From positions 448,001 to 512,000 of the forward strand of contig JBEKSS010000001.1 of NCBI GenBank assembly GCA_049516875.1: 64,000 bases of DNA, written 5' to 3'. Source of the DNA: Candidatus Bathyarchaeia archaeon. GTDB taxonomy: Archaea > Thermoproteota > Bathyarchaeia > Bathyarchaeales > Bathycorpusculaceae. This document shows positions 1 through 64,000 of the stretch, piece by piece. The first letter of the stretch is position 1. The number at the start of each line of letters is the position of its first letter. The translations under genes and the position numbers were made by a program. A model generated the notes under the pieces. That model was not told where the DNA came from. It ran no database searches and worked only from the letters and a program-made list of their open reading frames with translations.

Positions 1-1478
1 CCAGCGTACATGAGACTGGTGCCCCAGAACCCACCCCGAGCTTCCTTCAGAGCTAGTGAATTAAGAATAGTTGTAAGCAGGATTATGAAGACGTTTCCTA
101 TGTTTATTACATCGGTTGGTATCGTCCCGAACGTGAAGTAAGGTACCGACGTTAGGGTCTGGGAGAAGTACTTGGTCAAGAAGGTTAAGATTGTCAGCAG
201 AGCGACGGTGATGGGTTGAAGAAGATATGTCGTCGCTTCTATGCTCGAAGCCACTGCCGCTCTTTTCTTCCTAAACTCCAGATTCTTCACACAGTTGTTC
301 CCCAAGATTTTGCCCACTTCCAAAAGATCAGCACCGTAGTTGAACGCGTCTAAGAACATCTTGTTCGTCATATAGACAGAATATGATGCAGCTTCTGAAG
401 ACAACAGGCTCAAGGTCTTGGTGTTGTCTATACCAACCTTGACCCTTGCATAAGCCCGCCTCAACAAATCTTTGAGACGACCAAGTTCCAGGTACAGAAC
501 GTAGGAAAGAGCATTCTGCAGACTTGATGACGATGACATGTTTTCGCCTAGACCCTTGATAAGCGTAGGATAGTTTTCATTGACTTTAACAACGAACGTT
601 TCAAATCTGTAAGCAAAAAATCCCGGGAGCAGAAACGCTAAGCCGCATACGAAAAAGCCGTACGGGTAGCCGAATATTATGCTAACCAGCACCGCGGGCA
701 CTATGCACGCAAAGGCAATCGGCAAAGTCACTTTGAAGCGCGTATACATTTTAGGCGGCATATTCTTGTCAATGTGGACAAGAACATCCTTAGGCACAAC
801 AGCTCTAAGGCCGAGATACATCAATATAAGACATGCGGCTGCCACAAAGTATCCGAAATAGACAATGCTGGGCGCATTAGTGAAAACGACGAGTATGTCC
901 AATATCAGGATTATGAATACTGAAACGCTTGAGAGCGTACTGTAGACACCGCCAAGCATGTCAATAGACTTTATCGCCCTTTCATAGTAACCGGAATACT
1001 CTTCAACCATCGTTGACGATTCTAACTCTAGGAAACTCTTGGGGCGTGTCGACGAAAAAGCTTGTTGACATCTGATTAAAACATCCTTGAATGGCGGCTT
1101 AGTTGTGTTCGCCATTTCAGACGTGGCCTTGGTAACTCCGTAACCGTATTCCTTTGCTAGTTTGCGGATTCCGCTGAAGACTTCACTGTAATAACCATAG
1201 TCCTTTGTTTCCGCAATGGTTTTGACAAGGTCATCTGGCGTAGTCTCACCGTGGGAAATTGAATACATATGAAGAAGTAATGTGACAAGCTGCTCGTCAA
1301 TCTTCGTGGGAATTTTCTTTCTGATGAAGAACAGCAGAAATACTAGAGTGCAAGCTACTGAATTTACTGCAATAAGGCTTACAATATCGCTCCTAGTAAA
1401 CAGGTACAGCGAGACTAGGACATTAATTACCAGAATTAGCCCTATCTGCTTTTTCAACGAGATTAGTCTGACAGCCAT
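1..1478 (-). CDS. flaJ: Archaellum membrane platform protein ArlJ/FlaJ (3' end outside window)
   Basis: Not in ORF track. ATG at 1478 overlaps the flaI end; reads MAVRLISLKKQIG...KIDEQLVTLLLHMYSISHG...KEYGYGVTKA with many hydrophobic segments; directly downstream of flaI. Confidence 0.85.
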   Translation of the reverse strand, partial: MAVRLISLKKQIGLILVINVLVSLYLFTRSDIVSLIAVNSVACTLVFLLFFIRKKIPTKIDEQLVTLLLHMYSISHGETTPDDLVKTIAETKDYGYYSEVFSGIRKLAKEYGYGVTKATSEMANTTKPPFKDVLIRCQQAFSSTRPKSFLELESSTMVEEYSGYYERAIKSIDMLGGVYSTLSSVSVFIILILDILVVFTNAPSIVYFGYFVAAACLILMYLGLRAVVPKDVLVHIDKNMPPKMYTRFKVTLPIAFACIVPAVLVSIIFGYPYGFFVCGLAFLLPGFFAYRFETFVVKVNENYPTLIKGLGENMSSSSSLQNALSYVLYLELGRLKDLLRRAYARVKVGIDNTKTLSLLSSEAASYSVYMTNKMFLDAFNYGADLLEVGKILGNNCVKNLEFRKKRAAVASSIEATTYLLQPITVALLTILTFLTKYFSQTLTSVPYFTFGTIPTDVINIGNVFIILLTTILNSLALKEARGGFWGTSLMYA

Positions 1479-3202
1479 GTGAATTGTCCCTCTTTGACTT
1501 TTCTGTACACTTCTTCCACACCGACACTCTCAACTTCTATTACTGTATTCCATACATCTTTGAATCGAGGATGTTTGTCAGCCAGGGCCGTCAGTATCGC
1601 TGCACGCATTTTGAGCTCCTCATACAGCTCAGGAAGCCTTTCTGGAGGCCAGCCTCTGTAAGGAAGAATCTTTGCTTCCAAAAGAAAGCTTGTGCCTGAA
1701 AAGCGCAACAAGTCTTCGTCTGAATCGAAAGTGAAGATAGGCAGAAAGTTAAGCTGGCCTTCCTCTTGGTCGTAGTTTATGATCTCGTTAACAGAAGTTA
1801 CTCTTCTAACCAGTTTAAGTCCCCTCTTGATCCTATTCTGAAAAATAGCCACGTTCAGGCCGTTCATGTGGGACTTTGGAACGTCTATAGGGGATGAAGT
1901 CAATCTTTGAAAAAGCGTCTGCAGGTCTCCAGCGTGTATCGTGGACACCACTGGGTGACCGGTTTCGATAGCTTGAAAGGCTATCTGACCTTCCTCACCC
2001 CTAATCTCTCCCACAATTATCTGATCAGGCCTTTGCCTTAGAGCCGCCTTCAGTAGGTCAAACATGGTTACTTTGCTTCCGGTGTGCAGTCTAGTGACTT
2101 CTCTCACCCAGTTTCTATGAGCCAAGTTCACTTCAGGCGTTTCTTCAATGCTTACAATTTTTGCATCCGGCTTAATGAGCCCTACGAAGGCGTTCAGGCT
2201 TGTTGTCTTTCCTGACGCAGTTTCTCCGCACATGAAGAAAGAGATTCCCATCTCCAGAAGAATCCACATATAAGCCCCCAACTCAGCTGACATGGTTTTC
2301 CACTTTATACAGTGCGCCACCGAGATTGGTTCTTTTGGAAACTTTCGTATCGTGAAATTGCTCCCTTTGATGCTTATGTCCTCGCCAAAAACAATGTTGA
2401 ACCTAGACCCATCTTCCAGGTGTACGTCCAGAATGGGGTTAGTGTAGCTTAGAACTTTGCCGTGTCTTTCAGCCAATCCTCTCAACAAGCTTTCCCCATC
2501 TTCCAAAGAGATATTGGTGTTACTTTCAAGCGCGCCGAAGAACTTGTGATAGACGTATACGTGACCCGCTCCCGGCACACTTATGTCTTCAAGCCAAGGA
2601 TCTGCAAGGAAATCGTCAAGTACACCGTGACCCACCTTCTCCCTCAGAAAGTGGTATAGAACGTTCTTTTGCTTACCTGGAGGCAACTTCAGTGTTCTCT
2701 TCTTGACCGCTTCCTTGAACAGCTTCTCAATGAGCCTTTCCTTTTCCTTTGCACCTTCAGCAACGATTGTCTTTTCTGTTATTGCCTTTGCAATCGCGTC
2801 CTCAACCTGTTCGAGAATTTTTCTGGGCGGTTTCTCAGGCTCGATGATATTGTATTTACCGTATTCTCCTCCAAATTTTATATGAACAAACGCACCTAGC
2901 CCAATTGGATAGACGATATCCAAAACAAACGCTGCAGACATCAAATCAGAACCACTCCCAACCATACTCGGGTCAATAACATATTCTGGCGTGATCCCTG
3001 CAGCCTCAACGTACGATTTCAAATACGGATACTTCTCATAGGCCTCTTCGAGAGTCTTCGGTAGTTCCAAGTCGTATAAACTTACAAACTTTGCCTTTTC
3101 ATTCCTCTTTTTCTTGTCACTTTTGGGGACCTGGACTTGGATCGTTTCTTGACCCGCATTTTGATTAGGCTTAGTCTTTGAAGTGGAGAAAGGGAGTTTC
3201 AT
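1463..3202 (-). CDS. flaI: Archaellum assembly/motor ATPase ArlI/FlaI
   Basis: Walker A GETASGKTT, IEETPE, ALRQRPDQIIVGEIRG, His box GHPVVSTIHA; operon context. Confidence 0.95.
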   Translation of the reverse strand: MKLPFSTSKTKPNQNAGQETIQVQVPKSDKKKRNEKAKFVSLYDLELPKTLEEAYEKYPYLKSYVEAAGITPEYVIDPSMVGSGSDLMSAAFVLDIVYPIGLGAFVHIKFGGEYGKYNIIEPEKPPRKILEQVEDAIAKAITEKTIVAEGAKEKERLIEKLFKEAVKKRTLKLPPGKQKNVLYHFLREKVGHGVLDDFLADPWLEDISVPGAGHVYVYHKFFGALESNTNISLEDGESLLRGLAERHGKVLSYTNPILDVHLEDGSRFNIVFGEDISIKGSNFTIRKFPKEPISVAHCIKWKTMSAELGAYMWILLEMGISFFMCGETASGKTTSLNAFVGLIKPDAKIVSIEETPEVNLAHRNWVREVTRLHTGSKVTMFDLLKAALRQRPDQIIVGEIRGEEGQIAFQAIETGHPVVSTIHAGDLQTLFQRLTSSPIDVPKSHMNGLNVAIFQNRIKRGLKLVRRVTSVNEIINYDQEEGQLNFLPIFTFDSDEDLLRFSGTSFLLEAKILPYRGWPPERLPELYEELKMRAAILTALADKHPRFKDVWNTVIEVESVGVEEVYRKVKEGQFTWLSD

Positions 3203-3931
3203 TTAGATCTTTACACCACCAAGAGGCAGCACTCTTAAGCCGAGGTGCGGGTTGACTTCCAAACTCACTGATTCCTTCCGGTCACCACTGGTTCCCCACA
3301 GTTTGACGATTTTCAGCACTTTAACCTGGACACCTGCGACTTTAGCGTTCGAAATCCGAAAGTAGACATCTGATGAGGCTTTAAGCTTCATGCTGGAATT
3401 TTCCGGCAAGAAATTCGGATGGAAGGTTAGAATTATTGTTTTTCCAATCGAAACCAGATTCTTCATTCTTGTGATGAACGTTAGAAACACGTGTGGTGGA
3501 GTGTCAGCTGCTAACATGCTAAGGCTGTCGATGACAATGAAGTCATATCTTTTCTTGTACATCTCGAGAAAGTTTCTCGTAACCTTGAAGAACATCGATG
3601 ACAGAAACTGGCTCCATTTGCCTCCTTCGACATGTAATGCGAACACATCCAGCTTTGCACTTACGTAGTACGGATAAGGATCTATTTTTATTGATTTCAT
3701 CATCCCAAGATACTCTTTGGCCGTTGTCTCGCTCGTTATGACGCAAACCCTGAAGCCTGCTTTCAACGCAGAGTACACTATCTGCTGGGTGAGCGCAGTC
3801 TTTCCAGAGCCAAAATCCCCCTCAATCGACGCTAGGCAAGGATACGGAAAGCCTCCGCCTAGACTTTTGTCAAGATCCTTTATGCCTAATGATATTACAG
3901 TCATGTCTGAACTCCCTCTAACACTCTTCAA
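3203..3931 (-). CDS. flaH: Archaellum KaiC/RecA-like ATPase ArlH/FlaH
   Basis: LGGGFP, GDFGSGKT, IVIDSLS, ILTFHP motifs; abuts flaI; true start may be the ATG near 3904. Confidence 0.92.
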   Translation of the reverse strand: MKSVRGSSDMTVISLGIKDLDKSLGGGFPYPCLASIEGDFGSGKTALTQQIVYSALKAGFRVCVITSETTAKEYLGMMKSIKIDPYPYYVSAKLDVFALHVEGGKWSQFLSSMFFKVTRNFLEMYKKRYDFIVIDSLSMLAADTPPHVFLTFITRMKNLVSIGKTIILTFHPNFLPENSSMKLKASSDVYFRISNAKVAGVQVKVLKIVKLWGTSGDRKESVSLEVNPHLGLRVLPLGGVKI

Positions 3932-4052
3932 CTATTATTCATGAACTCGAAGTCATATTGCAGGGCGATAAACGTTCGAACAGTCGAAACATCTCTCACA
4001 TCGCCACCTTCCACGCCCTTTTCGTGCCAGATTAGTTTCCTTTTCTTAGTCA

Positions 4053-4121
4053 GACTCCGACTTCAAATCCAGATTGTCAGTTCACAAGCTTCGACGAAAC
4101 AACTATTTGACCCTTCTGAAC
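4053..4121 (-). promoter_or_regulatory. Duplicated upstream element of archaellum transcription units (copy 1, before flaH)
   Basis: aaatccagattgtcagttcacaagcttcga...tatttgacccttctgaac; near-identical to 8004-8068. Confidence 0.6.
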
Positions 4122-4141
4122 CACAAATACATATTAAAAAT

Positions 4142-5842
4142 TCAGATCGCGAGTTTTCTTCTCTTGCATGATGCTCTTATTCCAAATACAACCGCAAGTA
4201 ATGTCATCATGATGAACAACAATGGCGTTTGCAATGGGGAAAACTCCGGCACAACTGTATATACGTAGTATTGTCCTTGGTTGTCTGCAATTTTCTTGTT
4301 TCCAGCCTTGTCATACACGAGTATTCTGTACTCTACTTGAGTATTCGCTTGTTGTCCAGGAACACTGCACTCGTACAAACCCGTAGCAGGATTAAAGGAC
4401 ATTTGGAAGTCAAACCAGGAGCCGTTGCTGTTCATAGTGTATGACAATATTACATTTTTGACACCGCTTCCGGCATCGGTAGCGTTCACCAAGATTTTTG
4501 TTCCTTGCATGGGCTGAACTTCATTCTCAGGTATGCGCGATACATTTTCAATCACCGGAGCAGTCGTGTCAAGCATCGCGTTGGCCGAATACGTGTCAGA
4601 GACTAGTGCGGCATTGTCCATGAATTGGGCATAGACTGTTTTTGGTCCGTCACCAGATACGAGTGACCAGTTCCTTGAAGAATTGAAGGCGTCCCAATCA
4701 GACCATGTCATATTGTCATTGCTGAAATGCATTTGAGCAACACTCGAAACAGCGTCACTTGCGAAAAGCGTCAAGATGACCGACGTTGAGTTCACGTAGG
4801 TCAGATTTCCGCCAATAAATATGGAACCGGTGGGCGGAGTCCTGTCAAGCTTTATTCCAGTCAAGACGTTGTGAGGAAGTTCTTCGTTGCCTACATTGTC
4901 TACGCTCCAATATTCCAGCGTGTTGTTGGCGCTTTCCAGAGTGATTTGCGGTTGGTCGTTTGTGCTTACGTTTTGTGTTTGGCCGTTGTTGACTCGGTAG
5001 TAAGTTTCTGCTACACCTGATTCATTGTCGGTAGCCGTGAGCGTTATGGTGAAGTTTGAGGTGTGCCATTTTCCGTCATAGTCGTTGTTTGTGATTGGTG
5101 GGGTCGTGTCGTTTGCGACCGTAAAATTAGCTGAGTCTTCGATTGTCTGTCCGAGAATTGTTGTCTGTGCCGTAGCCGTGTACTGTCCGTATTGCTCGGG
5201 CAGATAGAACGTAATGATGAGCTGCCCCTGGGCATCTGTAAGGTTATTCTGCACTAGGATCGTAGTGCCGTTCGGAGCTGTGACCTGAAGCGACACGTTC
5301 ATTGAGGATATTGGCGCACTGTTATTCTGAATTGTAGCTGTAAGAGTTGCCTGTTCTGCCATGCTGTAGTTCTGTTTGTTGCTTTCTACGCGTATCTCAT
5401 AGGTGTCGATTCTGTACAATGTGACGTTGTAGATGTCTATGCTGTAGTATTCATAGTTTACCAAGGAGAAATACCATGTGCCTGTCGTTGGGATGGTGTA
5501 GTTTCTGTCGAGTACCGTTGCATTCTCTGACCAGTGGGCAGAAACGTTCAACCAATTAGAAGCATTGCTCTGAGCGTATTCCCACGAGTTCTGGCAGAAG
5601 AAGGAAATCTGTTCTGAAGCATTGAACACGATTCTGACATTCGATCCTGTGGCCAGTTCTGTGAACGGAGACCAAGCTTGTCTTGGTGGAATGGAGAATG
5701 AATAAAAGAAGAGCTGAGTTTCTATCGACGTTGCGTTCTTTGTCATGGCTAAGGACAAAGCAGACCCATGGGCTAACAATCCGGCAAACAATATCGCAAA
5801 AGTAGTAATAAGGGCTAGTGACTTCAGCAAATTTTCTACCAA
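4142..5842 (-). CDS. Secreted Ig-like repeat surface glycoprotein with PEF-CTERM anchor
   Basis: Signal peptide, many N-x-S/T sites, DTTPP/DRTPP/DTTAP Ig-domain linkers, C-terminal VVPEF + TM + basic tail. Confidence 0.8.
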   Translation of the reverse strand: MVENLLKSLALITTFAILFAGLLAHGSALSLAMTKNATSIETQLFFYSFSIPPRQAWSPFTELATGSNVRIVFNASEQISFFCQNSWEYAQSNASNWLNVSAHWSENATVLDRNYTIPTTGTWYFSLVNYEYYSIDIYNVTLYRIDTYEIRVESNKQNYSMAEQATLTATIQNNSAPISSMNVSLQVTAPNGTTILVQNNLTDAQGQLIITFYLPEQYGQYTATAQTTILGQTIEDSANFTVANDTTPPITNNDYDGKWHTSNFTITLTATDNESGVAETYYRVNNGQTQNVSTNDQPQITLESANNTLEYWSVDNVGNEELPHNVLTGIKLDRTPPTGSIFIGGNLTYVNSTSVILTLFASDAVSSVAQMHFSNDNMTWSDWDAFNSSRNWSLVSGDGPKTVYAQFMDNAALVSDTYSANAMLDTTAPVIENVSRIPENEVQPMQGTKILVNATDAGSGVKNVILSYTMNSNGSWFDFQMSFNPATGLYECSVPGQQANTQVEYRILVYDKAGNKKIADNQGQYYVYTVVPEFSPLQTPLLFIMMTLLAVVFGIRASCKRRKLAI

Positions 5843-6005
5843 GGTAGATTATCTCTGTCTACAAATATAGTTTACGAAGTGGGCCTTCGTTCTCTCAGAG
5901 GCGACCTAAGCCTAAGCCGAGAGAATAGGCCCATTCTTGCTCGTAGTACATGGCCTGTGCCGGAAGAGGAGGAAGGATCCGTTTTCGGGTTTGTCAATCG
6001 CACTG

Positions 6006-6614
6006 TTAGCCAACGTAGCCCACAGCTATACCTGCTGGAGGACCTGACAGTCCGCCTACCATGCCTAGAGTACGTTCGCCGTATTGGTTTACGAAAATTT
6101 CTTGTTCAGCACTTATTCCATAGTGGGTAGCGAAGACCACTGTAATGACGCTGTTTGTGAGTATGTCTGGTGCAGACGTTGGCAATTGCACGTTTATGAG
6201 TGCCTGTTCTCCAGGCTTGATGCTCTGATGAGACGCAACGTCAAACGATTCGTTGGTGCCAGTAGCATTGATAGCCAGAACTGTATAGTTCTCTATCAAG
6301 TATGTTTGCCAATTAGTAGTGTTGTACGTGCTTGTGTTATACGTGATTATGACGCTGTTCCACGCGAACGTCTCATTCCTAAGGAAAATGTCTCTGGAAC
6401 CAGTGTTTTGCACAGAAAAATTGAGCGATCTGTTTTCTACACTTGTGATTGTGAGCCCGAGTTCGACGCTGAGTCTGATGCTGTCACTTGATGTGGAGTT
6501 CACTAGGGACCCTACGTTGTTCATGGTTGTAAGCAGCGCGGTTGAGACTGCCCCAATAAAGGCTATCCAACCTACTAAGACAATTGCTGAAGCTATCGAT
6601 ACTGAGAGCCCCAC
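6006..6614 (-). CDS. flaF: Archaellum stator protein ArlF/FlaF
   Basis: MGLSVSIASAIVL N-terminal TM, VQNTGS, PGE, FATHYG motifs; next to flaG. Confidence 0.8.
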   Translation of the reverse strand: MGLSVSIASAIVLVGWIAFIGAVSTALLTTMNNVGSLVNSTSSDSIRLSVELGLTITSVENRSLNFSVQNTGSRDIFLRNETFAWNSVIITYNTSTYNTTNWQTYLIENYTVLAINATGTNESFDVASHQSIKPGEQALINVQLPTSAPDILTNSVITVVFATHYGISAEQEIFVNQYGERTLGMVGGLSGPPAGIAVGYVG

Positions 6615-6628
6615 TGATAATCACCATT

Positions 6629-7126
6629 CTAGGGAGGTGAAAACATGTAGCTGCTGGAAATCCCCCTGTATGGGACGACTTTTGCCTCGTAAAGGCTGCC
6701 GGACACGTTTGTCGCAGGGTAAACCTGTATTATGGCGGCTTCTCCTATCTCAACAACGCCGTTTCCGTTTGCGTCAGTCATATTGAACTGTCCGCTTCCC
6801 GTGCTCGCGTTTGAACTGTAGGAGTAAAACATGGCCTGACCGTAACTACCGACGTAGACGCTGATAAGATCAAAGTCTGAAATTGAAAGACTTCCAGTGT
6901 TTTTTAAGTATATTGTGAACAGAGGACTTGGATCTGATGTCTGGTTAACGACCGCGTAGACTATGTCCAAGCGGGTGTCCATGCTCTTCTTAGCATTGTC
7001 AAGGTTTTGCATTATGTTGCTCTGAAGGGACGTCCCAGCGTATATCGCATAGGCTGCAAATCCGCTTGCCAGAACGACGGATGCGATCACCATTATTGCT
7101 TCGGTTATTGTAAGCGAAAATCCCAT
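6629..7126 (-). CDS. flaG: Archaellum protein ArlG/FlaG
   Basis: TITEAIMVIASVVLAS, YLKNTGS, VYVGSYG, NGVVEIGE motifs. Confidence 0.85.
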   Translation of the reverse strand: MGFSLTITEAIMVIASVVLASGFAAYAIYAGTSLQSNIMQNLDNAKKSMDTRLDIVYAVVNQTSDPSPLFTIYLKNTGSLSISDFDLISVYVGSYGQAMFYSYSSNASTGSGQFNMTDANGNGVVEIGEAAIIQVYPATNVSGSLYEAKVVPYRGISSSYMFSPP

Positions 7127-7990
7127 TTACGGCTCTCCAGCCTTGCATTTCTTCAACACACGCATTATGAGCCCGCTCAGATCCTGTGGGTCCATTTTTA
7201 CACCTGAAGCGTGCGCTGCGCCGTAGATGCTGAGAATCACTTCTTCAGCTGATAGGTTCTGAGATCTTGCTCTGACGACGGCGCCAACCAAGTTTGACAC
7301 GTGCTCACTGTATCCTTTTGGCATGAAATCGGAGAACTCGCAATAGTCACATATTCTGTGTATACTCTCTTCGTCAAAGCCTAAGTCTAGCATCGTGTAA
7401 ACCCACTGCACGATTGAAGTCCCTTTGTTCACGCTGCCCATCCCTTCCAAGGGATTATCAATCATCCTTTCTTTCCCTCCTCCAACTTGTTTTTCCGCAG
7501 TGAACTTGTTCTCAGGCTTCTCAATCTCAGAGGCTGCCGACAAGTCAGCAGCATCTTTTGTTTCAACGTAACTTTCAACGACGAAACCAAGTTCTCCTTC
7601 AGCCTTTTTAGGCTCGCATGCTGCAGACATCTGTGCTCCTGCGGCACTCTTTGCTTCTTTTCCCCCTGCTTGCTCCTTTGCCAAGAGTCTATTTTCAATG
7701 ATTGGTTTTGCTTGAACTACTTTGTTGAGGTCTTCCTCGCTTGTGATAAGCTGCAAAAGATTAAACGGGTTCTGAGATTCACTGATAAGGCTTCGAATAT
7801 CCACGATAGTATTCTTCAAATCCTCGACGGTATTCTTAAGGGTCATGAAATTGTCAACATCGACCTTGAGCTTCTTAACATCCTTCTCAACCTCTTCAAT
7901 CCTCGTACCATCGTTGGCAGCCGTATTTGGATTTCCACTCGCTACGACATTCGGATTCTCGCTCATACCATCACCTTCGATCCTGTTCAA
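7127..7990 (-). CDS. ArlC-ArlD/E-like cytoplasmic archaellum accessory protein
   Basis: N-terminal coiled coil ending in NPF, acidic linker, C-terminal WVYTMLDLG...ICDYCE domain resembling Arch_fla_DE; no TM; abuts flaG. Confidence 0.6.
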   Translation of the reverse strand: MNRIEGDGMSENPNVVASGNPNTAANDGTRIEEVEKDVKKLKVDVDNFMTLKNTVEDLKNTIVDIRSLISESQNPFNLLQLITSEEDLNKVVQAKPIIENRLLAKEQAGGKEAKSAAGAQMSAACEPKKAEGELGFVVESYVETKDAADLSAASEIEKPENKFTAEKQVGGGKERMIDNPLEGMGSVNKGTSIVQWVYTMLDLGFDEESIHRICDYCEFSDFMPKGYSEHVSNLVGAVVRARSQNLSAEEVILSIYGAAHASGVKMDPQDLSGLIMRVLKKCKAGEP

Positions 7991-8003
7991 ACATTCTTGA
8001 TTG

Positions 8004-8068
8004 GATTTCGACTCTAAATCCAGATTGACACTTCACAAGCTTCGAAGACCTATTTGACACTTCTGAAC
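8004..8068 (-). promoter_or_regulatory. Duplicated upstream element (copy 2, before arlCDE-G-F)
   Basis: Contains direct repeat TTGACACTTC at 8025-8034 and 8054-8063 (+ strand); matches 4053-4121. Confidence 0.6.
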
Positions 8069-8322
8069 TTGGAATATGAATCAGTAATACAGTTTAGCAG
8101 CTCGACCAACGCACTGTTCCAGAAGTCTTCTTTTTTCCGAAAACGCTGGATGTGAAGGAAGCTGAGCGCTGAAATCAACGCAGCTCAGCTAGCACGTGTT
8201 TCAGGAATATTGTTCAAAGAGAAAGATTACAGATTTTCACAGGAGATCTTGACAAGCTCTTCATAAGGTTCATACTTGCGGCTGCGATTACACTTGAGCT
8301 AGGGCAAGCCAAGCCCTAACAA

Positions 8323-8727
8323 ATGCCTAGAAGGATCCGACTAAAATTGATCACAAAGATTGCAACCATTTTCATCTCAATCGCCATAATTGCATGGGTA
8401 ACCGCTAGCATGCTAGTTCCTCACATCATTAGCCCACCCCCTCCGTCGACCCTACTGAACAAAACCGTCACCCTCACCGACGAAAACTACGAAGTAGGAT
8501 ATCCCCTCACGCTCAGAAAAGGTGAAAGAATTGACGTCAAAGCCTCAGGCAACGGCCAACCCATCGACTTCAGAATAACAGATAACGAGTCCTCAACGCT
8601 TATAGAAGAGACAGGAAACACGTTCTATGACGTGCCTTGGACGGCCCCTGCTGACGGCACCTACACATTCTATGTCAGCGCCAACGCGGGAGACGTCGTG
8701 GCCACGGTGATAGTGGTTAAAGGCTAA
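8323..8727 (+). CDS. Membrane-anchored small beta-sandwich (GOLD/PPC-like) protein
   Basis: N-terminal TM, poly-Pro linker, WTAPADGTYTFYV; TATA-like aaggtttcata upstream. Confidence 0.65.
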   Translation: MPRRIRLKLITKIATIFISIAIIAWVTASMLVPHIISPPPPSTLLNKTVTLTDENYEVGYPLTLRKGERIDVKASGNGQPIDFRITDNESSTLIEETGNTFYDVPWTAPADGTYTFYVSANAGDVVATVIVVKG

Positions 8728-9967
8728 TGTTTTTCCCATCTATCGTTCTCTAAATCGTTAACAGAAGGATCATTGATATGTAGTGAAAATTCATAAATTT
8801 CTTTAATACAGTGAGCCAACAAGAAAAAACTAAACACAACTCCAAGGTGAAAAAATGTCCGCGGAAGTCGTTGTCCCACGTCCGGTTGAGACCAAAAAAA
8901 ATAGCACAGGCGGAAGGTGCCTGTTGTGGCGAATGTGTCCTGTCGTCTCCCTGAAGGAGAAGGATTGCATCCACAAGGGCAGTCCATCTTGCAAAGAGTT
9001 CATCAGATGGCTGAACAACTCAGAAGGGCGGTACACGGGAGACCTGCGCTAACTAACGCATGACAACTGCCAAACCAGCAAGACTCAGGACAAACGCGCC
9101 CATACATCCTTTTTTTCTCACCTTGCAGACTAATTTCTCGCAAACGCAAGACCACGAGCCAACCCGAACATGACTTTGAGCCAGTAGGACACGTTCCAAA
9201 ACGAACCAATGAAGAGCCAAGGCAACTAAGCAAAGTTTGCCATCCAAAAAAAGAAAACCTTCATCCCAAACGTCTCCGAACACAGATAACTTCGTTCCCA
9301 GCCAGCCCCTTTTGAGCACTAAGATTCCTGATTCAGGCACTCTAAAGGAAGGACCCAAATTCCGACACGCGCTTATTCAGCAAGAACGCCGGTAGGCAAG
9401 ATCCAACACAAACCTTTCGGCATCAACGCCATGGAGAGCCTTCCATTCGTTGAATCATCATTATAATCCCTACAGCCAATGGCAAAATCGCTATGATGCA
9501 GCCGTCACTATCTATCTTAAACTATCACAAACATCACAACAGTCCAACGCTATCAGCAACGAGTAGACGCATGTGAGAGGTGTGGAGGTGAAAATTAAGG
9601 CCGCAACCGCTTTTAACACCTCTCGCACGGGCACCTGAGCTTTTGGCTGTGGACACGCAGACGATACAGAGCCATGGTTCACCAGTTTGGCAAGCCCGAA
9701 ATATATCTTTAATATTAATACTTAATAAGGATTCTCGTTGAGTTATACAACAGAAATACAGAAAGCCAAAATACACTCTAAAATGTCGACAGCACAAAGA
9801 GTAACCGTTTGTTTTTCATAAAGGAGACATAGAATCAGGCCACCTCACGGCTTGTTTTTCGTTCGGATAACCTCTTTCTATTGCAACTGAATCTGGATTG
9901 AAAATTAAGATTCCATATTCATAACTGATATCAATATAGAATCGAAAAGGTGACTTCGTGATAGCCT

Positions 9968-12900
9968 TTGGCAAAAGCTCTAGCCTTGAAAAGGAAGCTA
10001 TTGGTTCTAGGCATAATCATCATGATGATTTCATTATTTGTCAAACTAGAACCCGACGCAAAAGCCCAATCCAGCTCAGAATATCAAAGATACGTGCATA
10101 ATTATTCAAACAGCACTTACATGGAAAAGCCAATGTTTCCAGTACTGATTAATGACTCCCAAATACTTGTGGGTCAAAACTGGACAATAATCTGTCCCTT
10201 GCAGGCAAGTCATTCTTATCATGTTTACCTTTACGGCGCCTGGGTGAACAACGGATCGCAACCAAAAACAGACTATGACGTCTACGTCTATGGCCCAAAC
10301 GGCATACTCGTGGGCGTCCACACAGAATCCGCAGGACTCCTTGAACACCTAGGAGACACCGTAGACACACCGTTCTTCACACCAAAACAAACCGGCAACT
10401 ACACCTTCATAATAGCAAACAACGCAGGCACAAGCCAAGCAGCACAACAAGCAACATTCATGATCATCGAAAACATCCAAACCAACAGTCAAGAACGAAA
10501 CAATCCTGAACAACGTGCCACTAGCATGGGAGCCAGGACTATACGGCAACGCAACCAGCACAACCACCACGCCAGGCACAAACGCCACGATAGGCGGCTA
10601 CAACTTGGACAGTGAAGGGTACAGAGGAGTAGCCTACGCAAGCTGCGAGTACCCAGGCCAGGACATGCTCATAAACTACACCTCACCACACACAGGACAA
10701 ACTCTCTACCACCTAGTACTAATAGGCGAATACGGAGCAGGAACAGTGAACTTTCTAGTCAGAACAATATTCGACGCTTCCCTACAACCATCAATAGTCC
10801 CGGGCAAAGTGTATTTGGACACTAATGCTACCATAGTTTATGTCTCAAAGTCCACAGACTTGGTGAACGCAACCCTGCAATACTCAACCGACAATTGGAC
10901 AAGCACAACGACAATTCCAATGGCAATCCTGGCAGACAACAGAACCTGCACAACGGTCATTCCCGCACAGGCTGCAGGCACACTTGTCAGCTACAGAGTT
11001 CAAGCCTACGATTATCTAGAAGACGCGCTTGTCGCTGGCGGAAACTACACTGTGAGGCAACCTTCGACAACTTTTTTGGCAAAGCCCATGTTCCCAGTAA
11101 TGTTCAACGATTCCCAGATTGAGATAGACCGGGACTGGAGCGTCGTATCCACCTTGCAGGCAAGTCATTCTTATCATGTTTACCTTTACGGCGCCTGGGT
11201 AAACAACGGATCACAACCAAAAACAGACTATGACGTCTACGTCTACGACCCAAACGGCATACTCGTGGGCATCCACACAGAATCCGCAGGACTCCTTGAA
11301 CACCTAGGAGACACCGTAAACACACCGTTCTTCACACCAAAACAAACCGGCAACTACACCTTCATAATAGCAAACAACGCAGGCACAAGCCAAGCAGCAC
11401 AACAAGCAACATTCATGATCATCGAAAACATCCAAACCAACAGGTTAACGTTCCGGACACGCTGGACATGTACGAAGCAAGACTATATCTCATGGCCGAT
11501 CCAACAGTCAAGAACGAAACAATCCTAAACGGCATACCGCTAGCATGGGAACCGGGGCTATACGGCAACAGAACCGACATCTTCGGCGGCTACAACTTAG
11601 ACAGTGAAGGGTACAGAGGAGTAGTCTACGCAAGCTGCGAGTACCCAGGCCAGGACATGCTCATAAACTACACCTCACCACACACAGGACAAACTCTCTA
11701 CCACCTAGTACTAATAGGCGAATATGGAGCAGGAACAGTACAGTTCCGCGTCAAGACCGTTTTTGACCCTTCTCTGCAACCATCGATCCTCCCGGGCAAT
11801 GTATATCCAGACACCGATGTGACTATAGCTTACGTTTCAAAGTCCACAGACCTGCTCAACGCAACCTTACAATGCTCAACCAACAATTGGACAAGCACAA
11901 CAACAATTCCAATGGAAATCTCGGACGACCAGAGAACGTGCACAGCAACAATCCCCAGACAGGTAGCTGACACATTTATCCTCTTTGGAGTCCAAGCCTA
12001 CGACTCTCTGGAAAACAGACTTGTCGCCACGGGAAACTACACTGTAATACGAAGCTCGACCTTTCTTGAAAAACCCATGTTTCCCGTATGGTTTGATGAA
12101 TCGCAGATTGAGATAGGGCGAGACTGGAACATCACGTGCCCGCTGGAAGCAAACCACACCTATCACATCTACCTTTACGGCGCCTGGGTGAACAACGGAT
12201 CAGACCCAAAGACAAACTACGACGTCTACGTTTACAAACCAGACGGCAACTCCGAAAGCAACCACACCGCATCCGCCGGGCTACTTGAACACTTGGGCGA
12301 CACGTATGACGCACCCTTCTTCACTCCAGCACAAAGCGGCAACTACACCTTCAGAATAGTAAACAGCGCGGGAGGAAGCGTTGCTGCTCAACAGGCAACG
12401 TTCATGATGGTCGAGGATGTTGAATGCAACAGCTGGCATCAACGCTACATCGAAGGTACAAACAACGGTACCCAAGCTCCTGACACTAGCTGGGCATACG
12501 AGTTTGTAACCGAAAGTCAGAACGTGCAGGTTCTGATCAGTGTTCCAGAAACGTTGGCCATGTACGAGGCTAGGCTGTACCTCATGGCCGATCCAACAGT
12601 CAAAAACGAGACAATCCTAAACGGCATACCGCTAGCATGGGAACCGGGACTATACGGCAACACAACCAGCACAACCGCCACACCAGGCACAAACGTCGCC
12701 TTAGGAGGCTACAATCCGGAGAGTGAAGGATACCGAGGTATAGCCTTTGCAACAAGCGATCATGCAGGCCAAGACGTGTTCATCAACTTCACCTCACCAC
12801 ACGCAGGAAAGACCCTCTACCAACTGGTACTGATAGGCGGAAAAGGCAGCGGAACGGTGGAGTTCCTAGTCAAAACGATTTTTAATGCCAGCTTGCAACC

Positions 12901-13579
12901 GTCAATCGTCCCGAGCAGACTATATCCAAATGACACCGGCATAGTCGCCTACGTTTCTACGTCAACAGACTTGGTGAACGCAACCTTGCAATACTCAACC
13001 GACAACTGGGCAAACGCGACCACGATCCCGATGGAAATCTTTGACAACAGAACGTGTAGAGTAACGATTCCAGGGCAAATTGCTGGAACAAACGTGGCGT
13101 ATGGAATCGAAGCCACCGATTTGTTAAGAGATGTTCTTGTTGCCAACGGAAGCTACACTGTGAAGAACCCCTCAATGCTGAACGTAACTTTGATTCGAGA
13201 AACTGTAACATTGGGCGATAACATAACCGTCAAAGGCTATATGATTCCACAAACTGGTGGTGTGCCCATCACAGTGTATTTCAACTCTGAAAATGACAGC
13301 GAAAGCACAATGTGTTTCACGCTTGCAGACGGTTCTTTCGCGGCCAGCTTTACACCTAACGCTATAGGGGCTTGGAATGTTCAAGCAACATTCTCTGAGG
13401 ACACGTCAACTTATGGAAGCATGAGCCAACAACTAGTGGCAATCGTTGGAGAACCATCCTTTCTAGCACAATATTCACTCTACATAGGCGTAGGAGTTGC
13501 CGCAGCAGCAATAGGTTCAGTAGTCTTGATGCTTTATCTCAGAAAGTGGCGTGGCCGCGTGGTAGAAGAAGAATGGTAG
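9968..13579 (+). pseudogene. Large three-repeat surface glycoprotein split into three ORFs (9968-10615, 10515-11528, 11468-13579) by two internal deletions
   Basis: Signal peptide in ORF1, repeated KPMFPV...YLYGAWVNNGS...PLAWEPGLYGN units, C-terminal TM in ORF3; frame breaks at ~10488 and ~11443. Confidence 0.75.
10197..11443 (+). repeat. Near-identical ~290 bp internal repeat (10197-10488 vs 11152-11443)
   Basis: Direct comparison shows only a handful of substitutions. Confidence 0.9.
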
Positions 13580-14730
13580 TAGACTTTCGTGTCGATTGAA
13601 CTAGAGTTTAGTCTCCCTGAAATACCAAGATGTGGCAAGTTCGTAACAGGAAATGAATCACCATAACCGAAACTTTGTTCTTCCCATTTAAAAACGATGA
13701 ATTGACTATGAAGGTTAAGATCTGAGGAATCGTGTTAATTTACACTTCAAACCTTTTGGGATGGAGTTGTGTCAGTAACGAAGACACGGAGAGGATGTAC
13801 GTGCTAGCTCTTAGCCAAGTATTTCACAGGATCCGCCTCTTGCAAATTCTAAAGACTTGCTCAAGCATCCAGCCACAATTGGGCATGGCTCTTGATTGCA
13901 GCATCGAAGCTTTCAAACCTGAGATATAGTGTGCTCAGTTTTTTGGACTCGCGTTCTCTAGATTCGTCTTGCAGAGAATTGTCTTTTGCAACTCACAGTA
14001 CAGCTTTTTTGCCTCTGTCAACTACGTCTCTAACTAACTGAGACTGTCGAAGTTGCTGGTTCTTCGTTCTCAAGGAGAGCGTCCGAACTTACATCTGCTC
14101 ATCTTTTTTACTAAAAGCAACTGCTCTCCATACATTCTTAAACCTGCCTCACAGCAGATTGCGTCAACGACATAACTATGGCAGAACAATGTAGTGATGG
14201 AGTTTTCGGTATCAATGCCGCAAAGGATGAAACCAGAAAACAAAAGACAGGAACTTAGTTTTCCCGTACCCTACGGCAGATTGTCTAACAATGAGCACGC
14301 AAACGTAATTTCATGCGCTGGGTTTTCGGGCCAACGACCTATGTTATGAACCAACGTATCTGTATAGTCAACTGTCGCTTGAGCCAAGTTTATAAGACAT
14401 GCCAGTCATCAACTGCCCACCCGTTGCACAGGAACCCAAGCTGTCTGAAGTTGAAGCTGAACAAATCATAACTTCAACTTTCCTTTTCTCGTCAGTATGC
14501 TCAGAGCGGGTTCTATTCAACGTTGAAGGATCTCTTCTGCGCTTGTTGTTCGCAAAGATCTTTATGACTTCTTTATTTTTTCGCTGACTTCCACGGGGGT
14601 TCAGCGAGCATATGTATCGACGTTCCGGTAATCACGTTGAATCTAATCAATCAGATTGCCAGTCTTCACAAACTTACTAACTGTGCAGGCCAATAATAGA
14701 ATGCCTCAAATCCGTTTGCGCTGTGGTTTC

Positions 14731-14744
14731 AAAAAAATAAAAGG
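14731..14744 (-). terminator. Oligo-T terminator downstream of archaellin genes
   Basis: CCTTTTATTTTTTT on - strand ~40 bp after the stop at 14782. Confidence 0.5.
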
Positions 14745-14781
14745 AAAGTGGGGGAGATATCTCGGCTTGTGTAGGAGTTTT

Positions 14782-15426
14782 CTAACCGAGATCGATAATC
14801 TGCTTTTGTGGTAGACCGCCTGGGATTTCTCTCTGTATCATCAAAGCTGCGCCTCTGCTGGTCCTGATCTCAACCTTGAACTTAGTGTAGGGCTGTAAGG
14901 GGTAGGCCGTGCCCAAGTAGACGACCATGTATGCTTTTGCGTTTTGTTTGAGAACCGTGTCAGTCGTTTGTTGACTGTTGTAGATGAAGCAGGTAGCATT
15001 TGGTGCAGTGCCCATTAGATTCATTAGGGTTACTATGTCCTTATCGCTCCGGCTCACTGAACCACTGTATATATTGGCAAGCGACCAGTTTCCGCCTTGC
15101 ACTGCAACTACTACGGTATTATTAGCCATGTCCACTTGCTCCTGACCTACTGCGAGCTTCAACGGGATAGCGAGAAACGTCACGTTACCATTGGTGTCTG
15201 TCGCTCCCGCAATGTAGCCGTCGAGTTCAAGAGCGCTCGTCGCTTCCTGGATGCCCTTGTCAATCGTAGACTTCGCCGTCTGCGCCGAGTAGAAACCCAT
15301 GTTGATGACAACGTAGGCCAAAGCAGCGGCTATCACCACGAAGGCAATCAAAACGATTGCAGCTTCAATACCGACGATACCGCGCTTATTCTTGCGGATG
15401 CAACGCATTAAGGTGTTCATTGCCAC
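14782..15426 (-). CDS. flaB: Archaellin
   Basis: Class III signal peptide KRG|IVGIEAAIVLIAFVVIAAAL. Confidence 0.95.
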   Translation of the reverse strand: MAMNTLMRCIRKNKRGIVGIEAAIVLIAFVVIAAALAYVVINMGFYSAQTAKSTIDKGIQEATSALELDGYIAGATDTNGNVTFLAIPLKLAVGQEQVDMANNTVVVAVQGGNWSLANIYSGSVSRSDKDIVTLMNLMGTAPNATCFIYNSQQTTDTVLKQNAKAYMVVYLGTAYPLQPYTKFKVEIRTSRGAALMIQREIPGGLPQKQIIDLG

Positions 15427-15430
15427 TCAC

Positions 15431-16132
15431 CTAACTGCCTACTATGCTCCAACCTGTGGAAAGCTGGGCGGAAACTTTGAAATCAACGGAGATCGGTGCG
15501 TCTTGCTGTGGCCTAATCTGGATGTAGATGGTTTGGCCGTGAGTTGGGCGGTCCTGTGGTGCGAAGTAGACCATTAGAAATCCTTTTTCGCTGCTGTCAA
15601 GCGAAGTGTTGTTGTTACTATTGCCTATAAACAGCTCCGCCGCAGTTATTGTGCCTCCATTGGACAATGGTGTCGAACCCGTATAGTTGACCAAATTGTC
15701 CATTTTAGTACTATATGGATCGATGGTGTTGCTAGTACTGGCGTTGACTCCATAGTAGCAATTTGCGATTGCGCTTTGGCCAGAGATTGTCAAAGTAATT
15801 TGGGTTGAATTTGCGTCCATTGGAACGTATCTTACTCCGACTACTTGTAGCGGGACCATCATGGCATCAACGTAGTAAGGAGCAGTAGCATTGGCTCTTA
15901 GCATGATGTCTCCGTCGACAATCAGAGGGCTGCTTGCTTCTGATATGCCGTTCTGGATTGTACTTTTGCCGCTTTGTGTTGCGAACAGACCCATGTTGAC
16001 GACCATGAAAGCGAATGCAGCAGCAACAATGACGAAAGCGATGAGCACGATTGCAGCTTCAATACCTACCATACCGCGATTCTGTTTCAGTAGTTTTCTT
16101 AGGCTTTGTTTTATTTTCATTTTCTTTTTCAC
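15431..16132 (-). CDS. flaB: Archaellin
   Basis: NRG|MVGIEAAIVLIAFVIVAAAF. Confidence 0.95.
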   Translation of the reverse strand: MKKKMKIKQSLRKLLKQNRGMVGIEAAIVLIAFVIVAAAFAFMVVNMGLFATQSGKSTIQNGISEASSPLIVDGDIMLRANATAPYYVDAMMVPLQVVGVRYVPMDANSTQITLTISGQSAIANCYYGVNASTSNTIDPYSTKMDNLVNYTGSTPLSNGGTITAAELFIGNSNNNTSLDSSEKGFLMVYFAPQDRPTHGQTIYIQIRPQQDAPISVDFKVSAQLSTGWSIVGS

Positions 16133-16454
16133 CTGAGCCTAAGAGTATTGACTATTGCGATATAATACTCTGTGCGTCACAGCACCTACAAACAACACTC
16201 GCCCCAAAAAGGATAGTTTGACGTTTGCGCTTGGCCGACGACCATCAATTGGGCAGATGTTGTGGGACCTTGAGGTCGGAATCGACTGAGCGCCTGAAAG
16301 CCTGGACTCCCCCCTCCGTTTTCTAAGACCTTTCTGTAGGTTTCGGTGCACGTCTGTTGTTTTATCCATATCTAGGGGAAATAGCGGGTTCAGCAACGCT
16401 GTCCTGTTCTGCGGTTGAGACGCGGAAAGGGGGTTTAGAAGCGTGTAGGTTTGC

Positions 16455-17111
16455 TTAGCTGCCTACTGTTAGCCATCCGTTGGTGAGATCTGGCGAGACG
16501 AAGATCTCAACTGAGAGTGGAGCACCGTTCTGTGGTCGGATGTCGATGTAGATGTGTTCCCCCTCGGCTGCCTGGTCGGTTCCGCTGAAATAGAATACCA
16601 AGAAGCCTTTCTCGTTAGAGTCGAGAGATGAGCCACCATCATTGTTGCCTATGAAGAGTTTTGCGCTTGTGCTGCTGTTTCCGACGGCGTTTACGAGTGT
16701 ATCAAACTGAGCTGTGTAGGGGTTAGTGTCGTTTATCCCCTTGTAAACGTCGGCGATTGCAGTGTGACTCCCCACTCTTAACGTTACTACGGTTGAGTTT
16801 TGGGCCATTGACACGTATTGTGTTCCAATAGTCTTCAATGGAATTACCGTGGCGTCAACTTTTCCAGAGCTTCCTCTCAGGTATATGCTACCATCAATCA
16901 TCAGTGGACTACTCACAGCCGATATGCCCTGCTGAATTGTGTCTCTTCCCCTCTGCGTTGCGAATAAACCCATATTGACCGCCATGAAACTGAAAGCAGC
17001 AGCAACAATGACGAAAGCGATGAGCACGATTGCAGCTTCAATACCTACCATACCGCGATTCTGTTTCAAAGATTTCTTCAGTGCTTTCCTAATATTCATT
17101 AGAGCCTTCAC
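16455..17111 (-). CDS. flaB: Archaellin
   Basis: NRG|MVGIEAAIVLIAFVIVAAAFSF. Confidence 0.95.
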   Translation of the reverse strand: MKALMNIRKALKKSLKQNRGMVGIEAAIVLIAFVIVAAAFSFMAVNMGLFATQRGRDTIQQGISAVSSPLMIDGSIYLRGSSGKVDATVIPLKTIGTQYVSMAQNSTVVTLRVGSHTAIADVYKGINDTNPYTAQFDTLVNAVGNSSTSAKLFIGNNDGGSSLDSNEKGFLVFYFSGTDQAAEGEHIYIDIRPQNGAPLSVEIFVSPDLTNGWLTVGS

Positions 17112-17535
17112 CTTTAGTTGCGCTCAGTATTCAGAATATTTAGATATAATCTATTGTATGTCGCAAACCCCACAGACAATGCGTCCCACGGGATTTTGCA
17201 CACACCTGAAAAGATTTGCAGGCTGAAGTGTTACAGTGAATGGCGGCCACGTTGACCCGTTGCACCTTGAGATATCTGAAGATGAAATATCCCTCAGCGT
17301 CTTGTCAGACAGCTGCCAAAATGTGTAATTCATTTGACGGGACTTGGTAGAAAGGGATCAGAGTGACCTGCGACAAGGGGATTGCCTCAACTGCAAACTT
17401 CACCTTCACACGGATGGCTGAAGTCTGACATCCAATTGACGTGGCTAAATACAAAAATGCATGCTTGTAAGTTGGTCTGGTGCTAACATAAACATGCTGA
17501 TTAGACGTGAAGGTCAAAAAAGCAAGCCAATGGAC

Positions 17536-18513
17536 TCAGCGTCGCAGGCAGACTTCTTGAACTGTTTTCGCGGTTTCATTCAGTTTGGAGAACAGCAATT
17601 CAAGTGTTTCGATGAAAGCGTTGTAGTTTGTCCAAAGAGCCACTGTTTTGGATTTCCTTTTGTCGATGTCATCCTCTCTTTCATCATTTTGTTGAATCGC
17701 GATTAACAGTTCCTTTCTGTCAGATATGATGAAGCAAGGTATGTTATCGACATCTACGACTCGGTGCTTGTGACCTGCCCAACTCATTTTTCCCAAGAAG
17801 AACCTGCCTTTCAAAGAGTTTTCCGTCAGCAACGCGATGTCCAGCTTCTTCGAGCACACTTCCAGGTTGTCTATGAAATCACTATGGTACAGTTGACCCA
17901 AATATTCGCCTGGGGCAAATATCTGAATTTCTGTTCTTGCCCTTTCAAGAAGTTCATTTGCTTTAAGAAGTATTTGCTGACCGCCTTCGAGTATTTGGAA
18001 AATCTCTTTCTTGCTGCTTTCAAGTTTCGGCTGCGGCATAGACGACCAAAGGTCGACCAAGCCAGCTTTTTCCTTCTCCAAGAGCCTGATTCTCATTTTC
18101 TGAGCTTCTATCAACAGGTCTACCGCTTTTTCCAGGGGCACCGCCGTAAACTTCAGCGGTTTTTCGAAAACCGAAAAAACGATACCTTTCTTCTCCAGAT
18201 CACGCAGAATTCTGTACGTCTCTGTCCTATGAAGCATTATTGCCTCAGCGACTTCGGCGGCCTTTCTTTCCCCCGCTCTCGCAAGATAGACGAAGACCCT
18301 TATCTCGTTTTTCAGCAGTCCGAATCTGGACAGGGTGTCCTCTATCATCATGAGCTGCTTGTTAAACCCCTTGTCTCTTTTGACGAACTTCCATGATTCA
18401 TTCTTCTCATCATATACCTTGATCAAATCGTCGATTTTTTCCATTGACAGTTCCATGACCATTCTCCTACGCTCATCGCGATCTGAGCTTGACGGCCAAT
18501 TCTGATGAAGCAT
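17536..18513 (-). CDS. TrmB-family transcriptional regulator
   Basis: LSRFGLLKNEIRVFVYL...HRTETYRILRDLEKKGIV wHTH, coiled coil, PLD-like effector domain (FIISDRKELL, WTN). Confidence 0.88.
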   Translation of the reverse strand: MLHQNWPSSSDRDERRRMVMELSMEKIDDLIKVYDEKNESWKFVKRDKGFNKQLMMIEDTLSRFGLLKNEIRVFVYLARAGERKAAEVAEAIMLHRTETYRILRDLEKKGIVFSVFEKPLKFTAVPLEKAVDLLIEAQKMRIRLLEKEKAGLVDLWSSMPQPKLESSKKEIFQILEGGQQILLKANELLERARTEIQIFAPGEYLGQLYHSDFIDNLEVCSKKLDIALLTENSLKGRFFLGKMSWAGHKHRVVDVDNIPCFIISDRKELLIAIQQNDEREDDIDKRKSKTVALWTNYNAFIETLELLFSKLNETAKTVQEVCLRR

Positions 18514-18780
18514 ATACTTTACGCTTATGAACTCAAAATCTGAATCAGAAATTCACGGTTGACAGACCTCGCTCTGCAATAAGAGCAAAATCGCATTGAC
18601 AGCGCGTAATTTGCTTGGACTCGATGATATCGGCAGGGTAGAGTGTTTGGAGACGGTTGTGTCACGCCACGAGGAGAAACGAGTCGGATTGTTGTTTATG
18701 AATCGGTTTTGGGCATATTTCGACGACAGAAGGATAGTTTAACTGTCTTTTAAACATCTTTCTTTTTGGAGAAATTCTAA

Positions 18781-19143
18781 GTGGGGCTGATGGAGTTGAT
18801 GGAGAAAGTTGAGACGCGGTCAGGAAATGCGCATCAAGTAATACTGAGCTATAATGGAACAGTGTTTTACGTGTCCACGGTTCGCGTTCACTTTTGTAAA
18901 GGGGATATGAAGCATGAGGCGATATTCTGTGCCAAAGAAACAAAGGATGGTCCATCGAAAGATTTGGCCATGGAAATACCGCAAGACCTGTACGAGGTCT
19001 TGCTAAAATATGTCCGCCTGAATAACCCAGATCTTATACTCGTCTTGCAGGTCGAGGGCAGCAACTGCAGATGGGGTTTCACAAGCGAAACCTGGCTAAG
19101 ACAGTATTCACGCAAAGATAATTCCCGAAACTACGTTGTCTAG
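18781..19143 (+). CDS. Hypothetical protein
   Basis: 120 aa ORF divergent from TrmB; no recognisable motif. Confidence 0.45.
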   Translation: MGLMELMEKVETRSGNAHQVILSYNGTVFYVSTVRVHFCKGDMKHEAIFCAKETKDGPSKDLAMEIPQDLYEVLLKYVRLNNPDLILVLQVEGSNCRWGFTSETWLRQYSRKDNSRNYVV

Positions 19144-19451
19144 CTCGGCGTTGAAGACTCCAGCATCATATGCAGGATAGCAGAAGAGACAAGGAATCAA
19201 CTGAGAAAGTCCGCAAAATCGCCCTTGTGAATAAGAGCCTCCTACACACTGAGATTTAGCAAGAAATAGTCCGAAAACGCCAAACACGACAGTTAACGCA
19301 AGCAGCGATAAAGTTCAGTTTGCATTTTGATCTTGAATTCATAACCTATTTATTCGTACAAAGACACCTTTTCCAAGAAAAGAGGAACCCGATTGTCAAT
19401 TAGTAAACACATTAAATTCGTTCAGAAAGAACACTTTCTTGGTGATGTGAA

Positions 19452-20750
19452 TTGAGGATTGGTTTTTTTGTTTGGGAATACCCACCGGCGCTTGTCGGCG
19501 GTTTAGGCACTTATGCTGAGTACATAACGCGCCAATTCGTTTCCATGGGCAACGACGTAACAGTTTTTACCCTTAACCCGGGAAACCTCAAAACTCGAGA
19601 AATTCTGAAAGGCGTGGAAGTTCACAGACCTTTGATTGCCGATGCAAGCAATGTTTTCCCGATGTTCGTCATCGACGACTTGAAAAAATGGGGGACGAAT
19701 ATACGCATGTTCAATGACATATTCATCTATAACATTCTGAGCGCGTCAAAATTCATAAACAGCATGTTGAAAAAGGAAGGCTGTAATTACGACATCGTCT
19801 GCGTGCATGATTGGCTGAGCAGCATATCCGGTCTCATGGTCAAGAATGAAACAAAAACACCAGTGGTCTTTCACGTCCACAGCACCGAGTGGGGTAGAGC
19901 AGGAGGGCAAGGATCAGAAGTTGTCTCACACCTCGAGTGGGCAACGTCCCAGAAAGTGGACAAAATCATAACTGTCAGCCATTCCATGCAAGAAGACTTG
20001 GTCAGACACGGATGGCCAAAATCCAAAATAAGCGTAGTCTGGAACGGCGTAGACCCTGAATATTACAATCCCAGAACCTGCAAACCCGAGGACGTAGAAG
20101 CAATACGCAACAGGTATGCGATAAAACCTGACGAAAAAATGGTTTTGTTCCTCGGAAGACTCACCTGGGTCAAAGGTGTTACAAACCTCGTTCAAGCAAT
20201 GCCCATGGTATTGGCGGACTATCCTAACACTAAACTAGTGATTCTCGGAAAAGGTGAACAACAAAACGACATAATCGAAACCGCAAACAGACTCGGAATA
20301 AGCGAAAAAGTTGCTTGCAGGTTTGAATTCGTACCAGAAAGAGAACGTATCCTACATTACGCAGCAGCAGACGTTTGCATTTTCCCCTCCACTTACGAAC
20401 CGTTTGGAATAGTAAGCCTGGAAGCCATGTCAATGGAGAAACCGATAATTGTTGGAGCCCAAGGCACAGTTGGATTCACAGAGCAAGTCATTCCCACTGG
20501 ACCTGACCAGAACGGCGTTCACGTAAACGGTGGCAACCCATCCGATATTGCATGGGGCATCAAGGAAACCCTATCTGATCCCGACAGAGCCAAAAAATGG
20601 GGAATAAACGGCAGAAGAAGGGTGTTGCAATATTTCACATGGCGAGAAGCTGCAGAACAGACTCTTCGAATATATGAAATGGTTCAACATCCACCAGGAC
20701 ACGAGGAATTTAAATTAGTCGATTTGGTCGAGAAGCTAACAAGAACATAA
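19452..20750 (+). CDS. GT4 glycosyltransferase (glycogen synthase-like)
   Basis: WEYPPALVGGLG, HDW, HSTE, YEPFGIVSLEAM. Confidence 0.9.
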   Translation: MRIGFFVWEYPPALVGGLGTYAEYITRQFVSMGNDVTVFTLNPGNLKTREILKGVEVHRPLIADASNVFPMFVIDDLKKWGTNIRMFNDIFIYNILSASKFINSMLKKEGCNYDIVCVHDWLSSISGLMVKNETKTPVVFHVHSTEWGRAGGQGSEVVSHLEWATSQKVDKIITVSHSMQEDLVRHGWPKSKISVVWNGVDPEYYNPRTCKPEDVEAIRNRYAIKPDEKMVLFLGRLTWVKGVTNLVQAMPMVLADYPNTKLVILGKGEQQNDIIETANRLGISEKVACRFEFVPERERILHYAAADVCIFPSTYEPFGIVSLEAMSMEKPIIVGAQGTVGFTEQVIPTGPDQNGVHVNGGNPSDIAWGIKETLSDPDRAKKWGINGRRRVLQYFTWREAAEQTLRIYEMVQHPPGHEEFKLVDLVEKLTRT

Positions 20751-20885
20751 GAAGCCAAATGATTCTGCGCATCTCATAGTTTGTGACACCTACGCGCGCG
20801 CAAGTAGAGAGCCACAATCAGATGTTGCTGCCGTTGTCAAAATGCGAAAGGTTTATTAAATATCAATACTGCATATATACCTAGC

Positions 20886-21140
20886 GAAGGGCTGCCGACC
20901 AGTTTGGACCTAAGCTTGCAGACTTGAGTTCTGATTGCTTGTGTTCCTCGAATCCCGGTCTTGTCGTGCATCGCGGTTCTTGACGCAGCTCGTAGCTCAG
21001 GGTTGGCAGCCCCCGGGCAAAGAACACAACTTTTTTTGCTATACATGTTTGCTGTTTTTAACGAAAAGTAACACCGGAGAGGCGGAGACGCTGGGTTCAA
21101 GCTTAATTTTGGCGAACGTTCCCAGAGTCGAACCCTTTCC
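20886..21140 (+). ncRNA. Putative structured tRNA-like RNA of unknown type
   Basis: BRE/TATA at 20846-20860; 5'/3' end pairing; TAGCTCAG and GGGTTCAA..CCCAG tRNA signatures; no credible ORF. Confidence 0.4.
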
Positions 21141-21152
21141 AAACAGTCTACG

Positions 21153-21575
21153 TTAGATTGCACGCATGTTGGAAAGCTTTTCAACCATATCAATCATTTT
21201 CTGATCAACGCCAACCGTCCAGGCAATGTTACTTAGGGTAATCAAACCGACAAGCTTTCCATTCTCCACGATAGGAAGCTTCTTTATCTTCTTTTGAAAC
21301 ATGAGCCTGGCAGCCTCATGGATTTCCATGTCAGGGCTTCCCACAATTAGCTTCTTTGTCATGATGTCTGATACAACCAGTTTTCTAGGATCCCTAGCTT
21401 TTTCCAGAACCTTCTTCAGCAGGTCTCTCTGAGTCACAATCCCTCTTGTTTCTCCATTATCCTCGATAATCAAACATCCTATGTTGTTCTTGTTCATCAC
21501 CTTTACCGCGTTGTCTACAAGAGCGCAGGAACCTACCTTCACTATGTCCTTGACCATGACATCTTTAGCCCTCAA
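21153..21575 (-). CDS. CBS-domain pair protein
   Basis: AKDVM, NIGCLII, GIVTQRD, IKKLPIV, VGLIT. Confidence 0.9.
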   Translation of the reverse strand: MRAKDVMVKDIVKVGSCALVDNAVKVMNKNNIGCLIIEDNGETRGIVTQRDLLKKVLEKARDPRKLVVSDIMTKKLIVGSPDMEIHEAARLMFQKKIKKLPIVENGKLVGLITLSNIAWTVGVDQKMIDMVEKLSNMRAI

Positions 21576-21774
21576 GAAATTCCTCCGTTAGGAGGTAAGC
21601 CATCTTTTTCTTTTAAGGAATTGTGTGTAATAGGGTTTACTCTCAGTGGAATAGCACTTTCTAGTTAAATTCTGTTGCATATCGTTCGCGGCATCGAAAA
21701 CCTTATTTCAGTATGCTTAAATTGAAGTGTGCTGTTAACTTCCGAAGGCGAATCCTAGGCTGTTAGCTTGACGC

Positions 21775-21874
21775 AGCGGGGTGGGGTAGCCAGGATTAAC
21801 CCGCTGGGCTCATAAAAGCTCGGTTGCTTCGGGAAACCCAGAGATCAGTAGTTCAAATCTACTCCCCGCTACCA
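21775..21874 (+). tRNA. Initiator tRNA-Met(CAT) with ~21 nt intron at 37/38 (~21815-21835), CCA encoded
   Basis: AGCGGGG/CCCCGCT acceptor stem (A1-U72), CTGGG-CTCATA[intron]A-CCCAG, GTTCAAATC T-loop, ACCA end. Confidence 0.92.
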
Positions 21875-22066
21875 AGAACATACGTAATGGCTCCTCTTCA
21901 AAAATGCTTCATCCCATTCCCCCATCCTTTAAGCTTTGAACGCTTCTCTTTTTGAATGCCTGCCTTTTCAAATCTGCCAACAAAGCAAGGTTTGATACTT
22001 GATTCAGCATGAGAAGGGAATTAAAAGTATTAATACCTCAGGGTTCCACACCTAACGTGAATTGTT

Positions 22067-23588
22067 ATGCACATTAATGCCATAGAGAACTCCTTGCTTC
22101 AGGCCACGGTTAATCCATTCCTCAAGCGGATAATCAGCCTTATAGATAAGAAATGTCCGAGAGACGGAAGTCTTCTTCTGAACTCTCTGAAGGACTTTCT
22201 GGGCGAACCGGTTCCTCTATGTCCAACATGTAAAAGTGTAAGCACCAAAATGGCTAAACACTTCTACAGACTTGGAAGCAACTTTTTACACGCAGATATG
22301 GACTTCATGCGCAACCAGTTTCTGAACGATGAGTTCGGAGAGGCCTGGCTCAGGGGGTTTGGCCTCATGATGAAGGGTATAGAGAAATACGGCGTACGCA
22401 TCCCTTTTACGCCAGCAGGACCGTTTGAAATTGTTTGGAACGTCACTTATCGATGCAATCTGAGATGTAAACACTGCTACGAAAACGCTGGTCAAAAGCG
22501 CCCAGAACTCTACTGACGAAGCCAAACAAGTGTTAGATAAAATCTCGAAGTTGTCGGGCATCGGTCTGCCAGCGCTGTCCTTCAGTGGTGGTGAACCGCT
22601 TGCGAGAAGGGACTTTTTTGAACTTGCAGCCTATGCAAGAAAACGTGTGGGCTACTTAAGTATCGCTTCAAATGGCACATTGATTACGCCAGACAATGCA
22701 AAAAGAATCAAAGATGTCGGAGTCGACTACGTGGAGATAAGCATCGATGGAGCAACGCCCGAGGTTCATGACTCGTTTAGAGGCATTCCAGGTGCGTTTG
22801 AAATGGCGATTGAAGGTGTAAGAAACTCTCTTGAAGAGGGCGTGGACACTTGCATTGCAACCGTCTTGCACAGGGACAACGTGAATGAGCTGGATAAGCT
22901 TGCCGGATTATCAAAACAGTTGGGTACGAGGTTCATGCATTTTAACTATGTTCCGACGGGAAGGGCAAAGGCTCATGTTGAACTGGATTTGACTCCGGAC
23001 CAGAGGTACCATGTGCTTGAAACCATCGGCAAAGAGATAGTCGGGCTTTACATGCAGAAGAAAGAGGAGGAAATCAAGTCTGGGAAGTCGGACATTAAGG
23101 TTGACAAGTTTTTCAGCACATGTCCGCAGTGCGCAAGCGTTACAAAGGACCTATCGCAAAGACAGAGAGGGAAGTTTATGGTGGAAGCTCACTATGCCGC
23201 GAAGCAAGGCGTTGAGAATGTCGCCAACTTCTTGGGGGGATGCGGTGCTGGACGGCTGTACTGCTGCCTCGAACCAAACGGAGACATAAAGCCCTGTGTC
23301 TTTTTCCAAACGTCCAAGGAAACAGTTCTTGGAAACATGTTGAAAGATAGCTTTGAAGAAATATGGGACACGCATCCGCTACTGTGGAAACTTCGCATAA
23401 GGGAAGACCTTGAAGACTGCTTAATAGGCGGAGAGAAAGTGGGCTGCGGAGAATGCCCTGACAAGTACATATATGGAGGGTGCAGGACCAGAGCCTACAG
23501 CTACTTTAATGGCAATGTGAAAATGCCGGATGTCGGCTGCATTCACAATGAGCCTCTATGGGAAAAGATATCTAGTTCAAGGAGATAG
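22067..23588 (+). pseudogene. Radical SAM/SPASM protein, frameshifted at ~22511
   Basis: CNLRCKHC in first ORF; FSGGEPL, CGAGR, PCVF, CGEC in second; gaactc-t-actgacgaagcc joins the frames. Confidence 0.8.
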
Positions 23589-23630
23589 CAGGGAAAGAAA
23601 CCCTAGACATCTACCTCAACAGTTAACAGA

Positions 23631-23828
23631 CTACGCCTTTCCTTTCTCTTCCTTCCCGAAATACGAAGTCCATTTGAGTTTGCGCGCATCTCTTCTCAAA
23701 AACAAGGAGCTTTTTCTACACTTACTTGAACAGAACCACAAAAGCGATCCATCATTCTTGATGAACATCATGCCCGTCCCCGCTGGGAATTCGTTGCCAC
23801 AAAACGAGCATTTCCTGGGCCTCGGCAT
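23631..23828 (-). CDS. rpl24e: 50S ribosomal protein L24e
   Basis: CSFCG...PAGTG...FCSSKC...LKWT. Confidence 0.97.
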
Positions 23829-23860
23829 CAGCGATCTCTCCGGATAACCTTGGTCCTAGC

Positions 23861-24091
23861 TTATCGGTTAATCTTCCTTGCTTCTCTTTCTGTTTCCCTG
23901 AGCATCAGAAGGTCTTGGGCTCGCACGGGTCCTTTCACATTGCGCGTTATGATGCGACCCTTGTCTTTCCCTTCGAGGATGCGTACTCTAACTTGCGAGA
24001 TTTCTCCGGTTACACCTGTGCGTGCTATGACTTGAATTACCTCTGCCGGCGTAAGCTCCGCCTGCTCAGCCTCTCTCTCCCCTCTGCTCAT
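23861..24091 (-). CDS. rps28e: 30S ribosomal protein S28e
   Basis: [22 protein letters not shown]. Confidence 0.97.
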
Positions 24092-24471
24092 TAGGTCGTT
24101 CCTCTTCTCAACTGCTCAACTCTTGTAACAATCTCTTTGACCAACCCTGCGGCATCTCCTTCTTTAACAACGCATGCCGCTCCAGCAGGAACGTCAATAC
24201 CTATGGCGCTGCCAATCTTTTCCTTGCTCGGGACAAATATGTACGGAATTTTTCTTTCTTCACACAGCAAAGGCAAGTGGGCAACGACTTCTGGTGGCTG
24301 GACGTCCTCGGCTATCACTACAAGTTTAGCCTGGGCTCTTTCAATCGCCTTCGTTGTTTCGTTTGTGCCTTTCCTAACCGTGCCTGTTTTTGCAACTATT
24401 TGCAGGGCTTCATAGGCGGCATCTGCTAGCTCCTTCGAAACTTCAAACTTCACATAGAATGGCTTGGACAT
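24091..24471 (-). CDS. rpl7ae: 50S ribosomal protein L7Ae
   Basis: [33 protein letters not shown]. Confidence 0.97.
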
Positions 24472-24815
24472 AAGCCTCTCCCTTCAAATGCACAGTCTAA
24501 TCAATAGATCTCATTTATGAAGGTTTCTACTAACATTAGCTCCGAAAGCAAGCGACTAAATCACGGCCCTCTGCATTGCCGCCAAATGATGAAATCTTCT
24601 AAACGTTGGATTCTAGCGGTTCCATTCATTTCCTCGTCTCTTCTGCTGATCAATGTATTGACTTTCTTGATTGACAATCTGGGCTTGCAAGCCACAGGGA
24701 AGTGTCACAATCTTACACAAAGCCACGATGTTGACCGTGATCAGTGCAGACTGAGAGCGCGAGTCATGTACCCACGAAGATTCAACCACTAGAGAATTTC
24801 GATCTGGGTTTGCCA

Positions 24816-25273
24816 TCACTTCATTCTTGTCTTTTTCGACCTTAGTTTTACAGTCCCATATACCATGGCAAAAACTAGCAGAAAATAGAATGGCAAGTCT
24901 AAGATGAATGGCGCCCAGGCAATTCCCACTCCCTGCAGTCCATACTGGATTACGGTTCCTTCCCCATGTTGGGCAGGTCGGCTGGATCCGCTCAGAATAA
25001 TCTGTAACCACTCCAGAGAAATGCCGTAGTGGCGGATGATTGTGTAACCGAGAGGTTTGTTGCTTCTGTTCGAACATAACTGAGATATGCCGCGAAATTG
25101 AACAGAAGCAGCAGAATGAGGACCAAAACAAACTCTTTCACAGACAGTTCAAAGCTCTCCAATATTCTGGAGAACAGCCCTTTCTCTTTGGAGGTTTTCA
25201 CTGAAACGTGCACCGGAATGGTCGTCACGTCTTCATCACAATGAGGACAGTTCTTTGAGTTTTGGTGAACCAA
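24816..25273 (-). pseudogene. Small membrane protein with N-terminal CxxC, frameshifted at ~25045
   Basis: After the TM helix an alternative frame continues HYGISLEWLQ...DLPFYFLLVFAMVYGTVKLRSKKTRMK to TGA at 24816. Confidence 0.5.
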
Positions 25274-25668
25274 GCGTCCGCAATGAGGACAGAAAGATAT
25301 TGCTTGTTCCGAATAGAGGCTTTGCCTGCAGTTTGGGCAGACGTGTTGGTTGGGGTCTTTCTAGGAAGCGCCGCAATGTGGGCAGTGACCCCCCTTGTAC
25401 CGCTCCTGCCAAATTGAAGGAAGTGTCGTTTAAAGCTCCACTATTTCCTTCACTATTCCGGCGTTTTTCGCTGCCAGGTCTCTTCTGCTAACCGAAAACC
25501 AATCACCCACAGGCGCATTCTTTGACCCCATCTTGTCCATTTATTCACTCCACTGACTTGCATTAGACACTTCAGTTCAAGCATCAAATCAACAAAAGCC
25601 AAGCTTAAGACTTCAAACCGAGCTATTTTGGAGTATTGAACCTAGCGCAGGTGAAGGCCTGGACGTAG

Positions 25669-25680
25669 AAAGGTTTAAAT
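25669..25680 (+). promoter_or_regulatory. BRE/TATA of the gar1-tfb operon
   Basis: aaaggtttaaat ~50 bp upstream of gar1. Confidence 0.55.
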
Positions 25681-25729
25681 AGGCTGCATGGTTGAAGCAC
25701 TTCGCTTTTCATGAGGGGATATTAAAAGT

Positions 25730-25987
25730 TTGCAGAGACTAGGCCTAATCCTCCATGTAACTCCATCCCATAACATCATAGCAAAGATTGAAAACGTACC
25801 CAGAATTGGTGAAACAGTCGTGGATGAGAATCTGAAGCCTGTTGGAAAGGTTTTCGACATACTTGGTCCGGTGTCTTCGCCTTACGCAACGATAGCTCCC
25901 ACGATTCGAGACCCTGAGAAACTGGCTAACAGGAAAGTGTACATACTCCCCTCAAAGAGGAGAAAGGAGAAAAACAGGTATGGATGA
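25730..25987 (+). CDS. gar1: H/ACA RNP protein Gar1/Naf1
   Basis: [15 protein letters not shown]; overlaps tfb start. Confidence 0.88.
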
Positions 25988-26954
25988 TGGTGAAGAAGTG
26001 CGGGCAGATTCAACGTCTGCACCGCCAACGCAAGGCCCTGAACATGTGAAGATACAGAGCTGCCCAGAGTGCGGCAGTACCAGAATCATGCGAGATTATG
26101 AATGTGCCGAACTCGTCTGCATGAACTGTGGTTTCGTGCTGGCTGCGAAGATAACTGACAGAGGACCGGAATGGAGAGCTTTCGACGATGAACAGAGGAC
26201 CAAGAGGACAAGGGTTGGCGCGCCGTTGACGTACACAATCCATGATAAAGGCTTATCAACGATGATTGACTGGCATGACAGAGACATTTACGGCAAAAGC
26301 CTGTCACCTGGACAAAAAGCACAGGTATATCGTCTTCGAAAATGGCAGCGTCGAATAAGAGTTTCAGACGCAACAGAACGTAACCTCGCATTTGCATTAT
26401 CTGAAATCACGAAAATTGCTAATAACCTGAACCTTCCAAAGAGCATTCTTGAAACAGCGTCAGTGATTTATCGAAAAGCCGTCAAAGAGCGACTGATACG
26501 AGGAAGATCGATTCAAGGTGTAACAGCCGCAGCCATCTATCTGGCCTGCAGACAATGCGGGCTGGCTAGAACACTGGAAGAGATAGCACAGGCGTCAAGT
26601 GTGAACAAGAAGGAAGTAGGCCGCAGTTACCGCTTCCTGATTAAAGAGCTCAACTATTCTATTCCACCGCTTAAACCAAGCCAGTACATAACAAAGTTCT
26701 CGAACCAGCTGACAATGCAAGGGAAAGTTGAGGAAATCGCCCACAAAATCTTGGCAGCCGCAAAAGAACTGAAGCTGACTTCAGGTCGGGGTCCAACCGG
26801 CATCGCAGCCGCAGCAAGTTACATCGCTTCAGTCTTAACTGGAGAAAGAAGGACCCAGAGAGAGATAGCCGAGATAGCACAAGTGACTGAGGTCACAATT
26901 CGAAACCGTTACAAAGAGCTTGTTGAACGACTGGCATTCCAAATTACGCTCTAA
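25980..26954 (+). CDS. tfb: Transcription initiation factor B
   Basis: Zn ribbon [34 protein letters not shown]. Confidence 0.98.
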
Positions 26955-27163
26955 ACCCTCTTCCCTTTTTCTTAGTGTCGACACTACATCATCCCATTGC
27001 TCTAGACCCTTTCATCAAGAGCTAAGCGGATTTTTCATTCTACTGGTTCCATTTTTTCACTGAATTTGCAGGCAATTGCTAGGCCTTTCAGGTTCGGTTT
27101 GGTGTTCACTGCAAAACGCATTTTAGACCCAATGTGTGATGTTAAGGGGGGAGGAGAAGCTAT

Positions 27164-27592
27164 TTGGTTAATTGTCCAAAATGTGGAAATGATGTGAAGA
27201 CTCCGGCTAAGACTTGGCCTATTCCTTCGAGAGAATCTTTGAAAGAGGATGAAAAGCCCCGGCTTGTTGGCATATTTGAATGTCCAAATTGCAAGGCTAG
27301 GTTCAGATCCGCTGTGGAGACTGAAACTGAACTCAGAGAGACAGTAAACATTAAGAACATGGTTGAAAGAATTAAGTGCATAAAAGGGGAACTCATGCAG
27401 ACATTGATGAATCTTCGTGAAAAAATAAACACTCTGGAAACCGAACGTGCAAGTTTAATGGTTGAAATTGAGAAGCTGAGAGAAGTTGCAGAATCAAGAG
27501 TCGACGCTCTTGAAAGCGAGGTAAGCATGCTGCGAAACGAAGTAAAATCTCTGAGAGACCTACTGGGGTACAAGGAAGAAGAAAAACCGTAG
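27164..27592 (+). CDS. Cren7-like Zn-ribbon domain fused to a coiled coil
   Basis: CPKCG..VKTPAKTW...VGIFECPNCKARFR followed by ~85 aa of heptad repeats. Confidence 0.6.
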   Translation: MVNCPKCGNDVKTPAKTWPIPSRESLKEDEKPRLVGIFECPNCKARFRSAVETETELRETVNIKNMVERIKCIKGELMQTLMNLREKINTLETERASLMVEIEKLREVAESRVDALESEVSMLRNEVKSLRDLLGYKEEEKP

Positions 27593-27648
27593 AGAAACTG
27601 GCTGGCAGCCTCATTTGCAACTGTTCTGGCTTTTCGCCCTGCTACACA

Positions 27649-28044
27649 TTAAGAAGACAAATATTGCTTGTAGTATTCCGTTGCCTTGGCTACTGCTTTT
27701 TCCGGATCATTCAAGATTAGATATTTTTCAGCAGTAACCCTTTCTGCTTCACCATAATACTCCACTACTTTCTTCGTGTTACCTTCGTAAATTGCCAATC
27801 CACCGGCAACCTCATACCACATCCGGGCACGCGAGACGTCTTTTTCCTTATCGGCCTTTTTGGCATTGTCAACAGCTTCTTTCATGGAAACATCAACTTT
27901 CCTAGGGTCAAGGAACATGACAGGAGATAAGGCTTCATACGCCTCCCTGTCGCTTCCGCAAATTTGTTCGAGGCCTGTCAAATTTCTCATCGTCTCCTTA
28001 CTCGCTTTGCTTTTCTCTTTTCCTTTTCCAAACATTTTTGCCAA
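27649..28044 (-). CDS. Hypothetical helical protein
   Basis: 131 aa ORF, coding-like composition, divergent promoter shared with the DUF116 gene. Confidence 0.65.
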   Translation of the reverse strand: MAKMFGKGKEKSKASKETMRNLTGLEQICGSDREAYEALSPVMFLDPRKVDVSMKEAVDNAKKADKEKDVSRARMWYEVAGGLAIYEGNTKKVVEYYGEAERVTAEKYLILNDPEKAVAKATEYYKQYLSS

Positions 28045-28133
28045 TTCAAGCCTCTCTTGCTCGCGAATACTTTGGATCTAACTCTACTATAAGAGGGGTT
28101 AATCTTAAAGGTTTGTCCTTCTATTAAGTACGT

Positions 28134-28769
28134 ATGCCATACAGGTTTACGTTTGACCTTTCAAGGATTCCGCGTTTCTTCTTCACCGAGGTGACAAGAG
28201 CGGCCTACGAAAGGGGTATGCACAGAAGGGTCGGCAAAACCGTCCAAGAAATCATAAGGAAGTTCAAGATTCAGGAGGCAACAGGTCTCAACCTGTCTGA
28301 TGCCGTGGCTCTCCTCGAAGATCTCATAGATGTACAAGCCAGAAACCTCATAGAAAGAGAAAGATTCATTCAAACAAAAAGAAGGGCGTTGCTTCTGCCT
28401 CACTGCTCCAGAAAATTCATGGACAACCGATGCAAAGCATCCTTCGACCCTAAAATCCCATCTTACGTCTGCGCTCACTGTTCTCCAGACTGCCAGATTG
28501 GAAAAGCCGAGCTTTTGGCCAAGAAAAAAGGCTACGACGTTTACATCTTGCCCGGCGGCTCCTGCATTCCGAAGATTTTGAACGCGAACCACTATGAAGG
28601 CATAATAGGAGTCGCTTGCGGTGAAGAGATAAGAACCGGCGGGGAAGCATTGAAAGCCATGAACATAAGCGGCCAAACCGTTCCATTAATAAAAAACGGC
28701 TGCGCAAACACTCTCGTTTCTTCCAGCGCAAGTTCTTGCTGTGACATTTCCGGCATTTCACCGCAGTAG
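28134..28769 (+). CDS. DUF116 family protein (C-terminus aberrant)
   Basis: LLPHC, CAHCSPDC, VYILPGGS, IGVAC, NGC motifs. Confidence 0.8.
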   Translation: MPYRFTFDLSRIPRFFFTEVTRAAYERGMHRRVGKTVQEIIRKFKIQEATGLNLSDAVALLEDLIDVQARNLIERERFIQTKRRALLLPHCSRKFMDNRCKASFDPKIPSYVCAHCSPDCQIGKAELLAKKKGYDVYILPGGSCIPKILNANHYEGIIGVACGEEIRTGGEALKAMNISGQTVPLIKNGCANTLVSSSASSCCDISGISPQ

Positions 28770-28860
28770 CAGCATTTCTTGCACCGCAATGTCGGCATAT
28801 CTTCATGTGAAGCCTGTGTTCCTGAGCAAGAGTCTTCTTAAGAGGATCAAGTATCGGCAT
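28450..28860 (-). CDS. rpl40e: 50S ribosomal protein L40e (normal stop missing; reads through into DUF116 antisense)
   Basis: KICRHCGARN...KCRKCHSKNLRWKKRE; recognisable L40e part 28711-28860. Confidence 0.88.
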   Translation of the reverse strand: MPILDPLKKTLAQEHRLHMKICRHCGARNAATAVKCRKCHSKNLRWKKRECLRSRFLLMERFGRLCSWLSMLPRRFLSLHRKRLLLCLHSGSRSKSSECRSRRARCKRRSLFSWPKARLFQSGSLENSERRRKMGF

Positions 28861-28951
28861 TGGATCATTCTCTCATTTGTGGCTAAGAGTGAAGCATTCC
28901 AGTGTCAAATATACTTTTTGCCGGCTAGCCCCATAACACGTTTGCCGCCTT

Positions 28952-29827
28952 TCAAGCTTTGATCAGCTCGGTTAAAAGCTCCGCCACATCGCTGGGTTTT
29001 TCAGCCACTTTCACTCCGGCATTTCTGAAGACTTCAATTTTATTTTCAGCCGTTCCCGCTTTGCCCATAACGATTGCACCTGCATGCCCCATACGTTTCC
29101 CAGGTGGAGCCGAACGTCCAGCTATAAATGCCACCACAGGTTTCGGATACATTTCCTCTGAAATGTATTTTGCCGCCAACTCTTCAAGGTTGCCTCCAAT
29201 TTCACCTATCAGAACAACAGCTTTCGTCTGAGAGTCAGCTTCAAACATCTTCAAGGCATCTATGAAATTCAATCCTGTTATGGGGTCTCCTCCCAAGCCA
29301 AGACATGTCGACTCCCCCAACCGCTTTCGGGTCAAGCCCGCGGCTATTTCGTACGTAAGCGTCCCGCTGCGCGAAGCCATGCCCACGCTGCCCGACTTGA
29401 AGATGTGTGAGGGCATAATGCCCAGTTTGCACGCCTCGGGCGATATTATGCCAGGAGTGTTTGGCCCGATTACTGTCGCTTTAACCTGTCTCGCATGAGC
29501 CATTACGCTGATTGCGTCCTTGATGGGAATGTGTTCAGTTATTATAACCACGGTTTTTATCCCGTTTTCCATGGCTTCCAGAGCCGCATCTGCAGCGAAT
29601 GGAGCCGGCACGAAAATTATTGAAGCGTTCGCATGGTGTTTCTCCTGTGCCTCCTCACCCGTATTATAAACTGCCACACCTTCAACTTGAGCTCCCCCCT
29701 TACCCGGCGTCACACCTGCGACTATTTTTGTCCCGTATTCCAGCATCAGCCTCGTGTGGAAACTTCCCTGAGTCCCAGTTATGCCCCAAACGATTGCACG
29801 CGTGCTCTTGCCGATTATTATCCCCAA
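28952..29827 (-). CDS. sucD: Succinyl-CoA synthetase alpha subunit
   Basis: [31 protein letters not shown]. Confidence 0.96.
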
Positions 29828-29829
29828 GC

Positions 29830-30978
29830 TTACGCACCTCCTTTCTTAGAAATCTCAACGGCTCGCTGCGCGGCTTCCTCCATGCTTTCCAACACGTGAA
29901 TGCCGGCCTCCGTTAGTATCCTTTTTCCCTCCTCCTCATTTGTGCCCACCAGCCGGATGACCATAGGTGTTGTCACTCTGGCCTTCTCTTTAGCCTGCAA
30001 GATTCCTCTTGCAACCTCGTCGCAACGGGTGATTCCCCCGAGGATGTTTATAAAAAGCACCTTGACCTTCGGGTCTGAAAGCACTATCTTAAGGGCAAGG
30101 GCCGTTTTCTCGGAGGGAGCCCCTCCTCCCACGTCCAGAAAGTTCGCGGGTTTTCCACCGTAATACTGAATCGTGTCCAATGTTGCCATCACTAGGCCTG
30201 CTCCGTTGCCTATGACTCCGATGTTCCCGTCAAGCTTCACGTAAGCCAGATCGTTCTTGACAGCTTCAAGCTCCTGTGGACTGAGTTCACTCTCTCCCTC
30301 AAGAAGCCTCTTCTTGTATTCCTGATGGCGGAACAGGGCGTTGTCATCAATTATCATCCGCGCGTCCACCGCCAAGAATTTTCCGTCTGTGGCCTCCACC
30401 AACGGGTTCATCTCGATCAGTTCTGTATCGTAGTCCATGCCGACAAGATAGAGCTTTTCGAGAATCCTTCCAAGTTCTGAGATTTGGGTGCCAGAATATT
30501 CCATTCTTCTCGCGATCTGCCGTGCCAGAAAAGGATGGAAACCGAACTCGGGGTTTATGGGGGTTGCTATCACTTTCTCAGGGGTTTTGGATGCTACTTC
30601 TTCTATGTCCATTCCCCCGACACCAGAAGCAATTGCGACGTATCGCTGTCTGAACCTGTCGGTTGTCAAGCCGAAGTACAGTTCTCTTTTGACCTGAATT
30701 TTCTCTTCGACCCACACGCTTTTGACAGGTATGCCTTTTATCTGCATGTCTAAGAGTTTCTCGGCGGTTTTCTCAGTTTCCTCAACAGAGTTGGCGAACA
30801 GAATGCCGCCTGCCTTGCCTCTTCCTGCAACCAAAACCTGCGCTTTAACCGCAACCGGCATTTTCAGCCCAGCCGCAACCTCACGCGCTTGACGGGAATC
30901 CGACGCCAACCCGCCTTGAGGCACTGGAACGCCGTGTTTCGAAAGTATGTTCTTTGCTTCATATTCAAACAGTTTCAA
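29830..30978 (-). CDS. sucC: Succinyl-CoA synthetase beta subunit
   Basis: KAQVLVAGRGKAGG, NGAGL, PANFLDVGGG, GGITRCD. Confidence 0.96.
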   Translation of the reverse strand: MKLFEYEAKNILSKHGVPVPQGGLASDSRQAREVAAGLKMPVAVKAQVLVAGRGKAGGILFANSVEETEKTAEKLLDMQIKGIPVKSVWVEEKIQVKRELYFGLTTDRFRQRYVAIASGVGGMDIEEVASKTPEKVIATPINPEFGFHPFLARQIARRMEYSGTQISELGRILEKLYLVGMDYDTELIEMNPLVEATDGKFLAVDARMIIDDNALFRHQEYKKRLLEGESELSPQELEAVKNDLAYVKLDGNIGVIGNGAGLVMATLDTIQYYGGKPANFLDVGGGAPSEKTALALKIVLSDPKVKVLFINILGGITRCDEVARGILQAKEKARVTTPMVIRLVGTNEEEGKRILTEAGIHVLESMEEAAQRAVEISKKGGA

Positions 30979-30991
30979 TCAAACACTCTCC

Positions 30992-31450
30992 TTATCTTAT
31001 CGTTTCTATTGCAATGTAGGATTTGGTGTCTTGTATGCCGTCAATTGAGGATAACCTTTTTAAGACTTCGTCGAGCTGCCTCCTTTCCGTTATCACCAAT
31101 GCGTCAACATCGCCTGCGATTCTGAAGGCCCTTTGAACCGCAAGTTCCTTGATCTTGTCGTAGACGTAGCTTCGCTTCAGAGGCGAAACCTTGATGAATA
31201 TGAAGGCAGGAGTTGAGGACATCCCAAGCGCGCTCAGCCCCTCGTCAGTCACGTCTATGAAACCCCTTCCAGTCCGTATATAGCTCAGGTCTCTGAGTTT
31301 TCGCAAGTGAACGTTCAAAGCCTGTCTGCTTATGTTCAACTGCCTTGCCAACTCGTCCTGCTTCAAATGCAAAGTGTACGCGTTTGTCGACTTGCCCTTC
31401 TCGTAGAGCAACCGCAACAGCTGCCTTGTACGTTTTGTAAGCGTTTCCAA
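30992..31450 (-). CDS. Lrp/AsnC-type regulator (wHTH + RAM domain)
   Basis: QDELARQLNISRQALNVHLRKL; IAGDVDAL, GIQDTKSYI. Confidence 0.8.
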   Translation of the reverse strand: METLTKRTRQLLRLLYEKGKSTNAYTLHLKQDELARQLNISRQALNVHLRKLRDLSYIRTGRGFIDVTDEGLSALGMSSTPAFIFIKVSPLKRSYVYDKIKELAVQRAFRIAGDVDALVITERRQLDEVLKRLSSIDGIQDTKSYIAIETIR

Positions 31451-31658
31451 ACTGTCTCCCCAATCGTTACATTTTGTGAAGCTCAGTGTTTACAATAGTA
31501 AGGTTTATTTAAATGTTTAGCAAAAATCAGACAAACGGGTTCATTCCAAAATCGGTTTTTTGTTAACTGAAGATTGAAACCGTAATGTATTTATTTGCCG
31601 AGAAAGAAGGTTATCGAGCCTACATAAAAATGGAAACTAGGAGCGAGGCGGTAAAAAA

Positions 31659-31937
31659 ATGTCAGAAAGCAATGCAGTGTTGATCGGAAACAAGCCAGTA
31701 ATGAACTATGTACTGGCATGCATAACCCTCTTTCACGGCGGAGCAAAAGAAGTAAACGTTAAGGCGCGAGGGAGAGCCATAAGCCGAGCAGTTGACGTCG
31801 TCGAGGTCGTCAGACGCCGATTCTTGCCAGACGTAAAGATCAAAGGAATTGGCATTGGAACACAGCAGATGGCACCCAGAGAAGAGGGTGGCCCGCCTTC
31901 AAACGTCAGCACAGTCGAAATTTCGCTTGAACGATAA
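31659..31937 (+). CDS. albA: DNA/RNA-binding protein Alba
   Basis: [23 protein letters not shown]. Confidence 0.97.
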
Positions 31938-32003
31938 AACACCGTTTCTACACAAACCAATGCTCCGCCGCCCCTCCTTTGTTTGCGGAGGGCCAGTCCA
32001 TAG

Positions 32004-32513
32004 TTGAAGATGGGTCTTTGCAGTTTCTGCTTAAAGAGCGGCATACTGTGCCAAAAGTGTTTAGCTAAACTGAAGTCTGGAGAAGTAAGTGAAACAGACT
32101 TGCGAGTGGCCCGTTTGCTGCTGTCTCTGGAAGAAAGGTTTCCCTCCCTTCAAAACGTCTATTTTCATAAGACAATTGACACGGACAGAACGTTAGCGAT
32201 AGTGGTCGGGCCTGGGGATGTCCCCCGCCTTCTGGGATACGGAGGAAAAATCGTTAAGACTCTGAGCGAAGAAACCCGCAAGAACATTCGCATTTTGGAG
32301 AACGGGGTTGACGATAGAAAGTTCCTGGAAGACTTGTTTGCTCCGTTGAGCATCATGACGATAAACACGATATGGCTGCCTGACGGGACCACAGAGACCA
32401 GGGTTATACTGGGAAAGAGGCGTGGGACGCGCTCTTCCCTTGATGTAAAGGCTTTAAAGGAGATTGCCAGTAAAGTTCGCAACATAACGTTGCGAGTGGA
32501 GTATGCAGACTAG
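32004..32513 (+). CDS. NusA-like KH-domain protein with N-terminal Zn knuckle
   Basis: CSFCLKSGILCQKC; LLGYGGKIVK KH motif; between alba and aspS. Confidence 0.75.
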   Translation: MKMGLCSFCLKSGILCQKCLAKLKSGEVSETDLRVARLLLSLEERFPSLQNVYFHKTIDTDRTLAIVVGPGDVPRLLGYGGKIVKTLSEETRKNIRILENGVDDRKFLEDLFAPLSIMTINTIWLPDGTTETRVILGKRRGTRSSLDVKALKEIASKVRNITLRVEYAD

Positions 32514-32521
32514 GCTAGACG

Positions 32522-33850
32522 GTGACAACCCCGATGAAATTGGATTCAATCGGCGAGTGGCGTAGAACACATTATTCTGTCGATGTCAAACCTGGCATGG
32601 ACGGGGAAGAAGTCACACTTTTCGGATGGGTTCAGGAAATCAGAGACCTAGGCGGAATCCGATTCATAATACTGCAGGACAGAGAGGGCACGATTCAAAT
32701 CACAGTCTTGCGTAAAAAAGCAAGCAGCGAAGTCCTGTCGAAGTCGGACGCATTGCAGAAGCGATTCAGCATAGGTGTGAAGGGAACGGTGAAAAAAACT
32801 GAGATGACCCCGAGAGGCGTCGAAGTGCTGCCGAAGGAAGTCAGGATTTTCAACTCGGCCGAACAGTTGCCGATAGACATATGTGGAAAAATTCCTGCAA
32901 ACTTGGAAGTTTGTCTGGACGCGCGGGCGCTGGACCTTTGCCAAGAAAAGAACGTCGCAGTTTTCAAGATTCAGCATGCGGCAGCGGAAGCTATTCGAAG
33001 TTTTCTCTTCGAAAGGGGCTTTCTGGAAGTGCACACGCCGCGCATAATCGCCTCTGCCACCGAGGGCGGTGCCGCACTTTTTTCCGTAGACTTCTTCGAC
33101 AGGAAAGCATTCCTCGCCCAAAGCCCGCAACTGTACAAAGAAGAGCTTGTGATGAGCCTTGAAAAAGTGTTCGAGATCGGCCCGTTTTTCAGGGCTGAAA
33201 TGTCACACACACGCCGTCACTTGAGCGAGTTTGTGTCGATAGACATTGAAGAGGCTTTTGCAGACGCTGAAGACGTGATGCAGATACTTGAGCAGCTGAT
33301 GCAGCACACTTGCAGGAGTGTCGTTGAAAAATGCCAGAAGGAGCTGGCGACGCTCAAGTACAACTTGAAGGTGCCTGAAGTCCCGTTTAGGCGGATCGCT
33401 TACTCAGAGATTCTGGAAGAACTGAAACGTGAAGGAATAGCCATCAAATGGGGCGAAGACATTCCTACGCCGGCTTTCAGGACCGTGGGCAAGCTGCACC
33501 CGAGCTTTTACTTCATAGTTGACTGGCCGACAGAAGCGAAAGCCTTCTACATTAAACCGCGCGACGACAAGCCGGAAATATCTGAAGGCTTCGATCTGAT
33601 GTGGAAGTGGATAGAACTGGTTTCAGGCGGAACAAGAATAGCCTCCAAAGAACTCCTGATGAAACGGTTGAAAGAGAAAGGGTTGAATCCCGAATCGTTC
33701 AGGCATCATCTGCAAGCGTTTGACTATGGAATGCCGCCGCACGCTGGCTGGGCCATAGGTCTTGAAAGATTAACCATGGCGTTGACAGGCAAGAAGAACA
33801 TAAGAGAAGTTACACTTTATCCAAGAGACAAGTTCAGACTCACACCCTAG
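32522..33850 (+). CDS. aspS: Aspartyl-tRNA synthetase (archaeal type)
   Basis: OB fold GWVQEIRDLG, LAQSPQLYK, FRAE..HTRRHL, GMPPHAGWAIGLER. Confidence 0.96.
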   Translation: MTTPMKLDSIGEWRRTHYSVDVKPGMDGEEVTLFGWVQEIRDLGGIRFIILQDREGTIQITVLRKKASSEVLSKSDALQKRFSIGVKGTVKKTEMTPRGVEVLPKEVRIFNSAEQLPIDICGKIPANLEVCLDARALDLCQEKNVAVFKIQHAAAEAIRSFLFERGFLEVHTPRIIASATEGGAALFSVDFFDRKAFLAQSPQLYKEELVMSLEKVFEIGPFFRAEMSHTRRHLSEFVSIDIEEAFADAEDVMQILEQLMQHTCRSVVEKCQKELATLKYNLKVPEVPFRRIAYSEILEELKREGIAIKWGEDIPTPAFRTVGKLHPSFYFIVDWPTEAKAFYIKPRDDKPEISEGFDLMWKWIELVSGGTRIASKELLMKRLKEKGLNPESFRHHLQAFDYGMPPHAGWAIGLERLTMALTGKKNIREVTLYPRDKFRLTP

Positions 33851-34056
33851 GAACAGCTTTGCGGTCAGGCAGACCGAGAGCAACCAAAGCGTGAAAACCA
33901 GCTCTTCAAGCAGGGCTCTGCACGCCGATATTATGAACGCGGGCTACCCCTTGGCTTTCAGCGGTACGTATGGCACTGTTCTTGTAAAAATCAACATGGT
34001 TTTTAGCTGAAAATGTCCTAAAAACTGATTAATCCCCCTTCTATTTACTGCGCAGC

Positions 34057-35562
34057 ATGCAAGACGAGCTTAAGATAGCGTGTGGAGTGTTCGCTGCAAA
34101 GAATCTTGAGAACCGGCCGGTGTTCTCGTACATTTACTGGGGTCTGAGAGCACAGAACCACAGGGGTCACCAGTCGCACGGTTTTCTCACGTATAAGGAT
34201 GGGAAATTTCATGTTCACAGGAATCTGGATCTTGTGCCGAAGATCAAGACGAGCGCGATTCAGGAATGGTTTGGGCGTTTGCCCGGCAGCATCGGTATCG
34301 GAAACGTTAGGTACACGACTTCGGGAAAATGCGATGAGAAGTCGTTGATTAAGGGCACGCAGCCAGTTACTGCTACGAAGAACGGTTCAAAAGTGGCTAT
34401 TTCGTTTAACGGTAATGTTGTGAACACGTTTCAGCTAAGGAAGGAGATAGACAAGAAGTTTCATCGTTTTGCGTATGAGTGTGATTCAGACTTGATTTGT
34501 CACAAGCTTTTGATTGAGCTTGTGAAACGCAAGGATTTGGCGTCTGCGGTCAAGGCGTGCATGCAGGAGGTTGAGGGAGCCTTCTCCGTGGCGGGTATAA
34601 CGGAGAAAGGTGATTTCTTCGCTTTCAAGGATCCGCACGGCATTAGGCCGTTGTGCGCTGGTCACAGTCCGGACGGGTCAACCTACGTGTTTTCTTCGGA
34701 AACCGTGAGTTTGGACATTAACGGTTTTGAAAGGGACTTTGAACTGGAGCCCGGAGAGCTTGTGACCGTTTCGAAGAATGGTTTTGAAAGGCAAAAGCTT
34801 GTGAAAGATTATCGGAAAGCCTTTTGCGCTTTTGAGTTTGCGTATTTTGCGAGGCCGGATTCGCGGTTTGACGATAAATATGTTTATGAGGTTCGGGAAG
34901 AGTTTGGCAGGAACCTTGTCAAAGAGAATCCTGACGCAGTGAAGGATGCAGATATGATTCTTTCTGTGCCCGAGACGGGTGATGACTCGGCTTTGGGCGT
35001 TCACGAGGCTTCTGGAATAAGGTGGGAGAGAGCTTCGCGGAGACACCGGTATGTGACTGAGAGGGCTTTTCTGTTGCTGAGCAAGGATCGCACTTCGACG
35101 ATAGACAGGAAAATCAACATTCTAGGGCCGAAGGTTAAGGGAAAAAGGATCATAGTCACGGAGGACAGCATCGTCAGGAGCGACACGACAAGAGTCATTG
35201 TGGAGAAAATGCGGAGAATGGGCGCTAAGAAAGTGTACGTATTCGTGACTTTTCCACGCATAGTCGGACCGTGTCTCTATGGAATCGACATGGCAACATA
35301 CGGCCAGCTGATAGGTTCACGGCACAGTACGGAGGAAATTGCAAAGATAATCGGTGCGGACGCGGTTTGCTACCAGTCTTTAGAAGGACTTGTGAAGGCG
35401 ACGGGTTTCAAGCAGGACGAGCTGTGCATGGCGTGCTTGACGGGCAAGTATCCCACGCCGCTAGCTCAGAAGATAGCTGACGTGATGAAGAAACGGTTCT
35501 CGGAAGGCTACGAAGAAACGGGAAGGCTTTACGAGATAGAAGAAGCCGCCCAAACGGCGTAG
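34057..35562 (+). CDS. purF: Amidophosphoribosyltransferase
   Basis: Short propeptide then CGVF, HRG, RYTT, FEFAYFARPDS, EDSIVR, YGIDM, CMACLTGKYP. Confidence 0.95.
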   Translation: MQDELKIACGVFAAKNLENRPVFSYIYWGLRAQNHRGHQSHGFLTYKDGKFHVHRNLDLVPKIKTSAIQEWFGRLPGSIGIGNVRYTTSGKCDEKSLIKGTQPVTATKNGSKVAISFNGNVVNTFQLRKEIDKKFHRFAYECDSDLICHKLLIELVKRKDLASAVKACMQEVEGAFSVAGITEKGDFFAFKDPHGIRPLCAGHSPDGSTYVFSSETVSLDINGFERDFELEPGELVTVSKNGFERQKLVKDYRKAFCAFEFAYFARPDSRFDDKYVYEVREEFGRNLVKENPDAVKDADMILSVPETGDDSALGVHEASGIRWERASRRHRYVTERAFLLLSKDRTSTIDRKINILGPKVKGKRIIVTEDSIVRSDTTRVIVEKMRRMGAKKVYVFVTFPRIVGPCLYGIDMATYGQLIGSRHSTEEIAKIIGADAVCYQSLEGLVKATGFKQDELCMACLTGKYPTPLAQKIADVMKKRFSEGYEETGRLYEIEEAAQTA

Positions 35563-35595
35563 CGGCAAACCAAATTAGGCGTTCCCAGTTATTCT

Positions 35596-37032
35596 GTGAT
35601 CCAAGAGGGCTTGCTTGTGGAGAAGGTGGGCGTACTCGTTGTTTCCTACGGTTCAAGAGAAGCGGCGATGGTTGACGCTTTTGCCAGAAGCAGGAATTAC
35701 AGGGTTGAGCTTTACGTTGCGGACAAGCAGCGGAACCCTTTCAACGTTCAGAGAGCTGCCAAGCACGTTGTCATACCGGACTTGAACATCCGTGAAATCT
35801 GCAAGTTCGCTGAGGCCAACAAGGACAGCATCGACTTTGGCATAATCGGTCCGGAGAAGCCTATCATTGAGGGCGTGCGCGATCTTGTGGAGAAGCAGAC
35901 GGGCATACCCTTGATTTGTCCGACGAAGGAGTACGCGATAGAGGAAAGCAAGGTGCGGCAGAGGCTTTTGTTTCAGGAAATCATGCCGGAAGTGAACCCG
36001 CGCTTTAAGGTTTTTGATCCGAAGGATTACAAAAATACGGCGGAAGTGAAGCAGGCCGTTGAAAGTTGGGTTGACGAGCTGCAAGACCAGGCGGTCGTGA
36101 AGCCTGACAAGCCTACTGCGGGAAAAGGAGTGGGCGTCTGGGGAGATCACTTCACCACGCGGGAAGAATTGTTTGAACACTTCCTCTCCAACTATCAGCA
36201 CGGCACCGTTATTATTGAAGAAAAGGTTGAGGGGGAAGAATCGAGTTTTCAGGCTTTCTGCGACGGCAAACGGCTCGTGCCACTTCCCGACACGAGAGAC
36301 CACAAACGCGCGTTCGACGACGATAGAGGACCGAATACGGGTGGAATGGGCAGCTACAAGGATAAGGGCGACGTGTTGCCGTTCCTGTCCAAGGCGGATC
36401 GGCAGAGAGAATTGGAGGTTGTGGAGAAGATTTTTGGAAGGTGGAAGTCGAGGGCAAAGGACGGTTCAGGCTTGAGGGGTGTGCCGTTGTACGTGGCTTT
36501 CATGCACACGGGCGAGGGGTTGAAGATTCTTGAAAACAACAGCCGTCCGGGAGACCCCGAAATAATGAATGTTCTGCCAGTCTTGAAGGAGGATTTTGTT
36601 GATGTGTGTTTTAGGATTTTGGAGGGGAATTTGACAGGCATCGAGTTGGAGAAGTCGGCGACTGTTGCAACGTATAAGGTTCCGCCCAGCTACGGTGGAT
36701 ACGCCGAGACTTTCCCCGATCTGGTGAGAAAAGGCGAAGTTGGCATGTCTGTTGACTTGTCAGGAGCATACGGGCTGAGCAAGAAGTACGGTGACAATAT
36801 TCGTGTTTATCCGGGGTCGATGGAGCAGCGCGACGGCGAAACTTATGCTCTTAAGTCGCGAGCCGTGTGTGTTGTGGGTGTCGGTGACGATTTGGAGACG
36901 GCGAGAAAGGTTTCTCTCGAAGGCCTAAACGCCGTCAAGGGCGGAGCACTGTGGAGCAGAAGTGACATTGCTTCCAAGAGGCATATTGAAAGAAGCGTGA
37001 AACATATGGAGGAGTTGAGGCGCAAACGGTGA
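35596..37032 (+). CDS. purD: Phosphoribosylamine-glycine ligase
   Basis: GSRE, IGPE, GKGV, DHKRAFDDDRGPNTGGMG, RPGDPE. Confidence 0.93.
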   Translation: MIQEGLLVEKVGVLVVSYGSREAAMVDAFARSRNYRVELYVADKQRNPFNVQRAAKHVVIPDLNIREICKFAEANKDSIDFGIIGPEKPIIEGVRDLVEKQTGIPLICPTKEYAIEESKVRQRLLFQEIMPEVNPRFKVFDPKDYKNTAEVKQAVESWVDELQDQAVVKPDKPTAGKGVGVWGDHFTTREELFEHFLSNYQHGTVIIEEKVEGEESSFQAFCDGKRLVPLPDTRDHKRAFDDDRGPNTGGMGSYKDKGDVLPFLSKADRQRELEVVEKIFGRWKSRAKDGSGLRGVPLYVAFMHTGEGLKILENNSRPGDPEIMNVLPVLKEDFVDVCFRILEGNLTGIELEKSATVATYKVPPSYGGYAETFPDLVRKGEVGMSVDLSGAYGLSKKYGDNIRVYPGSMEQRDGETYALKSRAVCVVGVGDDLETARKVSLEGLNAVKGGALWSRSDIASKRHIERSVKHMEELRRKR

Positions 37033-38111
37033 GGAGAGTCTTTGTCTCGGACTGTGAGGGGCCGATTTCAAAGAATGACAATGCTTTCGAGTTGACGTCA
37101 CGGTTCGTTCCTGACGGGGACAAGCTGTTCACGGTTGTGAGCAGGTATGACGATGTGCTCGCAGAGGTTGTGAATAAACAGGGCTACGAAGCTGGCGGCA
37201 CGGTCAAGCTGGTTCTGCCCTTTCTCAAGGCTCACGGCGTTACGGATCGGAAGATGCGGGAATTCTCGGCCGAACACTTGGTTTGCGTTCCGGGCATAAA
37301 GGACACGCTCCAACACGTTAGGGCTTTGGCTCCTGCGTTTATCGTCAGTGCGAGTTACGAGCATTATTTGAGAGCCTTGTGCGAAGTTCTGGAGTTTCCT
37401 TTTGAGAACACGTACTGTACGAGAGTCTGCATGGACAAGTACGGGATTCGAGAGAAAGAGAAGGAGGAGTTGAAGCAGACTGCGAAGGAGATCGCGCATA
37501 TGCCGGTGTTTGAGATCCCGTCAGACGCGGAGTCACTGGATGATCTGCCGGGAGAGGACGAGAAAACGGTGAGACGGCTTGATGAGATTTTCTGGAAGAG
37601 AATTGCGGAGATGGAGATTGGCAGAATCTATTGTGATGTCAACCCGGTGGGTGGGGGCGAAAAGGCTGAGGCGATAAAGGACATAGTTGAAAGGCTGGGC
37701 GTTGCGGTGGCAGATGTCATGTATGTGGGTGACAGCATAACAGATGACGAGGCTTTCAAGTTTGTAGATAGAAAGGGCGGCTTAACCGTGTCTTTTAACG
37801 GCAACCAATACGCTGTGAAAAACGCTGAAATTGCAGTTTTGTCCGATAACAGCATCGTGACAGCTGTCATTGCAGACGTGTTTCTTAGGCTTGGAAAATC
37901 AGAAACCCTAGACCTGGTGAAAAACTGGAACAGTAAAGCGCTGGAAAAGAGCTCGGTTAGTCAAAATGTGCTTAATCGGCTCTTCAAAGCGTATCCGGGC
38001 AAGCTGCCTAAAGCTAAAATAATTACGGACCAGAATATGGAGACTCTGGCAGAAGAAAGCAGCAAGTTTAGAAACAAAGTCAGAGGAGAGGCCGCAGGCA
38101 GGTTGGGTTGA
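37029..38111 (+). CDS. HAD-superfamily hydrolase (EhaR-like)
   Basis: SDCEGPISKNDNA, IVSASY, GGGEKA, YVGDSITD, SFNGN; GTGA overlap with purD. Confidence 0.8.
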   Translation: MRRVFVSDCEGPISKNDNAFELTSRFVPDGDKLFTVVSRYDDVLAEVVNKQGYEAGGTVKLVLPFLKAHGVTDRKMREFSAEHLVCVPGIKDTLQHVRALAPAFIVSASYEHYLRALCEVLEFPFENTYCTRVCMDKYGIREKEKEELKQTAKEIAHMPVFEIPSDAESLDDLPGEDEKTVRRLDEIFWKRIAEMEIGRIYCDVNPVGGGEKAEAIKDIVERLGVAVADVMYVGDSITDDEAFKFVDRKGGLTVSFNGNQYAVKNAEIAVLSDNSIVTAVIADVFLRLGKSETLDLVKNWNSKALEKSSVSQNVLNRLFKAYPGKLPKAKIITDQNMETLAEESSKFRNKVRGEAAGRLG

Positions 38112-39026
38112 ATGGTTCGGAAGGATTTGGTTGAGGACACTTATGCTGAAGCGTTTGACGGCTTGTACGTGCGAGTCATTGTCACTGCGGATGATGAGGA
38201 AACGTTGAAGAAGGCGGCGGAAGACGCTACTGCTTCGCCGTCGGGAGTAATAGGTAGGCTTGAGGGTGGAATTGAAAAATGGCTGAACGCTGAGGAAACT
38301 CCGGACAGGCGGAAAGGAGCTGTTCTGCAGCTTTGGAAGGGGTTGGACAAGGGGAAATCTTTGGAGAGTGTGGTTGAGCGGTTTGAGAGGGAGCTTTCTT
38401 ATCGGGTTCGGCAGGACATTCTTGTGAAGCCTTTCACCGCGGTTTTTGATGCTTTGTCTGTTAAGGCTGAGGGAAGAATGGACATGATGGAAAAGGTTGG
38501 GCACTGTGGCGATGGGTATGAGTGGGAGAAGCAGCTCTATGGTCGAAGTATGATTGTTGTTCCGATTATGGTGCCTGATTTTTTTATTGAGCGGCATGTC
38601 GGTTATGCTCGGGGGGTTTCTGGTGGCAATTTTTGGATGATGTGCAGGACGAAGAAGGCGGTGAGGGAGGCTGGCAAGGCGGCGTTGGAAGCCATAGGCA
38701 AGGTTGAAGGAGTGATAACGCCTTTTGACGTTTGTTCGGCTGGGTCGAAGACTGAGACCAAATTTCCGTTGATAGGGCCGACGACGAATCATCCTTATTG
38801 TCCGTCGCTGAAGGAGAAGTTGGGCAGAGAGTCGTTGGTTCCTGAAGGAGTCAACTACATTCCTGAAATAGTGATCAGCGGCGTTTCGATGCGTGCGGTG
38901 AAAGAGGCGATGAAGGCTGGGATTGAAGCAAGTTTGACTGTTGACGGCGTTGTGAAGGTCTCTGCAGGAAACTACGGAGGAAAATTGGGTGAGTACAAGA
39001 TTTACTTGCGTGAGCTGTTCCGATGA
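38112..39026 (+). CDS. ftr: Formylmethanofuran:H4MPT formyltransferase family protein (Ftr paralog, EhaS-like)
   Basis: [45 protein letters not shown]. Confidence 0.85.
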
Positions 39027-39940
39027 GCAGATTTGACGTTGTGGGGTTCGGCGCGCTTAACGTGGACAAGCTTTTCAAGGTGAACAGGATAGCCGCGAAG
39101 GAAGAGGAGAGCTTCATAACAGATTTTATTGAGACCTGCGGTGGGTCAGCGGCAAACACTGTTGTAGGCTTGGCAAGACTTGGCTGCAAAGTGGGTTTTA
39201 TTGGAAAAGTTGCCAGTGACAGAGAAGGAAAGATGCTGCTTGAAGAGTTCCGCAGAGAAGGCGTCGACATAAAAGGCGTAGCGGTTGCAAAGAAGGGCAG
39301 AAGCGGCACAGTCATGGGATTCGTGGACGAAAAAGGTGAACGGGCACTGTACATTGATCCGGGCGTAAACGATCAAGTAGGGTTTAATGAGAATATCATG
39401 AGATATGCGTCTCAAACGACGTTTCTTCACTTGACTTCTTTTGTGGGGGAAGAGTCCTTTCAGGCGCAAAAGAGGATTCTTGAGACGATTCCTGAAGATG
39501 CCATGGTGAGCTTTGATCCTGGTGCGTTGCACGCGAGGAAAGGGTTGGCTGCATTGGAATCGATTGTTGGGAGGACTTTTGTTTTGATGCCGAACGCGGG
39601 TGAACTTGAACTATTGACAGGCATGGCCGATTATAGAAAGGGCGCTGAAGCCTTGCTTAGGAAGGGTGTGAAGGTTGTTGCAGTCAAGTTGGGCAGCAGA
39701 GGGTGCTATGTGACTGATGGGAGACAGAGCCACAACGTGGAAGCGTTCAAGGTGAACGTGGTGGATACGACTGGTGCTGGGGACGCTTTTTGTGCGGGGT
39801 TCCTCTACGGCTTGATTGAACATGAGAGTCTTGAGGAGTGTGGAAGGATAGGGAATTTCGTGGCATCTAGATGCACAACAAGAATGGGAGCAAGAGTAGG
39901 ACTGCCAACACTCAAGGATTTGACAAAGCTACACAGATAG
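39023..39940 (+). CDS. PfkB/ribokinase-family kinase (EhaT-like / nucleoside kinase)
   Basis: [25 protein letters not shown]; ATGA overlap with ftr. Confidence 0.9.
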
Positions 39941-40348
39941 AATTTCTTTAACCTTGCCCAAGAACGTCTCAGCGTTCTTTACTATGCTCGTAGCTCCTTC
40001 CTCTGAGAATATGAGGCCATAATCAGCCTCTTCTCTTAGGCTCATGGCTTCTTCAAAGTCGTGAATCAGTCCTGATTCAACCCGATTTTCAAATAATTCT
40101 CTTAACGCTATCAGCAACGCGTAATGACTCTTCTCTCTGTATCCCTTGCTGTAAACGAGTGCTCTTGCCGCATGAAACATGGAATAATAACCCTGTATTG
40201 TAGCCCATTTGAACCTCTTCCTCCACAAAGAGTCCTTTGCCTCCTCCAAATCAGAGACGGCTCCTTCGACTTCCTTGATGACTAATTTTCTGTCCGACCT
40301 TATCCTGATCAATCTTCTCTCTTCGATGAAACGCTCGAATTCGCTCAT
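39929..40348 (-). CDS. HEPN-domain toxin
   Basis: WATIQGYYSMFH, KSH, REEADY. Confidence 0.88.
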   Translation of the reverse strand: MSEFERFIEERRLIRIRSDRKLVIKEVEGAVSDLEEAKDSLWRKRFKWATIQGYYSMFHAARALVYSKGYREKSHYALLIALRELFENRVESGLIHDFEEAMSLREEADYGLIFSEEGATSIVKNAETFLGKVKEILSV

Positions 40349-40887
40349 TCAGACTCCCACAAAGTAACTCCTTTCAAAATTCTCTCGTACAAGGGCTTGT
40401 CCTCCTTCTTCAACTTCACGAACTCGTTTGAGTTAACAACAATCGGTGATATCCTTTTCAGAACACTTTTTTGATAATCACTGATACTCGACCTCACTTT
40501 ATCCTTTTCATTCGTGAGAATGAACAAATCCACATCGCTTTCTTTCGCATCAGTCCCCTCTGAACAGCTTCCAAACAAAATTATCTTCTTACTGCTGTTT
40601 CTTATCTGCTCAACCAATGCATTAAGGGAATATACGTTGAAAAGAACCTTGAACTGCCTTGCCACAGCGTTTTTCGAGTTAAACCTGTAAAAAACCATCC
40701 TACCCCTTCTGCTTCTTTGCAGGACTTTGACTTCAGAAAGCAGTCTAAGAACTCTGTTTGCAGAACCTTCACTCACCCGCGCTCTTCTCGCCACTTCTCT
40801 CTCGTGAATTTCCTGCACAGGATCTTCATGAAACAGATAGAGAACCTTCAGCAGAGTCGGCGTAATGAAATCCAATTTTTTGAGCAT
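40345..40887 (-). CDS. HTH-minimal nucleotidyltransferase (MNT) antitoxin
   Basis: wHTH + LFGS..GT...SDVDLFI; ATGA overlap with HEPN. Confidence 0.88.
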   Translation of the reverse strand: MLKKLDFITPTLLKVLYLFHEDPVQEIHEREVARRARVSEGSANRVLRLLSEVKVLQRSRRGRMVFYRFNSKNAVARQFKVLFNVYSLNALVEQIRNSSKKIILFGSCSEGTDAKESDVDLFILTNEKDKVRSSISDYQKSVLKRISPIVVNSNEFVKLKKEDKPLYERILKGVTLWESE

Positions 40888-41256
40888 ATGCTCATTATTT
40901 TGAAACCCAAGAATAAATGCTTTGTTAAGCTGGATTCTTCAGTCGTTCTCGGCGTCCCGCTTAAACAGCCTGTATTTCTGCAAATGAACATCCTGTAAAG
41001 TCATGCCACATACAATATTACGAACAGAGCCCTCCTAATCCTTTTTTTTTATACAGTATAATGAATTTCTGCGAAATTGTGGTTTGATGGAACTGAGACC
41101 TTAAGGAGTGGAGACGTCTCCCGAATTCAGTCGTCACACGACCGTTTTCTTCTAAGAATGAATTGGTCAAAACTGGCTTAAGAAGAGTGATAGAGAGGAA
41201 TGGTGCAACAGAAAATGCAAAGACTTAAATTGGCTGATTTTTATTTTCAAATCGAA

Positions 41257-41616
41257 ATGGATTCTTCAAAGTCAATGTTGACTGCTTTGAGGTTCAATGA
41301 AAGAATTAACCAGCAAGACCTTGAAGGTTTAGCTGAATTAATGACTGATGACCACACCCTCATAGTCGTAGCAAATAACAAAGGAGAGACGACTAAAGGT
41401 AAAAATGTTGTGAAAGAGGGTTGGAGAGGGTTCTTCAAGAAATACCCTGATTACAGAAACATGTTCACGTGTGTAACAATTCAAGACAATGTTGTTGTTA
41501 TGGTTGGCTGTTCTACGTGCTCTTTCAAACCTCTCGATGGTCCAAACATGTGGACTGCTAAAATACGTGGTGAACGCATCTCCGAATGGAAAGTATGCTG
41601 GCTGGACGAAAGGTAG
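41257..41616 (+). CDS. NTF2/SnoaL-like protein
   Basis: FNERINQQDLEGLAELMTDD, W..FF..YPD, ISEW. Confidence 0.75.
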   Translation: MDSSKSMLTALRFNERINQQDLEGLAELMTDDHTLIVVANNKGETTKGKNVVKEGWRGFFKKYPDYRNMFTCVTIQDNVVVMVGCSTCSFKPLDGPNMWTAKIRGERISEWKVCWLDER

Positions 41617-41797
41617 GAACAAGACTCCATCCAACTTGCGCAATCTTGTGAAAGGCAAGGTCAGAACGAAAATAGGTCATCGCAGGATCAACTGCTCCTG
41701 CAACACACCTTTTCATCTTTTTGCTTGAAGAAGGGTGGCTTCCAAGGCGTGTGGTCGGTGGGAAGATTTATATGTATTGTTGAATGGATGTACTACA

Positions 41798-42055
41798 ATG
41801 ACAAGGTTGGAAAACGAGGTCGTAGTAACTCGGAAAGGTCAGACAACAATTCCCGTGCGGCTCCGTCAGAAGTACAAGATTGAAGAAGGAACAAGGCTCC
41901 AGGTCATCGAAACTGAAGAGGGGATACTCTTCAAACCCAAGAAATCCACGTTGGATCTTGCTGGTTCTGGGTCCCAGTATGCAACTCCCAAAGAAATGAA
42001 GAAGCTTTTGGATAAGCTCAGGGAAGAAGATGTCTCGAACGGTTTACGACACTAG
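41798..42055 (+). CDS. AbrB/MazE-type antitoxin
   Basis: VTRKGQTTIPVRLRQKYKIEEG. Confidence 0.9.
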   Translation: MTRLENEVVVTRKGQTTIPVRLRQKYKIEEGTRLQVIETEEGILFKPKKSTLDLAGSGSQYATPKEMKKLLDKLREEDVSNGLRH

Positions 42056-42413
42056 ATTCTTCATCGAACACTACTACTCCAAGGACGAAAGGACACTTCA
42101 AAGAACTAAAGAAGAAATGAGAGGCCGAGAAAAATATATTTCAGCCATCGTGATCCACGAAGTCTATCAACTTACACTCGTGCGCGAGGGACGCGAACCT
42201 GCCGTGTTGAGAACGACGTTGCTGGAGAAGGACTTCAAGACAGTGAAGGTGGATGCAGAAATCGCAAAAAGCTCGGCCGAATTCAGACACAAGTACAAGC
42301 TCTCGATGGCTATCAGCATGATAGCAGCTACAGCGTCACATTTGAAGGCAACGTGCATCTCAGATGACTCTCATTTTCAAGCCGTCAAAGAAATCAAAAC
42401 AAGATGGATCTAG
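42030..42413 (+). CDS. PIN-domain VapC toxin
   Basis: YDT, HEV, ISDDSHF; third conserved Asp replaced (SMAIS). Confidence 0.85.
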   Translation: MSRTVYDTRFFIEHYYSKDERTLQRTKEEMRGREKYISAIVIHEVYQLTLVREGREPAVLRTTLLEKDFKTVKVDAEIAKSSAEFRHKYKLSMAISMIAATASHLKATCISDDSHFQAVKEIKTRWI

Positions 42414-42577
42414 AAACCTCTAGAACCAACCAAACATTTCCACAGCATCATTTTCCCTGCCTTTGCCACGATGTTTCACGCTGTCGCCCGCGGGATTTGC
42501 GTCATGGGAACCGTTAACCTTATATAGTAATATGAATTATTTGTCATATGACAAATGTGTCATGTGAGTTGATGTGG

Positions 42578-42952
42578 ATGAAGCGCGGGCTTGCTGAAAC
42601 TTGCTACGTTTTCTTCAAGAATCTGGCAAATCCAACACGGCTAGCTATCCTGGAGACTCTGCGGGATGCACCAAGAAACGTTAACGAGATCGCTGAAGAG
42701 TTGAAGCAGGAACAGAGCATGATCTCTCACAACCTCAGAGCTTTAGAAAAATGCGGATTCGTGTTTTCGGAAAGGAGGAAAAAACAGCGTTTCTATTCGT
42801 TGAACAAGGAAACAATGGAACCACTATTCAAGACATTCGCACATCACTTCGAAAAGTACTGTCCCACGGGGGGAAAATGCCTTACTGCGAAAGGCCTTAG
42901 AGAACGAAGAAAGAAGGAGGCTTCTCGTCAGTTGCATGTGACCCATCAATAA
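42578..42952 (+). CDS. ArsR/SmtB-family regulator
   Basis: FKNLANPTRLAIL, QSMISHNLRAL, C-terminal HH..YC...C. Confidence 0.88.
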   Translation: MKRGLAETCYVFFKNLANPTRLAILETLRDAPRNVNEIAEELKQEQSMISHNLRALEKCGFVFSERRKKQRFYSLNKETMEPLFKTFAHHFEKYCPTGGKCLTAKGLRERRKKEASRQLHVTHQ

Positions 42953-42973
42953 TCGGTGGAGGGAGGTGACAGT

Positions 42974-43147
42974 ATGAGCAAAGGCAAAATGAAGATGATG
43001 ACGTGTCCCGCATGCGGATGGACCGTGAAAACGCCGTTTGGCGAAAACGACATAGCGGAACATTCGATGTTACACGCCAAGAATCATCATCCTGAAATGA
43101 TGAACATGAAAAAGGAAGATCTCATGAAGATGGTGAAGGATGCATGA
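42974..43147 (+). CDS. Small DUF1059-like metal-binding protein
   Basis: CPACGW...HSMLHAKNHH; GGAGGTGA RBS. Confidence 0.7.
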   Translation: MSKGKMKMMTCPACGWTVKTPFGENDIAEHSMLHAKNHHPEMMNMKKEDLMKMVKDA

Positions 43148-43206
43148 ACAGGCAGCACATGATGCAAAATCGATGGTTGAAATGGCAAAGGAGGAGGTGA
43201 ATCATA

Positions 43207-43599
43207 ATGGGAAAATATGAGGATACCCTTGAAGACATCAAACAGACGTTTGGAATTGTTCCCGGCTTCATGAAAGCCATTCCAAAGGACGTGCTAATGC
43301 AAGACTGGCCCTTAATGAAGAAATACCAGCTTGGAGAGTCAAAGATTCCAGCCAAATACAGAGAATTTGTTGGACTTGCGGTAGCAGCCAACATCAAATG
43401 CCCCTACTGCTCGCTAATGCACACCGCAATGGCCATAGGCAATGGAGCCACAGACGATGAGATAGCTGAAGTGGCGTTTCTCGCAAGCTACACGGCAAGA
43501 TGGAGCGCAATGCTCCACGCCCTGCAATACAACTATGACACTTTCACTAAAGAGGTACATCAGATCAGCGAGCATGCAAAAAAGGCTGCCATGAAGTAG
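43207..43599 (+). CDS. Carboxymuconolactone decarboxylase/AhpD-like protein
   Basis: FGIVP, LAVAANIKCPYC...H, GATDDEIAE; GGAGGTGA RBS. Confidence 0.88.
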   Translation: MGKYEDTLEDIKQTFGIVPGFMKAIPKDVLMQDWPLMKKYQLGESKIPAKYREFVGLAVAANIKCPYCSLMHTAMAIGNGATDDEIAEVAFLASYTARWSAMLHALQYNYDTFTKEVHQISEHAKKAAMK

Positions 43600-43696
43600 A
43601 ATCAAACAGCGACTCCAGATTTTTCTCTTTTTTTGAGTCTCGAAATATAGTATAACACATTCGGTAATTCAATCAAGATGATGGAGGTGAAAAATC

Positions 43697-44101
43697 TTGT
43701 CGAAAAAACTGCAAAAGCCAGAAGAACATCATGAGGAATTGGTGAAGGGGCTTTACGATCAGATGAAGATGATCTTGGACTCGTCAGAGCAGCCGATTTT
43801 CCTGTACCTGGACGACAATCACAAAGCCTGCAACAGCAGGTTCGCCGCTCTCCTAGGTTTCAAATCGCCTCAGGAGTGGGCTGAGACACACGGATTTCTA
43901 GATCCCTATGTAGTCGAGAAAAGTCGGGAAACCGTAGCCTCGGCCTATTGGAATGCAATGGAGAAGATGATAGGCTCAACTATACAGGTAACGTGGAAGA
44001 AGAAAAGCGGCGAAACTATTGACTCAACTGTCATATTCGTACCCATGGCCTACCAAGGACATCTTTTCGCAGTTCACTTCGTGTCCAACGTGCACAAGTA
44101 A
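43697..44101 (+). CDS. Stand-alone PAS-like protein
   Basis: ILDSSEQPIF...CNSRFAALLGF...KKSGE; GGAGGTGA RBS. Confidence 0.6.
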   Translation: MSKKLQKPEEHHEELVKGLYDQMKMILDSSEQPIFLYLDDNHKACNSRFAALLGFKSPQEWAETHGFLDPYVVEKSRETVASAYWNAMEKMIGSTIQVTWKKKSGETIDSTVIFVPMAYQGHLFAVHFVSNVHK

Positions 44102-44345
44102 GCCATTTTGGATCCACATCTGACAGACGCTTCTGTACGCTGAGCTGGGTTCAGCATGCAACCCTTTTCTTTCCAAGGAAAGCGCGCTAATCAATAGGCC
44201 AATATCTTTCCGACCTCTTAGTTCTTTGAAGCCTCTCTATTGCAGAATCGGTACTCAACTTTATCATCTATAGCGCGCGCAAATAGCGTGGGTCGGTAGG
44301 CCCGTGTGGGTTACATAAACATAAATTGGTGTTTCAGCATAAATT

Positions 44346-45635
44346 ATGATTATGAACGTGGAAAAACTGAGATGTTTTATTCCCATTGGGGGTCAGGCTA
44401 AGAGGTTAATGCCCTTGACACACGACATATCAAAGCCTTGTGTCAGGTTCTTGAACAGGCCATTAATCGAATTCTCAGTGGCAACTTTGGCTGAACAAGG
44501 CGTGAGGAACTTCATCTTCGGAGAGTATGGTTATACCAACTATTCGAACCTTTTCGATCAGTACGGAGAAGGGGTTGGGTTCTCAGCAAAGTACAAGATC
44601 GAGCCGAGAGTGCACATCAGACATCAACCCAACCTGGATGACTTGGGAAGCGCCGATTCTTACAGGCTGAACGTGGAATACTATGATGTTCGGGATCCAG
44701 TCCTTGTCGTACAGGGAGATAACCTCTTCAACATCGATCTGAACGACTTTGCCAAGAGGCACGAAGAAAAAGGGGCAATGATGACCATTGCCTTAACGAA
44801 GGTGAAAAACGTATCAGAATATGGAATTGCCGAGTTTGACAAAGATATGAAGATTAAGAGGTTTGTCGAGAAGCCTTCAGAGGAGAAAGCACCAAGCAAT
44901 TTTGCCAACGCTGGCATCTACCTGCTTTCACCAGAAGTCAGAAAGATAGTTGAAAGCGAAGAAGTAAAGAAGATAAGGGAGGAGAGGAGGAGACTCGATT
45001 TCGGTTTTGATTTCATTCCGTACCTGGTGGACAAAGGATTTCCAGTCTATGGATATGAATTAGAAGTGTGGTACGACGTTGGGAGTCCAGAAAGCTATCT
45101 AAAGGCAATGCATGACTTTCTCTATGGAAAGTTAAACATGAGAGTCTTGGAAGAAAGAATTTTGCCGAACAGAAACGTTTGGGTTCAAGGATACAGCGAA
45201 GAGTCTGTCAGAAGGCGGGAAGACATAGTCAGAAAACATAAAGAAAACAAGTTGTCCATTGATGGTGCTGCTCTAATTGGCAGACACACAACAATAGGTG
45301 ATTATTCAAAGATCTCAGATTCAAGCATTGACAATTTCTGCATACTCGGTGAACACGTGAACGTGACAGGCTCAGCAATTATGGATGCTGCAAAGATTGG
45401 AGATTACGCCAATTTGTCAGACAGCATTCTAGGCAGGAAAGTTGTCGTAGAATCGACTCGTGAAAACCCTACTTGTATTGAATCAACTTCTGTGATAGGC
45501 AACGCTGTCTACATCAGGAAAGGGTGTATGCTCATAAGAACTAAGGTCAACCCAAGTTTAACGATTCCACCAGGCATGATATATAAAGATAAGTTCCTGC
45601 AGAACTACGAAGACGTTGTTAGATTAGCATCTTAG
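44346..45635 (+). CDS. NDP-sugar pyrophosphorylase (GlgC/Mpg1-like)
   Basis: GGQAKRLMPLT...KP, GSAD, QGD, FVEKP, WYDVG, C-terminal hexapeptide repeats. Confidence 0.88.
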   Translation: MIMNVEKLRCFIPIGGQAKRLMPLTHDISKPCVRFLNRPLIEFSVATLAEQGVRNFIFGEYGYTNYSNLFDQYGEGVGFSAKYKIEPRVHIRHQPNLDDLGSADSYRLNVEYYDVRDPVLVVQGDNLFNIDLNDFAKRHEEKGAMMTIALTKVKNVSEYGIAEFDKDMKIKRFVEKPSEEKAPSNFANAGIYLLSPEVRKIVESEEVKKIREERRRLDFGFDFIPYLVDKGFPVYGYELEVWYDVGSPESYLKAMHDFLYGKLNMRVLEERILPNRNVWVQGYSEESVRRREDIVRKHKENKLSIDGAALIGRHTTIGDYSKISDSSIDNFCILGEHVNVTGSAIMDAAKIGDYANLSDSILGRKVVVESTRENPTCIESTSVIGNAVYIRKGCMLIRTKVNPSLTIPPGMIYKDKFLQNYEDVVRLAS

Positions 45636-48247
45636 CGCGCGCTACGTCGTCTTCGGTAGACTACAACTGTCATTACCGTAACTGTCATTACCGTTGCTAT
45701 TACGAATAACGGCGGAATGATGGATGAACATTCAGGAGTCACATGAGTCAGATGCTCTTTTGTCAGATTGAGATATTGATCGCCATATTCGATGCTCGGC
45801 TCTATCTCTGTGCCTTCGTGCCATTCGTTGAACGAAGTGATTGCGTAACCATCAGGGTGAGAGGCGTTTGCGATCAGCCAGAACGAATTGTAGCAGACTC
45901 CGTTTCGCCTATCAACAACACTCTCGAGTGCAGCTGGGCTGTAATCGCTTGCGACAACGTTGTTGAAGCCCGGCACGACTGTTGCTATGAAGGTCTTGTC
46001 GTAGGAGTGTGCCAATTCACAGGCTTGATGGTACAGGTCATACACCTTCAGAGTGTTGTTTGAAATGGGGTTGTACACGTGTATTCCGTCAATGCAATTT
46101 GAGAAGTAATCAATAAAGTCTTCAACCTTGCCTTCGTATCCCCCAAGATCCATTATCACGTAGGGGCCCGCGCCACTTCCCCTCATCTCACGCACGACCT
46201 CGCTCCAGCCGTTATCAAAAAAAGCGTCTGGACTGACTGTTTCGCCTCGGGAGTTGTTGACGAAGAAATAGTCAAGAGCCGCCCATTCACTGCTCCAGTT
46301 CACAAGGCCGCCGTTGTAGGACTCAGCCCTTATGTAAACGTCCTGCCCAGCATAACGTGTTATGTTGAAGCTCAGATCATGCCAACCGTCCGTGAAATTC
46401 ACTATCTGATCATAAAGAGTGTCATTGCACGATGTATCCAATCCTATCTTTATCCGGACACCCACGTCTGACCATTTTTCGGAATCGTTTCTTATGTCTG
46501 ACAGGCCGACGTTCAACCAGTACTCCTCATCAGGCTGTAGATGAATAGGACTGGCGCTTTCAACGTATCCCGGTGTTGTCTTGAACGGTTGAAACGGGAT
46601 AATCCCGAGTCTTGGCGGTTTTCGAACTTCTTCAGCCAGCAACCACTGCGCTGAAGCACTTTCATTCTTGGCGGGGTTAGAGTCATTGCCGATGCTATCA
46701 GTGCATGCATGCCAAATCCACGCTTGCGGGTTCAATTCGTCGCGTGCCCGTTGGTACACGAAGATGACTGGCCGAGCGTCTACCCTGTACCATGAACTGC
46801 TGTTACCGTATTCGTTCAGAAGATAGGTGAGGTCGTTGACTGTCTGGTTTATGCTTGTAGTGTTTTCGATGTAGAAGGTGAAGTTGAAATCGTCCCGGTC
46901 GCATACGTTCCTTATGTGCTTCGAAGCGTTGTCTGTGAAGTCGTTTATCCCCCACCAAGAGATAACGAAACAGTCAATGCCAGCGTTTTTGGCCCAATTA
47001 ACATGTTTGTCAATGACTGTTTCATTGTTGGAATCGTACACGCCCAGCAGAGGGTAATCTGTCGCAGCTATGTCTCTTCTTCCATCTGTAATGTTGTCAG
47101 GGTTGTGGTTGGCGTCATTCCAATGTAGCCAATAGCCCGAAAGACCAGGTGTTCCGTACCATGGATAATAAAAAGCGAAAGTGCACAGCTTCACCTTTGG
47201 AGGCGTGAGAAGAGCGATTATCACGATGGACGTTGTTTCCGTGTTCGCGTCGCCCTCCAACGCACCGTTCGCAAGGTAATTTGTTACTATTCCCCCGTCG
47301 GATTCTCTCTGTTGCGCGTAGATTCTGTCGACGAGCTCAGATAAGAAGGCAGGGCTTTGTCCAAGCACCTTTGACGTGTAAAGTAGCAATGCAAGCTTGT
47401 ATGTATCGTATGTTCCACTGAATGCTTTGTCTTGGACACCTTTGCTGGTTTCATTCCACATTTTCGTGGCGTTATTGTAGTAACCAAGCGCTCCTGAATC
47501 ATTTCCTTGCCAAGGACATGAAAGCGCGGCGTAGAGAAGAAGATCCGCATACTGATTCCAATCGGGCATAACCGTTCCATTACCCACGGTTGTTTTCAGA
47601 ATATAATCACCATTGTACAGCGTACAGTCTGTTTCGGTTCTATAAGGCGGTGAGGCCACGTCGCCTATGACTGCTTCATGAACGTAGCTTCTGGGTAAGC
47701 CGTTCGAGTCCGTTGGCAAGTTGTAGTTGACGGCAAGCCCGGCAAGTTTAGCCCTGATTTTCTGTGCGGTCGCTTCTGCTTCAGCAGCATTCGAAAGGCC
47801 ATACTCGTTTGCCATGCTCAAGGCTTTCCAAGCCCACAGATTATCGGAAACAAGCCAATACGTATTGGGAGCCACGTTTGGAGCCTCACGGCAAAGACCA
47901 AGGCTTCTGTCAAACTGCTTGTTCAAGAGGAAATCTGCGGCCTTCTCGACAAAAAGGGTCTGATATGGCGCGGTCATCTGGGATTGAAGGGTTGATATCT
48001 GAGAATCGTTGCTGTTTGCTAGTGACGTGTAACCGACGCCCTCTAGGATTAGTCCAATCAGAAGGACAATGCATAGCAAACCCATTCGAACGCCCGCATT
48101 TCCACGCGCGAGCTTCGCGACCTTTCCAAGCGCCCGTCTGACACTAGGCGAGTGATGCTGTGTAAAATGGCTCATTGCTGACTCACCTTCGGATTTTCCG
48201 CGAACCAGCATGAGCCAATAACCCTCCGACAATCGGCAGAGAGCCAA
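45632..48247 (-). CDS. Membrane-anchored multidomain glycoside hydrolase with GH99-like domain and PEF-like C-terminus
   Basis: AFYYPWYG, YPLLGVYDS, GIDCFVISWWG, ITSFNEWHEGTEIEP; C-terminal TPEC + TM + RRRR; true start probably ~48175. Confidence 0.75.
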   Translation of the reverse strand: MALCRLSEGYWLMLVRGKSEGESAMSHFTQHHSPSVRRALGKVAKLARGNAGVRMGLLCIVLLIGLILEGVGYTSLANSNDSQISTLQSQMTAPYQTLFVEKAADFLLNKQFDRSLGLCREAPNVAPNTYWLVSDNLWAWKALSMANEYGLSNAAEAEATAQKIRAKLAGLAVNYNLPTDSNGLPRSYVHEAVIGDVASPPYRTETDCTLYNGDYILKTTVGNGTVMPDWNQYADLLLYAALSCPWQGNDSGALGYYNNATKMWNETSKGVQDKAFSGTYDTYKLALLLYTSKVLGQSPAFLSELVDRIYAQQRESDGGIVTNYLANGALEGDANTETTSIVIIALLTPPKVKLCTFAFYYPWYGTPGLSGYWLHWNDANHNPDNITDGRRDIAATDYPLLGVYDSNNETVIDKHVNWAKNAGIDCFVISWWGINDFTDNASKHIRNVCDRDDFNFTFYIENTTSINQTVNDLTYLLNEYGNSSSWYRVDARPVIFVYQRARDELNPQAWIWHACTDSIGNDSNPAKNESASAQWLLAEEVRKPPRLGIIPFQPFKTTPGYVESASPIHLQPDEEYWLNVGLSDIRNDSEKWSDVGVRIKIGLDTSCNDTLYDQIVNFTDGWHDLSFNITRYAGQDVYIRAESYNGGLVNWSSEWAALDYFFVNNSRGETVSPDAFFDNGWSEVVREMRGSGAGPYVIMDLGGYEGKVEDFIDYFSNCIDGIHVYNPISNNTLKVYDLYHQACELAHSYDKTFIATVVPGFNNVVASDYSPAALESVVDRRNGVCYNSFWLIANASHPDGYAITSFNEWHEGTEIEPSIEYGDQYLNLTKEHLTHVTPECSSIIPPLFVIATVMTVTVMTVVVYRRRRSAR

Positions 48248-49349
48248 CCAGCACGGCGATCACGAGAGCATAAGACAACGTGGGCATCGCTGCAATGATA
48301 TCGTACACATGATTAGCGTACGGAAGAGGTGGAAAAAGCCCAAAGATAATGCTCGTCGCAGCGCCTAGAGTGTTACTTCCCAGCAGAACTAGAAGACCTC
48401 CAATCACGATGAGCAAACCGCACAAGATGGATGGGTCGCCCATAGAGGTGAAAACTGTGTCGCCTAATTGTAGTGTTTTCATTGGAAAATCGGTCGCACT
48501 TTCGAGAAGAATTAGCAATATTCCGCTGAATATGCACAGAAGGCTGCCAATGATGGCACGAACTGATAGTTTGACACCGTTTCTTATTCCCAGGAAATCT
48601 TTCAGAGGATGCCTTAATGCCACGATCACGGCAACTGCCTCTGCAGCAACAAATGCCAAGTAATACATCGCCACGGAACTCGATTGCACAATGTAGCCTG
48701 GCTTCCACACATAGTCCAGCAAGAAGAAGCCCATCGACATGATCAAAGCTGACTTGGCTAGAACCATTGTCCAACTCCACTCCCAGCGGAGGAATACCCC
48801 GAGGCCGGAGCAGAAGCCAGTAATCAACAAAGCCGAAAAAAACAGGTATCCCCAGAAACTATTCCTGGAAAAAGGCACCTGCATTATCGCAAGGAAGAAC
48901 CAGAAGATCATGGCGGTCGTGCAGAGCTCCAGCAGCCCTAGGAAGAACGCTTCTTTTGGCATTTTGCCAAGCATTCTTGTCCTGCGCCTTTCAGTTTCCG
49001 TCCACGTTTCCACCGCTCCAATTGACAGCAATGCCTCTTTCCCTGCATCTGTGAGCCCATACAACCCGTCCTCTCTAACTGCCACGAGTTCCGCCAGTTT
49101 CTTGAGGTGATAGTCCAAGTTTCCACTGCTATCTATGTCCAGTTGTCTCTTCAGCGAGGCGAAGCTGGCAGGTTGCTTCTGGAGGATTTTCAGAATTTTG
49201 ATTCGGACTGGATGCGATATGGCCTCGAAGAGCTCCGCGGAATCTACCAACGCCGTCGCCTTGAGGCGTCTATGCAGATAGGGTGTAGATAATCCTTGTC
49301 TTGTTGACTTTAACCGAAAACGCTGGTCAATGATCGTTGACAACAGCAC
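48183..49349 (-). CDS. ArsR-type wHTH fused to a multi-pass membrane domain
   Basis: FEAISHPVRIKIL...SSGNLDYHLKKL...YGLTDAGKEAL followed by several TM helices. Confidence 0.8.
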   Translation of the reverse strand: MLLSTIIDQRFRLKSTRQGLSTPYLHRRLKATALVDSAELFEAISHPVRIKILKILQKQPASFASLKRQLDIDSSGNLDYHLKKLAELVAVREDGLYGLTDAGKEALLSIGAVETWTETERRRTRMLGKMPKEAFFLGLLELCTTAMIFWFFLAIMQVPFSRNSFWGYLFFSALLITGFCSGLGVFLRWEWSWTMVLAKSALIMSMGFFLLDYVWKPGYIVQSSSVAMYYLAFVAAEAVAVIVALRHPLKDFLGIRNGVKLSVRAIIGSLLCIFSGILLILLESATDFPMKTLQLGDTVFTSMGDPSILCGLLIVIGGLLVLLGSNTLGAATSIIFGLFPPLPYANHVYDIIAAMPTLSYALVIAVLVGSLPIVGGLLAHAGSRKIRR

Positions 49350-49616
49350 GTCTGAGCAAATTGCAGGTCAACAATCATGGACATAATGGTCAAGAAGCTA
49401 GGAATTAACTGCATCTCCTCCCTAGGCGACTTGCATAGACTGCGATGCCACGTCGCGCTTGTATGGATGAGGATGAACATGAACAGAGTGACGCAGGCTT
49501 TCAGAGTTTTTTGTAGCCAAATGAGAATGGATGAGCTTTCTTGCGAGACCTATCAAACAACTCTCCTACGCAACCGCAGGTGCAGGTCTTGCGAGGTTTT
49601 GGGATGTGATTGAATA

Positions 49617-49946
49617 GTGGATATTTCAGTCATATTGACTACCAAAAACGAGAGAAGCTACATAGGAAAAACTTTGAAGAGAGCGCTTGAAGCCAGCCGT
49701 GAAGCTCAAAGACACGGGGTCAGAACGGAGATAATCGTGGTGGACAATAGTACCGATGGCACGTTCGAAGAGGCAAAGAGATACGTTGAAAACGTGTACA
49801 TGTTTCATCCCGATGGTGTTTCTAAGGCGAGAAATTTTGGCGCAAGGCTTGCCAAAGGTAGAATACTGATCTTTATGGATGCAGACACTACCTTGCAGAA
49901 GACTTCACTGGTTGATGTTGTCTACTGTTTTGTTCTACGTTTTTGA
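49617..49946 (+). pseudogene. GT2 glycosyltransferase, 5' fragment
   Basis: ISVIL, VVDNSTDGT, KARN, FMDAD then abrupt end. Confidence 0.75.
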
Positions 49947-50271
49947 TGGAAAGATAGTTAGCTAGAATCAAAGCTAGATAGGTCTAGAAATCCATATCTC
50001 AAAACAAGGCTAGTTAAGCAACTACTTAACTGAAATAGGCTTAATTATTGCCGTAATGGTAAAATCAGGCATGGAAATAAGGCATAACATTTATTAATGG
50101 CGAAATTGAGTTTATGAAGTATTAAGATATGCAGAAAGAAGGTGATTAGAAATATGGGAAATGAACATTCAGGAAACATCTATCAAGCACACATAAACCC
50201 AGAATCCGACTTAGGCGTTTTCCTTCATAAACTAGCTAGTGCCGATAATCAAGGTCTTTCAATGTGGATTA

Positions 50272-50649
50272 TCAAGACCTTCTTTGCCAAATTATCTCGC
50301 TTCGGAAATTCGATTCACCAAAGATTTGCTCCATTAGAACACGAAGGTGATGAACTGCGTGCCAATCGCAATGAAGATACATCGAGCCTGTTTTTTTGAG
50401 AACTCGATAGCAATGCTCTACCTTTTCTTTCATCCATAGAACATAATTCTCGATTCCGCCTTTCCATCGGTCTTCAAAAGCCCGTTTCTCATAACCGTCC
50501 TTCCAAATCACTTCATAACTCTTATTGGAAAAGAAAGGCGGGTCTGCATAAATCAAATCTACGCATTCATTAGGAAATTTCGCCATGACTTCTGTACAAT
50601 CGCCACAGTAGATAGTGTTAGGTCTGAAATAGGGAATTGTCAAACTCAA
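50272..50649 (-). pseudogene. N4/N6 DNA methyltransferase, 5' fragment
   Basis: YCGDC, DLIYADPPF, LKKTGSMYLHCDWHA, EIIWQR then stop; SAM-binding FxG motif missing. Confidence 0.8.
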
Positions 50650-50794
50650 TTCCTTGACTATTTAGGTGTTAGAAAGTCTTTTAAGTTTAACCAATTCCTT
50701 GCCGCTGTGCAGATTCAAGATTTCCGTCTTTGAGATTTTGCGGAAAAGTTATAGCCGAACTTAAACTAAACTACCCGAATGTATGGTGTGGAGA

Positions 50795-51065
50795 ATGACT
50801 GAAAAAGAACGCGTTTCATATCCTTAGCGGAAGCGACTCACGAAGTTGAGGTAGCCATGACAAGGTTGGCTCTTCTGCATTTGTCGTTTTCCAAGACTCT
50901 CGTTGAAGAATTTGGGGAAAAGACGGGTAAAGAGTTGGTCATCAGGTCAATTCTGGAATATGGAAAGCGAGTTGGAGAGAGGACAAAGCGTGGTCTGCCA
51001 GACCTGCCGAAATATGGCGTTTATGGAGAATACAAGGACGAAAAGGTGTATGACTGCGTTCTTGC
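50795..51065 (+). pseudogene. ATC-hydrolase-like protein fragment
   Basis: Frameshift near 50818; RLALLHLSFSKTLVEEFG...DCVLA then joins the stop of the convergent gene. Confidence 0.55.
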
Positions 51066-51733
51066 CTATTTCGTCTTTAACCAATCATTGACTATTGAGA
51101 ACACTTGCTCTCTTTTTTCAGGGTCGTGTTTGGCAGTTACTTTAGGGAAAATGGCGTCGTAAAACCAATGGTCTGCATCTGGAAAGGTTCGGAGCGACTT
51201 GTCTTCAGCCGCAAGGTTTTCTAAAAGTCGTTTGGCTCCACTGGGAAAGTCAAGATTATCTGCTTCTCCTTGAATTATCAGTGTTGGCTTCTTTATCTGC
51301 GATGCATTCTGAAGTGCTTTATCCCTCAGAGTTTTCGTGTCAACTAGCCATCAATGAGAAATCTTCGCGGTGGTCTTAATCCGCTTTCTATGTTTGGGGC
51401 TGCGAGCATTACTCCGTCCAACGAGTCTGGATGGTTTGCTGCATACCATAGAGTGTAGCATCCGCCCAGACTGTGACCAAACATGTAGACCTTTTGGTTT
51501 TGATAACCCTTCCGCACAAAATCAACTGCTTCGTCCAAGTCTTGCATATGTCTCTTGAAGTCTCTCGTATCCCCTCTGGGGATGCCCTCTTCTTTCGAGT
51601 TTCCGAAACCTCTTCCCAGCCCATGGACACACACTATGGATTTCTCTGCTTTCCCAACGGCTTTCCAGTGCCTAAAAAATAGGTTGAAGCCATCAGACAT
51701 TTTGAAATAATCTTTGACTTCCTCTACGCTCAT
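51066..51733 (-). pseudogene. Alpha/beta hydrolase (lysophospholipase-like) with internal deletions
   Basis: VHGLG|RGFG junction, GHSLGG, frame break ~51345, then PTLIIQGEAD...ADHW to TAG at 51066. Confidence 0.8.
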
Positions 51734-51997
51734 AATAAAAGCCTTCTTTTATCAAATTGAGTTTCTTTTCCCCGCGCTTTTATGCTTTTTGACTATTACT
51801 TACTCGCCTGCGAAGTCTTTAAAAGCGCGCGCGCTAGCCAATTCGACTTTAACCTGTGACTAGAAGACATTTCTATCAGTCTTTTAAGACAGTTTTTGGT
51901 TTTGCGGAAAGGCTAATTCTTGATACAGGACGCATCAGAAAAGTCTGCATAATCTATAAAGACTGCCCAATGTATAGTAGTGTATCGGTGGTTATTC

Positions 51998-52495
51998 ATG
52001 AAAGTTTTGGTTGCTTACATGTCTCGAACTGGAAATACCAAGAAAATTGCTGAAGCCATTTTTGATGCGATTCCTCAACCAAAAGAGATTAAACGGGTCG
52101 AAGATGTAACATCACTTGAAGGCTATGACCTCTCATTTCTAGGGTTTCCAATGCATGGATTTGGTCCAGATAAGAAGGCTAGGGCTTTCTTAGAAACTCG
52201 CGTCAAGGATAGAGCAATAGCGCTCTTTGTCACCCACATGGCTCCCGAGGGGGCACCGCTTTTGCAGGAATGGATTCAGAAATTTAGAGATGCTGCCGTG
52301 GGGGCTAATATTATTGGCATTTTTGACTGCCAAGGACAAGTCTCTCGACTAATTAAAACCTTCATGCGACTTAGTCCGAGGTCGAAAGAGCGTAAATGGG
52401 CGCGACTTGATAATAGTCAAGGTCAACCCGATGCGACACGATTGGAGCGAGCGAGAACCTTCGCAAACGAGATAACGAATAGGCTCAAAACCTGA
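51998..52495 (+). CDS. Flavodoxin family protein
   Basis: YMSRTGNTKKIAEAI, GFP, FDCQG, GQPD. Confidence 0.88.
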   Translation: MKVLVAYMSRTGNTKKIAEAIFDAIPQPKEIKRVEDVTSLEGYDLSFLGFPMHGFGPDKKARAFLETRVKDRAIALFVTHMAPEGAPLLQEWIQKFRDAAVGANIIGIFDCQGQVSRLIKTFMRLSPRSKERKWARLDNSQGQPDATRLERARTFANEITNRLKT

Positions 52496-52744
52496 CTATT
52501 TTGATTCCTTATCACTCCTGAGAAACTGATTTGCATAAAAGCATTTCCGACCATTTGATTTTAGCGTTTTCATGTTCTACGCTTTCGACATATTCTTTTT
52601 AAGCTGGCTTTTGCTTGGTCTTTTATTGGTATTGCTGAGAAATCACATTAACGATAGTGGAGTTCTCCCGCAAACCCCTTTCTTTTGTCACGCTGTTTCA
52701 TCCTGTCGCCCGCGAGATGGAGAAACGCCAGAAGAATTCTTGAC

Positions 52745-53560
52745 CTAGGCTGTTTCCAGATGGCCAATCAAGCTTTCAAAGATCAGTTTCCCATCGCCGT
52801 GTTCCGACAACTTCTCCCGTCTTGTCCAGTCGGCTTGTTGCCACCAGTAGAATGCTCTTTCAGGATGCGGCATTAGCCCGAACACTGTTCCTTCCGTGTT
52901 GCATATGCCTGCAATGTCATGGAAAGAACCATTCGGGTTTGAAGGAAATTTGCCTTCAGCGTACTCGCCGTCTCTGCTGCAATATCGGAAAACCAGTTGA
53001 TTATTCTCCCGAAGCTTCTCCAGATATTGCTTCTCCTTCTCTTTCGGAAACAGAAACCTGCCTTCGCTGTGTGCAACCGGCACGTGCAAAACCTTTCCTT
53101 TCGGAATTTTCTGGGTGAACACGCATTTGCCGTTGTTTTCATGTTTTAGGCTTATCCAGCGGCAGTTGTATCCGGGGGGAAAATTCGTTGCCAAACCCGC
53201 CTCAGGAATCGGACTCATGCCTTCAAAGCCCGGAAGCAAACCCGTCTCAACAAGCACCTGAAAACCGTTACAAATCCCCAGGATCAGACGACCCTCATCC
53301 ACAAAAGCCTTCAACTCCTTGCCCAGCTTCGCCAGAATCCACTTTGCCCAAATAGCCCCAGCCCGAACGTAATCCCCATAAGAAAAACCTCCAGGAAAAA
53401 CCAGCACATCATACTCCAAAAGACTCCTCTTCTTCACAATTTCATTCACATGCACAACCTCAGCACGCACACCCAACGCTTCAAACGAACGCCTCGTCTC
53501 AGCATCACAGTTAGTCCCGCCCACACGCAAAACACAAACCCTAATCTCCCCACGCTTCAC
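52745..53560 (-). CDS. purQ: FGAM synthase glutaminase subunit
   Basis: GTNCD, PGGFSYGD, GICNGFQ, NPNGS, GLMPHPER. Confidence 0.97.
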   Translation of the reverse strand: MKRGEIRVCVLRVGGTNCDAETRRSFEALGVRAEVVHVNEIVKKRSLLEYDVLVFPGGFSYGDYVRAGAIWAKWILAKLGKELKAFVDEGRLILGICNGFQVLVETGLLPGFEGMSPIPEAGLATNFPPGYNCRWISLKHENNGKCVFTQKIPKGKVLHVPVAHSEGRFLFPKEKEKQYLEKLRENNQLVFRYCSRDGEYAEGKFPSNPNGSFHDIAGICNTEGTVFGLMPHPERAFYWWQQADWTRREKLSEHGDGKLIFESLIGHLETA

Positions 53561-53563
53561 AGC

Positions 53564-55945
53564 TCACACCCCACCGCTCAACGTCCTTTTCCAACTCCTC
53601 AACAAATCACCCAGCGAAGCATCCACAACCACCCCGCCAGTCAGCCCCCTAACGCACAGCCGAGGAGACTTCGTAACCTTGCCAACCTCACTGCAAACCC
53701 TGCCCTTCATCAAACCCTCAAACTCGTCCCGAGCTTTCGCTGAAACCTCCACCAGAAACCGACTGTTCGACTCCGAGAACAAGACAAAATCATCACGCCC
53801 AAAACCTTTCGCAGGAGCCTTGCGCAAATCCAACTCCAACCCATAACCACCGGCAAAAGCCATCTCCGCCGCCGCCACAGCCAGACCGCCCTCAGACAAG
53901 TCATGGCACGCCTTAACCAGTCCACAGTCAATCGCCCTAGTAACCGCCCTAAACCCCTTCCTAGCCCGACTACCACGCACTTTAGGAACAGACTTGCCCA
54001 GAAACCCTTTCAGCCTGTAATATTCCGACCCGCCTAGCTCCTGAAAAGTTTCGCCAACAACGTAGATAGAATCGCCCGGAGCCTTAACGTCCATCGAAAC
54101 TGTTGAACGAATATCAGGCACAAGCCCTAAAGCGGTGATTAGAAGCGTCGGCGTCACAGGCCCAAGCGGCGACTCGTTGTACAGGCTGTCTTTCCCGGAT
54201 ATGAACGGCGTTCCAAAAGCAACCGCAAAATCATAGCATGCTTCACAAGCCCGTACTAGGCTGCCCAGCCTTTCGGGCCTTTCAGGGTTTCCCCACGTGA
54301 AATTGTCCAGCAGCGCAATTCTTCTTCCTCCAACAGCAACGTTGTTCCTAACGGCCTCATCAATCGCCGAGGCAGCCATCCAGTAAGCGTCAATCTTTCC
54401 GAATTTCGGGTTCATTCCGCACGAAACCGCTATGCCTTTCCAAGAACCGTCCAACGGCTTCAGCACGGCCGCATCGTTCGGCCCCCCAAACTCGCCCTGC
54501 AACGGCTTAAGCACCGTGTTACCCTTAACCTCATGATCATAACTCCTCACAACGCTCTCCTTGCTCGCAACGTTAGGCGAAGCCAAAACCCCCAACAACA
54601 CATCATTCAAATCCTCAGGCTCAGAAAACATCGGCTCAGCATCATTCACCGGTCGGTATTCCGCCTTCCTCGTCAACTTAGGCGGCTCGAAAAGGAACGA
54701 AATGCCCATCTCCACAACCCTCTCCCCCTTATAATCGAGCCGAAGCATTCTGTCGGAAGTCAGTCTGCCGATGACCGTCGTTTCAACATTCTCCCCGCTG
54801 AAGACTCCCTGAACCCGCATAACGTTGTCAGGCGGCACCGTTAACAGCATTCTTTCCTGAGACTCTGAAACGTAGATTTCCCACGGAGCCAACCCCTCAT
54901 ACTTCAACGGCACCTTGTCAAGCTCAACCACTGCTCCGCAGTCATACTTGTTCGCTGTTTCACCGACAGCCGAGGACAGGCCTCCACCGCCCAAGTCCGT
55001 TATCCCCGATGCCAACCCCAAATCTCTGACCTGAACGATTGCCCTCTTCAACTTCTCCTCCTCAACAGGGTTCGCAATCTGCACCGCAGGCCGAGAAATC
55101 ATCTCAGACTTCTCCGTCAGCTCCGCAGACGCAAAAGTCACCCCGTGAACGCCTTCGCGACCCGTTTTTCCCCCGGCAAGCACAATCACGTCACCAGCCT
55201 TCGCGTCCTTCCTGAACCTGTCAAACCGTAGCAGCCCCACACAGCCGCAGTAGACAACAACGTTGCCGGTGTAGCTCTCGTCAAAGTATATCGCTCCGTT
55301 CACTGTTGGGATTCCCATGTTGTTGCCGTAGCTTCCAATCCCCGCCACGACCCCCATGTACAAGTACCTCGGATGTTTAACGCCGTTGGGCAGTTTTTCA
55401 TACTCAAAATCTAAGGGGCCAAAGCCCAGCACGTCGGTGCAGGCTATCGGGTCTGCCCACACGCCCAGAATGTCTCGGATGACGCCTCCCGTCCCCGTTG
55501 CCGCGCCGCCGAAAGGCTCCACCGCCGATGGATGGTTGTGAGTTTCAACCTTAACAGCTATACCGTATCCTTTGTCGAAGTTCACGATGCCCGCGTTGTC
55601 CTCAAACACAGAGAAGCACCAGTGTGGACTGATCTTCTTTGTCGCACCTGCGATGTACGTTTTGAAAAGGCCTTTGATACGTTTTCCGTCGAACCTGATA
55701 TTGTCCTTGAAAGTCTTGTGGAAGCAGTGCTCAGACCATGTCTGTGCGATAGTTTGAAGCTCCACATCGGTTGAGTTCCGTCCCCTCAAACTGAAATGGT
55801 CTTTGACAGCTTTCATCTCTCGCAGGCTCAGGGCCAGGCCAAGTTCACGGCTCATCTCCAGAAGCTGCTCGTCAGAGGCCCCCAGAACCCTCGCCTCAAA
55901 CAGGGAAAAAGGGGTTTTTCTCTGGACAAACAGGTTTGCCGTCAT
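53564..55945 (-). CDS. purL: FGAM synthase synthetase subunit
   Basis: WSEHCFHK, KVETHNHPSAVEP, SESQERM, HDLSEGG. Confidence 0.97.
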   Translation of the reverse strand: MTANLFVQRKTPFSLFEARVLGASDEQLLEMSRELGLALSLREMKAVKDHFSLRGRNSTDVELQTIAQTWSEHCFHKTFKDNIRFDGKRIKGLFKTYIAGATKKISPHWCFSVFEDNAGIVNFDKGYGIAVKVETHNHPSAVEPFGGAATGTGGVIRDILGVWADPIACTDVLGFGPLDFEYEKLPNGVKHPRYLYMGVVAGIGSYGNNMGIPTVNGAIYFDESYTGNVVVYCGCVGLLRFDRFRKDAKAGDVIVLAGGKTGREGVHGVTFASAELTEKSEMISRPAVQIANPVEEEKLKRAIVQVRDLGLASGITDLGGGGLSSAVGETANKYDCGAVVELDKVPLKYEGLAPWEIYVSESQERMLLTVPPDNVMRVQGVFSGENVETTVIGRLTSDRMLRLDYKGERVVEMGISFLFEPPKLTRKAEYRPVNDAEPMFSEPEDLNDVLLGVLASPNVASKESVVRSYDHEVKGNTVLKPLQGEFGGPNDAAVLKPLDGSWKGIAVSCGMNPKFGKIDAYWMAASAIDEAVRNNVAVGGRRIALLDNFTWGNPERPERLGSLVRACEACYDFAVAFGTPFISGKDSLYNESPLGPVTPTLLITALGLVPDIRSTVSMDVKAPGDSIYVVGETFQELGGSEYYRLKGFLGKSVPKVRGSRARKGFRAVTRAIDCGLVKACHDLSEGGLAVAAAEMAFAGGYGLELDLRKAPAKGFGRDDFVLFSESNSRFLVEVSAKARDEFEGLMKGRVCSEVGKVTKSPRLCVRGLTGGVVVDASLGDLLRSWKRTLSGGV

Positions 55946-56193
55946 CTTGTCTCCTCGACACTTATCGCAGAATCGTCCTTAGTCGGGTTCGCCAAAAGCC
56001 TCTTACACATTTCCACAGCTTCCGCTTGTGCCTCTTTCTTGGAGGAAGCTTCGAGAACAACCTTGTAGACTTTGCCGACGCCAACAGCTTTGACCTTGTA
56101 ACCCAGCTGTTTCAACAAGTCCCCGGTGGTCTCGCCCTCAGGGTCGCTGTGGCCCGGCTTCAGGCTGACTTCGATTTTGAGACGGTACTTCAT
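55942..56193 (-). CDS. purS: FGAM synthase PurS subunit
   Basis: LKPG..DPEG, GK, LLANP. Confidence 0.95.
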   Translation of the reverse strand: MKYRLKIEVSLKPGHSDPEGETTGDLLKQLGYKVKAVGVGKVYKVVLEASSKKEAQAEAVEMCKRLLANPTKDDSAISVEETR

Positions 56194-56247
56194 AGGCTAA
56201 ACTGGGCTAAAGCAGATTTAAACACTTTCATCACTATCTAGGCAAAT

Positions 56248-57330
56248 TCACTTCAGAATAATTCTCTTATTCTTGTATAGAATCTTGACTCCTTCTGCAC
56301 GCGTTACGTGACCTATTTCTTCAGCCTGGGTGCCTGTTTTTTCCAGAACGTCTATCGTCCTCTCGCCGTCCTTCTTGTCAACAATCAAAGCAAAGCCCCA
56401 TCCCATGTTAAACGTCTTAAACATCTCCTCATCAGTTATCGTCCCACCCATGTCGGCTGCGGTATTCTGAATCAGACTGAATATCGGTTGGGGTTTGAAA
56501 TTGTTGAACTCGAAACCTATGTCTCCTGAAAACTCTTTGAGCTTGTTGAACTTCATGTAAGCGTCGCCCGTCACGTGCACTGCAGCCTTGACCTCAATCT
56601 CCTCAGTGACCTTGAGGAAGGGCTTAACGTATATCGTGGTCGGTTCCAAAACCTCATCAACCACTTCCCTGTCCAAGCCCTCAGGAACCGCGTCAGCCTC
56701 GTACTTACCTCCCCACTGCTTGAACAGCACTCTCCTTACTAGGGATACGCCGTTGCTGTGGACGCCCGAACTGCGCAAGCCCACAATGACGTCTCCAGGT
56801 CTCACTTTTCTGCCCGAAATGACCTTACCCTTAGGCACTACTCCTATAGAGGCAAACACCATGTCGAAGCCCTTGCCTTCCGTCAAACCTTTGATGAGTT
56901 CAGCAACGTCGCCGATTTCGCCACTTGGCACCACACACTCGGCTTCTGCCGCGCCCTTCACTATTCCCTTCATGAACTCAAAAATCAACACGGGATCCGA
57001 CACCTGAGCGTGAATGTTGTCCGCCAAGGCAAGCGGCCGAGCCCCAGAACGAATCACGTCGTTAACGGCCACTGCTACACCGTCGACCCCAATAGTGTCG
57101 AACCTGTTTGCCAGCTGAGCGACCAGTACTTTCGTGCCCACCCCCTCAACCACCAAGTCCAGGTAGCAATCGCCAAAGGGAAAAATCCGCCCATAAGGAA
57201 GAACCACGACCTTGCCGTATTGGCTGAAACCATACGTTTTGTTCAGAATACTCAACGTTTTCTTGGACTCAGCTCTCAGATTCCTGTCAACTCCAGCGCC
57301 AGCGTAAGTAAGCTTGCGACCCAACACCAA
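56248..57330 (-). CDS. purM: AIR synthetase
   Basis: TYAGAGVD, EGVGTK, SSGVHSNG, HVTG, TFNMG. Confidence 0.95.
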   Translation of the reverse strand: MVLGRKLTYAGAGVDRNLRAESKKTLSILNKTYGFSQYGKVVVLPYGRIFPFGDCYLDLVVEGVGTKVLVAQLANRFDTIGVDGVAVAVNDVIRSGARPLALADNIHAQVSDPVLIFEFMKGIVKGAAEAECVVPSGEIGDVAELIKGLTEGKGFDMVFASIGVVPKGKVISGRKVRPGDVIVGLRSSGVHSNGVSLVRRVLFKQWGGKYEADAVPEGLDREVVDEVLEPTTIYVKPFLKVTEEIEVKAAVHVTGDAYMKFNKLKEFSGDIGFEFNNFKPQPIFSLIQNTAADMGGTITDEEMFKTFNMGWGFALIVDKKDGERTIDVLEKTGTQAEEIGHVTRAEGVKILYKNKRIILK

Positions 57331-57381
57331 CCCCGGTGATCTAGTTAATCGCTCTACTTATAAAATCGCACACGATGCATT

Positions 57382-58365
57382 CTAGCGCGCTCTGCGTTCT
57401 GAGTTCGAAATGATTTTCTTTCTGAAGAGCACGACCACTAACAAGACTGTCAGCATGAGCATTGAGGGTATTCGAATGTTTGGGAATTCGGGGATGGCGC
57501 TTGGGCTATCCAAGAATGTTACTGTCGTACCGTCTGTGGTTGCTACTATCGTTCCAGATCTGTAAGTGCCGTATACTGTGACGTTGTAGTTGAGGAGTCT
57601 CTGTACTGTCTCTGGGGCTGGATGTCCATAGGAATTGTTTAGACCACAGCTTATGACTGCGTATGTTGGTCGAACGCTATTGAGAAATGCGTCGGTTGTG
57701 CCGTACGCGCTTCCATGATGACCGACCTTCAAGACGTCGCCGCGCAGGTCCAATCCAGCGGTGAGCATGCTTTGCTCAGCTCCTGAGCAAGCGTCACCTT
57801 CCAAAAGAAAGGCTGTTTGACCCGTCCGAAGCTTCATCACGACGCTGTTTTCGTTTTGATCTGCAAATTCAAGGGGCTGAACCGGGTTAAAAACGGTCAG
57901 GTTCACCGTTGAGGTTAGAGTGTAGACTTGTCCTCGCTGAGCTGCAACGAGCGTATGGCTTCTGGCGAGCGTCATGAACTGAGTGTACGCTTGCGTGGTA
58001 TCTGATTCGTTGTTGATGATTACTTCGTCTACCTGAATGGCTGAGCTCAAAACGCTGATTAGCCCGCCTATGTGATCCTCATGCATGTGAGTAGCCACCA
58101 TCAGACTTAGATGCGTCACATTCAGTCCGTCAAGATAGCCTAGCAGTACACTTCCCGCCGACTTTGGTCCGCCATCTATTAATACTTCCACGCCATGTGC
58201 GTCAACGAGAATCGAATCGCCCTGACCAACGTCGAAAAAACGCACAGTGACCTTCAAATCGGACGCTGCAGCCACCGAGCAGCCAATCTTCAAACTTGAA
58301 AATGTCAACGCGAGAGCGACGAAAACAAACGAAGAGAATAATGAAAAAACACGATTTTCTCGCAC
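57382..58365 (-). CDS. Secreted ComEC/Rec2-type metallo-beta-lactamase-fold hydrolase with PEF-CTERM
   Basis: DVGQGDS, THMHEDHIGG, KVGHHGS, YGHP; IPEFP + TM + basic tail. Confidence 0.88.
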   Translation of the reverse strand: MRENRVFSLFSSFVFVALALTFSSLKIGCSVAAASDLKVTVRFFDVGQGDSILVDAHGVEVLIDGGPKSAGSVLLGYLDGLNVTHLSLMVATHMHEDHIGGLISVLSSAIQVDEVIINNESDTTQAYTQFMTLARSHTLVAAQRGQVYTLTSTVNLTVFNPVQPLEFADQNENSVVMKLRTGQTAFLLEGDACSGAEQSMLTAGLDLRGDVLKVGHHGSAYGTTDAFLNSVRPTYAVISCGLNNSYGHPAPETVQRLLNYNVTVYGTYRSGTIVATTDGTTVTFLDSPSAIPEFPNIRIPSMLMLTVLLVVVLFRKKIISNSERRAR

Positions 58366-58517
58366 GGAATTCCTTTTAGCATCGCAGACGTAAAAGATTT
58401 ACGAAAATCCCCTTGCTTTTGCCCGTGCTGACGGGGACGCCTCCCTCAAACACGAGTTCCAGACTTCAGTGCAAGGTCTTTTTCATAAGGTTTATATGAT
58501 TTCATGACTTAGTATTC

Positions 58518-60878
58518 TTGGAGCCACTGGGGAGGAGCAGTGGGAGTGTAATGAGAACCGAAGTTCTGCCTAGTCTACTCTTACTGTCCGTGTTGCTGTG
58601 CTCAGCCTTTGCTGGGATCAGACCTGTTCACGCCGATTTCGACGTCCGCAATGCCGCCTATTATGACAGAGTCAATAGTGTTCTTGGACTCACGTCGACG
58701 CAGCAGGACATGCTCCGCCAATACGGTTTTGTAACAGTATCCATTCCGAACATGACAACATTCGAGAACTTCTACGGCAACCTAGTCTGGCAGCATGACT
58801 TGCCCGTGATCGTCACCACCGATTCCTTCCTTCAACTGTTCCACGTAGTGTTTGATTGCTCCTTGAGAATCTTGGAGAAACAGGAGTTCTACCCGATGCT
58901 GCTAAACCTAACGTCGTACGCATTCAACGCTTCGCTGGCCGATTATGCGGCGATATCGCATGACGGTTCGCAGAAGCAGTGGGCCATCGGCAACGCCACG
59001 GTCTACTTTGCAGTTGCGTTGTCCCTGCTTACAAACACGGCTGTCAGCGTGCCGCTTGAGCTGTCAGACGATGTGGCTTTCTACCTAGAGAACATATGGT
59101 CTAGCAACTTGCAGTTCGTGCCAGCCGCATTTTGGAATGGGATATTAGTTCAGTATGATTTCACTCAGTTCACGGTGAGAGGTCACTATCTGGGCGACCC
59201 GCAACTGGAAAGCTACTTCCGCGCCATGATGTGGTACGGCCAGTTCCCCGTCTTCATCCCGCGGATAAATGAAAGCTATCTTTGGAGCGCTCCCCACATA
59301 GACGATGTCGCCATCGTCTACATGCGTGACTTGATGCATCGGAACCAACAGTACTTCAGCGAATGGGAGCTTGTGTACAACGTTACAAACGCCCTAGTGG
59401 GAAAGAGCGACTCCATCAATCTTCTCAGTCTCGAAACGGCACTTCACAGAGTGTTCGGAGACAATGAGGAATATCTCGACGTAGTGTTGCAACCTAACGG
59501 GACAACGGCCTTGAGAAACGAATTAGGGAAGCCTGAATACGCCCAAAGGATTCTGTCCCAAGCCGTGCAGCAGCCGACTCCGGGAGCAATCCTTCAAGCT
59601 TATCCACTTGTTTTTCAGTTCATGGGTCAACGGTTCGTTCCCGACTCCTACATCTTCCAAAACCTGTGCTGGGACAAGGTAGGCTACAATTCAACAGGAG
59701 ACCGAAGGATACTCCCCAAGGGCTTGGACGTCTTCGCCGTCGTAGGATCTCAACGCGCGTCCCAACTGCTCACCACAGACTTCGACTACGCTGGCTTTGA
59801 AAGAAACCTGACCTCGTTGAAACAGGAATTCGACAGCTTGAACGAAGAGAACTGGACCTACAGCTCCTACACTTCCTGGATCTACGCGTTGCAGAGCCTC
59901 GTCAACGTTAATTATACCAACGATTATCCTGATTTCATGAAGAACATGGCGTGGCAGGACGAAAAACTCAACACCGCCCTCGGCAGCTGGGCTCAGCTGA
60001 GACACGACACTATCCTGTATGCGAAGCAGACCTACGTACCCGTATATATTTGCAGCTACCCCGAAGCGTTCCTTGAGCCAAACCCAACTTTCTATTCCAG
60101 AATGCAGATCTTAGCCAACCAGACGCTCGAAGCCGTGAACATCCTCAAGCCTGAAATGATTGACAGCACGATCTTGAGCTCATTGAACACGCTGATTGAC
60201 GCATCAGGGCGTTTCGTAACGATTTCCGAAGAAGAGTTGGCGGGACACGCTCTGACGCCTGATGAGATTTCATTCCTGAAAAGCCTAGTGCAGACTTACG
60301 ACAGTGGTTGCGGCGGCCCAACCTACAGCGGCTGGTATGTTGACGTGCTTATGAGCATAACTCTTGCCGCAAACTACACTGCCGATTTGAATTCACGCCT
60401 AATTGCAGACGTTGCAACATTTCCGCCTGGAGACATGGACTACCCTCCTCAGATTCTTCATGTCGGCACGGGCGACGTCAACGCACTCGTCGCACTTTTC
60501 CCCTTGCCCAACGGCACTCTAGTAACTGGCGTGGGACCAGTATTCTCCTACTACGAGTTTCCACTGATAGGCACCAAGCGGTTGAACGACGAAGAATGGA
60601 GTGAAATGCTCAACTGGGACAACCAAACCGCCTACCTGCCAGCATGGCTAAAAGATGTGCACGCCCTAGCCGACCCCATCACCCCTGAGTACCCTAATCC
60701 AATTATGCTGACCGCTGCTATGGTGATTATTCTAATAAGTGTGGCTATAACGAGACGCGCCAAAATAAACAAGCGCGCGCTAACTTTCCCCAAACCCTCG
60801 CACAAACCCCGCCCCTCCAACCTCGCCATCTCCTCCCCCCGCAGAACCGACACTCAAAAACCCCGGAAAATCGAGTAA
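58518..60878 (+). CDS. DUF3160-family secreted protein with PEF-like anchor
   Basis: VTTDS, RGHY, FMGQRF.PDS, SWAQLRHDTILYAKQ, GPVFSYYEF; TPEYP + TM. Confidence 0.8.
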   Translation: MEPLGRSSGSVMRTEVLPSLLLLSVLLCSAFAGIRPVHADFDVRNAAYYDRVNSVLGLTSTQQDMLRQYGFVTVSIPNMTTFENFYGNLVWQHDLPVIVTTDSFLQLFHVVFDCSLRILEKQEFYPMLLNLTSYAFNASLADYAAISHDGSQKQWAIGNATVYFAVALSLLTNTAVSVPLELSDDVAFYLENIWSSNLQFVPAAFWNGILVQYDFTQFTVRGHYLGDPQLESYFRAMMWYGQFPVFIPRINESYLWSAPHIDDVAIVYMRDLMHRNQQYFSEWELVYNVTNALVGKSDSINLLSLETALHRVFGDNEEYLDVVLQPNGTTALRNELGKPEYAQRILSQAVQQPTPGAILQAYPLVFQFMGQRFVPDSYIFQNLCWDKVGYNSTGDRRILPKGLDVFAVVGSQRASQLLTTDFDYAGFERNLTSLKQEFDSLNEENWTYSSYTSWIYALQSLVNVNYTNDYPDFMKNMAWQDEKLNTALGSWAQLRHDTILYAKQTYVPVYICSYPEAFLEPNPTFYSRMQILANQTLEAVNILKPEMIDSTILSSLNTLIDASGRFVTISEEELAGHALTPDEISFLKSLVQTYDSGCGGPTYSGWYVDVLMSITLAANYTADLNSRLIADVATFPPGDMDYPPQILHVGTGDVNALVALFPLPNGTLVTGVGPVFSYYEFPLIGTKRLNDEEWSEMLNWDNQTAYLPAWLKDVHALADPITPEYPNPIMLTAAMVIILISVAITRRAKINKRALTFPKPSHKPRPSNLAISSPRRTDTQKPRKIE

Positions 60879-60994
60879 ACAGAAGCCTCAAACCAACATG
60901 TTTCAACATTGTTTTGACACTCAAAGAAATCGTGGACTGAGCACTCAAACACAAGGACTCAAAACTCAACATCGGCCCGCGCGCGGCTAGCACG

Positions 60995-61062
60995 AGTAAG
61001 CTTGCGACCCAAGACTAATCCCGCTAATGTAGTTAGCTGTTTAACTTATAAAATGGAACACG
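60995..61062 (-). repeat. Diverged copy of the purM 5' end and promoter (57307-57374)
   Basis: 68 bp ungapped, 54/68 identical by manual alignment. Confidence 0.85.
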
Positions 61063-61226
61063 CGCGCAAAAACATTTGTAACAAATCAACATTCTTCCAA
61101 CATACCTGAAACTCTCTTCTCTGACTCTCAGATTGTAACAAAAGCGCCGTCAAAAAAACTTTTGGAACGGTTTGTAACCGTTAGCGAAGCTCGACTTTAG
61201 CGCGCGAATTGTATTTCAACAGGAAT

Positions 61227-62094
61227 TTAAGGGCTTCGTGTGTAAACTGGTTTCTGTCTTCTTGAAGCAGGCTCCCATTTCTTGTAAAGAATCAGAATTG
61301 CCGTTACTGATGCGACAAGTACTAGTGCACTCAGCGCCGACGGAAATTCTGGAACGATTGTGTCGGATACTGTTGTGTACTGAGGCATGTTTGTGAAGTC
61401 CGTTTGGTTCGTGACGAAAGACTGGGCAGTTATCGTGCAGTTGACGACTTGTTCAGTCAGCTGCATGTTAAGATTGGATATGGAGAACTTTTTGACTTCG
61501 TTAACGTCTAACGTGGCGCCCTGGTAGATATTGGTTCCAATAACCGTTCCGTTCGAGTTATAGCCAATTGCGTAAACATAGAACCAGTCCGCTTTGACCG
61601 TGCCAGTGTTCTTTATCGTGCCGTTCAAGCTTGGGTTAACGCCCAGCACCTGACGATCCATTGTGATTTGAAGCCCAACGGGCAAACTTGCACAGTTCAA
61701 GAATGAAACAGTCGCGTTACAGTGATCTATGTTCTGTGAGCCTTTTGCGCTTGATATCATCTCTGGGCCGAACGGTGCCTTCTTCCCAACCATCAGAACG
61801 AAAGGATTACCGTACGAAGCGCTCCCGAGGGGAGCAACCTCTCGTGATTGAGGTCACCAGCGCGTTTGAGACGTTATAGCAGTTGACGTTTATCGACACG
61901 TTCGTGACCGGCTGATCTCCGACATTGTGGACTTCGCCCCAAACGTAATAATTCATCATTAGTGGCTCATAAAAGCCCCAAACCGACACCGTAACGTTTC
62001 CGGCGGCTCTGACCCTTGGCGCCATGGTTCCTGAAAGCACAAATGCAGCCACAATCAAAACTGCACAGACCATTATGCACTTAGCGTGTTTCAT
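61227..62094 (-). pseudogene. Secreted FxLYD-like two-domain protein with PEF-CTERM, frameshifted at ~61843
   Basis: GEVHNVG...CYN and GTIKNTG...GYNSNGTVIG domains; VPEFP + TM; one extra base joins the two ORFs. Confidence 0.65.
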
Positions 62095-62764
62095 GCTTAT
62101 TCACCCTGGTGACTTGAACCTAACTGCCAATTATGGAGGTCATTGGTTCTTAACGTTTTTGGTGAGTGAATAGTTGAAAGTTTAATTAATGAAAAGGCGA
62201 ACGCTTTCAGGAATAGTCCATAGTCTATCCACGAAAAGAAGCTCATTCCTCCGAGAATTGGTTTCTGTTACAGAAGCTCAAAAATCCCCAAAAATGATGT
62301 TGAGCACATTGTAATTCTGAGAATTGCCGAAAAACTGGGATTGTGACGGATTGTAACAGGTATTTTGTAGCAAAATGATGGGAAAAACCGTCTTTTCTCA
62401 CTTAGCGCGCGCTATGATAATAGGAGATGAACTGAAAGTGGAAACATGAGAGGCTTGGAGTGGAGATGTCTCCTGCATACCCGATTTCTTTTTGAGTAAA
62501 GAAGTGTCTAGGACATGTTGAAACGAGTGTGACAGGTGTTCGTTTTGGCTGACATAAAACTGACCGAGAAGGCACGGAAAGACTGGAATCGTTTGGCTGG
62601 AGAGTATCAGGCGTTCCGGTCCGGTAGACGGAATTTAAGAACTTTGCTACCTTCAAAGTTGGACTAAGACAAAGATATTCAGAAAGCGCGCGCCTTAATA
62701 GACAATTTAAGGCATGAGAAAGCTTTTATTCTTAATAGGACGACACAAAACAGAGGAAAAGAAA

Positions 62765-63397
62765 ATGACCCTTGAATCAAGCAAAACCTTAGGCGGCATA
62801 GGCGCACTACTGATGTTCATAGGGCTTATTCCGTACATTAACTATTTCGGCATCCTCGAAATTGTTGGCGGTATACTTGTTTTGGTTGCATTGCATGGGT
62901 TCGCTCGCATCTACAAAGAAAATGGAATCTTCGATAATGCACTTTATGGCTTAATCGCTGGCATAGTTGGTGTGGTCTTAGCAGTGGTAATTGGAATTGC
63001 AATCATTCTACCGAATATCAAAGATTTCCTGATAAAGCTGTATCCGAGCTGGAACGGCGACTGGTCAACCATTACGTCGTTTTCAGGTATGACTCCAAAC
63101 ACAAGCAACATCACCTTTGGAGACATTATTCCTTTCATTACAGCAGCAATAGTGATTCTTGTCACACTTTGGGTATTTGCAATAATAGCAACTATCCTTT
63201 TCAGACGCTCACTCAAACAACTTTCAGCAAGAACAAACGTAGGATTATTCTCAACGACAGGATTGCTATTTTTGATAGGCGCAGTGCTAATCATTGTTTT
63301 TGGATTAGGCCTACTTCTGTTGTGGATTGCAACGCTAATCTTAGCAATTGCCTTCTTCACAATGAAACCACAGGAAACTCAAGCACCTACAACGTGA
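62765..63397 (+). CDS. DUF996-family membrane protein
   Basis: SKTLGGIGALL...IFDNALYG...FSTTGL..IGAVL...LAIAFF. Confidence 0.8.
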   Translation: MTLESSKTLGGIGALLMFIGLIPYINYFGILEIVGGILVLVALHGFARIYKENGIFDNALYGLIAGIVGVVLAVVIGIAIILPNIKDFLIKLYPSWNGDWSTITSFSGMTPNTSNITFGDIIPFITAAIVILVTLWVFAIIATILFRRSLKQLSARTNVGLFSTTGLLFLIGAVLIIVFGLGLLLLWIATLILAIAFFTMKPQETQAPTT

Positions 63398-63593
63398 CAG
63401 CAACTCGTCTATCGTCAACACTGGTCTAAAGTAAAAGAATAATCTATTTTTCTTTTTTAAAAATTAAGCAAATTGCTTATTTTTAGCGAACGATGTTTGC
63501 ATCTCCTTGCCTGCGCGCGCTAGACTTGTAGAGCTGTTAAAGGAAGCGTACGGTCTAGAGAACACAGAGACGCCTTAAACGATTTAGCGTGGG

Positions 63594-64000
63594 TTATTCT
63601 TTCAATATCTTAACTGACAGAACAGCGAAGATAGGCATCGCTACTATGGCAACGATGAAAGGGTACTGCGTTGACGTTGCGTATAGAAATCCTCCGACGT
63701 AGGGCGCAGCAAACGAGGCGAACATGCACAACGTTTGAGGAACGGCGATCCACCGTGCTCTACATGATTCGGGTGCGGTGGGACCTACAATCGCGCTGAG
63801 CATGGACCAAGTTATGTAAGATCCGCCGTTGAAAACGAACGACACTGCAAGGATGCCGAAGTTGCCGGACCACAGCATCAGAACCATCGCCACGGCACCA
63901 AAGACCAAAGAAACGGCCAGAGGATACGATTTCCGTTTCATGTCCCCAAGCCTGCCAAGCAATATTCCCAGTACCGCCGAGCTAGCGAAGAGAACGGAGC
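63594..64000 (-). CDS. MFS transporter, C-terminal part (5' end outside window)
   Basis: LGRLGD motif A-like, APYVGGFLY, multiple TM helices. Confidence 0.8.
   Translation of the reverse strand, partial: SVLFASSAVLGILLGRLGDMKRKSYPLAVSLVFGAVAMVLMLWSGNFGILAVSFVFNGGSYITWSMLSAIVGPTAPESCRARWIAVPQTLCMFASFAAPYVGGFLYATSTQYPFIVAIVAMPIFAVLSVKILKE

Follow-up and report, generated by a model that had tools for sequence, protein, structure and literature searches.

How does an archaeon with neither PurN nor PurT convert GAR to FGAR, as purine synthesis demands at its third step? The question is raised by a 64,000-nucleotide stretch of a Candidatus Bathyarchaeia genome from peat (the window), in which a single plus-strand operon (34057-39940) joins purF and purD to three further genes, whose products are a HAD protein of 360 aa, an Ftr paralog, and a PfkB kinase (Table 1). 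The operon is tightly coupled: 33 nt separate purF from purD, and inspection of the junction letters found the purD stop and HAD start overlapping in GTGA (37029-37032), HAD meeting the Ftr paralog at TGA-ATG (38109-38114), and the latter overlapping PfkB in ATGA (39023-39026), which bears out the open reading frames and junctions given in a sequence-only reading of the window. That reading also proposed that HAD, Ftr, and PfkB together replace PurN/PurT at step 3. Phylogeny, phyletic complementarity, the operon slot, and residue conservation support the proposal, and from these sequence comparisons we consider it likely that the module, whose Ftr paralog belongs to the Ftr2 subfamily, carries out GAR formylation with a formyl group drawn from the H4MPT C1 pool.

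Table 1. Purine-synthesis genes of the window and their operon partners (positions are those of the window).
Feature	Position	Strand	Remark
purF	34057-35562	+	amidophosphoribosyltransferase, step 1; first gene of the operon
purD	35596-37032	+	GAR synthetase, step 2; divergent type
HAD-superfamily protein, 360 aa	37029-38111	+	
Ftr paralog, Ftr2 subfamily, 304 aa	38112-39026	+	candidate GAR (or GAR-riboside) formyltransferase
PfkB-family kinase, ribokinase or riboside-kinase type, 305 aa	39023-39940	+	
purQ	52745-53560	-	NCBIfam score above cut-off
purL	53564-55945	-	NCBIfam score above cut-off
purS	55942-56193	-	Pfam PF02700 match
purM	56248-57330	-	NCBIfam score above cut-off

The first two genes are recognizable, if divergent. 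PurF matches TIGR01134 across its full length (324 bits, below the cut-off of 350) and contains GATase_6/7 domains, while PurD, encoded by a single-copy gene, scores 258 bits against TIGR00877 (cut-off 288) and contains the GARS_N/A/C domains. Steps 4 and 5 are covered by purQ, purL, purS, and purM on the minus strand (52745-57330), so that the window holds steps 1, 2, 4, and 5, as had been claimed. The claimed absence of purN and purT extends from the window to the whole genome (2.43 Mb, 97.46% complete, 5.38% contamination), where neither PF00551 nor TIGR01142 had a single match at E<=0.001 and PurT- and PurK-like proteins were likewise missing; the step-3 hole in the pathway is thus real. 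The second formylation is covered by PurP, encoded outside the operon; a search of the genome for PurH found none. The genes for FwdA and Mch are on a different contig (C2:159061-162538), in agreement with the earlier remark that no fwd or mch gene accompanies this ftr, and because both are encoded, formyl-MFR and formyl-H4MPT pools are expected.

In the literature, purN and purT are described as missing from Archaeoglobi, Methanobacteria, and M. kandleri (PMC3261824). An 'Ftr2' clade was reported with members from ANME-1, ANME-2a/b, Archaeoglobales, M. kandleri, and M. marburgensis, and a separate remark in the same paper states that PurN and PurT are absent from ANME-1 (PMC9012536).

The window Ftr has both PF01913 and PF02741 domains and scores 354 bits against NF002554 (cut-off 297) and 250 bits against TIGR03119, below the cut-off of 293. 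It shares its two Pfam domains and similar length with canonical Ftr (1FTR, 2FHJ, 1M5H, 1M5S) and FhcD of methylotrophs (6S6Y), with 40-45% identity to the solved structures. The catalytic glutamate is aligned: Glu252 of the window protein corresponds to Glu245 of M. kandleri Ftr, and the glutamate of the same motif is described as the oxyanion-stabilizing Glu252 of FhcD (PMC6926001). Phylogenetically, however, the window copy stands apart, on the opposite side of a branch with an SH-aLRT of 100 from all solved or named canonical Ftrs. The canonical clade (57 rows) includes both further Ftr copies of the genome, so the expectation of a non-canonical grouping with a second, canonical ftr elsewhere was borne out. 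The window copy differs from canonical Ftr in 15 signature columns (e.g., R100 for G, C132 for F, and P223 for A), common to group II and rare in Ftr1; its PFPGG loop is shorter by two residues, and 9 residues are inserted after position 75. It is also located in a purine rather than a C1 operon, and occurs in genomes where PurN/PurT are missing.

The gene order recurs, beyond chance, in Bathyarchaeia (43 other loci) and in Asgard (one locus). At the 44 cassette loci counted, Ftr2 is followed directly by PfkB in 44/44 and preceded by HAD in 41/44. Linkage to pur genes, which the sequence-only reading had predicted, is conserved as well: PurD was found at 38/40 loci with sufficient room, purF directly 5' of purD at 32/40 with sufficient upstream DNA, and at least one of purQ, purL, and purM at 33/44, with purQ/L/S/M running convergently straight toward the cassette in most relatives. 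The Asgard locus, from Borrarchaeum, is included in the 44 and is colinear (purF-purD-HAD-Ftr2-PfkB-purL-purQ-purM, 29-44% identity). Outside the cassette clade, neither purD nor purF adjoined Ftr2 at any of the 26 loci from groups II and III, where the neighbors vary (FBPase, PFK, TPR proteins, M42 peptidase), and this counts against the step-3 reading.

Within one class, the slot after purD has four fillings, of which HAD-Ftr2-PfkB is the one found in the window. The second is PurN, as in purF-purD-PurN-FolD of G082 (218 bits, cut-off 150), and the third PurT, found in family f17 and in the purF-purD-PurT arrangement of G016 (NF006766, 472 bits, cut-off 339). The fourth, in G027, reads purF-purD-[PurN-like, 330 aa]-HAD-PfkB-FolD; the PurN-like protein has a foreign N-terminal half and still has the GAR transformylase catalytic motifs N-x-H-P and D-E-G-P, and the three other sampled members of the family to which G027 belongs carry Ftr2. 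This variant retains HAD-PfkB, whereas canonical PurN loci are without the pair. PurD follows the same division: the window protein is 51-58% identical to PurD from loci with HAD-PfkB and only 26-32% to PurD adjoining canonical PurN or PurT. At locus L071, purF (32% identity) is also directly upstream of purD. PurN and PurT thus resemble Ftr2 in slot and in complementary distribution, yet PurN has an unrelated fold and uses another C1 carrier (folate), and PurT is an ATP-grasp ligase using free formate and ATP, while the only ATP-grasp protein of the window module is PurD.

We analyzed the distribution of Ftr2 in 151 Bathyarchaeia genomes, each at least 85% complete, calling Ftr2 at 358 bits or more against profile A3 (next best match at most 285 bits). 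Ftr2 was found in 59 genomes, PF00551, which matches formyltransferases beyond PurN as well, in 64, and a PurT-like protein in 11, one of which (G001) is PurK. Among the 132 purD-bearing genomes, 56 have Ftr2, 61 only PF00551, 10 only PurT-like, and 5 none; two of these five (G056, G147) have purF-purD-HAD cassettes broken off at a contig end. Ftr2 and PF00551 occur together only in G115, where a separate contig, 11 kb long, carries the PF00551 gene. Families f11, f20, and f22 are mixed, and the switch therefore occurred several times. Along the same lines, 99 of 241 Halobacteriota genomes have an Ftr2-type protein scoring 389 bits or more (293 for the next best match), and 94 of the 99 are without both PurN and PurT (PF00551 in 5/99, PurT in 0/99), and 135 of the 142 genomes without Ftr2 have PurN or PurT (125 with PF00551, 10 more with PurT at 436 bits or above). 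These counts include kin and are not independent, and those for Halobacteriota and Asgard were made without taxonomy and span all sampled genomes, purD-bearing or not. In a Methanococci-type phylum, each of the 36 genomes encodes just one Ftr, scoring no higher than 287 bits (Ftr2 in 0/36), with PurT above cut-off in 4/5 genomes tested. The predicted anti-correlation thus held in Bathyarchaeia and Halobacteriota and failed for a lower-scoring Promethearchaeota type of Ftr2 (367-383 bits), as 8/10 such Asgard genomes also carry PF00551. This type probably has a different job or is redundant. It and the five Halobacteriota exceptions make the complementarity less than universal, which speaks against the step-3 reading.

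The HAD protein has weak HAD-IB and HAD-IIB matches and a D-x-E-G-P motif I. A profile search matched AF1437 of Archaeoglobus fulgidus at 165 bits, a homolog with the same D-x-E-G-P start, deposited as a 'hypothetical protein' (PDB 1Y8A); its structure is solved with no function recorded, and a full-text literature search found no functional study of AF1437 or 1Y8A. In 22 sequences from three phyla, D8, E10, G11, P12, S107, and K212 are invariant, as are G234, D235, S236, I237, and D239 of the GDSIxD motif. HAD homologs track Ftr2 genome-wide even when unlinked (93/99 Ftr2-type Halobacteriota vs 10/142 without Ftr2) and adjoin PfkB at 7/14 short HAD loci; against the step-3 reading, six Halobacteriota genomes have HAD with no Ftr2-type, PF00551, or PurT match. 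The kinase matches PF00294 (190 bits) and the ribokinase model TIGR02152 (173 bits, cut-off 300), and 21 orthologs invariably share N13, D15, G40, G41, N45, E194, and the whole motif DTTGAGD, which includes D254. By their sequences, then, both are conserved partners with intact catalytic motifs.

Three alternatives deserve consideration. The full Ftr domains, the catalytic glutamate, and the NF002554 score would also suit an ordinary formylmethanofuran:H4MPT formyltransferase isoenzyme that steers C1 units to purines, for example by making formyl-methanofuran to be hydrolyzed to formate for PurP, while an as yet unrecognized enzyme performs step 3. PurP does need formate, the Ftr copy on contig C6 adjoins an amidohydrolase with weak FwdA-like matches, so that formate-releasing chemistry may exist in this genome, and Ftr2 and PF00551 coexist in some genomes. 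We nevertheless regard this as unlikely: two canonical-type Ftr copies are already present, Ftr2 is missing from lineages that use PurP and bear PurT, the Methanococci-type phylum among them, the genes with which Ftr2 alternates after purD are those of step-3 enzymes and not formate-supplying genes, and the PF00551 and TIGR01142 searches gave no other step-3 candidate.

Alternatively, HAD and PfkB could be a ribose or nucleoside salvage or PRPP-supply pair travelling with purine genes, and Ftr2 could serve some unrelated purpose, for instance in making a cofactor or in formylating another substrate such as AICA-riboside. This, too, appears improbable, although PfkB is most closely related to ribokinases and to kinases of ribose-1-phosphate or nucleosides, and in Archaeoglobus HAD and PfkB are apart from Ftr2, on different contigs. 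General salvage would not predict that HAD tracks Ftr2, nor does it sit easily with PfkB directly after Ftr2 at every cassette locus and with overlapping stop and start codons in the window. The occurrence of HAD-PfkB with a PurN-like protein in place of Ftr2 can be read either for a separate pair or against it, another formyltransferase having taken the vacated position. Methanococci use MFR and H4MPT and have no Ftr2, which counts against cofactor synthesis, and AICAR formylation is covered here by PurP. Lastly, it is very improbable that the anti-correlation is a lineage or cofactor by-product, with Ftr2 a mere marker of folate-free archaea without PurN and an unrecognized formate-dependent ligase doing step 3: kin are non-independent, two of the three samples have no taxonomy, and Brown et al. 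considered an unknown formate-using enzyme (PMC3261824), but the complementarity is three-way, PurT-bearing H4MPT users (10 Halobacteriota, Bathyarchaeia f11, f12, and f17, and the Methanococci-type phylum) are also without Ftr2, states switch inside single families (f11, f22), and the replacement falls at the same operon position.

Under the step-3 reading, the operon would encode the start of purine synthesis, with PurF and PurD followed by the HAD-Ftr2-PfkB module in place of PurN/PurT. Ftr2 would draw a formyl group from the C1 pool of archaea, most likely from N5-formyl-H4MPT, with formyl-methanofuran as the alternative, and place it on the GAR skeleton at the glycyl amine, which would stand in for the methanofuran amine; the product would pass to PurLQS and PurM. 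A direct GAR formyltransferase needs neither a phosphatase-like protein nor a kinase, a point against this reading. The simplest account of the two, which we offer tentatively as a possible but doubtful route, is a riboside detour: HAD would strip the 5'-phosphate from GAR, the riboside would be formylated, and PfkB would rephosphorylate it to FGAR. The report that purine C8 of M. stadtmanae derives from acetate C2, even with formate present (PMC3261824), fits a pterin-bound donor. Against the step-3 reading, formyl transfer from formyl-H4MPT to the methanofuran-type amine is given as slightly uphill (+4.4 kJ/mol; PMC6926001), and in the account of Brown et al. N10-formyl-H4MPT is not believed to act as a formyl donor (PMC3261824).

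EhaS and EhaT of Methanothermobacter, as described, show the same Ftr-like and ribokinase-like pairing at the end of the eha operon (PMC3087415), in a lineage reported without purN and purT (PMC3261824). They differ in being co-transcribed with a hydrogenase operon rather than pur genes, and the likeness is one of gene description; on account of this co-transcription, Kaster et al. took them as hydrogenase subunits (PMC3087415), a view that also runs against the step-3 reading. If that reading is true, our analysis suggests that the long-missing step-3 enzyme of purine synthesis in many archaea would be a methanogenesis-enzyme relative that works alongside a sugar kinase and a phosphatase-like protein.

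The operon is preceded by aspS, and the junctions from which the sequence-only reading had taken purD, HAD, ftr and pfkB to be translationally coupled are present in the sequence as described (GTGA at 37029, TGA-ATG at 38109-38114, and ATGA at 39023). Downstream, a HEPN/nucleotidyltransferase pair that resembles MntA-type toxin-antitoxin systems lies on the opposite strand and converges on the operon. The proteins and loci closest to those of the window are named Bathyarchaeia or Bathyarchaeota. In a read-archive search, 24 runs of metagenomic DNA from peat, wetland, and sediment contained the operon wholly or partly, and two of these may be its source; no RNA run carrying it was listed in that search.

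Operon genes, other purine genes and further open reading frames (ORFs) of the window
Feature	Position	Strand	Model match or remark
purF-purD-HAD-Ftr2-PfkB operon	34057-39940	+	five ORFs by ORF calling
purF	first of five operon ORFs	+	TIGR01134 324 bits, under the 350 cut-off
purD	second operon ORF	+	TIGR00877 258 bits, under the 288 cut-off
HAD-superfamily protein, 360 aa	third operon ORF	+	weak family matches
Ftr2, 304 aa	fourth operon ORF	+	both Ftr lobes; NF002554 354 bits (>297); TIGR03119 250 bits (<293)
PfkB kinase, 305 aa	fifth operon ORF	+	best model ribokinase, 173 bits, under 300
HEPN protein and nucleotidyltransferase with N-terminal HTH	39929-40887	-	
HEPN ORF	39929-40348	-	overlaps the final 12 nt of pfkB
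purQ, purL, purS, purM	52745-57330	-	
Long ORF, 871 aa	45632-48247	-	no NCBIfam match at E<=1e-10
Long ORF, 786 aa	58518-60878	+	no NCBIfam match at E<=1e-10
Long ORF, 703 aa	11468-13579	+	no NCBIfam match at E<=1e-10

The genome to which the window belongs (20 contigs, 2.43 Mb, 97.46% complete, 5.38% contamination) encodes a single PurD, as well as PurP, which covers the second formylation of the pathway; PurH was not found in it. The absence of purN and purT, first noted for the window, extends to the whole assembly, which has neither a PF00551 (Formyl_trans_N) match nor a match to the PurT model, a model that picks up PurK too. FwdA and Mch are encoded together on one contig (C2), and F420-dependent Mtd was not found in this genome. 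The organism thus combines a C1 route based on methanofuran and H4MPT with early purine steps that can be recognised except for step 3, the conversion of GAR to FGAR, for which it has no known enzyme. There are three Ftr genes. A canonical-type copy with a 30-residue N-terminal extension (contig C1, 104355-106263; locus L004, 8355-10264) lies immediately downstream of a gene for a creatininase-family protein (PF02633, 201 bits); formamide hydrolases belong to this family. A glutamine synthetase gene separates the third copy (contig C6, 75815-79467; locus L005, 6837-10486) from a nearby gene for a 429-aa amidohydrolase, which TIGR03121, the FwdA/FhcA model, matches weakly; such a pair could release free formate from formyl-H4MPT in Fhc-like fashion and so supply PurP.

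We placed the window protein in a quick maximum-likelihood tree of 140 Ftr-family proteins: the three of its own genome, 77 taken from named loci, and 60 representing clusters at 50% identity. All named canonical copies fall into one clade of 57 rows (SH-aLRT 100), with members from Methanococci, Methanosarcinales, Methanogenium, and Archaeoglobus and one Methanophagales copy. Both other Ftr copies of the genome belong to this clade and the window protein lies outside it, as anticipated by the sequence-only reading, which had called for a second canonical ftr elsewhere in the genome and a separate branch for the paralog. The window protein sits in a Bathyarchaeia clade of 42 rows (99), nested in a group of 54 rows (90) that includes a Borrarchaeum protein. 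Adjoining it is a group of Methanophagales, Alkanophaga, Archaeoglobaceae, Pyrohabitans, and one Methanocellales MAG (group II), while a third group, mainly from Promethearchaeota, is more distant (group III). Fifteen signature columns are at least 80-85% conserved both in the cassette clade and in group II and are rare in canonical Ftr; for instance, R100, C132, and P223 replace canonical G, F, and A, respectively. The window clade and group II match the ‘Ftr2’ clade described by Chadwick et al. in ANME-1, ANME-2a/b, Archaeoglobales, M. kandleri, and M. marburgensis (PMC9012536). The Ftr2 clade of proteins P0125/P0126, a candidate for EhaS of Methanobacteria, has only ‘archaeon’ MAGs among its named members.

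Both lobes of the Ftr fold are full length in Ftr2 (PF01913, 152 bits; PF02741, 194 bits). Glu252, invariant across the cassette-clade alignment, occupies the position of Glu245 in M. kandleri Ftr and of the glutamate in the LEIVI motif of FhcD, which is described as stabilising the oxyanion there (PMC6926001). The protein neither groups with characterised Ftr enzymes nor reaches the cut-off of their equivalog model, TIGR03119. By fold and motifs, Ftr2 of the window is a member of the Ftr superfamily outside the clade of characterised enzymes.

The association of Ftr2 with purine genes was examined in the 80 best loci, taking one genome per species. Cassette-clade Ftr2 occurs in 44 of these, 43 from Bathyarchaeia and one from Candidatus Borrarchaeum. 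PfkB follows directly 3' in all 44, and HAD precedes Ftr2 in 41 (all but L010, L022, and L074, a degraded locus). The proposed pur linkage is conserved: among the 40 cassette loci with enough upstream DNA, PurD is present in 38 and PurF in 32, and at least one of purQ, purL, and purM occurs in 33/44. The Asgard locus, L071 of Borrarchaeum, is colinear at only 29-44% identity (purF-purD-HAD-Ftr2-PfkB-purL-purQ-purM). Conversely, neither purD nor purF adjoins Ftr2 in any of the 26 group II and III loci, where the neighbours vary and include FBPase, PFK, TPR proteins, and an M42 peptidase.

Several loci merit separate description. In the Halobacteriota sample, one locus (L110; G393, contig C7, 252730-256758) reads purD-HAD-Ftr2-PfkB, 47-68% identical to the window's, and its cassette scores are Bathyarchaeia-like (511 and 467 bits), which points to transfer of the whole cassette or a misbinned contig. 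In three Bathyarchaeia loci (L046, L061, and L074), frame breaks split the cassette genes into pieces; all three come from one isolate series, so that assembly error is as likely as decay. Group III Ftr2 of four Promethearchaeota loci (L065-L067 and L070) lies beside a conserved, divergently transcribed gene of 303-307 aa, which has a weak IPPT match and belongs to no clear family, and near a conserved gene of ~600 aa. Upstream of group II Ftr2 in three Methanophagales-like loci (L049, L060, and L068), HAD, TPR proteins, and archaeal FBPase stand in a row, which in L060 additionally holds PFK and an aldolase-like gene, suggesting a loose tie of the module to sugar-phosphate genes.

The position after purF-purD, occupied in the window by HAD-Ftr2-PfkB, is filled differently in other Bathyarchaeia. 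It holds PurN (218 bits, cut-off 150) followed by FolD in G082, and PurT (NF006766, 472 bits, cut-off 339) in G016. In G027, a PurN-like protein of 330 aa stands there, with HAD, PfkB, and FolD after it; the same PurN-like protein, HAD, and PfkB are found in G032, in a comparison that left FolD aside. G027 belongs to a family (f22) whose other three sampled members have Ftr2. The PurN-like protein retains N-x-H-P and D-E-G-P, the catalytic motifs of GAR transformylases, and matches these enzymes over residues 140-250 only, its first 140 residues being unrelated. Canonical PurN and PurT loci lack both HAD and PfkB. PurD differs accordingly, with 51-58% identity to the window's in HAD-PfkB loci versus 26-32% in canonical PurN/PurT loci; one genome (G025) departs from this, its PurD being of canonical type although HAD-Ftr2-PfkB lies next to it. 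By TIGR00877, Bathyarchaeia PurD falls into two types, scoring 220-280 bits (L086, L087, and L097) and 300-505 bits (L096, L124, and L126), the lower of which accompanies HAD-PfkB with either Ftr2 or the PurN-like protein. The PurT of family f17 (G016, L124:3466-4869; also G064 and G091) has 467 aa; its model match is broken into two parts, 1-230 and 229-377, and the gap between them indicates an insert of ~40-45 residues.

The same alternation was followed across genomes. Four profile searches were run on one set of 151 Bathyarchaeia genomes at least 85% complete, in which the cassette-clade profile gave two score classes (>=358 and <=285 bits). Ftr2 type was found in 59 genomes, PF00551 in 64, PurT-like matches (E<=1e-40) in 11, and purD in 132. 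A PurT-like match in G001 proved to be PurK adjoining PurE and was removed from the PurT count; PurT scores above the cut-off in G016 and below it in G005, and the remaining eight PurT-like genomes are counted on E<=1e-40 alone. The 132 purD-bearing genomes comprise 56 with Ftr2, 61 with PF00551 only, 10 with PurT-like only, and five with none, two of which (G056 and G147) have purF-purD-HAD cassettes that end at a contig end. The predicted anti-correlation is borne out, as PF00551 is absent from 55 and PurT from all 56 of the purD-bearing Ftr2 genomes. The only Bathyarchaeia genome with both Ftr2 and PF00551 (G115) carries the latter on a separate 11-kb contig with FolD and 5-formyl-THF cyclo-ligase. 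Three families (f11, f20, and f22) are of mixed state, and the switch is therefore not one old split.

The anti-correlation also holds beyond Bathyarchaeia, in counts taken over all sampled genomes irrespective of purD. Among 241 Halobacteriota, 99 have Ftr2 type (>=389 bits, the next best match being 293); PF00551 accompanies it in five and PurT in none, so that 94/99 lack both. The 142 without Ftr2 divide into 125 with PF00551, 10 more with PurT (>=436 bits), and seven that lack all three. The five genomes with both Ftr2 and PF00551 would fit the remark that ANME-2a/b carry both Ftr2 and PurN (PMC9012536). In the Methanococci-type phylum, all 36 genomes have one Ftr of <=287 bits, and PurT is above the cut-off in four of the five tested. 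Ftr2 type occurs in 22 of 126 Asgard genomes: the 12 scoring >=394 bits have neither PF00551 nor PurT, and eight of the 10 scoring 367-383 bits (Promethearchaeota type) have PF00551 too. Genomes with group III Ftr2 mostly retain PurN. All genome counts include kin, and since related genomes are non-independent observations, Fisher tests are not given as probabilities. In summary, Ftr2 alternates with PurN and PurT, both across genomes and at one operon position, and functionally behaves like a non-orthologous replacement of the two.

The HAD partner is homologous to A. fulgidus AF1437 (1Y8A; 165 bits), a solved but uncharacterised protein. Across 22 sequences (Bathyarchaeia, Asgard, and Halobacteriota), the invariant residues include the nucleophile D8, S107 of motif II, K212 of motif III, and those of a GDSIxD motif (G234, D235, S236, I237, D239). 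The Asp+2 position is Glu in 22/22, giving D-x-E-G-P, and all NCBIfam HAD models score below the cut-off. Glu at this position also occurs in enolase-phosphatase E1. The HAD profile matches 103/241 Halobacteriota, comprising 93/99 genomes with Ftr2 versus 10/142 without; of these ten, PF00551 accompanies HAD in four, and the other six lack all three step-3 candidates. In Archaeoglobus (G153), HAD and Ftr2 are on different contigs, and a PfkB 49% identical to the window's adjoins HAD; a PfkB neighbour was likewise seen in 7/14 short HAD loci. In 21 PfkB orthologs (PF00294, 190 bits), the sugar-binding N/D and GG..N, the NxxE, and the catalytic DTTGAGD are all invariant. The nearest solved relatives are ribokinases and one adenosine kinase (~100 bits), and the score for ribokinase proper (TIGR02152) is 173 bits against a cut-off of 300. 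An invariant Ser (S42) follows the Gly-Gly motif, at a position that E. coli ribokinase presumably fills with Lys (K43); the solved ribokinase aligned with it is 11bl. Because their motifs are conserved, HAD tracks Ftr2, and HAD-PfkB adjacency recurs, the two look, from their sequences, like working enzymes for a ribofuranose-type substrate that belong functionally with the formyltransferase. A structure-level test of a HAD-PfkB complex, run without controls, scored 0.00 and counts neither for nor against binding.

An Ftr-family transferase with an intact catalytic residue thus sits in a purine operon that lacks a known step-3 enzyme. As the likeliest reading, we propose that Ftr2 formylates the glycyl amine of GAR, which, by analogy, would stand in for the amine of methanofuran; the donor would be N5-formyl-H4MPT or, alternatively, formyl-methanofuran. 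With +4.4 kJ/mol in the direction of the furan amine, the Ftr-type reaction runs close to equilibrium (PMC6926001), and later ATP-dependent steps would have to draw the flux forward. A pterin-bound formyl donor would fit labelling in M. stadtmanae, where purine C8 comes from acetate C2 even with formate, which is not so in M. smithii (PMC3261824). Several observations count against Ftr2 as the step-3 enzyme: group III coexists with PurN, as Ftr2 does with PF00551 in five Halobacteriota genomes; no pur linkage is seen for group II genes; six genomes have HAD and none of the three candidates; and a direct GAR formyltransferase would have no need of HAD and PfkB. Moreover, Kaster et al. regarded EhaS and EhaT, encoded at the end of the eha operon of Methanothermobacter, as hydrogenase subunits (PMC3087415). 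Two other roles for Ftr2 were rejected: AICAR formylation, as PurP is present, and cofactor synthesis, as Methanococci lack Ftr2.

A variant that gives HAD and PfkB a part is a detour at the nucleoside level. The D-x-E HAD would take the 5'-phosphate off GAR; the Ftr-family enzyme, or in some lineages a remodelled PurN-like enzyme, would formylate glycinamide riboside straight from the methanogenic and Wood-Ljungdahl pool of formyl-H4MPT; and the dedicated PfkB kinase would rephosphorylate the product to FGAR. This order of dephosphorylation, formylation, and rephosphorylation, put forward in the sequence-only reading, is chemically coherent and agrees with the gene order, and we hold it tentatively, as the less probable course of the reaction. 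It also fits the retention of HAD-PfkB where Ftr2 is replaced by a PurN-like enzyme without the usual N-terminal half. That many archaea lacking PurN and PurT make their purines by such a detour is possible, if rather doubtful.

The step-3 gap in Archaeoglobi, Methanobacteria, Methanopyrus, and ANME-1 was on record by 2011 at the latest, in the survey of archaeal purine genes by Brown et al. (PMC3261824), and was restated in 2022 by Chadwick et al., who treat the gap and the Ftr2 clade in separate sections and, in those sections, leave them unconnected (PMC9012536). A full-text search of the literature library found no paper assigning Ftr2, EhaS, or AF1437 to purine synthesis. The comparative evidence points to one concrete, testable three-gene candidate for this step. 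If the riboside detour were true, step 3 would have a third class of enzyme, unrelated to the other two, and de novo purine synthesis would gain its first free riboside intermediate. Formylation by the HAD-Ftr2-PfkB module, if true, would link nucleotide synthesis directly with the H4MPT C1 pathway; it would assign roles to the widespread ‘second Ftr’, the orphan structure 1Y8A, and a dedicated PfkB kinase, and may explain the conflicting C8 labelling data. These genes are now counted among those of methane or C1 catabolism when the metabolism of Bathyarchaeia, ANME-1, Archaeoglobi, and some Asgard archaea is reconstructed, and such reconstructions would then be corrected.
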